From the NCBI GenBank assembly GCA_000320545.1, contig ADNK01002846.1:1-60252 (forward strand): 60,252 nt of DNA, read 5' to 3'. The first letter of the stretch is position 1. Every line of letters begins with the position of its first letter. A program made the position numbers and the translations under genes. Origin of the DNA: Bigelowiella natans CCMP2755. Its lineage: Eukaryota; Protista; Cercozoa. The notes below the pieces were generated by a model, which made no database searches, had not been told where the DNA came from, and saw only the letters and a list, made by a program, of their open reading frames with translations. Below, in pieces: positions 1 to 60,252 of this stretch.

Positions 1-12
1 TTATATTCTTTT

Positions 13-78
<66 letters not shown>

Positions 79-79
<1 letters not shown>

Positions 80-266
80 ATGGATTACTACGAAGACTTA
101 ACCTCCCCAGCGACGCAGAGTCGAGTCTTTGGAGCGATGCACAAACGGCAACATCAGAGGCAGGTGGGTGATGATGACGATGATGATGTCGCATACATAA
201 TCTCTAAGTAAGCATCATACGTTCTCCATCCCTTTGTTCCCGACTCTTTAATCCATTTTCCTCCTC

Positions 267-314
<48 letters not shown>

Positions 315-515
315 TATCGATCTCCCTCCTCCCGCCCCCTCTCTTCACCCTCCCCTTCCCCCGCCCCTCCCCTCCAGGCATGGACATTCCACGGGCGGCA
401 ATGAAGGACTACATCCAGGCGATGGACGAGCAGCTTGCACGCCATGAGGGCCGCGCTGACTTCGAGAGGGACCCTGAAGACAGAACGAAGGTGGTAGTAG
501 TATTAGCGGTGGTAG

Positions 516-549
<34 letters not shown>

Positions 550-824
550 CACTTGCAGCTTGAATGGTAGCTGTAGGAGAGGGAAAACATGAGGAATCAT
601 CCTGTACACGCGCTTTTCTGTCCCAGGTGGATTTGAAATACAACCTGGCCAAAAATTGGGCGGCGGCATACGCAGCGGAACGTGGTGAGCCTGGCCCGGT
701 GAGCTCTGTGCTGAATTCCCTGGGGCTTCGAGAACGATTCAATCAGGAGGCCCCCACGCCTGAGGACATGCTGAAGCGACCGAATGATGATGATGATGAC
801 GGTGATGACGCGATGTGGGCGTGA
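79..824 (+). CDS. 3' exons of an uncharacterised multi-exon gene entering from the left edge
   Basis: Coding-like segments about 79-163, 379-490 and 627-824, bounded by GT..AG introns containing (CT)n and (TAG)n tracts; ends ...DDAMWA-TGA. No recognisable domain. Confidence 0.5.
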
Positions 825-2289
825 TTGCAGCTCAGATTGCGGAAGCAATTGAACGTCACCATCATGAATCGAAACCATGAGACGAAATCACTGACTCAAG
901 CTGAAAAAGAAGCATGGATCGCTGCGCGCACTCATCACGACATCGACGACAAAACACGGATGCTGTGAAGTGCATGAAACACATCATTACACAGACACTC
1001 AACTTTGGCGCTGTGGGCCCGCTGCATTGCACAGCTGCGTAAAGACGGCCATTGAACAAGCATGATTTGATTGATCACATCGCCGTCTTGCAAACAGACA
1101 CAAAACAAGCGCTGTGGACGCTGCTTTGCATGGCTGCATTGGGGTGACCATTGAAAAGATTTGATCACTTCATTGCATCCGTCTCTCGCATGTGTGTGTT
1201 GAAACGTGGAGCATGCCCATTGACAATGCACGAACTGCACATTCAAAACTCAAAATTGTGCTGCTACCCTGGCACCGGCTAGCCGATCGGCTACACGCAA
1301 TTGCACAATGATGCACTTTGATCAGGATTCACACATCGCATGAGCTTGTAAATTCACGGATCTGTTGCATGATTAGTCAAATTTACAATGTTTCCCACAC
1401 TAAGCGATCCACAAAATGTTCAGAAGATGTAGCGCAATTGACCATGAAGATCAACATTGCTTTCTCAGCACTCGCTGACAGCGCATGCGCATGAGCCGGT
1501 GGATAGATCCAAAAGAATCGATCAATCAGAATCCTTCTTAGAGAATCTCAGCCGATGAAAGAAACTCATTACTTTTCTCATTGGACTGCGTGGAGAGTTT
1601 ACAGCGGAAGAGCGGCTCGATCTGGGCGACGTTATAGTCGACGAGCATCGCTCTTTAGCTACGATGAAGGGAACCTCAATCTTCAGGACGGGTATGTTCA
1701 CTGCGGTAACAGATGCCGATCTCTTGAACTGGTCACGTCGTTCGCCGCCTCTCCGTGGACTTCTTGCCTTCGTAGCTGAGAATCGCCTCGGCCGCACGAT
1801 GGCACCAGGAGAGGGCTTTGCGAGCTCAGGTCCACCCGCTGCCGTGCGAGGCACGCTTCTGGCAGTATTCGACGCACTGCGAAACCTCGTCGGGCTGAGC
1901 CCTCGCCGCCGTGATGATGAGGAGCGCCCTCTTGGCGAGATCTTTTCGCTGCTCAGGCGACGGCGTCGCTGAACTGGGCTTTCTATGACACTGTTCTCGC
2001 CCGATCCAGACCTGCTGTGAAGGGGCGGCGAGATGGCCGAGCCGGAGCTGCTTCGCCGCTGCCGGGTCATTGCGCTCGGGCTCCATTGGCCAGAGCCGCC
2101 GCGCGAGCTTTGCTTTCGCACTCCAGTCATCTGCTTCAGGATCTCCTTTTGTGTCTGCGACCTGGCATGACATCATGTAAATTCCACGTACACAGAGCAG
2201 TAAGAGCAAGGAGAGGGCTGCTGGCGCCCATTTTTTTTTAAAGACGGCTCTGCTCTTGCCGCCGCCTCATGCGTGCCGCTGACCTGCTC

Positions 2290-4670
2290 CGAGTTCTACG
2301 CATCAGATCCCATTTTTTCTGTTGGTATCTGTGGAAGAATGACCTGGAGAGAGAAGGGGTTGACGGGTGGTTGTTGTTGCTCGGCAAGCAAAGGTCTCTT
2401 ATATATTATTAGGCGATGGAGATATATACATGCATGCCCATCATTGAGCGTGGTTTGACCTCAGGCTCTCCCACCCCAGTTCGGCTCTTGTAATCATGAG
2501 ATCCTAAAAGCATACATAGAGATGTGCGTATGAAACAAAAGGGGCGAGGGAGGAAGGGGCGATGACGACACACAGAGCGTACCTCCATGACCACTGCGCT
2601 GATAGGAAGGCTCGCATCAATCACGTAGCACTCCTCGCAAACCTGCACAGCCAGTATCTTCGATCAACAGAAGGATCAGGGAAGGAAGAAATATTCTACC
2701 CCCCCCCCCCCCCCCTCCCCTTCCATACCTCTTCCCTACCTTAAGACACTTGATATCCGAAAAATCTCGAAGAATGGCCAGTACGGCTTCGTCTATCGTA
2801 CTCTTATCTTTCATAGTCTTCAGATCCTACCATCCAAAATCAGATCATGTGCGCTCGCCATTCGCGTGTTTTCATCTTCGGTTTGTTGTACAGGGCCTTG
2901 TCAGGGGCGCCCTCGGACAGTGACCATGATTACCTTGACTAAGGACTCGGTCTTTTCTTTCGATTTCAGTAGATGAGCTGCTTTCCGCACGGCTAATATT
3001 GCTCTCTGTATGTGTATCACGAGCACGAGAACTGAATGAAGGGCGTTGCTGCATCGTATAAAGCCATGGAAAAACATGGCAAACGTAGATACCCTCTCTG
3101 CGATGAACAGTGCTGGTGCTGGTAGTGAGGAGGCTTTCGGACAATATTTCTGCACCGGCAAAACCATCATGAGAAGAACATATATGATGGCACATCGAGA
3201 AGGAAGTGCCACCTGCGATTGCTTGAAAGACGCCTCGGCAAGGTCACAAAAGAAAATGAAAGCGTCCCTGATGATGTTAGAATTAAAGAGAACAAAATGA
3301 TCCACGACGGGCATTCGGGAGGGTGATTTCCTTGGTGTGAATCTACTTCTTCCGTGTCTCCGCGAAGAAAAACCGGACAGAAACGCGGCTATTCACGTGA
3401 TCATTCAATCCTAGAGCTTCTGCAATCTTTCGGACACGATCAGGTTCAGATAATCTCATCACCAACCGATATACAGGGCATAGTACCTTCATTATTTGGG
3501 CTAAATTTTCGTAGCTGCAGTCCTCCGATGGGGGCACTAAATTGTGATAGCATGGGGTGTGTTGCTGCGCCCAATCGCTCTGCAAACCCTGTTAGCGCAG
3601 TACCGATGCTGATCTTCGAAACCAAGGTCGCTATTCTCACATCGGCATTTCGGAACACCTCACCGAATGATAAAATCATCTACATATGTATGAATCGCGC
3701 TGTAGCTCAGTGATGTGTTCTCACCTTTTTGAAAATCTCCCCGCGTCTTAACTCTCTCCAGAGAAGCGCAGTTTCTTCCGCTTGAGAATTTGGGAGAAGA
3801 AGTCCTTTATTTTCTGCTGTCTCCTTTTTCATCTCCGAAATATCCTTCCTTCCACTGGAAGCTGCAAGCAAATCGCCAGTTGTCTTCCGAAGCCATCCCA
3901 ACAAATTTAGAGCCAAAATATGAACCTTGTCCAATGTCATCGTCACCATCATAATCATCAATCATCATCATCGTTGATAGTTGGATGTGCGATTATGAGT
4001 TAGATCGAAGTTACGTCTTTGGCTTCGTACTTCCTTAGGCTTGCTGTTTGATAGAGTGCAAAGAACAATAGACTTTAAAGCTTCACTTGAAGAATTCTAA
4101 CAGCCTAGGTGACCTAGCATGCTGCTGCTTTTGCGTCGATGGCGTTGCTGTTGGCTTGAATTGGAGCGAGATTGATCCTTTCTGACCGGAGCGGGTGCTG
4201 CCATTTCCTTTGTGACTTCAAACGTCGAGGATTTCACTTCACATCTAAGATAGAACCCTTTCTCAGGGTGAACAGGGAGGGGGGCGAAAGTAGCTACCTT
4301 TTCCTTTCCGATCATCCATTGTCCGGTACTTGGTTTTTGGTGCAGCACTGGCAGAACTCTTGCTGTGTGCTCCCTGAGACAAGGTCATCGGTTCCTAAAA
4401 GTCTCGATAACGGCGCTCTGGGGCTGGGATACCCCCTGTCCATTGCTTTTTTCCCTGTACACGCAAGTTGCTGCCGCCCCCGCTTACAAAGAGCATTTTT
4501 CTCGAGTTTTTGCGGAGCATCAGCTGATCAGCGTCCAAACTTCGCGATTTTTTCGTTGTCGCAGGGTGTAAAATCGATGATATTTTCCGCAAAAAATTAG
4601 CTGCTGAGTCGACCGAACGCCAGAAATGGAGAACTAACTCGACACGAGCACAGTAGTGCTCCGGATGGCG
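2290..4670 (-). CDS. Probable multi-exon gene, uncharacterised protein (boundaries approximate)
   Basis: Several short minus-strand coding-like segments ending at GT donors (e.g. ...DFSDIKCLK|gtagg near 2741, ...ISAVVME|gtacg near 2583), plus ORFs 2901-3314, 3446-3679, 3707-3961 and 4097-4348. No family recognised. Confidence 0.35.
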
Positions 4671-4793
4671 CGCCAGCCGCCTGGAGCGAATTTTGCCGAT
4701 ATTTTCCCGAAAATAATAAAAATAAATTTATACCATTAAAATTTCGGCGGTACCACCAGTCCTCGTCTCAAAACCCGCTCCGCCCACGTGCCG

Positions 4794-6159
4794 ATGGCGT
4801 TTGCACGGGGGGGGCGGGGTGCGCCTCAAAAGAACCGTTCTCCCACCGGCGGCGAAGTTGCCAAAAAAAAACACTTCAGTAAAGTGCGGACCGCCTGCGT
4901 TCTTCTGGGGGCAGTGTTCTTCTTGGGGTTCATACCTCCCGTTTTGCTGAATTCGGAGGTACTTTGAAAGAAGGGGTAGGGAGACAGCGAAAGGTGATTT
5001 GTGGCACTTTTCCTGGCGAATAAGTACCCCATGATGTATTTCTGGAAGTAACTGGGACGCTTGTTTGTTGTGGTAAACGTAGATTCACAATCGAGACACC
5101 GCGTTTGCGAAGGCTTCAACATCAGAGGGGGCACATCCGGAAGGACTAGGTCCGGGTCGGGGCGATAGCAGCTCTAGAAAATCCCACACGTTAAGTCCCC
5201 TATCCCTCGGGACTCAGCCAACGAATCCAGGTAAGTGCAAAAGCCGTGAGGAGAACTCTAGTTCAACTCTCGGTAACAATGGCAGCGGTGTTTCTGTTGC
5301 CATTCTCCTCGTTGGGGAGCTGGATGTTGGTGTTCAGGATCCCGACGCCTTGCTGCGAAACCTCTGCGGTTTCGACGTTTATATTTCTAGCTACTCAGAG
5401 TACGAAGCTCTTGCCTCGCAGCTTGCAAAACCTGAGCAGATCCTTCTGACACCGAGAAATCTCGTCCCCTGCCATCCCACCGGAGTAATGCTGCAGTGGT
5501 GGCACCTTGATAGGCTGCTAAAACACAAACGCTTCAGACATCAGTTGGAGAAGTACGATGTGATCATCAAGCTTAGAGCAGACTTAATATTCCATGCCCC
5601 ACTCACTCATGCGGGGCTTGAGGACATCCCGAACGGCTGTTTCCAGATGAATAGCGATCATTCCTTCTACGCCCGCCGTGCTACGTTTTTCGAAGCTCTG
5701 GACGACTTCTATGCCACATTGATGACAAAATACGCTTATCAAGCGGAAACATACTTTGACCTTAACTGGGAAAATCTCAAGCAAAGCTGTAACAATACTC
5801 TCCCGCCCTCGAAGATGCCGGTGGCAGACCGATACGAACTGTCGCGCTATCGACACATTCGGCGCGACATCCAAGTGCCTCTCCAATGGCTGGTGTATCC
5901 GGTTTCGATATATGATCGCAACGTGCAGACTCTCGCCGCAAACATTCAGACCATCAGCGGAAAGCCAGATATGAGCCAGGGAATTACGAACAAGGGGATG
6001 GGCAACACGGTTTTTTCCAGCGAAAAATTCTTCCTCCTACACGTTATCAACAAATTCCCTGTGTGTAGGAACAAGCTTCCTGTTATTGGGGTTTCCCAGA
6101 GACGAAGTGATTTGTCCTTCGCTTCAAAACGAAGCGCCTGTAAAAAGAATGAGAACTAG
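4794..6159 (+). CDS. Type II membrane putative glycosyltransferase-like protein (2 exons: 4794-4958, 5083-6159)
   Basis: Exon 1 encodes a basic N-terminus and a TM anchor (TACVLLGAVFFLGFIPPVLL). A phase-0 GT..AG intron joins it in frame to exon 2, which has VAILLVGEL..FDVYISSY..MLQWWHL..YDVIIKLRADLIF, resembling the YDxxIRxRxD putative glycosyltransferase families. Confidence 0.65.
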
Positions 6160-6598
6160 GTGCGATCGATCGATGGCGCAATGAGTTGCGCAGACATGCG
6201 CAGACAAGATTTCTCGCCTGCAATGGTGAGTGCTTTTAGATCTGGATACCTGCGCAGTGACAATATATATTATATATATAGTGTATTGCATGTCTATCAT
6301 CGTGTCATCAGCACATCTCATGACAAAATGGCCATCTCACGTGCATGAACTTGGCCATCACACAAATTGTGGCACAAGTAACAATACATGCTCGGATGTG
6401 GAGCGAAATGCACATGAAACATGCAATTTGATGATTGCATTTTGCAGCATGATGATGTTGTGACAATGCTGATGTGTTTGCATGATGACAATCAACCGAG
6501 CCACAGCCACAACGCAATTTCCTGAAGACAAGTTGACACAAGCTTGCAACAGACGTGGTTAAGTGCATCTGGCACAAGTACGACTAGCATTTGTACTT

Positions 6599-6960
6599 GG
6601 CATTGCACAAATTGCAGCTTGCCGCAAAAAGCGCGGCGTCGCGTGCGTGCAAACCAATGATTGCATTGAGCATGTGCGCACAGTCAGTTGCACGTGCGCA
6701 TCAGCTCGCGCGTGCACAGCTGCGCGCACTTTCTGATCGCGCGCATTTGCATTGCGCACGATGCACGTGTGCACACATCGTGCTGCGCGCGTTCCAATGA
6801 TGCATGCACGCACGTGTCTGCACGTCGTTTGTTGCGCATTTTGCCAATCAAACGCTCACGTTTTTCAATGCAAAAAACGATCGTGCGTTGCGTGTGTGAT
6901 GCAGCTGCACGAGTGCACGCACGCTTGCTTGTTGCGCACGTGCGTGCACGCGTGTGTGTG
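6599..6960 (+). repeat. Left terminal inverted repeat (first ~120 bp near-identical to right TIR; similarity with indels extends ~360 bp)
   Basis: Manual alignment to the reverse complement of about 10025-10376. Confidence 0.85.
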
Positions 6961-7161
6961 CGTGCACGTGTTCAACGTGCGCAGCCGTCACCAGTGCTTT
7001 GGCAGAGCCCGCTGCCTTGCTCTGTTTGCACTTTGAGCTGCCATGACAATTTGGTCGCCGTGCAGCGCGCACAATGCAAAAAGTGACGCTTTTTCAGCGG
7101 TGCATGCGATTGCATGTCAAAACGACAACTTGCAACAAGCAGCAGCAGCGACACTCCAGCA

Positions 7162-8021
7162 TCAAATTTCAGACTCGTCGCTGCTGCTGCTAGAAAGCAC
7201 CTTCTTCTCCCCGTCCCACACCGACTCTTCGAAAAAAAAAATGCCAATGTGCTGATTGGACTTGACCATTTCGTGTTGTTCAATGGTGGTTCCATCCGGA
7301 ACCCGCACATTGAACTCGTGCTGGGAGGGAGGCAGTTTCAGTTTTTTCAATGTTTCTTTGGCTCTGACTTGCTCAGAAGTCAGAGCCGCCACTTTCGTTG
7401 ATGAAGCCACCACGTCAGCTTTTTCCTTTGGTGGCTTTGTTTTCATTGTCACCCAATGCGAACGAACACGCAAGGTGATGTCGATCATGATGAAGCTCTG
7501 CAGGGCTTCACGTTGAGTTCCGCTGTGGAACCAGGCTAGCAGGTGCACCCGTGTCAAAGCAAAAGCAAAAACACAACGCACCTTCATCATCGAGTGGACT
7601 TTGTCCACCTCGAATTCACACGAAGCCCTGCAGAGCTTGTTGATTGACATCCACGTCCCCGAGTTGAGCTTGACTTCGAAGGGCGTGGGGCCGCGGAGCA
7701 GCGTCTGCTCCGCCAGGTCGCTCTCAGAGCGACCCATCTCCTCGTCTGCAACTGCGTCCGAGAGGTCATCACTGACCTCCGGATCGCATTGCCGTGCTCT
7801 CTTTCGAGACGGCGTTGAGGAGGAGGAAAGGCTGCTCGCGGGTTTGAGTCCCAGGGTCCGCGCTCGGCGCTTCACCTGGTTCCCGCGTTGGCCTTTCCTC
7901 GGCCAGAACTGAAGCAAGTTTTGGCCAGACAAGCCCAGGGCCGCTTCAGCTTGTCAGGAGGGATCGCACGGATCCCTCCTTTCAATTTGCGGTCCATCTC
8001 ATCCGTCCACTTTGACCCCAT
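7162..8021 (-). pseudogene. Harbinger accessory Myb/SANT-like DNA-binding protein, frameshifted
   Basis: MGSKWTDEMDRKLKGGIRAIPPDKLKRPWACLAKTC, then in another frame WPRKGQRGNQVKRRARTLGLK, giving the WT-x-E-x-D..L..W..LA..R-x-x-Q-x-x-R-R Myb pattern. ORF 7162-7932 (256 aa) contains no Tyr. Confidence 0.6.
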
Positions 8022-8672
8022 TGGACGGAAGGTGCAATTTTTGCGCGCGAGCTGTTGTCGCACTCGCAACGGCAAAAATTGTCCTGCGTGGGGTCACTTG
8101 CGACAAGGGACCGGGCCCTTGTCGCAAGGGAAAACACCCGCAGAAGCTAGGAGCACTCGAAAGTTGAGTTTCGAGAAGCTAGCTTCGGGTTGGATTCACG
8201 TCAAATCACCAGGATTGCAAGTTGCACGTGTGCAACCCGACTGGTGCTCACAGGCGCTTTGTCGCAACGACACAAAGCGTTTGTGCAACACTTCTGTCGG
8301 GAAAACATTGCAACATCCTGTTGATGTTTGTGACTCATCTCGACGATCCACGGAAAAGCTCGAAGCGCAAAAAAAGCTCGAGCACAGTGGGCCGTCGACA
8401 AAAGCTCGAAGCACACTTGACTTTGTCGGCGAGCTTTGGGGCCCCTGTTGGAGCTTCAAGCTCAAGCCACAAAAGACAGGTGCTTTGGGCCCTGTGGTGG
8501 CGGGAAACCCACCCCCGCCCGCCACAGCGCCCACATTGACCCCAAAGCTCGCGTGCGAAAAAAGCGCACTTTTCTGAAAGCGCAATGCGCTTCGCGCTTC
8601 GCGCTTTTTTTGGGCTTTTCGCCCAATCGAGCTTTTTCAAAATTGAAACGTGAACTCAGGCACAGGCTCCCC

Positions 8673-9986
8673 ATGAGCGTGCCCAAGTTTGCAACGTGCG
8701 TGGGAACCATTGTGACTTCCTCTCCTTCGTCTGTGAGTTTCACTTTGCTCACAGGAAGGAGGAGGAGAGAGAGGCCTGGGTGGGGCCATTCGAGAGCTGC
8801 TTCCATGAGTTCTCGCACCCAGCCTGGATCTCCTCCTTCGGATCAACCGTGGAGGAAGTCTAGAAGTGCAGCACGTGTGGGATGAATGCAGATGCGAAAC
8901 AGGGTTGTTGCGTGAAGATGTCCTCATCGGACTGCACTTTGTGTGGGCATGTCCGACCCAATGTCAAGGTGCAGCCCTGTGGAGGATGCATCGCAACACT
9001 TGTGAGTGCAAACGTTGGGTCCCCGTGATTGCATTGGGGGTGTCCACATGAAAGAAACAAAAGTGGAGAATGGAAAACATGATCGTGCAGATGCCAAAGG
9101 TCCCGCCTCCCACGTGACCCTGTGCGTCGACGCCACAGACGCGCCGATTGGCAAGCCTTCATCCAAGGCTGACCAACGGCGCTTCTGGACGTTCAAAAAC
9201 AGGAAGTTTGCCAAGAGGCACGTGGCGGCGGCATCTGTCGCCACGGGGGACCTCTGCTGGGTCAGCAAGGCATGCCCCGCTGCCACCGGTGACCTCCCCA
9301 TCGTTCGTGGGGAAGCCGGGTCAGGCGGGGAGCGACTCGACCTGCAGGTCGACTGGTTCGAGCGCACAGGTGGGGATGGTGCCCACAGGTGCAGGCAAGA
9401 CCCCAAGCATGTCGCTCCGCGGAGAAAACCGCGCAACAAACAAGTGTCTGCCGCCGACCGTGAGCACAACACGGAGCACGGCGGCACGCGTGCAATCGCA
9501 GAGAACGTGTTCTCCAGGGTCAAGTCCTGGGCGGTGATGACCTCGTGGAGGCATCACCGTGATCTTCACGACATTTCTGCTGGCCTGGTGTTCCAATTGA
9601 CCCAGGTAGGTGCAGAACGTCGTGAAGCTTCACGCTGATTGCGTTCGGCATTGTTTCCACAGGTCAAGAACGTTTTCAGACCTGTGAGGGCTGGTGTTCG
9701 CAACCAGCCCGGGACCAAGCGCAGCTGGGACGTGGCCCGGGCCACTGGCTCCGTGCCACGTGCAATTCCCGCTGCAAAGTCCAGGGCTGCACGCAGGACA
9801 TTGGTCTTGCAAAAGCAGCCCAAGCGGAAAAAGGGTCGTGCCTCCTCGAAGCACGCTGCAGCGCAGGATGCTGCCATGCGTGAATGGGAGGCAAAGATCT
9901 ACGCAATGCACGCAAGCGATGCAAGGACAGACAGAGCAAGGCAGCGAGCTCTGTCAAAGCATGCATCGCGTGCCAGCACGTCGTAG
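8673..9986 (+). pseudogene. DDE transposase (DDE_Tnp_4 / Harbinger-IS5-like), frameshifted and hypermutated
   Basis: Motifs LIGLHFVWA(C)PT, LCVDATDAPI (D1), GDLCWVSKA(C)P..GDL, GGDGA(H) (D2), RKPR, RAI(A)ENVFSRVKSW (E). Probable introns at about 8696-8754 and 9606-9662; frameshifts at 8860-8867 and near 9010-9050. Confidence 0.85.
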
Positions 9987-10024
9987 TTTGTCAACACGCA
10001 CGTGCAGCAGACACGCAAACGCGA

Positions 10025-10376
10025 CTGGTGCATGCACGCACGTGCGCAACACGCAAGCACATGCGTGCACGCGTGCAGCTGCATTGCACGCAATGCACGA
10101 TCGTTTTTTCATCGAAAAACGTGAGCGTTTGATTGCAAAAATGCGCAACAAACGACGTGCAGACACGTGCGTGCACGCACAATTGGAACGCGTGAGCGTG
10201 CAGTGCAGTGCACGTGCGCACGTGCACCATGACTGCACGTCCACGCAGCACGATGTGTGCACACGTGCATCGCGCGCGCACGTGCAACTGACTGTGCGCA
10301 CATGCTCAATGCAATCATTGGTTTGCACGCACGCGACGCCGCGCTTTTTGCGGCAAGCTGCAATTTGTACAATGCC
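10025..10376 (-). repeat. Right terminal inverted repeat
   Basis: Reverse complement matches 6599-6960; retains GTAC (10367-10370) where the left TIR has GCAC. Confidence 0.85.
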
Positions 10377-10997
10377 AAATGAGAATTAAATGCAAACAGA
10401 GGCGACATCACAACACCGTGAGATTAGATGGAAGCCACACTGCGCAAGCAAGCTTAGCGTGACAAACATGCACTCAGATTGAGAACACCGCCCTCGAACG
10501 AGGTAAAGAGAATTGTGTTGACACATGTTCAACACACATGTGCATGAATGTAATGCAGATATAATCATTTATCAGGGTTTTTTAATTAGATCAAATTGTA
10601 TTTATTTGAACTTGTGCTACGCTTCTCTACGGTTATAGTCAACACGAGTTCCCGTCCACAATCCTCGTTCCTCATGAATGATATCTACGTTACACAACTC
10701 AATACAACTCATAAGTATGCAGACAGCCTCCTGCCTGCGCTACTACTATCAACCTGCATTCTACACGCGCCTCCCAGCTCAAAACTAACATCTCATGATG
10801 AAGCACATGCAGTGTGTCTACAGACACAGTGTGTGCCATGTGCACATTGTGTCTGTTGTCACAACGCATGTTTTATTCCAGCAACTAGAAGTGAAGAGAA
10901 TGTTTCCGTGGCCTTCCTTCAGCGTCATCAGAGATGAACGTGGAAGGTCATTGCATCTCCATGCGTCGTTTTACTTTGGCAGAGTGCTTGTGACTTC

Positions 10998-13900
10998 TCA
11001 GCTATTTTCATACCAGTCTGCGTAGAGGGTTCCATCGATGCAAATCTCAATGACATTGCCCGTGTGCGGAATTTCAACAGCAGGCATTTGTTCTCGCTTT
11101 TTCATCACTTTCTCAGCTTCTCTGACGAGATCGAAGAATCTTGGAGAATGTTTCTTTTTCTTCTGGCTTTTGAATGCTGACAACAATGACTCGGTGAACA
11201 GTCCGTTCTGAGTATCTCCATTTTGAGCTACATCACCTTGACATGTACATAGCATACACAAGTCAAAAATATCCTTCGGCCCCAAGAATCTTTTGTGTTA
11301 CCAAAGATCAATTAATTCACCTGGCTGACAAGCGTAGAGTGTCATGCATCCTGTTAACTCTTCTTTTGCGATCTTCAAACCTCCTCTCGTCAATGAACGA
11401 TGCTTACTTACCATCGAGCGTGGCAGTCCTAATACAACAGTAGATGATGGTTGTGCTGTTTGAGTGGGGGTTGATGATTCATGCATCGGAATACCTGATG
11501 CATTACGACAACAGTCTAGCAACAGAATCTTCACGTTTGCTTCATCCAAGCCTTCGATTATACGTTTGGTACTTAGTTCTCTCCTTTTCAACTCCCTGAA
11601 ACAAGGAAATGGAGTTATTTGAATGATAATCGAAAGGGCAATACACTCTGTACCTTTCATGCTTGTAGTCGTTATCAATACCCAGTAGATAGTTATCGAA
11701 CGCGTCCTGATTCCTATTTGGTGTTTGGACACCATGGCCGGCGAAAAATACAACTGCTAGAGATTCGCCTTTATGTTGGCAGAGAGCATCTTCAAATTCT
11801 TCAATAGCTTTCTTCATACCACCACTTGTCAGGTTTTCATGATAGAAGACCTTGTAGCCGTACTCAGATCCAAATTTCTCCTTCATGGCTTGTGCATCGT
11901 TGACAGGGTTTGATCCCAATGGGCTAGTACTGTAGTTTCCATTACCGATAATCAATGCAAACTTGTGGGTAATGACAGGCTTCGGCTTCTTGCTAGGCCT
12001 CACCACTGTGGCCTGTTTTGTTTCCTTGATCGTGGTCTTGTTCATTTTCTTGATTGCCCTTTCGAACCTTTTACGGTGCGGTGTTTTCTTGAAGTATTTC
12101 TCAATTTCCTCACTTCCCTGAGATGTTATTAGAATAGGAAGAATGAATGCCACATATTATATCCAGAACTAACCTACATACTCAGACCATAAATATCACC
12201 ATGGCGCTCAAGTCCTCCACGTATTCGTAACCACCATCACGCAACGTTTTGGCGTATTCAGAGAGACGCGCTATTTTGAGAAACTGTTCAAATTCGTCAT
12301 TTTCCGGCCCCTTGCTTTCCTTATCTTGCTTTGTCAATCCGGATTTTATCTGTAAAAAGAACAGCATATTTGTGATTCTGATTAGTTGCAGTTTCTGAAG
12401 GTAACGTAATAATGACCTTCTTACTGAGACTAGAAGTGGGAGGATCTTCAACTGTAGGTGCGTTCGTTCTCTTTCGATTAGACTTTGGTGGCATTGACTT
12501 TGTTGTAAGTACGACCTCCTTCTTAGAGTTTTGCTTGGATGAACACTTGGGGCTTGTTTTCCGTATCGGTTCGTCTTCATCATCGGAAGAATCCGACTCC
12601 ATTGATGCACATTTAGGCTGTCGGATCAAACATTGATGGTCTTAGATTTGCATTGAAAATCGATCGTTACAACGATTCCTGAAGCAAGATATATTGATAT
12701 CTAACACCACAGCACGATGACTTATTCAGATTCAGACATGCACCTTTCCTGGGGAAGAAGATGCTGCTTTATCAAAAATCATTTGTCCTAGATCTCCCTT
12801 CTTCTTTCCAGAGTATCCCTTAATCTTATGTTTATTGCAACAATCTTTCAGGGAAGGAACTGTTACCGCACGTATTGCCTCTTTCTTCAAAGTCTGCACC
12901 AGTTCATCTCTTTTCTCAATCATATCACAGGAGAGATCTCGAAATCGCGCATTAGCAAAGTCTTTGATCTCGGCAATAGTTCCATTGGAGCACAACCTTG
13001 CAAAAGTCCAAAATACTTCGCCTGAAAACGCTTGGGAAGTGTTGATTTTGGTTTTTTTGGTTTTTTTGGTTTCGGCATTCATCTTTGCTGATGCTATCTT
13101 TTCAGATGCGATCTTTTTGTCGCGAAGATACTCCGTTATACTCTCATGACCACGTATTTCTGCCATGTCTATTGGCATCAGACCTGGATGACGAACCAAA
13201 ATGCAACACACACATGCACTCATCAACACAACCACCCTTCTTACTACCAGTAAACTAGTATTACGGCCACTACTAATATCAATGCTCAGTGTACCAGTCC
13301 CTGCTACTCACTACTCAATACTGATACAACTACTACTCCTCTTACTCACTACTCAAAACTATTACTAATAACAATATCACTACTGCTACCAACAACAATT
13401 ACCATCACCCACACAACACTAAAACTACTGCCTAAACGATAGCAATACTGCAACTGCCACCCACCATAATTGTTCTTCGTCTCGATGTTTGCCTTCATAC
13501 CAACCAGGTACTTGACGATCTCCAAATGGCCATTATAAGATCCCCAACCCAACGGCGTCCGACCTGGTGGTATGCGACACCATTTTAGACGCAAAAACAA
13601 CAATGACAAATCTATGCAATATCAACAACCATCCTCAAACCAACATCTTATTAATTCTTTTGTAAAGCTGATATTACTACTACTACTAATATCAATGCTC
13701 AGTGTACCAGTTCCTGCTACTCACTACTCAATACTGATACAATTCCTACTCCCCCTACTCACTACTCAAAACTATTACTAATAACAATATCACTACTGCT
13801 ACCAACAACAATTACCATCACCCACACAACACTAAAACTACTGCCTAAACGATAGCAATACTGCAGCTGCCACCCACCATAATTGTCCTTCGTCTCGATG

Positions 13901-16024
13901 TTTGCCTTCATACCAACCAGGTACTTGACGATCTCCAAATGACCCTTCATAAGTCCCACAAACAACGGCGTATTACCTGGTGGTATGCGACACCATTTTA
14001 GACGCAAAAACAACAATGACACATGTATGCAATATCAACAACCATCCTCAAACCAACATCTAATTAATTCTTTTGTAAAGCTGATATTACTACTACTACT
14101 AATATCAATGCTCAGTGTACCAGTTCCTGCTACTCACTACGCAATACTGATACAATTCCTACTCCCCCTACTCACTACTCAAAACTATTACTAATAACAA
14201 TATCACTACTGCTACCAACAACAATTACCATCACCCACACAACACTAAAACTACTGCCTAAACGATAGCAATACTGCAGCTGCTACCCACCGTGAATGTC
14301 CTTCGCCTCGATGTTTGCCTTCATACCAACAAGGTACTTGACGATCTCCAAATGGCCATTATAAGATCCCCAACCCAACGGCGTCCGACCTGGTGGTATG
14401 CGACACCATTTTAGACGCAAAAACAACAATGACAAATCTATGCAATATCAACAACCATCCTCAAACCAACATCTAATTGATTTTTGTAACGCTGATATTA
14501 CTACTACTACTAATATCAATGCTCAGTGTACCAGTTCCTGCTACTCACTACTCAATACTGATACAACTCTTACTCCTCTTACTCACTACTCAAAACTATT
14601 ACTAATACCAATATCACTACTGCTACCAACAACAATTACCATCACCCACCCAACACTAAAACTACTGCCTAAACAATAGCAATACTGCAGCTGCTATCCA
14701 CCGTTATTGTCCTTCGCCTCGATGTTTGCCTTCATACCAACCAGGTACTTGACGATCTCAAAATTGCCATTCATAAGTCCCATAAACAACGGCGTATTAC
14801 CTGGTGGTAAGCGACACCATTTTAGACGCAAAAACAACAATGACAAATCTATGCAATATCAACAACCATCCTCAAACCAACTTCTTATTAATTCTTTTGT
14901 AAAGCTGATATTACTACTACTACTAATATCAATGCTCAGTGTACCAGTTCCTGCTACTCACTACTCAATACTGATACAATTCCTACTCCCCCTACTCACT
15001 ACTCAAAACTATTACTAATAACAATATCACTACTGCTACCAACAACAATTACCATCACCCACACAACACTAAAACTACTGCCTAAACGCTAGCAATACTG
15101 CAACTGCCACCCACCATAACTGTCCTTCGCCTCGATGTTTGCCTTCATACCAACCAGGTACTTGATGGTCTCAAATTTGCCATTAAAAGATCCCCAACCC
15201 AACGGCGTATGACCTGGTGGTATGCGACACCATTTTAGACGCACAAACAACAATGACACATGTATGCAATATCAACAACCATCCTCAAACCAACATCTAA
15301 TTAATTCTTTTGTAACACTGATATTACTACTACTACTAATATCAATGCTCAGTGTACCAGTCCCCGCTACTCACCTACTCGCTCCGCAATACTGATACAA
15401 TTCCTACTCCTCTTACTCACTACTCAAAACTATTACTAATACCAATATCACTACTGCTACCAACAACAATTACCATCACTCATCCAACACTAAAACTACT
15501 GCCTAAACGATAGCAATACTGCAGCTGCTACCCACCGTGAATGTCCTTCGCCTCGATGTTTGCCTTCATACCAACCAGGTACTTGACGATCTCCAAATGA
15601 CCCTCCATAGATCCTAAAATCAACGGCGTCCGACCTGGTGGTATGCGACACCATTTTAGACGCAAAAACAACAATGACAAATCTATGCAATATCAACAAC
15701 CATCCTCAAACCAACATCTTATTAATTCTTTTGTAAAGCTGATATTACTACTACTACTAATATCAATGCTCAGTGTACCAGTTCCTGCTACTCACTACGC
15801 AATACTGATACAACTCCTACTCCCCCATCGCTGTTGCTCATGTGACCACTCTCTACTCAACAATCTTACATGCTTCTGATGCCAATGCTACTTACGACTG
15901 CTGCTTACTCACCCTGCTCATTCCTCGCCTCAATATTTGCCTTTTCCTCTATTAAACGTTTTAGAAGAGGAAGCTCATTTGGGTTCGCTGCGGCTTTGAA
16001 GATGTTACTATTGTTTGATCCCAT
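10998..16024 (-). CDS. Multi-exon ankyrin-repeat + SAM-like + caspase-family (peptidase C14, p20-like) protein
   Basis: Exon 1 (15913-16024) starts MGSNNS. Six 99-bp ankyrin exons follow, then a capping repeat GLMPIDMAEIRGH, a SAM-like segment (FEQFLKIARLSEYAKTLRDGGYEYVEDL..PHRKRFERAI), and a caspase fold FALIIGNGNY..NPVNDA..VFFAGHG..NYLLGID..ILLLDCCRN..TLYACQPG..NGLFTESLL with the His/Cys dyad intact. Confidence 0.8.
13270..15825 (-). repeat. Tandem array of about six ~413-bp exon+intron units, one ankyrin repeat each
   Basis: Phase-1 99-bp exons at 13465-13563, 13878-13976, 14291-14389, 14702-14800, 15115-15213 and 15536-15634; intervening introns are nearly identical. Confidence 0.95.
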
Positions 16025-17889
16025 AATTATGAGAGCTGCAGCAAGAAAGCAACGAAGGTGGTGATGGTGAGTTAGTTGTAGTGATGAGACTTGTCTTGAT
16101 GAGCTTGCGATAACTAGAATAAAACTGTAAGTTTATGCTTGTCGCATCTTGGTTTTCACATACTTTCCAAAGTGTTTTACATCTATGCCATTAGTCGTAC
16201 TGATTTACCAGTCATAGCCCTCTCACTAAATGAAGTTCAAGGCACTTCATTTCGTACGTTGCAAATGTCTTGTTGCATTTTGGAAATGTAGTTCTTCTTT
16301 ATCATGTTTCTTCTGTTTATTCATTACATTGTAGTCCGTCCGTCTTCCGAGCAGAGACCTTCTCAGCCACACTCAAGTCTTCATCATTTCTCCTTCGTGA
16401 CTAAATGACAAACAAGGTGAATGAAAAAATATGTGAGGGAGGTCTCTTCCTAAGAGTAGGCGTTCGTAGAGAGTTCGCAGCTGGTGATGATTATGTTGGA
16501 TATATCTGATGAGCACGTCCTTCTATACACTAGGCGTTCAAGTGCGGCAAAGACAAACAATGTGCGATCCTGGTGAAAAGGGATGAGGGCATGAATCAAA
16601 GTCGCCCAAACCCTTCTGTTTCAGACGAGAAAGGTGCAAATTTATGAAAATAGATTATAAAGATTATCACATAAACCGAAGTTAACTAACTTTCAGATGC
16701 TTACGGGCGTCACGTTGTCTCCCTAGCCGACAACACTGACTTCTTCATCGAAGTTCGAAATGAACACAAGGAGCGATGGTGTGATGTCGTAATTGAAATG
16801 GGAGGAAAGTACGTGACTATTTATAGAACTAACGCGAATTTTCGAGTCCTACCATGCATCTAATATGTAGATTGCTTGCATTTGGCTGTTAGCAAAGTTA
16901 CGTCTTGTACATGAAAACCGCAAAGTTCTATGCCAGATCCACAATTTTTGATGAGCCACGACAGTGGCACTACAGTTTCATCTGACTAAATACGCAGTAC
17001 ACACACACACACGCACGCACGCATATATTCACAAATCTCATTAAGAAGTGGAAGGCATCAACATCATCGATTCACTTTCTTTAATTTTAGGTACATTGGC
17101 ATGTGGAGGATTTCCAATTCGGACAAGATCAACGTGCGACGCCCTGTCAGTGACAAGCGAAAATTTGCTTTCCAAGCTCCGGTCAAGCATGAGTACACGC
17201 ATGAGAGCAATGTTGGCAAGGTAGTGATCGAAGCACAAATCCAAAAGCCCCACCTTAATAAACATATGACAGGGCGAATTGCCAAAAATCTAAGCACAAA
17301 TAAGCATGAAACTCAATTCACTTTTCCCATCAAATTCGTTATCTATTCAATCCAACCCACGCAAGCAGAAATCCCCAAAATGCCCGAGGATTGATATGGA
17401 AGACAGCGCGGAGAACGTTCTCAAGGTTGTTAAGTTTTGACCATGAAATCCTTGCTGTTTAGTTTGTTTAAAGTGGCAATTTTATGAGGTTAACTATCAG
17501 TGATTGTTTTAATCCAGTTTACCTTCTACCCCGAGTGGTATGAGCCAAATTTCAACCCGCGCAAGATTCCTGCTAACGTCAAGATTCATGCTCCAACGGA
17601 TAAATACTGCGCTTATAGCGTGAAGAACAGAAAGAAAGATGTTCCCGAGCGCCTGACAAGAGGGGTTGCACATTAATTCCCTTTCTATCAAAACCCGATC
17701 GTCCTTAAGAGTTGTTACATCTTTTCGTTTTCCTCACAATTTTCTTCCTAACAATGGACAAAAACGTGTGGAGCACGCACTGCGCGAAGTGTCCACAGTC
17801 CTCCTGACAGCCTGGCTTATTTCGGCAGTTGTTCAAGTCAAACGTGGTCTCCAAGCAAATTCTTGAGAAAGAGGATCACGGCATGATGG

Positions 17890-18076
17890 TTGATTGTGAT
17901 AAGTCTGTTAGTCTACGCGTCGTCCTTAAGGCTTTTCATCCGCCACAACGCAGTTTAGAGCCTCGATCTGTGATTCAATCTACATTGATTGTGATAAGTC
18001 TGTTAGTCTACGCGTCGTCCTTAAGGCTTTTCATCCGCCACAACGCAAGTTAGAGCCTCTGTGATTCAATCCACAT
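17890..18076. repeat. Two-copy tandem duplication, period about 95 bp
   Basis: ttgattgtgataagtctgttagtctacgcgtcgtccttaagg.. occurs at 17890 and 17985. Confidence 0.9.
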
Positions 18077-18299
18077 ATAGGCGCATATAGTTCTGTGTGA
18101 TGATGTACTAATGTATGTAGTTTTAGCACAAATGAAAAAACATCAGATATTTCACATGTTGGTTATCATGTACATGTGTGTGGTACGTGGCATGTGTGAG
18201 ACGGACGTAATTAAATAAAGGATTAAATAGACGAATAGCTTGCTTGCTTGCATGCGGGCAACTTTATTGCCCACGCAGCACTGCTAGACTAGCTAGCCG

Positions 18300-21200
18300 T
18301 AGAGCCAAGACCAGCTAGCCTAGGCGATGCCATGCATCAATGACGATCGCATTGTCGCATGTTGTTGTTGTCGCAACTCGTGTCATGCACTTGTTCGCGT
18401 TGCACATTGTTCCAAATTTGCAGGTGATGGCAGCGTGCTAAGAAGCATCTAGCTAGCATGTGTCAGCGTCATTGCGACGCAACTAGCAGAAGAAAGGCTC
18501 AGCTTTTTGGCTAGCAGGACATCTCAGAAATGTGTTTGGTTCTCACCAAGGGCAGAGGGCGCTTGTGGCATGGTCCATTCTTCTGAGGGCAGTCACTCGA
18601 GGACAATGAGGGCAAGCCATCGTTGGAACTTGAACCTCATCGTGATGATGGACACAGCAATGCACAATGTGCATCGTGTGCACAGTGCATTGCACGTCCA
18701 TCATGAGTGCACAATGCAATTTCATGGACTGCCTCGTGTGCTGCACGCTCAACAACATCAATCCATTCATTTCGATTTTGGATCATCCATGTGCATGAAG
18801 CTAGGCTCTTCATCATGCATGCACAAACAACAAGCTTCTTGCATGCACGAGGTGTGCACAATGATGTCATTCGTCCCATCGTGTGATTGCACCGCCCGCC
18901 AAACGTGTGCACTCAATCAGGTCGTGCATGACCCTGCGCGTGCATTGTGCAAATTCATTCGTGTGATTGATCATGCTCAAAGTGACTCTTGACGTGTTTG
19001 ACACACGTGACACCATCATCCACGTGAACTGTGCCTGACAGCGCTCAATGAGCTTTCACTTGCAACAATTGTGTGGCATGCACGTTGTGTCTTTTGTTGA
19101 ATGCCAAACCAAGAGAGTTCAAAACGGTGGCATTTGAACAAAGTGCAGATTGACACGTCTGCCACGTGCACTCCACCGCACCGTGCTGCTTGGACAGATG
19201 CGGTCCATTGTCAGGGCATCGTTTCATGCGCTTCTTCTTCTCTTTCTCTTCACTTTGAAGGGCACGATGCTCCTTGCATCTCGTGAACTCTCTGAACCCA
19301 CTGCCTGATCTGCTTCTTTGACAACCTCTTGTTTTCTTCTCTTCGTGATTGTCTTTCTCTTCACTTTGAAGGGCACGATGCTCCTTGCACCTCGTGAACT
19401 CTCTGAACCCACTGCCTGATCTGCTTCTTTGATGATGTTCATGAAAAGCGATTCAAATTTTCTCATCACCCTTTCAATGTTTTGAACGTTGAGAAGAACA
19501 AGTTCAAGTCTGCTCTGTGCCTGCAAAACAGGTTCCGTGAATTTGTCCACGTCCACTGTCGTTCCACGACCACACTTCCCCTTTGCTTGGTTGATGAGAT
19601 CCAACAAATCCAACAAGTGCAATTCAGCTTTTCCCGTCTCCAACTTGACAATGCGGATGAGATCACCTTTGAGTCTCTTCAGTTTCTGCGAAAGCGGCGA
19701 TTTCGTGTCCCTTTGATTTGCTTCCGTGTTGTCATGTGCTTGTCTCCTGGTGAGGGGGGGGGGTTGAGTTGTGTTCCCTCTTGTGGAAACACCAACGACA
19801 ACATCCCACAACAATTCTGAAAACATCGAGAAAACATCGTGGGAAATTGCAGTCCAAAAAATCGACTCATTGCCTCAAACCCCCAATTCGAGCTGCCTGC
19901 AGAGTCCTCAAAATTGACAAGTGTGGTCGCTCCAAAACAACTTTCTCGTCATCTGATCCACAAGGAAATGACATTGGCTCACAGACCCACCTGACATCAG
20001 TCCACAATCGCTGTGGATCGTTCATGCATCTCCCGCAGCCATCAGGAGGAGAGCTGATGTCGGAGCTTCGAGCCATCTGCAGAATCCTCAAAGTTGACAA
20101 GTGTGGTCGCTCCAAAACAATTTTCTCGTTGTCCAATCCACAAGGAAATGACATTGGCTCACAGACCCACCTGACATCGGTCCACAATCGCTGTGGATCG
20201 TTCACACGTCTCCCGTGGCCATCAGGAGGAGAGCTGATGTCGGAGCTTCGAGCTGTCTGCAGAACCCTCAAAATTGACAAGTGTGGTCGCTCCAAAGTGA
20301 TTTTCTCGTCACTTGATCCACAAGGAAGTGACATTGGCTTGCAGCAACGTCGCCATTGTGACAACAGACGTGCATGGACGTGCACGTCCCTGTGCGTGCA
20401 GACGTCCACGACGTGTGCACATCACGCACTTCACGTGCACCTGCAGCTGCACGTGTGCCAAGTGATGGCGCTCGTGTGTGCATGCATGCATCCATGTGTG
20501 CCATGTGTTGCCTGCAGCAGCAATGGCTTGACTGCATGACAACGCTGATGACACATCGCAAAGTGGCAACGCCTTCCAAACAAAAGTCTCATGCTGACAT
20601 TGCGTTCTCTTGCATTCGCCCTGCGCTGTGTGCCTTCAGCGTGGAAAACACACTGCGTGCACGATGTCGCTTTTGATGAAACGTGACACACGAAGACCAC
20701 TTGTTCTTGATCATTGGTGCACACAGCGATTCCGCACTTTTCAGGTGCACGCTTTGATCTTTTGCTCCTTCCAGACGTGTTGTGGTTTGCAGTGCGTGCT
20801 CGCAGACGGTCACGGATGGTCTGATCGTGGTCACGGGACTGCTGTTGCTCTTCCTCTGCCTGCTGCTGCTGCTGCTCTTGATCGTGGTTGCGAGGCTGCT
20901 GTTGCTCTTTGCATTCCTCTGCCTGCTGCTGCTGCTGCTGCTGTTGCTCTTCCCCTGCCTGCTGCTGCTGCACAAAGAATGCCACAAGCATTTTGAAACA
21001 TGGTCAAACAATTTTTGGGGACTCTGCCACAAGTTGTTTCCCAAACCCAACAACAACGTGTTCCCTGAACCCAATGCAGATGATGATTCCAATGTCAAAC
21101 AATGATGAAGCATCTTTGAATTCCCACAAATCGAAAGCATGATCACGTTGAACACTGTGCACACGTCAAAAAACATGTGAAGACATTGAAGTTTGCAAAA

Positions 21201-21496
21201 TGCATTTGCGATGTGGCAATGACAGAGAATGCATCGATCTCGTGCAAAGATGTTGAATGGGGCGCAGACGCATTCAATTGATTCCATCCGCGTGTGACTG
21301 CCAATCGTTGCATGCATTGCAAACGGCAAAATGACACAACAACTTGGAACATGGAGAGGACATGTTTGGTGCATGTGAAGAAACATGGAACCTTTGCTCC
21401 GACCCAAATCTTGAGCCATGCTCATGACAGACACAGCAATGCACAATGCACATTGTGCATGGCAGTGCGCATGCTGACGCATCAGAACACATCGTG
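18300..21496. other. TpA-free hypermutated tract containing decayed ORFs and internal duplications (origin unidentified)
   Basis: No TA dinucleotide found by eye from 18805 to 21496; the few left in 18302-18804 are CTAG except one CTAA. Confidence 0.85.
19887..20340. repeat. 180-bp tandem repeat, about 2.5 copies
   Basis: Copies start at 19887, 20067 and 20247; they differ only by transitions. Confidence 0.95.
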
Positions 21497-22903
21497 TAGA
21501 TGGCCAATTGCATAGGACAGAAACTTGAAGGAAGTGATGAATGAGGAATGAACAAAGATGAAGTAAGGAGATCATGTGTGGCATTAGCACAATAAACGCA
21601 TAGCATCTCGCTTCATGCCTGTTCGTATCTGCGGGGCGCTGTGCGCTTCTAAATGCGAGTCGCAAATGGCGATGAATTTGTACGCACGCGATTACATACA
21701 TAGGTACAGCTTAGTAATTGCATTGCATGGCACTTTATGTCGTACTAGCGATCGATCGACCTTGACGGTTTTATTAGTAAACAATCTCCAAATGAAACAC
21801 GACGGCACAGTTATCCTGTGTCTGTCCCAGACGGTGGATTACACACGCTGCTTTTTACTACTATCGCCATCGGTGCCATTTTTTTCCTTAGTATCATCAT
21901 CGTTATTATCACCCGCACCATTTCCTTGTCGGCTCTTCCTCTTGTTTTTCCTTTTCGAAGGCGGCTGTTTGTCACTCTCAATTTTCCCGACCGTCACAAC
22001 CCCGGTCTTCACTGCGCCTCGCCTGCATAACAACAAAAGGGCAGAGCTCATGAGCATCAGGGACACACAGCGTCCGAGGGGGGTGAGACTAGCTAGTGCT
22101 TGGAGACGAAAACAAAAACAAATATTCGCTTTAGCAGCGTAAAAGAGGATTTCGTGACGACGCATGTTCATATGTGCGTTTTCTCTTTGCTTCATGTTTG
22201 CCGTTAGGGAGTTACCTCGTTTCTTTCGCAGCAATGCGGCAAACCAGAGCATCGAGGAGGGGGTTGTCCCCTGGGAGCTTGAGCTCAGCATCTGATATCT
22301 GTTAAGCGTTCAAAACATTATTATCAATAGTTCTATATCGTCGCAAGAACATGTTGTGCGAGCACTTGGAGAAATAAAGCAACGTTCGAAAACACACTGA
22401 GAAGAAAGCGGGGCATTGGGTGCGACCTTGAATGCCTTGGCGAGATACGCTGTATTCACATCCTTCTGTAGCATTTCGAGCGGCACATTTCTGCCAACAA
22501 CCTTCGGAATCTGTGGGAGGGGGGGGGGGGTGAACCATCAGTTCGACCCAATAGAAACTGCTATTCCACGTGCAGCTCATGGGATTTCAAAGTAACATTA
22601 AGACCAGATCTCAACGACTGCTAGATCGACTCTATCTGCAATATAGCTTTGAATATCGGGGGCAAATTCATCTTCCACTCAAGGCTACAAGCGGCATTGA
22701 CCGCCACTATTGACGATAGTATTTCTAACACTACCTTAAGGCTTTCGCTAGATGGATCCTGGAAGATAACGAGGAGGAGACGCTTAGATGTTGCGGAGAC
22801 ACCAATTTTCGACAGGGAACGCGATATCTATGTGTTGGAAAGAGACAAAATCGTATGTGTGCTCATACAGATCTAAGGTAAATATTCAGGGATTTTATTA
22901 TCC

Positions 22904-22952
<49 letters not shown>

Positions 22953-24193
22953 GCCTACGCACGCGTAGTACATCTCCCTCCCCCCCCTCGTTTAATGTAA
23001 TGTATTAATATATACAAGAAAAGTGAGAAGAAAGGAGGAGACGAGCGGAGCGAGAAAGAGAGGGACTGCATTATGCTGTCTGAGCTACATTTGAGGAATT
23101 TGATAGATTGAAGAGAAGTTCCGTAGAGAGTGCCCTGTACGAAAATACCAAACACAATTCAGTTGTACACAATACATGTATGACAAAGCATAGGATTCTA
23201 ATCCGCACCTACAAGTTTACAGGGGTAACAAATGTGATCAATGTTGTTCGTGCTGTTTTTGAAAATAGCCAACAAAACCCCATGCACTCACGTTGTCAGC
23301 TATCCCTGCTACTGCCGCTGCTACTACTATTTACTGAGTGACAACTGTTTTACTTCGTTTCCATGATGTTTTCTTTCTGAGCTACAAGCGCACGGTTTGC
23401 CGCCACAGCGACTTGGAATTTTTCTACTATCTGCAAAGGAGGCATTCAAGCATTTTTAATTCTATGGGAGGAGGGGAAGATGAAAGGAAGTCTTTTGAGA
23501 GAAGTGGAAGACTGAAAATATCTGCAGATGGAAGAAAGCATCCGTAGATTTCTAAAGGAAAACAAGTCGTTGTGCCATATACCGATAAGCATGCAACTAA
23601 AGAATAGGAAAATAGTCTTCGAATAGGTACATTGTCTGCGTTGATGATTACTACATCAGCTGCACCACTCTTCATCCCATCGGCTATCTAAGAACGAGTT
23701 ACTCCATTAGCTTTACAGCAGAAAATAGGGAAGGGGTGTTGTAATCACGCTTGGAGAACAGATCGAGACACTTTTTGCATGTTGCCGTGAGTAGCACGTA
23801 AAAAGAGCTACCTCGGCCGAGTTTTCAACATCCTTGTAGTAAGCCATCCATCTACAAGGAGCAGGTGTACGCAAACATGCATCGCTCAGTGCTATATTGT
23901 ATCATGCCTACACTGGGTTGAAAGAGTGTTGAAACTTATTGAAAATATGTAAGTGGATGCAGGAGTGGGAGCCATGGGCTCTGTCCGCCGAAGTATAGCT
24001 GTGCAAGAGGATGAAATGTTCTCAAGCAGAGAGGTAAAGACTCGTACATTGATTGCTCGCAGGGCAGCCGAATCTCGCCGAAGTTTGCGCCCTCATTAGA
24101 AGAACTAAAAATTTATACAATGGGAAAGTGTCACGAATCAAACATTCCACGTTCAGCTCCAATAATCATGACTGTGCGTGCGTGCGTGCGTGC

Positions 24194-24243
<50 letters not shown>

Positions 24244-24780
24244 GTGTGTGTGTTTTCGGGACCTGCACGGTTTGGCCGCCATTCGCGTTGCAGCGTTGCA
24301 GCGTTGCCCCGCCGATGAAGATCTCCTTTGTTTTTTCAAGGATTTCAGGATTTCCTAGATTTCACTATTATGTTGTCGCAGGTAATGAATTGCCTGGGGC
24401 ACGTTGTTATCCTTATCAGGTATTACTGTATTACTGACCGGTTTGGCGTTCTGCGCCTTGTTAAATCCTTGTCGCAGATGAGGTGATGCCCACGCAAAAT
24501 TCGGAGAAATTTCCTCGCCCCGTCCTCGCTCTGTGACTGGTCAGACCATGGCTATACATTGCATGCGACAACGTTAATGTGAAGTCTTCATGGTGGAATT
24601 CCATTCATGGATTCGGTCCCAATATTTCGAGGAGGATCGGTGCGGGTTAGAAAGATAGCAAAAAGCAGGGTTGGAGGTTGGAGGAGTTAATCAAAAATCA
24701 ACAACCAGTGAAGAATCAGCGAAAAACTTTTACAACACATTCTAATAATCCGATCCTACAAGCCCCTCCTACAAACCAGC

Positions 24781-27171
24781 ATGAGTTTAAAGTGGCTATA
24801 CGATAATTTTCTTTCAAATGAGGACCAGAATCCCCAACCAAAGCAAGACATACAACAGGAGTCTAAGACCCCCAAAAAAGAGGAGTCTTCTAAGACACTG
24901 AACCCCTGTGAATATCCTAAATACCTAACCAACGGCTGGGTGAAGTCCAAAAGTCCTTATACCGCAAAGGGTACCATAAAGATCACAGGGGGAAAGGGAG
25001 GTGAGATTGACATTGGCAAGTCATCAACAGTTTACTTCCTCAAGGGACACATTCAACATGACCGGCTATTGGATGTTGGTGATGATGTTGTCGTTCGTTA
25101 TCACAAGTACGTCAAAGGAAATAAGACTGACTACAAAGCTTGCGAAGTGAGGAGACACCAAAAAGAGGAGTCTACTAAGACACTGAACCCCTGTGAATAT
25201 CCTAAATACCTAACCAACGGCTGGGTGAAGTCCAAAAGTCCTTATACCGCAAAGGGTACCATAAAGATCACAGGGGGAAAGGGAGGTGAGATTGACATTG
25301 GCAAGTCATCAACAGTTTACTTCCTCAAGGGACACATTCAACATGACCGGCTATTGGATGTTGGTGATGATGTTGTCGTTCGTTATCACAAGTACGTCAA
25401 AGGAAATAAGACTGACTACAAAGCTTGCGAAGTGAAAAGAGATACTAGTTCTGCTGCTCCGGCTGTTGTGAGCCACCTGGAACAGGGTTTTGAGGGTGCT
25501 CATTGCATCGAAACAAAAGGGCATATTTTCCAGATCTCAAAGCCTCCCAAGGATTTTGGCTTTATCAAAGCCAAAATACCCATACGCTTTGATCTCAAAT
25601 CTGTCGATGTGCGCCCAGCTAAATTTGAGCTCACAGCTGGCATGATAGTCTATATTGATTTCAACATGGATTCTCACGGTAAACTGTACACCGAGCACAT
25701 CGTTGCGTTAAAGCAAGAACGTCTCCAAGGGATAACATACTCAGAGGGAGTGGTGAAGTTCGTCAAATCTAGGAGTGGTTTTGGACAGATCATGGCAGAT
25801 GTCACCATCTACTATAAGATGAGGATGATCCCGGGTGCGAAGCTTCACGATGAAGTATACACACAAGCTAAGATCGTTTCACAAGGAAGATTGTCAGCTA
25901 TATCAGTTAGTAGGCCTTCTTCTCGTAGAGCACGTCGTAGAGCACGTCATAGCAGCGGATCTCCAACTAAGAATCTTCATTCCAACGTCTCTACCCGCAA
26001 AGCAAGATCTGCGCGATCATCTCCGAACGGGTCACCAGGAAGATACGAAAAGAAAAAAAACTCTCACGGATCTCCAACTAAGAACCTTCATTCCAACGTC
26101 TCTACCCGCAAAGCAAGATCTGCGCGATCATCTCCGAACAGGTCACCAGGAAGATACGAAAAGAAAAAAAACCCTCACGGATCTCCAACTAAGAACCTTC
26201 ATTCCAACGTCTCTACCCGCAAAGCAAAGTCTGCGCGATCATCTCCGAACAGGTCGCCAGAAAGATACGAAAAGGAAAAAAACTCTCACGAAACGACTGC
26301 CGGAAGAATAAATAAGGTGCAGGATGGCGTTGTCACTATTAGTCTTTTCAAAGAGGAAGGTGTCTCAAACAAAGAGTTCTCAATGGACAAGTGCGAATAC
26401 GCAAACCCAGATGTCGGAGATATTGTTAATGTGGAGTACGAAAGAGATGAAAAGGGGTCTTGCAGCAGAATCCTACGGGTGCAAAAGATTCTAACCAAGA
26501 TTGGAACAGTCAAGAACGTTGGGCCTGTAAGCGGTTTCATCATCGTGAAGACAGAGCAGGAGGACGTTTACTTCGAGAGAAATTGTTGTCAAATTGCGCA
26601 GCCAGTTGAAGGTGATACCGTGCAAGTCTCCTACATCCATAGCTGTGGAAAGTTGAAAGCTCTTCACATCTGTGACGTTGAGACCCAATCTAAAGATAAA
26701 GACGAAGGCGAACAGAATCAGGTGTCAAGCAGTGCTAAAGGAAATGAGCTTCCTGCTGGATTCGAGGACTTACGCAACGACGTTGACCACGATGGACTAT
26801 CAGGGGAGCACCTAAAGATTGACAAGAAGGACGGTAATCAAAGTGGTCATGCTGGCTTCAAGTTTGGGGACTTTTTGCAGCTCTTCAGACCAGTTGTACA
26901 AGTCCAGATGCAGGTCGATAACCCAACGGTATCGTCGGATGTTGTGCTAAATGTCCTCGTCAAAACGCAAATTGGACAGTTGTGGAAGCACTATAAAGCC
27001 GGCGACTACAAAAGGTTTGTCAAGTCCATAGGCCCAGCGCTGAAAATCAAGATTGCGGCAGAAAATCCAGGGAAATCGAGCGATGTCCAAAAGAAACTCA
27101 AGATGGAATTGATCGTGAAACTGTGGACGCTCATGGGAGGAAACTTTGCACATGAACAGAGCGAAAACTGA
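24781..27171 (+). CDS. Intronless 796-aa protein with multiple cold-shock/OB-fold-like repeats (probable nucleic-acid binding)
   Basis: Long ORF with CSD-like motifs (EGVVKFVKSRSGFGQI, IGTVKNVGPVSGFIIV..EDVYFE, KDFGFI, VGDxVxV). Near-exact 285-bp internal duplication (about 24875-25435) and three 111-bp Ser/Arg/Lys-rich repeats (about 25957-26289). Confidence 0.7.
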   Translation: MSLKWLYDNFLSNEDQNPQPKQDIQQESKTPKKEESSKTLNPCEYPKYLTNGWVKSKSPYTAKGTIKITGGKGGEIDIGKSSTVYFLKGHIQHDRLLDVGDDVVVRYHKYVKGNKTDYKACEVRRHQKEESTKTLNPCEYPKYLTNGWVKSKSPYTAKGTIKITGGKGGEIDIGKSSTVYFLKGHIQHDRLLDVGDDVVVRYHKYVKGNKTDYKACEVKRDTSSAAPAVVSHLEQGFEGAHCIETKGHIFQISKPPKDFGFIKAKIPIRFDLKSVDVRPAKFELTAGMIVYIDFNMDSHGKLYTEHIVALKQERLQGITYSEGVVKFVKSRSGFGQIMADVTIYYKMRMIPGAKLHDEVYTQAKIVSQGRLSAISVSRPSSRRARRRARHSSGSPTKNLHSNVSTRKARSARSSPNGSPGRYEKKKNSHGSPTKNLHSNVSTRKARSARSSPNRSPGRYEKKKNPHGSPTKNLHSNVSTRKAKSARSSPNRSPERYEKEKNSHETTAGRINKVQDGVVTISLFKEEGVSNKEFSMDKCEYANPDVGDIVNVEYERDEKGSCSRILRVQKILTKIGTVKNVGPVSGFIIVKTEQEDVYFERNCCQIAQPVEGDTVQVSYIHSCGKLKALHICDVETQSKDKDEGEQNQVSSSAKGNELPAGFEDLRNDVDHDGLSGEHLKIDKKDGNQSGHAGFKFGDFLQLFRPVVQVQMQVDNPTVSSDVVLNVLVKTQIGQLWKHYKAGDYKRFVKSIGPALKIKIAAENPGKSSDVQKKLKMELIVKLWTLMGGNFAHEQSEN

Positions 27172-28072
27172 AAAAATGAAACTTGTGTCCGTGTCCTGCA
27201 AGATCATCAAAAATCAACGTTCAATGCATCAATTTGCTGAAATCAAAAAGTCAAAGATGTGTTGTTTTGTCATTGACGTTCATATCTCATTTAACAACAA
27301 AGCAAATCCTTGCATTTTCCATCTAGTCATTTGAATTACGTGTTGTGCAGTCATGCACCACAGCACGCGTGCACATGCTAGCATGTCTAGATGTGCAAAC
27401 AGCATTGCAGCAAGCAGCACGTATAATACAAACGTCGGCCACAACGAACGGCACAGACGGGCTAGACGAGATTGGCATGCAGGCTGTACTGCATTGTGCT
27501 GTGAAGACCACCTAGACCAGCTGGCTTGCGCCACATAATTCAATTGACGTGCCGGCAATGATTTTCAATAAGAGCGCTGAGCTCTAGAGCTGCATGAATC
27601 CATGCTAGTGCATGCCTTCGAAGAAAATGAAGTATTTGAAAAAAATCAATATTATAGACAACGCAATATGTGTGTGTGTGCGCGCGCGCGTGTGTGTGTG
27701 TATCGCGATTTTATCAGGAACACATCTAGACAGTACCAACTGCATCACAGGCTGATGTATGGGCAAGACACATGTAATCAATAACTTTGTCTTTTAAATG
27801 TAATCTCACAAGATGTTCTCGTTGCATAGTGCCTTGTTCATGGTAACATTTAAAGTTTTGTAGATGATTCAACCTCATTAAATAGTTCTAGAACTGCTAA
27901 TTAGATTATGTGATGCAACGTACACGTAAGTAAAGAAGTATAAACACTAAGATAGATACACATATCGTCCCTTGCCTTTCATTTAATCTATGTAGAGATG
28001 ATTTATCATTGTATTTGCCAATTTGCACAACACGACGAAAGTGTGAGTACCTGTTTTACGGATTGTGGGGTT

Positions 28073-29005
28073 CTATGTGTCGTTGCTATTATTACTATGA
28101 AGAGCTTCTGCAAGATCAGCTTTGAAAACAGATATCATTTGCCGTTTTTCATTTTCAAATCTCTGCTTTTGTTCTCTAACATGACTTGCTAACGCTCGTA
28201 TGTCATTGTCCTTCCGAACTAATTCCGCCTCAAGCTCAGCATTTCGCTTCAGAAGAGCATCTCTCTCAGCCACAAGGTCTCTGTAGTTAGGATCTGAAGG
28301 AGAGCTTCCCTCTTTACCATCATGACCAGATTGCTCCAAAATAAGCTGCAACTGCTGAGTCTCTGCTTCCTTCCTAGATACTCGCTCTCTTTCTAGCACC
28401 AGTTGTCGCCGCAACTCGGAAACTATTCGCTCAGGAGATTTTTCATCTTCTCTCTCGGATATACCGCGTCTTATGTTACGCATGTGTTCGGTCTCTGCTC
28501 GTAGGTCTGCTACATCCTGCCTCAGACGAAGGTTTTCATCATAGATAAGTTTTTCCTTCTGCTTCAGATCCATGATTATAGCCTTATATTGCTCTTGATC
28601 GTCAATTCGTGATTGAGACCGGTGCAGTTCCAGCTCATTTACGTACGAATCTAGCTGTTTTTTCAAAATAATTTTTTCTTTGACCAGACGCTCCACCTCG
28701 CGAGTCCATTCCTGGCGCTCGTCGTCGATAAACACCTTCATGTTCCTCAGCTGGAAACTAAGCTCCTGCTGATGAATTTTGCTGTTCTTCGCTCTATCGG
28801 CCCAAGCTCGAAGAATCATCTGTCTCTCAAGCCTCCATGCTTGCTCGAGCTTGCGCAGGTGGTGGGTGGGTAGCTCTTGTCCTTCATCCCTCGGTTCAGG
28901 ATCTCCTGTGGAACCGGCCTCCATGTTTGAAAATGGTGCAGATTGTTCTGTGTTGAAAAACGAACGACGACTGGGGAATGTAGATGTCTCAACGGTAAAA
29001 TCCAT
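28073..29005 (-). CDS. Uncharacterised coiled-coil protein (310 aa)
   Basis: Long ORF rich in E/Q/R/L heptad-like segments. Confidence 0.65.
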   Translation of the reverse strand: MDFTVETSTFPSRRSFFNTEQSAPFSNMEAGSTGDPEPRDEGQELPTHHLRKLEQAWRLERQMILRAWADRAKNSKIHQQELSFQLRNMKVFIDDERQEWTREVERLVKEKIILKKQLDSYVNELELHRSQSRIDDQEQYKAIIMDLKQKEKLIYDENLRLRQDVADLRAETEHMRNIRRGISEREDEKSPERIVSELRRQLVLERERVSRKEAETQQLQLILEQSGHDGKEGSSPSDPNYRDLVAERDALLKRNAELEAELVRKDNDIRALASHVREQKQRFENEKRQMISVFKADLAEALHSNNSNDT

Positions 29006-29319
29006 CCCCTTTCTTACTGTTCATTTGCAGTGAAAACGCCCTTGATCTGTGCTTGAGCTCACACAGCCGTTGGAGAAAACAAAAAAATGCCAAAAAGAGA
29101 GGAGCACCCGCTGTACAACCTGCGATATCCCACTTCCTCCCGCGACATAGCCTTGTGCCGAATAGCAGAGCAAAACCTCAGGGGTTTCCAATTTCGAAGA
29201 AATTTCGGGAAGTCATTCCCTGCAGCGGCACAGTTATCTCAGGAATAAACACAGGGGATTATTGGGTTTGCGACAAGCTTCAGAATCCAAGCACAACAGC
29301 AACAACTCAAGTATCATCG

Positions 29320-31176
29320 ATGCCTCCTTCCCTCCCCGATGATGAAGTCGAAGACGGTGTCAATGCTGCTGATCTTAAGGTAGCTCTATCGTGCAACCAT
29401 TCGTCTAAGTGTCTGGACGAGGCAGATTTTGTAGTTGAGTCTTCTTGCTTGCTTATTTGCAGGATCAAGTAAGCAAAGTGGAGTTTGTTCCGAAAGCCCC
29501 CCCGCCGTTCTTGCGTAGGGCTACGTCCCTCATCCCCCCTCTGAGCGAACCCCAGAGGAGAATCATTACAGATGCAACTTTTATTGTTATGTTGGGTATT
29601 CCGCTTTCCCTTCTCCAGCTGGCGTCGTTAAACGATGGTTCGAATAGGTGGGAATGCTTTACTTTGATAGTCGAGTTTCTCCTCTCAACAACACTTTTTT
29701 CATGAACGGGCCTGTTCCCCTAGGACGTTCCCTCTCGTAAAATGAAACGAGGAATAGATGAAAGCGTACTATTTGCCAATATATGATTTCTTCAATATAG
29801 AAGGAAAACGACAAAAAAATCTCAAGACACCTGACGTCAAAATCACTTAATCGTAGGGAATGGGCTTTCCCCCTCTCCCTGGGCGTGGAGCATGCACTGA
29901 GGACGTTTCTAATGCTCATGTTATTCCGTAATATTCTCAAAGACGAATGCCTAAACTTTCAAAGACCCATAGCCATTAGTGTGCTTACAGCCGTTACCTT
30001 CGCAGTGACTGCTGTCGTAACCTTCTTGATTAGAAGGAGCGATGTTCCATTCTGGCCGAAAGTGATATTGTCGATCCTAAGCTCAATCGTGATCGTATGC
30101 TCGCAATTTATATTTCCGCTTACAGCATACTACAACAGACATGGGTTTCCACGCTGCTGTTCGCGAGCCGACGCCCCGTACGTCACTATTTAAACTTCAG
30201 ATCACACAATCACCTTTCTGCCAGCAAATAACTGTTTCGCTCATCTATTGTCTGCTTTTGCTACTGCGTTCTTACTCTTTGTCATCCTCCGCTTGTTATT
30301 GGGTCAGATTTTGGATTGCGGTGTTTCCTTCCATCATCCTCTTCTTCCTCGCTCTGAGCAGTGCTCACGCTGGTGGGGGGGCGTTCCTGCTCTCTTCCGC
30401 AGTCATTGTAGTTCAGATTATCACATCATCTCTTGTTATCATCTTGTGCCTGGAGGAAGTCGGAGAGCAATCCAAGCTGCGAAGAGAAGTTCCCATTGCA
30501 ACGCTGGCCATCATCGTCGCTGGGTATGCACCGATCGCGATAATGACGCTTGCGCGTGTGGTAGAGACGGCGCTTGAGAACAGGGAATTCCTCGAGCTTG
30601 CGGTCTTCGTAGCAACATGCGCGTTTAGCTGGCTTGCCATCGAGATGCTCGAGGTGATGTTGCTTCGTCTTTCGAGGGAGCGTCAGGAGCAGATGCTTGT
30701 TGCCACCTTCCCGGTTCAGTTTACGATGGTAATAGGATCCTTGCAGATGGGAAGGGAGGGGGGGGGAAGGATGCAGAAATAAATATTTCCGCACTGACTA
30801 AATTCTCGAGCTTATCATAACAATCACCCTCTCACCCTCTCCACCTTCGGACAGGAATTTGCTTTGGGAGCCATTTTCATTGATGCGAGGCTCGACGGCG
30901 CGTTCTTTGTTTTGCTGTTTCTCTCCGGCTTGCGCGACGTTTTGAAGGAGAGTGGCCTCCTTTATGAGCCCTTCTACAACTGCTGCCTTGCTGACAGAAC
31001 AAGACCTGAAAACGACAGAAAAGGGTCGGTGCACTATTGGCACACCTTGTCGTTGCCGTGATCAATCATCCAGTGAATAATACCATATTAAAGCAATTGA
31101 GGGGGAATCGTAGAACTTGGGAAGGATGATACGGAAATCATGATCCGCCTCTTCTCTCTTTGTGTCTGCCTGCTGT

Positions 31177-31218
<42 letters not shown>

Positions 31219-32181
31219 TAGGCTGTACCGGTACGTGCTACGAAAGTACATTATCATGCAGCAGAAGTTTCTCGCAGAAATTGTGTCGGCCCCATTGTTC
31301 ATCATGCTGGTAATGACAGCATAATCACATTAGGAACGAAAGCTCATACCATTTTGTGGGGTGCATGGTCGTCTCTTCATCTGACTCTCTCTCTCTCACT
31401 CTTCTCCCCCTCCCCCCCACCTCTCTTCCGGATCAACTTTTTGGTGAAAAATCACTAGATCACGGTCGAATATCACGTTGCGGGGCCTGTCGGGCTTGAG
31501 CGAGAAATTTCTGCGCAAGCAGGCGACGATGACTACGGGCTCTTGATGGCCAAATACGCCATGTGCCGCTCACACACCCACTTGGAAGAGAGAGAGGGAG
31601 AGAGAGAGAGAGAAGGAGAATATTAGCAACATCATCATCATAGAGTGAGTAAGTAGTAGCAGTAGTGGTAGTAGTAGTAGGGGGAGGCGTTGCGGTGGTG
31701 ATGCCACCATATGCAGTAGAGAAAGTGCCCTCCTCATCATCATCCCCATGTCTGTTTGCTGTTGCTGTTGCGGCTGCTGCTGCTGCTCTGCTGTGCGCCC
31801 AGCGTGATGGCGTCAGAGTACGTTTCGAACTGGATCGGGGCGCGCCTCTACGACTCGCGGATAGAGCGCCTCCGCGGCGACGCGGTAGCGATGCAGAAGA
31901 GGATGATGCCAGGCCCACGGTTTGGAAGCGGCCTTCCTTCCACTGCTCGGCCCTGCGCCGCCGGCCCTCCTCCTCCCGTCGTAGTAGGTGCCACCACACA
32001 CGAAGTCCGATTGGAAGTTGAGAGTAAAAACGATGGGGGTGGCACTGAGGGTGAGCTCCATGATGATGACGACCGCGAGGAGAAGATGATGAAGCATCCT
32101 GGAGAGGACCAAAGCGCCTCGTCGATTGGGGCGAGTAGCCGTCCGAGTTGTTGTTCAGGAATTGGGGGAGGTGATTCATGA
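29320..32181 (+). CDS. Multi-exon multi-pass membrane protein, uncharacterised (exon boundaries approximate)
   Basis: Successive hydrophobic coding segments (about 29570-29650, 29942-30728, 30856-30990, 31221-31309, 31459-31560, 31840-32181) separated by GT..AG introns; acidic C-terminal tail. Confidence 0.5.
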
Positions 32182-32232
32182 TTGATTGATTGATTGATTG
32201 ATTGTTGTTGTCGCCGATTTCGTTGAAAGCAG

Positions 32233-32272
<40 letters not shown>

Positions 32273-32277
32273 TATGA

Positions 32278-32315
<38 letters not shown>

Positions 32316-33891
32316 ATTCTCAACGACACTAGAAGCACTGCACATCATCCTTCGCACTGCCCAATGCACACACACACAAAGAGAGACAGAGAGAGCAGTC
32401 TTCAAGTACTATGATATCGCTCCATCCTCCCATTACTTTACGAGCTTGCCTTCGACCAGGTAGCCAGCCAAGCCGCGGTAGCTGCAGGAGGGGGCTGAGT
32501 GTCGGAGGGGGGAGGAGAGGGGGAGGGGGAGCGCAGGCGCCCTCGAGGAAAGCACCTCAACGTGTGATGTCGCGACGAAGAAGCCGGAGTCCTTCGGCTA
32601 TGGCCGCAAGATTGAAGCATCAAGTCTCTCGGTCAATAGCCGCAGTAAGGGCAGCAAACCTACTTCCCGATGTGGACACGTACGCACGCAAAACCCTTCC
32701 TTGAGACGAATGATGATGACCCCCACCCCTCCTTGCTTGGTCAAACGGTCTCTCCTCGGATCTCCTAAGAGTAGCTCTTTGATGTGACGTTGGCTGCTGG
32801 TTGCTTCTGCTGCTGCTGCGGGCACAAACGAGTGTGCCCGCAGGATGAAGCGATTGACCGTCTTCTGTTTTCACTCTTTTATTTGTGGGTTGAAGTCAAC
32901 CGAAAGCACATCGAGATAGTTCACAATTGTACACATATCTACATATGTGCGTATGCACACACGTATGCACATGTGTACATGTGTATTCTTAATCCACATT
33001 ACGTGCATTTCGTGAAAATCAAGCATGGGTTGAACAATTGCACATCTCACCTGTGTACAAATAGGCATCTCCACCATGCGAAGGACGACCGCATCACATT
33101 CATCGTTGGTGGCCTCAATGCAATGCTAGCTCTCTACTTCTGGAAAAACACTTCGATAACAAGCAGCGACTAAGCTCTGGTACCTGCTACTCTGTAGCTG
33201 GATTTGCTCATCGTCTATGTACGTAATGTATTCTGTCCATGTCACCAGGTCAAGCTATTTTCAGCTCCGCCGTTCTCCAATGACAAATTGCAAAATGTCT
33301 ACCATGACCGCAATATAGTAATGTGTCGTCCTTCCGTACTAGCGTAGATGATGATAGCATCTGGAATTTAACTTGCTGTCGCGAAAGGATGGTGAGCACG
33401 AGCGCATGCAACCATTCGTGTCATTTTCAGAGCTCGGCAGCGTCACGTCGCAAATGCAAGAGTGTGGCAACCACAAACGAGAGGAACATGTGCTGATGCA
33501 CGCATGCTAGCATGGCTATATGGCGACAATGCATGGTGCGTTCAGGCGAGCGCTCAAGCTTGCTAGCTAGCTAGCTAGCTAGCAAGGCCGCGATGACACC
33601 TGTCAGTTTGCAGTTCCCAAAGTTTTGTGCCTCTGACTCGCAGCAGCAGTCTAGCTAGCTAGCACTGCTAGACTGCGCCCTTTGCTTTTTTGGCAAGCGG
33701 AGCATCGATGCGAAAAAATCTCAAAATTACTAGATCATGCTAGTATGCGCTAATCTAGTAATCTAGTAATGGTACATGACATCATATTTTATCGTGAACC
33801 GCCATTCTAGCATTGTCAGCTCGAACGACATAATGTAATGTGGAACACACTAGACACATAAAAGCCAGGAAGTTATACTTAAAAGCACAAA

Positions 33892-35862
33892 TTATATTTT
33901 GAGAGAAGCTGCACTTTTTCTCTTTTTCTTCGCGCCGCCTCGATTTCCTTTTCTAATGTACGATGCACGTTGTTGTTGCTGCTGCTGTTGTCCGCCCGTC
34001 GTCGACTCTGCCTCTTGTATCTTGGCGAAGAATGCTGCCGATTTTGAGTAGTCCGTTTGATCAACTTCCGCAGCATCAGCCAGTAGATTGCTATCCTGGG
34101 CTTTCTTGAAGTTTTGCTCGAGTTCCTTTCTCTGGTTTGTCTTGGCGTCTTTCTTGTCCTCCTGCGTCTTGGAGCGCTTCCGCTTGCGCAGGCGCTTCTT
34201 CTTTGTGTTGCGCAGCGTGGTCTTTTCCTTGCGGCTCATCTCAGCGCGCTGCGTGGGCATTCCCTGGGACTCGGACTTATACGCTTCTTGTGGCGCGGAC
34301 GCCGCTTCCTTACTAACAGCCATAGGAAGCACCTCCTCCATCGAAATTGCAGGTGTCTCCGTGGCTACGCGGAGCTCCTCCACGTGCGGTTTGGGCGTGA
34401 AGTGGAAGTTCGACAATGCGTCGAGTTTGTGGTTGAGCTGGCTCATGAGCTGGGCGATCTCCATATGGGCCTCGTCCAGTTCGGTCTTGAGCTTCTCGTC
34501 GTCGAAGTTTGTCCCCGTCGCCTTGGCTACGTATTCTCTATCATACAGCTCAGCGAGGCCGACCTCGCTCTTCTCCTGCGACAGCTCTTTTTTCGGCTTG
34601 TAGCGTTTCTCCTTGGGGGGCTCTTTGCGCTCCACATCGTCCCAGACCTCGTTGATGATGCGGTTCTTGATGAGGTCCTCGAGCTCTTGGGTCGCCTCCA
34701 CCGTAATGGGCTCTGGGAGCCTTTGCGCCATTTGGAAGTTGAGGTCCGTCTCCAAAAGGCTGTTCTCTGGCCGCCGTGCAGCATCCACCTCCCCGCTCAG
34801 TACCCACTCCCTCGGCTTCACGATCTTTTCTTCCATCATTTTGATCTGTTCCTTCATCTTGCGCTTCTGCTTCTCGTAGCGCGACAGCCCTTGCGGATCC
34901 TCCTCTTCGTCGTCGCCGCCGTTCTCGCCGCCTTCATCTATGCTCTTTTCGCCGTGCAGTTCATCATCATCCTCTTCCTCCTCTTCAACTTCGTCGCCAC
35001 CCTCCTCCTCCTTATTATCGCCTTTTTGTAAGTGGGATTGACTGGAAAACACGGCTGGATCTGGAGAGTCAAAGAAGTCGCTATACTTTAGGTTGACAGC
35101 CTCACCGTCCTCGATGGGAGCGTTGAAATCAACATCGTCGTCATCCTCTTCTTCTTCTTCTTCGCTGTTGTCATCCTTTTCAGCCTGCTGGCGCTCTAAT
35201 ACCTGATAATCCCCATCTCGGTAGTCGAAATCGGCAATTTCGTCCAGTTCGTCTTCATCATAGAAAAGATCCTCATTCGTCGTTTTCATTCTCTCTGCCA
35301 AGTCCCGCTCCTCGTCTGACACTGCTGCTGATGCTGTAGTACCAGCCTTTGTGGTAGATAATGATGAGTGCACAGCTTCTTCCTCCTTTTTAGCTGCCTT
35401 TTTTTTCTTCTTCTTAGTGCCCTCCTTGCTCTCCTTGGCAGGTGGATCCCCCCCCCCCTTTTTCTCATTATCTATGGCGGAGGCGCTGTCCCACCCTTTC
35501 GGTTTCGGTGTTGGCCCTTCAAATACTTCCTCTCCTTCACTTGTATCGTTTCCTGCCTCAGCTTCTTTGCGACTCCTGTCAACAATGCCCTCAACGTATT
35601 TCCGCAGCACGGTGACCATGGGTTTATTAAGGATTTGAAGTTGCTCCCATATCTGCTCCGTGTCGAACTGCGAGACGATCAACTGAGACATTGCAGTCCG
35701 TGTTGCTTCAGAGCTCAGTCCCGTGGACTTCGCCTGCACCAGCAGCTTTGCATAGAGCTGCTTGAGGATGCCTGCGAGGATCTCTCGCCTCTCCCTGCTC
35801 TTGTTCAAAAAGCACTCGGGCTTAGAGAGGAATGTGTCCACGGTAGAGATCATATCCTCCAT
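33892..35862 (-). CDS. MPP10: U3 snoRNP protein Mpp10
   Basis: 656-aa ORF with FDTEQIWEQLQ, an acidic middle region, WVLSGEV..RPENSLLETDLNF, IKNRIINEVWDDV, LSQEKSEVGLAELY, KLDALSNFHFTPKP, AISMEEVLP and KSAAFFAKIQ, all Mpp10 signature blocks. Confidence 0.95.
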   Translation of the reverse strand: MEDMISTVDTFLSKPECFLNKSRERREILAGILKQLYAKLLVQAKSTGLSSEATRTAMSQLIVSQFDTEQIWEQLQILNKPMVTVLRKYVEGIVDRSRKEAEAGNDTSEGEEVFEGPTPKPKGWDSASAIDNEKKGGGDPPAKESKEGTKKKKKKAAKKEEEAVHSSLSTTKAGTTASAAVSDEERDLAERMKTTNEDLFYDEDELDEIADFDYRDGDYQVLERQQAEKDDNSEEEEEEDDDDVDFNAPIEDGEAVNLKYSDFFDSPDPAVFSSQSHLQKGDNKEEEGGDEVEEEEEDDDELHGEKSIDEGGENGGDDEEEDPQGLSRYEKQKRKMKEQIKMMEEKIVKPREWVLSGEVDAARRPENSLLETDLNFQMAQRLPEPITVEATQELEDLIKNRIINEVWDDVERKEPPKEKRYKPKKELSQEKSEVGLAELYDREYVAKATGTNFDDEKLKTELDEAHMEIAQLMSQLNHKLDALSNFHFTPKPHVEELRVATETPAISMEEVLPMAVSKEAASAPQEAYKSESQGMPTQRAEMSRKEKTTLRNTKKKRLRKRKRSKTQEDKKDAKTNQRKELEQNFKKAQDSNLLADAAEVDQTDYSKSAAFFAKIQEAESTTGGQQQQQQQRASYIRKGNRGGAKKKRKSAASLKI

Positions 35863-36537
35863 GATGAAGCTGGGCAGCTACTCGATAGTGGCCTTGATTG
35901 AGAGAATGGAAGCGGGAGAGATGTAACTCGCTAACAACGCAGCATCACTTTTCCTGGCGGCGATCGTCCGTGTATGCACGGGTATGTTCTGTCCTAGAAC
36001 CAAGTTCAGCCTCTTGTAAGCCAGGCAATCCGAATAAAAACTATGAAATGCAGTCTATTTGACAACAATCGAACCATATTCGCATGGCGCATCTGAAAGT
36101 CACAGGTAATTACCGCGGGAAATGGAAATCGTTGTTGTTGAAAAGAGATCTGATCCGGAGATAGTAAGTTATTTATCGGGGAAACATCTATCATTGTATT
36201 CTCGCACATTCTCACGCTCCCACAGCCCAAGCAGATCGTCAAAGCGTGTACAGTCTTTATGGCCATGAGTAGTAATTTATCGCATGTAATAATTTCTAGC
36301 AAAACGTTGGGCTTTCCATGCGTTCGAGGCGGATTAACTAAGATTCTAAGATATGGGCATACATACATCTCCACCTTAATTCCTAAAAACTGAAGTAATA
36401 TTTGCATATTATGGGCGACATGGGCCATTGTGTGATAAATTAGGGTGTTTTAAAATTCTAGATCAGAATCATTAAAGCTGAATTCTTGCTCCTCAAAACC
36501 CGAGGCCCATCTAGCCTCACCCCTCATTGGTACCCTG

Positions 36538-37731
36538 ATGATGTCCAGAAATCCAGGTTCCGGCCATCTTCTCGCCGTTATCTCAGCCACAGTCACCCTA
36601 GCAGTGAACTCTGTCGCATCCCCAGAATTCTATGGAGCACCACATGCTGTGGAAGCTGGGAACTTAACTATAGTGGCGACATCTAAATCGCAGTCTTTTT
36701 CGTCAGGGTGCGCTAATGCATGGGGGAATGAAGAATACACACAGTCACAATGGGGGAGGGGGCAAAGAGAATTTTTTTAGCGAGTAGAGAGAGAGCATAG
36801 TGATTTTGGTCTCCTTTTCAAGGAAAGACTGAGCAGAAGGTATCCATGAAAAGGATGCTGGCGAGCAATATACCCTTTTGCTGCGGCCAATTTTGCGAAT
36901 GCTTCCTCGCAATAACATCATGTGCACACACCGTTTTTCGTGCACGATATTATTAATAATGAGGGTTGAGATGATTATTTTACATACCCACATACATTAA
37001 GTTTACACTAGATATATATCATCACATAAATGCATCATCCATTTAGGTTCTCCTTCCCGCTGCTGGACTCCGAAGGCACCGTTGTATTTGACGGCTACCA
37101 ATCCCAGGGTTCTGGTATATATGCAGCCAATGTTGCAAAGGGTCAAGGCGTCACCATCGCTCAAACTAACGGGAGCAGCTTCGTTGAATCCTTCTCCTTC
37201 AGTTCGCTAGCAAGCACTGCCACCTCAAAGGCGGGAACAGTTTTCCTTGGAACGTTTTCGCCGAAGTCCTCATCATCTCTCAGCACTGGTAGGTTTTTCC
37301 AACTTGGCTGCTTTGAGTGGCAAAACCCAGCAGCACAGCAACATCAATACGCCTTCAATACTTCAGTTTTATTGCAGTTGTCGCGTGGTGACCAATATAC
37401 CATTACAATATCATCATTCGCGGCATCAAGCGCCAGCAGCAGCTAAATGTAAACTATTCCATTTTAGGGATCTTCTTTTCGTACCGCAATAGCCCTCAGA
37501 AGCTTATTATGGTTGCAGGTTGTTTCTTAGTATTTCATCATCCATTTGAGTGATGGCGAGAGAGAGAGGGGGAGAGAGAGAAATGGCAACCCCCTTTATC
37601 AACCTTTGTTCAACACATTTTCTTATTCTTCTCTTCCCTCTCCTCCTCCTCCTTCTCCTAAAATTACTACTACAACTGCTGCTGCTGCTACTTCAATTAT
37701 CATGTTTATAAGTATATCACAAATATATTAA

Positions 37732-37766
<35 letters not shown>

Positions 37767-38004
37767 CACTCCCATATGATATGTATCAGTGCCATTGCTT
37801 CTTACTTTGATCATTCCATGTTCGCCGTGTTTCAACACCAGCTACGCTGCCAGCCGCCGAAGCTTTCGCTCTTCCTTCGTCATTGCATTTCACCAGCCTG
37901 AAAGATCCGACGGTGGACGAAGCCAACCGTATCGCATTTGAGGTAAACCGAATAACTTGTAAGCCGAGAGAGGGGGGGGGGGAGAGAAAGCGGAAGGGAA
38001 TAAA

Positions 38005-38048
<44 letters not shown>

Positions 38049-39378
38049 GTTGTCAAAACGCATTCCTCTCCTCCTCTGAGTCGTGACTCCTCCATTCCGC
38101 AGGGCGAGTTAAGCAATAACTCAACGGGGATCTATCTGGTCTCGTCGCCGCACACTCAGCCAGCGCTCGTCGTCGACCGCTCTGCTAAATTCCCTGACGG
38201 TAGAGATAGCAGCGCTGAAAATTAACAGAGCAGAGGAGGAGGTGTTAAGCGCTGATTGCGCCTCTTGTATTTTCTTAGGAATCGGAAGGCTGTGCTTCTC
38301 CAACGCAGCCTTGATGTCTACGACGGGCTCTGATAGCGTCGTCTTCTTCTCCTCTAACTGTAAAAAAAATACGAGCGAGAGAGGGGGGGGGTGGGGGGGG
38401 GGGAGAGGGGAGAGTCCGCGAGAATAGCATGTAGACACATATGAGCGCTGATGTTTCGAGGTTATTCGGGTGATACTTCATTATTATGTCCGTACCTCTG
38501 TTTTTTACACTATCATCAGGCGACGGAGCTAGCGCAGATGGAGAGATCAAAGCTGCCCTTCGCAATCGGAATAGAATGTAGTAGCATCATCCGTAAAACC
38601 TCACAACAAGATACAAAATGCGGACGTATGTATGTATGCGCGTGCGATTGGATGTGTGCCTTGAGTACCCTGCTTCTAGCATCTTAAACCTTCTCCTCAT
38701 TCTCATAATAACCATACTGCAAGGTGCCGCTCGCGTCGCTCTGTCGACCATACTATCAAGGTGGCCAGCTACTTGCTTGTCCTCATCCATCATTGTTGTT
38801 GTCGTTGTGGTGGTAGTGGTAGTAGCCCTTGCTTCCTTCGCTATATCACCCTGTCATCTCAGCGAAGGGCAAAATGCCTTTATTTTTCGTTTGTTCTCCC
38901 ACGTGTGTCGACATCCGAATTTGTGCCTACGACTACTACTACTACCACCTCTACTGCTACTAATCACTGGTGTCGGAACCTGCCAACACGCGCGTGTTCC
39001 CTGTCAGGACACTGCCAGCAACCTGGACGCTGGGGTCTTTATCGCCACCGCCTCCTCCTCCTCCTCTTCCTCTCCACCATCGTCGTCGTCGCCAGCCTTC
39101 ACCGTATCCGTGCTGGCCGACTTTCAGACTGAAGTCCCAGGGTCCAACTCATCGGAGCACTTCGAGGCCTTCGGCGCCCCCATAGCGGGCAGCGACATTG
39201 TAGCTTTCGTGGCCGAGACGAACCTAAGGCTGGGCATCTTCGCGTATCACGTAGCTACCAAAAAGCTCTCGGTAGGGATGACGAATGTTCATCGCCTGAG
39301 AGCCCCCTCGCTCGACAGACCCCCCTGTTTGCTTTCCTAACCTGCTCCTACACAAACAAACAAAAGCCTTGTGTGCAC

Positions 39379-39418
<40 letters not shown>

Positions 39419-39852
39419 GCATGCTAGCATGGCTGATCGAAACCCCCCCCCCTCCCCCCCCTCTATTTTTATCTGTTTGCAGGTGGTTGCTGACACCTTA
39501 ACGGCGGTTCCCGGGCTTACGGAAGGGCAGTTCGGTGACTTTCCATACGCTCCTTCTGTCTTCGGCACAAGTTGCGCCTTCTATGGAGACGCACCAGGCT
39601 CTGCCAGTGGAATCTATGTTTCTCAGAACGTCAATTTCAAAGGGGAGGATGAAAGCGAGAGTGAAAGCAGGAGTAATAGTATCTCTACCATCGTAACGAT
39701 GGCTAGCAGCTTCGGCACAGCGGCGGGGGGCGCCTTTTCATTCATAGGTGGGTAAATAGAAGTAGAAATGCAGTGTGTCGCTCGTATAGCTATAGCCGTG
39801 AGAGGGGAATCATGATATACGGACGTATGTGGTATGTTACATTTCTTGTGAG

Positions 39853-39892
<40 letters not shown>

Positions 39893-40066
39893 ACCGTTCT
39901 TGTCCTCGTTATCACACTCATCATCTATCGCGTCGGGGTCGCCTTTCCACCATCAGGATTCGGAGGCAACGCATACGCTGATGACAAGATTTCCTTCTAC
40001 GGTGTGACGACACTCGACGGAATATTCATGGTATATGCGCCCTGGGAGCCACTGAGTTGCATATGA
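36538..40066 (+). CDS. Multi-exon secreted beta-rich repeat protein, uncharacterised
   Basis: Signal-peptide-like start (HLLAVISATVTLAVNSVA). Exons carry repeated (V)VAD..T.VPG....F..F..P......AF.......GI[FY] units (about 37049-37140, 37842-37942, 38290-38340, 39008-39270, 39483-39747, 39957-40066). Confidence 0.55.
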
Positions 40067-41302
40067 AATTGCTGTTTATTTGTAGTAGTCCTCAGTGACC
40101 CTGTGTGTTATCTGGTCATCTGTGCTTATTTGGTCTTGTTGATATATCAGCTCCCTGTGCCGCCGAAGCATCACCCTTGATTGCCAAATTTATGTTGGAA
40201 TCTTCTATCTAGCTATCTTGACTTCACCCCGCTCATCATGACAACATCCAGTTACATACCACCACATGCACAAAAGTGGCAAGCTTTCTCCTTGATTTTC
40301 CTGTAGTTGCGAGGTGACAAATAAACGTGAGACTTATGCAACTGCGTGGAAGCTCCACTTCATTTAAGCTGGCTTCACTTTTCGTTGGTGGACATAGCAC
40401 CTGATAATATAAGATGGCCTCCAAAATTATCTGCCTTACTTGATGATCGACATGATTTATGGCGCAGGCTAACAGCAGGCAATGTCAATAATTAAATATA
40501 ATGATAAAGCTAGTATCGTAAAGCGCTGCAGCTGAATCACTCGTACACAGCTCTATCTAGAGCTAGACAGCTAGATAGGTACGCTAGTACGGTACACGGA
40601 CATACATGTATAGCAGAAAGCACCATAGCTAATAATAGACACAGTAATATCATAATATCATATATAGTATATATATGGTATTACATGTCTATAATAAGTA
40701 TCATGTCTATAATGCTATCTAGCTATTATACTATATCGCTATATCTACTAGCATAGCATAGCTACGATACATGATGCTAGCATGGCTAGATGGCTCGATC
40801 AATACGTACACAATGCCTATATAACTAGCTAACTAACCAGATCAAGAGATACGTATCGTCTACCACAGCTAGACAGCGCCTTGCTAGCTTGACTAGTTCT
40901 AGAGTTGGCTATATATCTAATACATTCAGCACTGACCGTGTTGGTACGTGATGGTTATGTACGCATTACCTGCGCAATCTAGCAACATACATAACGCGCT
41001 AGGCGTGCGTGGCGCAGCATTGCTATCATCATTCCCGCAGCAGCTGGCACATATTAACATCGATCAAGATTATTGAATCAGTGATAAAGTTGTCTAGATG
41101 TACACACATGGCGGCAAAAGGGCAGCAAATTGGCCTGATGGCAACTGCCGTCGATCATTTCGATACCAGTAATTCCTCAGTAAGACAGCGTATTGTTACA
41201 GCGTATCTCTGGGTGGCAGAAAATGAAACCCGATTTTGTGCCGCATCCACCATGCAGTGTCGATCAATAAATGACAAGCCTTACCTCACCAAGCTCTCAG
41301 GC

Positions 41303-42325
41303 TTAAACCTGGCCTGCGCTGATTTGGCTTTCAATGCCGCACTCGTCATTTCCACGAGCGATCTTGAAGGTTCCGTTGTCACCCCAGCTCTCGTTCCAGG
41401 AGTTGACCACGAGCCAGTAATCCTGTCCATCTTCAACACCCCATCCGATGATCTTGATAGCGTGACCGCCAAGCGCAGAGCCAGAGGTGTGCTTGTAAAC
41501 GCCGGACTTGTAGTTTGGGAAGTCAGAGTAGACGGTGAAGGCCCCGGTGACAGGTCCATAGGTCATGATGTCGGTCTGGATCTTCAATACGCCGCTGACG
41601 CCGTACGCCTTCTTTGCGTTCTTCTTATCGTCGCTGTAGCTCTTGCCGTACTTGCTATCGGAGCATTTCTTGGAGCACCTAGGAGTAGGGTATTCCTGGC
41701 TTGGGCAAGGACCGTACTTAGAGCTCTTCACGTGGTGAGCGCAAGGCTTGAGGGAATATGGAAGGCAGGTTCCGCCGTCCTCCTCTCCGTAGTCGCCACC
41801 GGTTACGACACCATGAGTCGTGAACCAACGCCAAGCCATACCAGGCTGTCCACCATTGCAGCCCATTGAGGAGCACTGGAGGAACCCGCAGCAAGCAGTG
41901 GTGTCATCCGGGGAAAGGAGAGTGGTGTCTCCCGTAGAGATGCATCGGCGGTCATTGAAAGCTTCGGTGGATCCAAATGCCCAGCAGGAACCGCAGGATG
42001 ACTGGTCACGAATGTGTCCAATGGAAGGGCACTTTGGCCAATTGGTGCGCGAGTCGAAGTTGTCAGGGATGTCGTTAGCAATGTTATCATAGTTGGATCC
42101 TTCCTTTTCGGGAAGAGCCTTGTAGTCTTTGTGGTCTTTGAGGAAGGTTCCACAGAGTTGCTTCACCTGCTTCAGCTTTAGGCCCTTGAACCTTGGGCTT
42201 TCATGAGCCTTCCATGTGGTGTTCATGGCATTGATCTTTGCAGCAATTTCAGAGGAAGTTGCAGGAGCATTAAGATCGAGGTCTTTGGCCAGGGCCGAAA
42301 CAAGGAGGGATGCGATAACCAGCAT
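41303..42325 (-). CDS. CTSB: Cathepsin B-like cysteine protease (papain family C1A)
   Basis: Signal and propeptide, IPDNFDSRTNWPKCPSIGHIRDQSSCGSCWAF (catalytic Cys), occluding loop PCAHH, GGHAIKIIGWG (His), YWLVVNSWN (Asn). Confidence 0.97.
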   Translation of the reverse strand: MLVIASLLVSALAKDLDLNAPATSSEIAAKINAMNTTWKAHESPRFKGLKLKQVKQLCGTFLKDHKDYKALPEKEGSNYDNIANDIPDNFDSRTNWPKCPSIGHIRDQSSCGSCWAFGSTEAFNDRRCISTGDTTLLSPDDTTACCGFLQCSSMGCNGGQPGMAWRWFTTHGVVTGGDYGEEDGGTCLPYSLKPCAHHVKSSKYGPCPSQEYPTPRCSKKCSDSKYGKSYSDDKKNAKKAYGVSGVLKIQTDIMTYGPVTGAFTVYSDFPNYKSGVYKHTSGSALGGHAIKIIGWGVEDGQDYWLVVNSWNESWGDNGTFKIARGNDECGIESQISAGQV

Positions 42326-43171
42326 GATCTAACGTAGCAAAGGTTTTACTTAGTTATCATAAACATTCTACAATTGAAAACGTGGTTACGTCGCAAAAGA
42401 ATAGTAATGGACTAAGTAGAAGACTGGGTGGGGGGTCGCATAACGAGCTCGCACCTGTTTTCAGATTATGAATACCATTCGGCAGAATTTAATCTGCTAA
42501 TTCTCTTGACATTCCTTTAGAAATGAACATAGATGTTAAAATTGTCCTGAATTTCAGAGCTTGATGCAGTTAGGCTGCCTAGATTTTGCGAGCATTGTTG
42601 CTGAAAACAGACATGCGCGACTGTGAAAATCATCTCTAAAATATGTTTCATCCACTTGATTATGGTCCTAGATTATATGAAAAACGTCAGTTCTTGCACT
42701 AAATGATATAAATTGAAGGGAGTAGGGCTACATTCTCTAGACAAAATCTGGCACAAAAGAAGCCTCTTAGATCTAAATGGGATTTCATGACTCGGAATTG
42801 GCCAGCATTCAATTGCGAAAGAAGCTCGAAAGCTTGTGAAAGTCCGCATAAACGCAGGGGATTTTACCCTCGAAATGCATGGGGTACCAGACCGCCAGAC
42901 CCGCCTCTGGAGGGCATTCCCAGACAGAATTTCGACGTACTGACTCAATTGAAAGCTGGTATTTTGGAAATATTTTTACGCCTAAAACTTCGTATGGGCA
43001 ATAATACCTCTAATTCTGTACTTCCAGACAAGATTTTATCCGGAAACTATCTAGTACAATGTTCACCATTTCTTACCAAGTCACAAATCAAGCACCTCGC
43101 CCACCCAGAACCCTGCCCACGTGTCCTGTTTCTGCTGCTGCTGCTGCTGCTGCTGCGTGTTGAAGGCTGCC

Positions 43172-46100
43172 ATGGAGAAAGCAGCGTTCACAGACAAGGA
43201 ACGGAATGCATCAACAGAAGCTACATCAGTGAATCCTGATTCTTTCAGTTTTATTGAGGTTTATACTTCTAACCTCGCTCTATGTTGGAAATTAGCGACG
43301 TCACGTGGTGTTATCCCCCCGCCCCTTTTCAGTTGTTTTCTGGGATCGGTGGATTCAGAGTCGGGTGAGTTGCCACTCAGTGATACGATTTGCCAATTCG
43401 TAGTTAACAAATCATCAATTCACGTCAATCCCGGTGTGCTCCGGAGCTTCTAACCGATGCTGAATTTGGTGTCAGCTTGGAGGCCTTAGGGGGGACATGT
43501 GTCTGGGCGTGCGAAATCGAGCCACAGGTTTGCAAATTGTCTCGTCGTAGACTTCGCAATGCTTCAACATTAAAATAGCTAGAATCGGTCATCAGTGACA
43601 GCAAACTTATAGAGCGGACAACCAATCCCCAGGCTCGAAAGTGCTATCGCGCCAATTTTCCATGCAAGGACGGGAACACAACAGTGGAAACTGAAAAACT
43701 TTGCCGTGACATCACAAAAGTGGACGTGAAAATGATTCCGGAACATGATATCCTCACAGCCGGTTAGCGTCTGCAATCGAAAGCCGAAAGCAGCCTTGTT
43801 TGCTTCAATGTTTGCGTGCGTGTTTGCGAGTGTGTGGTCAATTTCTGATAGCAGTATTTCTCATTCATTCCGGATTTCCGCGTAGTCCTCCCTTCGTGTA
43901 ACCAACCTCTGTGACGAATCGCCTCAAAAACATTGCTTCCTCATGGTTCTCCTTTCTGATTTCTCTCCACCCCCTTTAATTCCCTTTTGCAATCTATCTT
44001 GGGGTCAGGATTCCCCTGCCAGCCCTTTTCACGACTAGGGACGCAGCCGGGCTTGCAGGACGAACGAAAGGGGGGGTGAGTAGCAGCTCGATGGCGGCTT
44101 GCTGCCATTCGTTCCAACATGAAGAAAACTGATCATAATCTAGTATAGAGGGTCAACACGTCCTCATCGATTCCGCTGCTTCTCTTTAGGCTATTTGGAG
44201 AGATCGTGCGCATAGCTGAGGCAACGAGGCCGAAGGCGCTGCTGTTAGAAAATGTTCCTGGATTGCTCGTCATGTCGGGCCAGCGTGACATCTACGCACA
44301 CATCTCTCGTAGTCTTGAGCGCATAGGATACGAGGTCTATAGCCACGTGATGGACAGTGCTACCGTGTTACCCCAACGTCGCCGCCGTCTCTACATCGTC
44401 GGGGTGATAGCACTCTTCCTTGGGAATCGGGGAGGGATACGGGTTACATAGTGGGTCTTCGAGCAGAGGAAAGGGTTAGGGTTAGGGTTAGAACCTTCAT
44501 CGTATGAGGGTGTTCGGGGTTTCGTTGGTTTCCTTCTTTTCTTCCGCACGTATTTAGACGTATATTCTATCTCTCACGAGTATAAATAAATCTCCTGATT
44601 CATCTGCAAAAACAACATAATGTTGCTTGTGTCACATTTCCCTAGATACGCAGCGACCTATCAGCCACCCCGCACTCCTCCTCCTCCTCCTCGTCGTCGT
44701 CGTCGTCGCCATCGTCTTCACAACACAGCTCCCAGCAGAAGCAGTATCAAAAGGCAGCGTTTCTCTTCCCTTACTTGCCTGATCTCATGCGGCCAGTCGG
44801 AGAGATATTACTCCCTTCCTCCTGTTCTTCGAGCTTGACGAAGGACATGACGTTGACCCATCACCAATGGCGGAGAAGACTAGAGGCTGGCCCGCCCGGA
44901 CTTTTCTTCTTGGATCTCAATCGTCCAGCGCCCACACTCACCAAGAGCTATCGATCCGCACCGGGAAGGTATTACCTACAGGCATACTTACCCCATAGCG
45001 ACCATCCACCCCTGTGTCTGATGCTGTGAAGTAAATTGAGGTGTGGCCCTTTGTTCTATCATTGTAATCATCATTAGAGGTTCTGCTGCTCGCATAGCTA
45101 GTTGCAGCGGCACCAGAAATCATCACCAAGACAGCACGTCGTCAGTCCCTGCAATTCCATCATCGACACCCATATCAGCGTCAAAGTCATTATCATCATC
45201 ATCATCAACAACAACAACAACAACGGCGTCACCATCGTCATCAAGAGGTTGGATGAACCTCGTTCCACCGCCTCCCCTGCCATCATCATTGCCAGCAACA
45301 GCAGCATTACCAAGAACCTACCCCTTCTCCGCCTCCTCCGCCTCCTCCTCCTCCTCCTCCTCCTCCTCCTCCTCCTCCTCTCCCCCCTCCAACCAGGAGA
45401 CACGTCCCCGATTCCTAGCCCCAAGGGAGTTTGCTCGGCTGCAGGGATTTCCTGAGTCCTTTCGCCTGGATGGCCAGACAGAGAGGTTAGAAGGGGAAGA
45501 GAGGAAAAGAGGGAGAGAGGAGGAGAGGGAGGGCGGGTAGAGAAAGATGGGGAGAGAGAAACCCAAGTCGCTGCAGAAGAACACGTCAAATAAGCACACA
45601 GCTTCTGTGGATATCCAAACTCATACACACCACGGCGCGAGCCTTACACGCTCGGACTGATATGTTTCCAAAACAGGCAAAACCCATACGCAGCCCTCTT
45701 CGGCAACGCGGTGTCACCCCCAATCGTCACGGCCATTGGAGGGGCGATTCTGCACTGGCTCTCTCGCAGAGGTAGACGCTGCCGTGATGGAAAGGACGAG
45801 GGACGCAGTGGTCCTCGTTCCAAAAGCTCACGCCTCATCAACTGGGAGCCCAAAATAGACACAAAATCGGATGCCTCCTCTTGGCAGCGGCACGTCATCG
45901 CGATCTGTACTCGCAATGCTAGCGGTGGGAGGGAGACAGAGAATGAGCCCCCTCTCTGTAGCCAGGCGATCTTCACTCTCTGCAAAGTGCTGGAGCTGGC
46001 ACTGGATGCCCTGCCAGAGGATTTGAGGAAAACTTACGCATTGAAGGCCGCCAATGATGTGCTGGCGACTTCAAAACGGGCTGACAGCGAAGAATGTAAA

Positions 46101-46403
46101 GCACTTAACAGCGGTACAAGAGACATGCTATTTCGACTGAACGGCATGGAGCGTGCCGATGGTCATGAAGGCACTCGGCACAGTGGTAGTGATGCTGCTG
46201 GTTCGTTAGTAATGACTGATGGTAGCGGGTGTCGTCGTAGCAACAGCTGTCACAGATATTTTCGCATGGGTTTCTGCCCTTGGGGACTCAAATGCAGGTT
46301 TTCCCATGGTGAAGATGGAGGGGATGGTTTGCAAAGAGTGCCCCAGAGCCTTCGTAGATGCAAAGCGGCCCTCGAAATTGTGTGCGGCTACCTACGGAAA
46401 TGA
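43172..46403 (+). CDS. Multi-exon C5-cytosine DNA methyltransferase (bacterial Dcm/HhaI-like) with C-terminal CCCH zinc finger
   Basis: Spliced motifs in canonical order: I FSFIE|LFSGIGGF, II CVWACEIE, III DITKVD, IV HDILTAG|FPCQPFS, VI LLLENVPGL, VIII LPQRRRRLYIVG, TRD PAPTLTKSY, IX RFLAPREFARLQGFP, X LFGNAVSPPI; then C-x8-C-x5-C-x3-H (CHRYFRMGFCPWGLKCRFSH). Start codon uncertain. Confidence 0.9.
44472..44491 (+). repeat. Short interstitial (TTAGGG)n tract in an intron
   Basis: agggttagggttagggttag. Confidence 0.6.
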
Positions 46404-46883
46404 ATAATGAGAGTGCGTGGCTATATTTACACGCGATGTGAAACATTGCTAGATTGCTAGAGGCTCGCTACATACATATGCGCTCACAAATGTGCACAAT
46501 CATCTTGCTTTCGGGTTGGCTAGCTAGCTAGCTGGTTATGCTTGTGCAGGATCTGCAGCTCGTAGCATTCGATCTAGCTAGCGTTGATGTATGTAAAGTG
46601 CGTGCGCATCGTCTGCGCATGCAGATCTTCCCCAGATGACGGTCTCTCGCCCGTGCATGAGCAGCGTACGTGGCGGAACATTTTTGCTCATTGTGTGGTC
46701 AAATTTGTATAATCAATTATTTGCAGTTGTTTAAGTTGTGACTTCTGAAGAAGCCACGCACGCGCTTGATAGCATCAGCGCACAGTCCGTGAGGCATGCT
46801 ATGCAGGTCGCCAAAGCTGTGCATGTACGTGAGATGCGGATAGTAATGAATGGAACAAATTGTCAAATAATAGACACAGCAAT

Positions 46884-46919
<36 letters not shown>

Positions 46920-47359
46920 GTATTGCATGTCTATCATTCAAGACACACCATTGGTCCTCCCAATGAGTGTGAGCATGTAGTGCGTGCTAGCTAGACATCA
47001 CAAAATTAATTTCACAAATGGCATCTCTAGTTGTCATGCATTGCGCTGTGTCCTTCGTCGTAAATGCTTTAGCTCAAGAACCTGGAACTCAGGCTCACAA
47101 CTGTCTTGTTTTGCTAGTGAGCGCTGACGCAGCCTTTAGACCAGCCTCTTAATTCCTCGAAAGATTGATTTCGGTGGGGAGATCTAGGGATTAAAGATGA
47201 TGATTAGTTAAAGATTTGACATGCTTGCTGCACCGAACAATGCACGTGGTAGAACGCTGAAATCCATGAAATCAAATGCACATGTGCCATTACAACAAAA
47301 TCAAAAGGAATCACCACCATTCCTCACCAGCACGGGGAATAACGTCGCAGCCCACTTAC

Positions 47360-47746
47360 CTTTTTCGCATAGACATCGCCCGTTCGGTCCTTGAATAAGA
47401 GGGAGAAGATCTTTGCTAATTCCTGCGCCGATGATTTATTGTCACTTTCGCGCTGACAGCAGCAGCAGAGAACATACACCACCCACCTTGTCATCCTTGG
47501 TGAAATAGTCCGAACTCAGACGCCCACAGAACGAGGAGGCTAGCACGTTATCCTCACATGTCTGGCGATGATTAGAGAATGGGAAGAAGCGCGTCAAAAG
47601 TCAGGCTGCTTGCCGACAGAACACGTCCGTGCTCTAGTAAGCGAAGAGTCCAATACCTTATTCGAAGGAGCCTCGCATCCAAATGAATCCACCCAAGTTG
47701 TGTACTCCTTCTCGACCTTTTCGTCCCTGCGTTTATGGTGCTGCTT

Positions 47747-47783
<37 letters not shown>

Positions 47784-48137
47784 CGTCGTCATCTACTGTG
47801 ACAACCAAAGATACCATGGAGCATTTCAAAAAAGAAATCATTCTCAAAACTCCTCAGCAGCCCTTAGAGAACAGAGGCGCTTTTCGTATTGGGATAGCGC
47901 ATTCGCATAACGGTCAAAAATCCCTCATGAATTCCCCACAAATCCCAAGTAACTCTCCTGGGGAAGCTTTCCCCATGCGATGACCACTTCGATGAGCTTT
48001 GGAGATCATCTGCCACGGTCTTCAGCAGCACTTCGCTTGCAAATCCGGGTGGGAAAATAGCCTACAGTCATTTTTGGCATGGATCAGAGCGAGGAGGCAC
48101 GGCAATATCATAGTAAAAAGAAGTTACGCCACACATT

Positions 48138-48215
<78 letters not shown>

Positions 48216-48870
48216 ACATACAACACACACAGTAAACATTAAAAACACAAACTTTGAGCTTAGGGTCCTTCGATATCGCCCACAGAAGGGAATATGCCCC
48301 GATGCTGGCGTCGTGCTCCGCTGACATACTGAGCAACGAACAAAATAGGAGATCATCAGAATCATGCAAAAGAACAGAAGAAACAAAATAAGTGATGTAA
48401 AACCGCCTCGAAAAAAAACAGACTACTGTATGCGCTAACTCGTCGGAAAGAAACCACTTTTGAGATAGCGTGGGAAAGCAGCATGCCAGCCCTACCTACC
48501 CCCTATCATCGGGGAGATAATCACCTGTATGCGTTCTTGTCTTTCTGCTCTGCAAGCCCTTGGACGATGTGGGTAATCTGAATGGGTACCATACATCCCA
48601 TCCTGAGGTTATGATTGGAGGTACCAGCGTATGCCAACGTCAATCTCTCATTACCTCATGGCAAGTGCGGTCAAAACACCAAAAGAAGACATCACGTCTG
48701 GTCCTTCCTGCAAGGTTTCACCATGTGATTGATCACGGCTGTCGCAATTTCATAAGAAAAGGTATTTGGGCCGTTGCATGCGCGAGCTCTGTGTTTTTGC
48801 GGCTTACGAAGACCCTGGCTTTTCCTTCCGAGTTGGTAGTTTTCCATGATGAACTTCACGTGTGCTTCTC

Positions 48871-48902
<32 letters not shown>

Positions 48903-50132
48903 TTGATGATGATGCTGTTGGTGATGATGATGGACGATGATGATTGGTACATCTGACAACCACCATGATGATAATGTTAAATGTGTGCAAGAAACGCTGA
49001 AGGAAGTATCTGCACCCGAGCTTGTCGATGTTGGGATAGGAAATTGTTTTCTCCGCCGACGACGCCATAAAACCCACCTGTATAAGATGAACCATCATCT
49101 TCCATAACATGCACATTGGTGAAGCGCGAGCATCATTGATTGACACCTCATATTGAACCATGAAATCTGCCCCGCTTCCTTGGATCGAATTCACCTTTTT
49201 CAGAATTAAAGAGAACACCATTGGGTTGTGTAAATCCAGAAAGTAAAGTTTGCACAAACTGTGCGCAGCCCCCTCACCCCACCTTGATTTCTTGTAAAAC
49301 TTTAGAGATGTCTTTGATGCTTCCTTGCAGAAGCTCTTCGAGTTTGCGGCGGCAACCCTCGAGGACCCTTCGAGTAAAAATCATCCCCAAGGTTAATCTC
49401 ACAACCACGTTGCTGTCCACACCGATTGAATTGTGTAAGACAACAAAACCCACATTTGCATTGTCCCGTCATAATCAAACAGTCCTGCTTTGTCTAATTG
49501 CGCCTCCGTTCCTTCCACGAGTTTGCAGACCTGCGTGTCACCTTAAGTCTTCGTTTTATATATGAATGATATGGCGTTTTTCCCACCTGAGCGTTGGTGA
49601 GCTTCTTATTGCCTTCCCCGATAAGTTCTACATGTCCCTTTTCCTCCCGGAGCTCCACTTTTAACTCTTCTTTGGCAATCTGGATTTATGCAACATGCAA
49701 CTGAGGACCTTATCCAATAAATCTATTTCCCTTCTTTTTGGCAGCCAAAAAAGGAACATGAAATGTGGACACCGTCGTAATGTCCTCCTTAGCCTCTGTA
49801 TAGAATTCTTTCGCCAAGAAACCCAAGTCCTTCACCGAGAAACTTCCTGATTTTGAATATCCATTCTTCAAATCGCTATTTCTTTGAGAAATCACAGCAA
49901 TGCACCTGTGGAATCAGCGTTCTCTTTTGCTTTTTCAAACGATTTGAATAGGTCGAGGAAGGATAGAAGACGGGAAAGGGAGACACCCTCTACCACAGCA
50001 CGTAAAAAAAATAGTCACAAAAGAATGCCGATAAGCTGACGACGATTAACAAATGCCAGCACAAAGCACGTCGCCATCACCCACGCACGGACTAGTACTT
50101 TTAGACGAGGATGGCGGTGGTGATTTGTCCAT
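47360..50132 (-). CDS. Probable multi-exon gene, uncharacterised (boundaries approximate)
   Basis: Minus-strand coding-like segments with splice-like ends at about 48692-48855, 48990-49195, 49283-49430, 49535-49688 and 49773-49906. No domain recognised. Confidence 0.35.
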
Positions 50133-51749
50133 TTCGGTGATGTAAGATAGGTCGAAGGAAAGGCTGTTAGAGTGTTGGATAGAATATCAGATCCGAATGT
50201 AAGGGCGTTTTTGCACTGCGATGTTCTTATAAAACCTGGCGCAGATGCAAAATGACAAGTGATTTTTGCAACATGGCCCCCTCCCTTTCAAAGACGCAAA
50301 ACCCCTGAAAAAGATGGTCAATCAAGAGAACGATTGCAAGAGAACACCAGCTGATCATTGGTAGCAGAGGTCTGACATCAGGACTGCTTTGCAGCAGATG
50401 CGAATCCTCTGTCAGTGGTGCCACGATGCGTCGTCATGCTCATCCCACAGCGGCCTCACATGTCGTTGCAATCTGGTGATGGGCATGGCTCGCTAGCTTG
50501 TGAAGCTCGTGATGCCATCGATCGCAATTCAGCAACGTGCGCAATGTGCAACAAGTCGCACCTGGACGTGGCTGCAGGTGGGCTGTGCGCTGAAGGATTC
50601 TGTGCCACTTGCACTTGTGGCAGTCGCTAGCTAGCTAGCTAGCTCGATCACGTTGGCTAGCAGTCACAATTTGACAATCCCAGAATGAAACAAATGACCA
50701 TTGAAAAACAGGAAACAAACTTCGTTTTGTTCGATCATTGCATCCATCTCGTGATCAAACAAATGCAAGCTTGAGCATTGTGGCCGCAGTTTTGCATGCT
50801 GGCATGCTAGCATGAACAGGCAGCCTAGCAGCTTCCTAGCTACCAAGCTAGCAAGCATCAACAGATGACGACAATTCTGGAATTCCAGATTTGAAAAAAA
50901 TCATCACGTTCATCATTCTAGCATTGTTGCATCCCATGATCCTGCTATACAGCCTGTGCTAGCATGATCGAGTGCTAGCAGCTAATGGACATCACGACAT
51001 CACAGCATCATCTCTTCACATGCTAGTTTGCGTGCCACATGCATTTCATCTGTTGTTTGCAGAGCCAGATGTGCTAGCACACATACCGCGAGCCTAGCTA
51101 GCTAGCAGGGTTCAGCAGTAGCAAGCTGGCACCCCAGAGCTCTATGTGTGCAGCTATGAGCACGGCATGGCTGTGCAATGAAAGAGGCACGATGCATGCC
51201 CGCAGTCATGCGCAGCATCGTTCTCAAATAGATCGCCAACGACTACCCAACATAGTGTTAATCGTTTTTGTCTGTTTGTATGTGTGCTTTCGAATGTTCG
51301 AATCCATCGACTTAGAAAGAACAATGTTTAAGGCAGCAGACAAAAGATCAATTATCTATACATCTTCTACGTTCGAATGGTTTCACTAAAAGAGTATAAA
51401 GGTCCAAGCTACCACTCAGTACGTCTATTATTAGAATCTACTTGCTGCTTCTGCTGCGCGAGGTGTGTACTGTTACATCTACATATAACTGTTTACTGCT
51501 TAAGATTTTGAGAGAGCAACTATTGAATCGAAACAAAAACATTTCTTTCCGGGTGAACATCCAAATGGAACGACCCCTGGAAATGACTAGTTTACAAATC
51601 CTTGTGTATTTATTCTAGCATTCTTCTAATGCTCATACGGAACTAGAGGATTCGTTATAAAGAACTGGTCAATTAATTCGCTAGGACACAGTGCTTCAAC
51701 TATACAACATAAATAGCATTGATACACCATAATTAATGGTCGTATGAAA

Positions 51750-54700
51750 TTAGGAAAGGAACATGGAAGCCACTTTGTCGCCTTCAGCGTCAGAGAAACC
51801 CATTGCGTCTCCCAGTCCCGTTTTGTAGTTGATATCTGGGAGGGAATCGGCGACCTCGTTAGTGTTGGAGAGAATGATACCCTCAGAGCGCATCATGCCG
51901 TCAGAGCGTATGATGCTGTCATGTTCGTCTGCCCCATTTACGGCTGCAGCGAAGAGGTCTGAATTTGATCCTGCAGAGACTACCGCAACCGCCGCGGCCG
52001 TTGCAGCTAATCCAGCCGCCTCTGCCGAGACTGCTGCGGAGGTGGAAGCAGCTACCACCGTGTCCGTAGTGGTCGTGTCATCTTCCGCAAAGAAGTTGCG
52101 GAGTTGCATCGGAAGCTCACCCAGCCCCAGCACATCATCCGGTCCTCCCTCTCCTCGTGCTTCAATTGCGGAGGGCGATTGATCTTCTTCGTTGATTTCA
52201 TTGGCATGCGGATTGTTTGGTTCGTTGAGGATATTGTCATTCCCTATACCAACATCCCCCGAGGTGACCTGCGCGAGCAGATCGTCGTCGGTTACTGTAT
52301 TCGCACCTGTTGGGTTTAGGCCTTGCATCTTTATGATCTCGGCCGCCAAGTCGAGCAATCTAGTGCTTTCGGGTGAAGCTAGGGTTAAAAACCTGAAAAA
52401 ACGAATTAGTATCAGCAACAGTTTATTGAAAAGGAATGTAACGATAATCTTGTAAAAAAAATTGTCACTGGTATTCTCTCCTGCGCCCTGATCTCTAATA
52501 TGCTACCGTTGAGGAGGATCGGTGTTGTGCTTGAAGGTGACGTAGTGGCCACGGAAATCGCGCATGACCGAGTCGATACTGATTCTCTGCCGAGGCGCAT
52601 TAGGGTCGCGCTCGTAGCTGTAATGTATACGATTTTTTCAGCACATACATATTTTGAAGGCAAGCTTCGATTCAATACAGCAAAGCATGATATTTACCTG
52701 CCATTTGAGGTATTCTTTCGGTAGTAGAAACCAGTGGCATGGGATCCATCCGAAGGTTGCCCGCATTCAAACAGCCAAAACTTCTCCCCTGGTTAGCGGT
52801 AAAAATCAGTAAGTAAAAAAACCAAAAGCATCTGCGAAAGATTAAGTCAGCTTTTAGTATTATACTTACCATCAACGGAACTCGCTCCGGCAAATATAGC
52901 CAGGATTTCCCCTGCACTGAAGATGCCTGAGCCTGATCCCACCTTCTGGAGGCCGTCGTCACTTGGCATTGGCGATCTTGACCTAGATGACGATGGGGAA
53001 ACATCCTTCCGCGTTCTTGCTCGTAACTCGTGCTTTCCGTTCATTTTACCATCAACCTCTGCGTATTCCCGCTCTCGTGAACGAGAGCGGCTCTTCGCGA
53101 CACTTCCGCTTTTCTTCCTTCCACTGTCCTTTTTCTTTGAGTTGCTATCTCTTTTCTTCTTAGCACTTCCTTTATCGCTGTCCCACCCTTTGTCAATTTT
53201 TTTCTTCACCTTATCATCCCCTACTTTCTTCATGGAGCTTTTCTCATCCTCACCAGTATCTACACGACCACCCTCGTCCCGGTCCACAGGGGAGCGTTGC
53301 GACTTATTTCGCATGCGGAAGGCCTTCAGCTGCAAAGCAAAGATCTCGTTGAAGTTTCCCTTCTCCATCAAACGGTAGTTCTTAGGCTTTGCACGTCGAG
53401 AGGACCTGGGGGTGAGATCATCACACCACGGTACAGCTGGTTTTGGTTTTGACAGAGCTTGCACACCTCCTGTAGGCCCCCGGTTTACAGGAGTAGAAGA
53501 TGATTCCGACGGGCCCGATTTTGGCGGTGACCGTGAAGTACCGTTCAGCTTCAAAGGAGTTGGACGCTTTGACTTCTTCGCAGGTCTTTTCCGTGTTGGT
53601 GCAGCTCTGAACGAAGACTTTTTGGTCTCATGTTCCTCATCAGTCTGCCCCTGCCTTGCTTTCTCAACACTGAGAGGAAAGTTCGTCTTCGTACGCGCAC
53701 CGCGAAGTTCACGAGCCTTTGCGTCCCAGGCTCTAGCGGCCAATTCGGCCGTCTCGTATGAGCCAAGGTGCATTCGTATACCGTTGTGAGAGATGCATGC
53801 TCTCCATCGCTTCCGCTGCGGCCATATACCTATGTATACTCCATTTGAAGCAACCAAATCTTTTTGTCTTGTTCGATCAAGCTTCTCTCCTGCTGAGCGA
53901 GTACTATAATCTGGACGCGGGCGCTTATTTGCAGCTTTCTTTCTTCGCATCTCAGATCTCCTCTCACTCTTCCCTTCACCCGCGCCATCATTTTCCCCCT
54001 CGCTTCCACTCTCGTTTATATTTTGTTCATCTTCTTCGCAATCCCTCGCATACTCGTCACTTCTTCCGATGTCTTTTTTCTCATTTGCACTGTATTCTTT
54101 CGTCTTCTGAAAGTGGGTATCGTCTTCATCATCCTCCAATTCAGCTGTATGAGTGTGAATCCGAGCGAGGTTCTTCAGAGGTAGCCAGGTGTCGAATTTC
54201 TTATTCCAGCCTCTAAAATGCACGAGAGCTGTCATATTTCGCCGCCCCCGCTCTCTGCACTTAACCTCCAGAACCTTAGCAAGCCACCACCTGCCGTCCC
54301 TATCTCGTGCATCAAGTCTTAGGCCCACCTTGACCTCAGATTGAAGTAGAGTCCCGTCGTCAGATTTATCGGACTTTCGGGAGGAGGTGTCTTGTTCACT
54401 ACTTCCTTCAGAAGAGTCATTTTCCTTCCTTTTTATACATTTTCGAGAAACACCTAGTTGGAGTTTTGGTCGACGAACCGAAGGAACATTAGGCATGTCG
54501 CGCTGTGGCCATCCCATCCTCTTTCGGTATTCTGAGATTGCATCCCAGGCTTCACCTTCTGTGATAAAGTAGCCGATGTGCATCTTTATTCCTTGGTGAG
54601 ACGTTTCCGCTTCGAATCGTTCCCGATGATTGGACCAAGACACGCCAGGAAGCTTCCTGGTTGGACGCCTTGATATTCTTTTGCTAGCACGGGAAGGGGC

Positions 54701-56108
54701 AGAACTAGGATGACGTTTTGGTGTTGCTCCAATAGACGCCTTACGAGAGGGCTTAGGCGTTGTTAAGTGCTTGGGGGTTGACTTTTCCTTTCTCGAGTCC
54801 GGCTCCTGCATTAATTTTGCTTTTCTCAAGTCATGCTCCTCTAAAGCACTGAGCTGCGTGTAGCTCTTTTGATGGGCCTTAAGTTCCTAATTATAATGAA
54901 AAATAAGGTGTGACTAGTGGACTTATTTTCAGTTGAGTTACGTGCACACTCACCGGGTCATGGACCGCAACATATCCGCCTCGACGGAAAATAGGGCTAA
55001 GTCGAGTAACCTCTTTCTTTTCGCGTTGAGGACGTGTTCTTAATTGAGATACATCGTTGTTCACGGACGATACTCTTGATATTTTTTTGCTGAGACTCTC
55101 ACCCTATGAATTATAGAGCAGATGAGCTTCAACTGGCAAATACTTTTACACTTAAGATTAACCTGGTCGAGTCGTCGTCGTTTCACACCGTTTTTCTTGG
55201 GCCAGGTATGAAGAAGTTGGTGACTATTTGGGGAACTATTACTTCGAGATTTTCGAGTTATATCTTCTTGTCGACGTTTATTTTTTGCAATGTGGGCTGG
55301 AAGCGGTCCCTCCGCTGTTTTAACCCATGGATTCTTCCCAGACCCAATAGGGACCATTCCCTTACGTTTGAATATAGGGGATAGACGTTTCACCTGCTTT
55401 ATATGCCTTCGAGGCCTCCCGTTATTGACGTTCGATTGCTTTGATCTGCGAATGTTAGATAACACTAATGAGAACCTGCTTAACAAGGTTGGATACATCA
55501 CATTTATTCAGTGGAATGATGCAATTCCGTTGTGGTTAAACTTACACGAAGTCTGTCACAGCATAATTTGAGCACTGATACTTCTTTGAATAGTAACTTT
55601 TCCAGTAGGATTTCCAACGACTCAAAAGGATCTTACGAGGTACACCTCGCCCCTTAAATACGTCAGCGAACGCACCGTAGCTGAGTGGTTCTGATTTCTC
55701 GTAGAGAATTTCCATGAGGTCCTCAATAGCGACTTTTTGGAACCCATTCTTGGGGGGGCGGGATTTAGTGACTTCGGGTTTTGTTTGTCGACCGGATCTC
55801 TTAGTTGATGGTTTCTTGTCAGTGTCCTCCTCAGATGATTTGCTTTCGAGAACCTTGATAGGTGGTCCATTTGAAGACCCGACAGGATGCGGAGATTTCG
55901 AAATATTTTGCTCCTGTTCCTTGGGATCTGTTATATCATGAATTTGCTTGTTCTTGTGGATTGGCTTGCAACTCCCAATCTCTCCCATTTCTTCGCGTTG
56001 CCCCTTTTTGTTGATTATTGGAACTACGGCTTGCGCCCCGAGTGCGACTTCGGGAGGCACGGGGGTCGTGAGTTGGGTTTCCAACACAACGTTACTACAC
56101 TTTGTCAT
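51750..56108 (-). CDS. AP2-domain transcription factor with two AP2 domains, a Tudor-knot/chromo-barrel-like domain and a possible FHA-like C-terminal region
   Basis: ORF 52847-54829: LPGVSWSNHRERFEAE..MHIGYFITEGEA (AP2-like), VGLRLDARDRDGRWWLAKVLEV..LVHFRGWNKKFDTW (Tudor/chromo barrel), YIGIWPQRKRWRACI..HLGSYETAELAARAWDAKARELRG..TNFP (AP2). Linkage to flanking exons (55542-56108, 55061-55490, 52412-52800, 51750-52392) is inferred from splice sites. Confidence 0.8.
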
Positions 56109-58214
56109 ATGTCAGAGAATCATACTCTATTCGAACGAGGAGCGAAGGAATACAGAAGAGGGCCCGGGGGGGGTGGAAACGTAAGCCCGCTATCACGATT
56201 GGAAAGTTAATCGAGCTTTGGTGGGGGAAGTCGTAAATCGCGCGATCATGGATACAATGAATTTTACTCTGTGAGTCGGGTAATGTATTTGTCGTTCATA
56301 AATTTTCTACGTCGATTGCAATATTCAACGCTCTACGATAGGACTTACCGATATCGTAATGGAGAATTTCAGTTCTTGGAGTTAACAAACGACTGGTGAG
56401 ATTTCAACTCAACATTGTGCCTTGAAGTGGCATCCAATGACTATTTTGTGGATAATCGAAATAATGTAGATATATATGGGCACGAAGACCATTAATTTCG
56501 TAGTTTATCACCGATTTGGTACGAAATACGATCTGAATATTAATGATCCCCAATATTACCATTTTTATCAATTAGCATAAAAAACTAAATGTAAATATAC
56601 CTAGTTTTATGTATAAAATACAAATTATCCGGCATTCTATACATTTCAACCCTAAATCCCGAGGCTGTTATGAGATGAATTCTTCAATAGGATATGTGCA
56701 GAAGATTCAGTACAAGCTCACACGGTCCTACGCATTCCGGGTATACAAAATCGGAAAGTAGCGACAATTTCTGAAAGAATCTCCTTTTTAGCAAGAAAAA
56801 GATCCGGGAGTCCGGTACTTTGGAACAGGGATTCCAAATTCATAGACTGAGAGCCGAAGATCCTGTATTTTCCGCCAACACGTTCGTTTATTTTTCGGCA
56901 TGATTTTGCCTTAATATGTTTCCAGGTGTAAAATCTGCCCGGTTCATGTACAAATCTGAAATCAGGGGCAGATTATATCTATTACGACAACATGTTTCCA
57001 TGTCTCTTTGTATTATCATATTGACATACAGATATATCGCACAAAAATTACTCCGGTGAATTTTTAATTGATAAATTCCACCCTTTTTGATGTGCTGACG
57101 GAATTGGCACAATCTTTCAGATTTGGGGATTATATTCAAACGCAGTCAATACGTGATAACGGAATATTTATATGGGGTATTTCCCCAGAATATCACATTT
57201 TACGTATACTAAACCAAAATATGCCGCTATAGACAAAGATCACAAATGAAATATGATCTCAAACTATGACTATCGAGTTCATAGATTCATAGACCCAACA
57301 TAAGCTGCCTAAATTATTAAAAATAACCACATTTTATATCAAAATCAAAACTATAACAGCGAAATATTCAAATACCCCATGTATATTATCTCATCAAAGT
57401 CGACACTTGTGCTGAAGGTTAAACTTACACGCGTCAAATACGTTCTACGCCACTCGCAAGTCACATTTCGAAACCGGGCATATCTGTGGAAATCACAATG
57501 TAAACGAATCATCAAATAACAAATCCTGGTCATTTTCTACTGAGATTCTAGTGAGATTCATCAAATTATCTGAGCAAAACTGTGCCAAAAAAGAGAAATT
57601 CTCTCGCCCATGGGGTACATGTGCCGAAATGTTCAATTCAGATCTAATTGCAACAAGATGCTGCACGAAGCGGCCCTTTTTACATAGAAAGTCTCTAACT
57701 ACATGTTTCTGTGTTAAATAGACTGTGACATTCCATTCGTAGCCAAAATATCAGTGCGATACAGGCGTGTATTCAAAATCTTAATTTTTGTACATTTCAT
57801 GGGTTTTTATGCCGGCCACTGTGCACACGCGCAATTCCTACAAGCTCAAAAAAATATGGGCGTTTATGAAGGAGAGACATCCTATTCCGGATCCCCGTGA
57901 TTCACATCAAATCCCTGAAAGCATTAACTCCTACGATCTCTGCACCTCTGAAATTCTCCCACTACCTTGGCCCTACCCACATCCGACAGAGTCTTTGGAA
58001 GCCCTGCAAAGGCTGTGGTAGGTGTAGAGAGACATATGTTGCAGCACACGCATGTTCCTACGTATTACACCCAATGTTTTTCCTCCTCGAGCTCACTGCA
58101 TCTATCAGTCTCATGTCTCTCCCATCGTGACCCGACCGACCATGAGTGCATGATTTTCCGATTCTCAAATCCCAATCCTGCTCAGCAAACGCTTGGAGGC
58201 TCGGTCGGACGGAC

Positions 58215-59214
58215 ATGGAATCGAAATTCAGCGTTAATGGTAGCAACCAGCACGCGGCTATTATAGATGATTTCCTCGCAGACCTGACAGTTGACGGCGG
58301 TGGCGGTCCGGAGACGAAGAGCGAAATCGAGGGAGCAGATGAGGCCGAAGCGACTCACAAAAATATGGTACGCGATCGCGACCAAACAGGCCAGGAACGA
58401 ACCGCAAACAAAGGTAAAAATCAGTTTCATCATGCTGTGGATGTATGCTTAATAGTAAATATCCTTATTCTCAGTTTCGGACGATATGAAAGGCGGAGAA
58501 GGGGAGCCATTCGAGAGAACTGCGTCTGCAGCCTCCTCCCCTGAGGCTACTAACAGTATAGATGAAGAGCGATTCATCTCTACCAAATTAGAAGGGGGAT
58601 CAAACTCTGGTACGGATCTCATAGAAAGGAGGACTCAAAATTATCAGCAGCAGCAGCAACAGGGAAAGAGCGCAACTGAGCACTCCTCCTCCTCGCCAAG
58701 AGTAGAGTTATTTCATAACGAAGAACCCCATGGAAAGGTGCATGAAAGATATCAGGTAGAACATCATGTCAATGAAGAGAATGCAAGGGGCGACCTCGCG
58801 GATGTACCCGGTCAAGCTGAAGGAGGCCCTTCCTCCAGTAGGGAGACGATAGATGGCAGAGAAAACGATATCCGGCAGTGCGATGAGCATGATCGTGATA
58901 ATGCTGGAGGCAGCGCCCTCGCGGCCGTAGGCGGAAAGGATGCGAAGGCGGCAGCAGGCACCGCGTCCCTCCCGACCGCCTACGATTTAATAGAGCGCGT
59001 GGAAACCTACAATTCACCATCCGCCGTGCTGGCTGAGGAGGCCGAGGACGATGATGACTGGCCTGCTCTGCAAAACGTGCTCGTAGGGGTCCGAAACCTT
59101 ACCAGAGAGCTCAAATGGGAAATCGCCAAGGCCGAGGAGGCCACACGAGCGGGTGTGCGCGAGCACCAGGCCCGTATCAGCAGCGTTACCGATGAGATTG
59201 ACCAGCTCAAAGCC

Positions 59215-59250
<36 letters not shown>

Positions 59251-60252
59251 TGGTAGTGGTGGTAGTGGTAGGAGGATAGGGAGGAGGAGGGAGAAAGAGG
59301 AGGAGGAAAAACCTATAACAATTGTGTATGGCAATGTCGTCTTTTGTCAGGTACACTGCTATTATGGAAAGGAAGAAGGAGAAGGAGATGGAGAACAAAG
59401 AGGCGCTTGCAGCCTTGAAGGCGGAGGAGTAAGCTATAACCCTAACCCTACATCATCCGCATGAGAGTTGTGAGAGTTAACAAGCCGAGAGGGAGAAGCG
59501 GCATTTATAAAAAGGAAGAAGATAAAAGGAGAGTTCCCTCGACGTGCCGAGAATATCCACGACCGCATCTCCAAAATCTCTCTCTCCCTACCTTTCCAAA
59601 CGCGTTCGGCGCCGCTAATGCTGCTGATAAATGAGGTGTTGACCAGCTGTTCTCTAGCCGGGCAATCAGGCGACACCACGATGCCCTATTTTCCTCCTTT
59701 TGCATCTTCTTCCTCGTCCGTTCATTCTTTCACTGCCTACTACCGCTCAGGGAGACGGGTGCTGAGCTGGAGAGCAACGTGGCCTTGTCGAAGGAAAACC
59801 TTGAAACGCTAACATCAAGGTAGCAGCAGCAGCAGTAGCAGTAGTAGTGGCAGGTAGGGCGAGAAGAATAACTATCGTGCGGCAATGGAGGAGGAGGAGG
59901 AGGAAAGAACGCGGAACATTGACGAGGAGGAGGGGGAAGAGGAGGAGGGGGATCCCATGCATGCTTACCATATTCTGTTTTATTGCTCCCCGACGCATCC
60001 CCCCCCCCCCACACCGCTTCATTGACGATAATATGTTTGTGCGTCTATGCAGATCCGCATGGCGAGGATAGGAAACTACGTGAGTCGAAATAACTTATTT
60101 AATTCATTCATTGTAACACCCTCTTTTCCTTTCATCACTCTGCACTACCAGTAGAGTCAGATCAATTTACAGAGAAAATCTCAACAAAGCGAGAAGCCTT
60201 CAAAAATCGATCATGACTCGGGGTTTGTCTGGATGCCTTGGGCCACACTCTC
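58215..60252 (+). CDS. 5' exons of an uncharacterised acidic/coiled-coil protein running off the right edge
   Basis: ORFs 58146-58544 and 58486-59220 are joined by a GT..AG intron (about 58413-58474); further exons near 59351-59429 and 60053-60079. Confidence 0.5.

Follow-up and report, generated by a model that had tools for sequence, protein, structure and literature searches.

The transposon copy at positions 6597 to 10378 of the 60,252-nt stretch of Bigelowiella natans DNA analyzed here (the window) is very probably a PIF/Harbinger-like element saturated by a TpA-specific A:T-to-G:C hypermutation that this organism aims at inserted foreign DNA. This reading is based on the TA count, its ratio to expectation, the inverted ends of the element and a comparison with sister copies. 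Between 6599 and 10376 we recounted nine TA (at 7191, 7537, 8148, 8180, 8861, 9607, 9900, 9984 and 10368), against 178 predicted from base composition (observed/expected ratio, O/E, 0.05); with the O/E typical of the window as baseline about 118 are expected, and the Poisson probability of nine or fewer is approximately 1e-38. The TA O/E of the full window is 0.66. In 500-bp bins it is 0.00-0.16 across 6501-10500 and 0.5-0.8 in the flanks, and the closest TA beyond the element lie at 6594 on the left and 10387 on the right, at distances of 3 and 9 bp from its termini. A preliminary description of this DNA was thus correct that TA is far below expectation inside the element (9 versus 118-178) and normal around it. 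Its statement that TG, CA and CG are all strongly enriched holds for CA (O/E 1.54) and TG (O/E 1.48), but not for CG, whose O/E of 1.01 is only slightly greater than the window mean of 0.87.

The element carries terminal inverted repeats, a PIF/Harbinger feature. The left arm (6597 to 7033, plus strand) is about 440 bp long and over its outermost 103 nt matches the right arm (9923 to 10378, minus strand) with 99% complementarity. One TA survives in the right arm, in the GTAC at 10368; the left arm has GCAC at this place, as had been described before. Across 15 termini from 11 loci the outer ~50 nt of these ends are TA-free and nearly identical, and two types of arm are common to several loci. 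Next to the conserved core GCATTGCAC the least mutated copies have the triplet TTA or TAA; in most others it is TTG, TCA, GTG, CTG, GCA or ACA, with one GCT and one GAA. In a check for a 3-bp TWA target-site duplication, the two ends of an individual element did not form a direct repeat. A relic transposase exon (9006 to 9638, plus strand), a 210-aa open frame, matches Pfam DDE_Tnp_4 (E 1.8e-11; 44.4 bits, cut-off 24.8; profile positions 1-135 of 158). A 256-aa open frame on the minus strand (7162 to 7932) matches no Pfam family, the Myb/SANT-like domain of the second Harbinger ORF included, in this heavily mutated element, and could be either that second ORF or a frame open by default in TA-free sequence. 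Neither frame contains Tyr, in agreement with the preliminary description, and this is an automatic consequence of the absence of TA. The individual Tyr losses proposed earlier can be read against a TA-bearing relative on contig C2929, in which GDGAY (codon TAC) and WVYPT correspond to GDGAH and WACPT as suggested, PKYV reads PKHV or PKCV in TA-stripped sequence, and RVIVE (GTA) stands where the element has RAIAE, in line with the proposed change of GTA to GCA. Two further proposed sites, SKA-C-P and DRE-H-N, have to be dropped, since the relative shows His and Ser-Asn there and no Tyr. No sign of expression of the element was seen, with 12 RNA reads over it in the roughly 6% of one run that was covered.

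Sister copies and multi-copy alignments show that TA is the ancestral state, that the copies were mutated independently and that the two strands were affected about equally. Two sister copies (C2101:30143-33827 and C2540:186579-190152) are 88-90% identical to the element and are also TA-poor. Among the Y-R dinucleotide columns of the three full copies 135 vary, and in 70 of these the difference is CA versus TG; independent saturation of roughly 180 TA in each of three copies would be expected to give about this count. A natural control is provided by two copies of a related element on C2929, aligned over 3010 bp, one of which contains 73 TA. Their counterparts in the other copy are 41 CA, 29 TG, 1 GA, 2 TA and no CG, with only nine other substitutions, so that the copies are ~99.7% identical outside the TA sites. 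Homology ends where the element ends, and the flanking sequences are unlike, indicating separate insertions. From this pair the rate of hypermutation at TpA is ~500-1500 times that of other bases. The related copy scores 50.7 bits against DDE_Tnp_4; over the C-terminal half of the profile the TA-bearing copy (C2929:11740-14723), which is split by a frameshift in a G-run, scores 31.9 bits and the TA-free copy 30.7. Copy comparison shows a change of TA to TG or CA that took place independently in each copy and on DNA already in the chromosome; for the element in the window, it is this comparison that indicates action in place. The earlier proposal of a chromosomal process that converts TpA to TpG or CpA on both strands of chosen mobile loci, to the point of saturation, is supported by the same sister copies and alignments.

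The same loss of TA occurs in unrelated repeats. A second saturated tract in the window (18513 to 21496, 2984 bp) has a single TA, in a CTAG at 18802, and belongs to an abundant repeat family without a recognizable transposase, TA-bearing copies of which are found on C3191 (for example 67332-68198), C3189 (for example 11162-12141) and C356. Inside it lie three 180-bp tandem units (19887 to 20426), and a comparison of units 1 and 2 reveals 16 differences, all of them transitions, including five CA-versus-TG double differences; differences of this kind between adjoining units speak for action in situ. In 13 TA-bearing/TA-free pairs of the second family, 228 TA became TG in 106 cases, CA in 82 and CG in 8, with 2 remaining TA and 30 other outcomes. 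In this family the frequency of A>G is 0.46 where the preceding base is T, 0.16 where it is C and 0.08 where it is A or G, and a TATATAT tract reads as a different mixture of TG and CA in each mutated copy.

The hypermutated stretch stops within a few bp of the ends of the element, and the adjoining host DNA is unaffected. Averaged over 18 termini, the density of TA per 100 bp is 2.2-2.7 over the 100 bp just outside; on the inner side it is 1.6 in the first 25 bp and 0.4-0.7 between 25 and 200 bp from the end. Within copies, alignments show one hit per site, after which the site has ceased to be TA and is not changed again, with the strand chosen independently of neighboring sites. We looked for strand-coordinated tracts in 13 copy pairs and found none (runs tests, z -1.1 to 1.5); the CA:TG ratios of 41:29 (C2929) and 82:106 (second family) are not significantly biased, and neither transcription polarity nor strand bias was seen in the copy comparisons. 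Sequence context appears to have an influence, with ATA the best target and CTAG the worst among the sites compared, and there is a weak preference on the 3' side for TAC over TAA and TAT (55:31, P 0.013), the -2 and +1 positions being inseparable at a palindrome. CTAG is relatively spared, with five CTAG survivors in the element. However, an explanation through protection alone was rejected in part, since C2101 has mutated two of three ancestral CTAG and two of the five survivors are later 8-bp insertions, identified by three-copy alignment and missing from both sister copies: CAGG-CTAG-CAGG (7532 to 7543), a "CTAG scar", and AAGT-CTAG-AAGT (8856 to 8867), each accounting for one surviving TA. 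The latter insertion, which precedes the DDE exon, causes a frameshift.

Real and unusual as the process is, it was known before, and priority belongs to Mettrop et al. (bioRxiv 10.64898/2026.01.13.699255, 2026), whose 15 mutation-accumulation lines of B. natans, with 231 de novo events, revealed A:T>G:C hypermutation at TpA only; the impression in the preliminary description that no such natural system had been described therefore does not stand. In their study the process is ongoing in asexual culture, in some lines only, at ~1e-5 per TpA per generation, a rate ~1000-fold over background, and it is local, with neighboring sequence spared. Mutation was measured in two viral insertions that still contain thousands of TA; the main target, of 186 kb, is single-copy, and a single-copy silent provirus is mutated. 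The authors also list 124 clusters depleted in TpA and 324 low-TpA coding sequences, in which domains of DDE endonucleases and reverse transcriptases are enriched, mention TpA-depleted transposase genes, propose the housekeeping enzyme ADAT2, and discuss the 5' U/T preference of adenine deaminases. The signature is the same as ours (TpA only, to TpG or CpA only), and our ratio of 500-1500 is compatible with their rate; but they describe ongoing mutation in viral insertions, whereas we see the saturated end state in a cut-and-paste transposon. The text of the preprint has no copy-by-copy analysis and does not deal with the edges of elements, strand runs, the lack of CG outcomes or extended sequence context, and our literature search found no further paper on such a process.

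Among other systems the closest in behavior is fungal RIP, known from Neurospora and others, which is also a dinucleotide-specific transition mutator of chromosomal mobile DNA that acts on both strands within fairly sharp limits. RIP, however, converts CpA to TpA (C:G>T:A), the reverse of the direction seen here; it is triggered by duplication and mutates both copies before meiosis. In B. natans one near-identical copy was spared and tandem arrays retain TA, and the process runs in asexual lines and on a single-copy provirus (bioRxiv 10.64898/2026.01.13.699255). The label "reverse-RIP" used earlier consequently fails as a description of the trigger, given the near-identical sister copy and the three tandem arrays that keep TA, and the single-copy main target of the preprint. 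The arrays in question (413 bp x 6, 285 bp x 2 and 111 bp x 3) all have normal TA; the largest (13269 to 15826; 413 bp x 6.2, 92% matches between copies) serves as an internal control, with a TA O/E of 0.9-1.2. ADAR, ADAT and TadA, including the laboratory adenine base editors, convert A to inosine, read as G, with U/T preferred 5' of the target, and the weak TAC preference found here recalls the TadA substrate UACG, but their natural substrates are RNA, whereas here DNA is changed without strand bias. ADAR-type editing through RNA or cDNA was rejected, since strand-biased changes would be expected and both the runs tests (z -1.1 to 1.5) and the CA:TG ratios are unbiased. APOBEC3 is, like the process here, a host mutator of mobile or viral DNA, but it edits retroviral and retrotransposon cDNA, producing strongly strand-biased C>U changes on single-stranded replication intermediates, as opposed to strand-symmetric A:T>G:C changes in an integrated cut-and-paste element.

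Of the alternative explanations, the one closest to adenine deamination retains the targeted process and places its chemistry on thymine, with the T of TpA modified or oxidized to a base such as a 5-formyluracil-like one that pairs with G and yields T>C. Because TA is its own reverse complement, chemistry directed at A and at T is indistinguishable: T>C before A is A>G after T in the data, and the one-hit rule and the absence of strand bias suit either. We nevertheless consider the thymine route unlikely, as a 5' U/T preference is typical of adenine deaminases of the TadA/ADAT/ADAR type, the weak TAC preference (55:31, P 0.013) fits a TadA-like enzyme, and the genome has no Tet_JBP match, which counts for little because the control genomes have none either. 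Rather less probable still is the slow decay of a labile epigenetic TpA mark in silenced DNA, an analogue of CpG decay that dispenses with a dedicated defense mutator. Partly mutated copies exist (C356, C273 and C2929:9449-9643), hence TA loss is gradual, and the absence of strand-coordinated bursts also agrees with decay. On the other side, the 500-1500-fold ratio greatly exceeds the 10-50-fold of CpG decay, and we know of no TpA-specific DNA mark. The rate in the preprint would suffice to saturate a copy in ~3e5 generations, as decay would have it, but the process is on in some mutation-accumulation lines only (bioRxiv 10.64898/2026.01.13.699255).

Explanations without any targeted mutation of TpA fare worse. 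A family that is intrinsically TA-free, through amplification of a TA-free master copy or removal of TA by selection, would account for the outer ~50 nt common to all inverted ends and for the two arm variants at several loci. As the main cause it is highly improbable, and indeed refuted, because internal sites are CA in one copy and TG in another, and the relative retains 73 TA, conserved Tyr codons among them, so that the family is not equally TA-free; moreover, the same loss is seen in unrelated repeat families. CpG decay (CG to TG or CA) could in principle produce CA-versus-TG differences from a CG ancestor, but CG is not depleted (O/E 1.01 versus 0.05 for TA), TA-bearing copies exist, the changes start from TA and not from CG, and the direction TA>TG/CA has been observed directly (bioRxiv 10.64898/2026.01.13.699255). 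An assembly or sequencing artefact is contradicted by the identical sequence in independent runs of 2011, 2021 and 2025, in which exact-match contigs were found and variants are accounted for by paralogous copies. The probability of CpG decay or artefact is close to nil.

In the preferred explanation, targeted TpA hypermutation, the chemistry would be deamination of adenine to inosine in a 5'-T context, and targeting would follow a heritable state of the individual copy, such as silencing, possibly guided by small RNA. Repetition is not what is sensed, because a sister copy was spared, tandem arrays keep TA and a single-copy provirus is a target. Part of the TA loss was inherited from before insertion, since the outer ~50 nt share one TG/CA pattern in all copies; the non-coding ends may have been stripped of TA early, with the family still mobile afterwards. 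Targeting of individual copies up to their edges, with a ~99.7% identical sister copy untouched, could further imply that small RNA or a chromatin state serves as a cis-acting, heritable guide for a TpA-specific base editor that acts symmetrically on double-stranded DNA, and hence a natural guided A:T-to-G:C DNA editor from an unidentified enzyme family, a proposal that we regard as possible but doubtful. A preference that favors ATA most and CTAG least is no obvious fit to the ADAT2 of the preprint. In the genome, a census of deaminases (PF02137, PF00383 and PF14437) returned an ordinary small set, with one ADAT1/ADAR-type locus (C2414:14438-15741) and six CDA-fold loci (C980:65.3 kb, C570:97.1 kb, C3623:3.0 kb, C3286:4.2 kb, C1679:97 kb and C3588:86 kb), all of them candidates for the enzyme along with the ADAT2-like gene of the preprint; profile searches revealed no expanded or unusual deaminase family, and the families Tet_JBP and OTT_1508 gave no match, a weak negative as the control genomes likewise lack matches.

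Fungal RIP has its mirror image in an A:T-to-G:C mutator that acts on one dinucleotide of double-stranded chromosomal DNA, and only in selected loci. Such a mutator is also a natural counterpart of the laboratory adenine base editors, and its enzyme and targeting signal, if found, would be relevant to genome defense and possibly to editing tools. To this the locus adds natural controls for which any mechanism has to account: two sister copies, one mutated and one not, on the same contig, edges sharp to a few bp, a single hit per site without strand coordination, the relative sparing of CTAG and the observation that repeats as such are not targeted. Complete loss of TA is thereby seen to befall cut-and-paste transposons as well as viruses, and a family may be able to remain mobile after its ends have become TA-free.

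Each of the three TA-poor tracts in the window consists of repeat sequence. The third (670 to 1264, 595 bp, 2 TA) is part of a high-copy repeat, and a search of the organism's own genome with it returned 823 first-look candidates. In the 184 kb examined 55.6 kb are TA-free, a biased figure rather than a genome-wide fraction, as the loci were picked by homology. About 300 bp to the left of the transposon lies a TA-rich, unmutated terminal fragment of the second repeat family (6260 to 6300), which matches the unmutated start of that family and has more than 70 genomic matches.

Between 6599 and 10376, we counted 9 TA dinucleotides against the 178 expected from base composition (O/E 0.05, compared with 0.66 across the whole window), and the probability of 9 or fewer at window-typical O/E is ~1e-38, confirming the near-total absence of TA noted in the preliminary description. 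In 500-bp bins, TA O/E is 0.00-0.16 over 6501-10500 and 0.5-0.8 on either side. TG, CA and CG had all been reported as enriched; this holds for CA (O/E 1.54) and TG (1.48), but not for CG (1.01). The same TA scan returned a second tract at 18513-21496, with a single TA in 2984 bp, and a shorter third one at 670-1264. The opposite extreme is an intergenic 500-bp bin at 40501-41000, with 84 TA and an O/E of 1.81.

The first tract (6597-10378) is a PIF/Harbinger-like cut-and-paste element, because it ends in terminal inverted repeats at 6597-7033 and 9923-10378 (99% complementary over their outer 103 nt) and its 210-aa open frame at 9006-9638 matches DDE_Tnp_4 (E 1.8e-11). The 91.4 Mb genome holds two further full copies, on other contigs (C2101:30143-33827 and C2540:186579-190152; 88-90% identical, equally TA-poor), and many terminal fragments of the family. 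The outer ~50 nt are one TA-free sequence common to 15 of 15 termini examined, and two arm variants of the inverted ends are each found at different loci, indicating that the ends were TA-depleted before these copies inserted and that the family kept moving. At 9601-9612, the TA of CAG/GTAGGT is kept in all three independently mutated copies, with CCACAG/GTCAAG ~70 bp downstream; this looks like a candidate intron of the transposase gene, its donor TA lying in the refractory G-TA-G context. The element has almost no RNA reads. About 180 bp to its right, RNA reads (10489-10600) carry oligo-T loose ends at 10562, which suggests that a minus-strand transcript has its polyadenylated 3' end there.

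A related Harbinger family on contig C2929, 69% identical to 8932-9952 of the window, has two insertions, one TA-bearing and one TA-free, which are separate since homology stops at the element terminus and the flanks are unlike. Over 3010 aligned bp, the 73 TA of the first read CA (41), TG (29), GA (1), TA (2) and CG (0) in the second, with just 9 further substitutions, six of which are also of the A>G or T>C type. The TA-bearing copy encodes GDGAY, PKYVTP, WVYPT and RVIVE, and the TA-free copy and the window element have His, Cys or Ala at those codons. Three of the five codons at which Tyr had been thought to have become His or Cys are thereby upheld, while 'SKA-C-P' and 'DRE-H-N' fall at non-Tyr positions in this relative; the proposed GTA->GCA (Val->Ala) origin of RAI-A-EN agrees with its RVIVE. 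The TA-bearing copy (L008, C2929:12207-13230 region) has one extra G relative to its sister (L009) in a run of 13-14 G, so that its transposase frame is broken into pieces of 260 and 124 aa, whereas the sister frame is continuous over 352 aa; this could reflect either a genuine frameshift or a sequencing error in the homopolymer.

The repeat family of the second tract includes TA-free and partly mutated copies as well as TA-bearing ones on contigs C3191 and C3189 (25-26 TA in 368 bp); where the unmutated copies have TATATATATTATATATAT, each mutated copy has its own combination of TG and CA, occasionally with CG. In 13 non-overlapping pairs, 228 TA gave TG (106), CA (82), CG (8), TA (2) and other outcomes (30), and A>G per strand is 0.46 where the preceding base is T, 0.16 where it is C and 0.08 where it is A or G. 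Aligned with its two sisters, the window element shows 135 variable Y-R dinucleotide columns, of which 70 set CA against TG; this is close to the expectation for three independent saturations of ~180 ancestral TA (~3/4 of sites variable). Between neighbouring 180-bp tandem units of the second tract there are 16 differences, every one a transition and five CA-versus-TG double differences among them, so that the hits postdate the duplication and occurred on chromosomal DNA. Sister copies, multi-copy pairs and tandem units thus support the proposed TpA->TpG/CpA process on both strands of chromosomal DNA. The pattern is also confirmed in independent public runs of 2011, 2021 and 2025, whose contigs match the window element exactly over many stretches, their variant letters being the paired CA/TG differences of paralogous copies.

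The preliminary description named no natural system of this kind, without excluding one. A bioRxiv preprint dated January 2026 (version April 2026) measured TpA hypermutation in a B. natans mutation-accumulation experiment: of 302 new mutations, 231 lay in an integrated giant-virus genome of 186 kb and in a virophage, and 230 of these were A>G or T>C, every one at TpA (10.64898/2026.01.13.699255). The rate, ~6e-7 per site per generation, was 1000-fold above background, in some lines only, and the main target was single-copy; TpA depletion was further reported for 124 clusters and for 324 coding sequences, among which DDE endonuclease and reverse transcriptase domains are over-represented, with an ADAT2-like adenine deaminase as the proposed enzyme (10.64898/2026.01.13.699255). 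The phenomenon is therefore already known, and the preliminary idea was right, not new. The preprint text does not treat Harbinger elements, the comparison of individual copies, their edges, outcomes as CG, strand coordination or the wider sequence context (10.64898/2026.01.13.699255); the present locus adds the rate, one hit per site, the lack of strand coordination, the edges, a trigger other than repetition, the context and the inherited TA-free ends.

From the preprint's 211 mutations, 6169 TpA and 3132 generations, we derive ~1.1e-5 per TpA per generation, a half-life of ~6e4 generations. The C2929 pair has 3.2 hits per TA site versus 0.003 other substitutions per base (ratio 500-1500), and its 3-9 background substitutions imply 1.5-4.6 million generations, ample for saturation, making a separate burst mode unnecessary. 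CG outcomes number 0 of 70 in this pair and 8 of 228 in the second family. Read from the aligned copies, this shows one hit per site: after conversion to TG or CA, the remaining A follows C and is nearly immune. The rarity of CG indicates a strict need for a 5' T (or, with T-directed chemistry, a 3' A). Two zero-TA tracts lie at C1193:129786-132992 (L049/L042, 3207 bp) and C1512:5204-8528 (L047, 3325 bp). Many CATG also appear as CACG or CGTG in the C1193 copy; together with A>G after C exceeding that after A or G (0.16 vs 0.08), this hints at a secondary CpA activity once TA is exhausted.

CTAG accounts for 37% of the 91 TA that survive within TA-free tracts (5.2-fold over a background of 7%) and CTAC/GTAG for 25% (1.9-fold), and ATA-containing contexts are 3- to 12-fold under-represented. 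Three ancestral CTAG of the window element are retained in two or three independently mutated copies; the C2101 copy changed two ancestral CTAG to CCAG, so CTAG is slow, not immune. Part of the CTAG excess is new DNA, since two CTAG belong to later 8-bp insertions of the form NNNN-CTAG-NNNN that lack a counterpart in both sister copies (CAGG-CTAG-CAGG at 7532-7543 and AAGT-CTAG-AAGT at 8856-8867). Both look like the traces of a distinct process of insertion or excision that duplicates 4 bp. The repeated word at 7532 reads CAGG, whereas the sisters have TAGG, so this scar probably arose after the TA there had been lost.

The nearest outside TA, at 6594 and 10387, are 3 and 9 bp past the element ends. 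Over 18 termini taken together, the 100 bp next to the end on the outside hold 2.2-2.7 TA per 100 bp, and on the inside the density is 1.6 per 100 bp up to 25 bp and 0.4-0.7 at 25-200 bp; four mutated copies keep a TA 1-8 bp outside the terminus. Repetition is not the trigger, because one of the two near-identical C2929 insertions was spared, TA is normal in three tandem arrays (413-bp x 6 at 13269-15826 and two smaller ones), an unmutated, TA-rich second-family fragment sits 300 bp from the window element, and the preprint's main target is single-copy. The array at 13269-15826, which served here as a control, has 6.2 copies with 92% matches between copies and a strong GC skew (~-0.45).

Judged by these comparisons, the process shown is TpA-specific, strand-symmetric and copy-specific, producing transitions in situ and hitting each site once. 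CpG decay is excluded as its cause, because CG is not depleted and TA-bearing ancestors exist. CA and TG outcomes are about equal in number, and their order along 13 copies is as random as in shuffles (z -1.1 to 1.5); this lack of strand coordination speaks against a mechanism that is transcription-polar or processive on a single strand, as well as against a route through RNA or cDNA. TadA/ADAT/ADAR enzymes prefer 5'-U/T, and there is a weak TAC preference (55:31, P 0.013), both of which fit deamination of adenine to inosine in a 5'-T context as the probable chemistry, although T-directed chemistry fits the data equally well. The genome's deaminase census comprises one ADAT1/ADAR-type locus (C2414:14438-15741) and six CDA-fold loci, with no standout among them as a dedicated enzyme; matches of Tet_JBP or OTT_1508 type were not found in the genome, which are weak negatives. 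The sharp element-wide edges and the spared near-identical copy resemble small-RNA-directed silencing, which in plants also acts on individual transposon copies, an analogy and not a result.

A short contig present in the 2011, 2021 and 2025 runs leads straight from 6591 to 10380, the two being separated by CACAG. This contig has a depth of 8.4, 55 and 5.6, respectively, similar to the flank contigs at 9.4, 79-90 and 4.1, and no high-identity paralogue of the element's left flank was found in the assembly. The junction letters do not match a simple 3-bp duplication; the junction could be an empty-site allele, from a heterozygous or polymorphic insertion, or an excision product.
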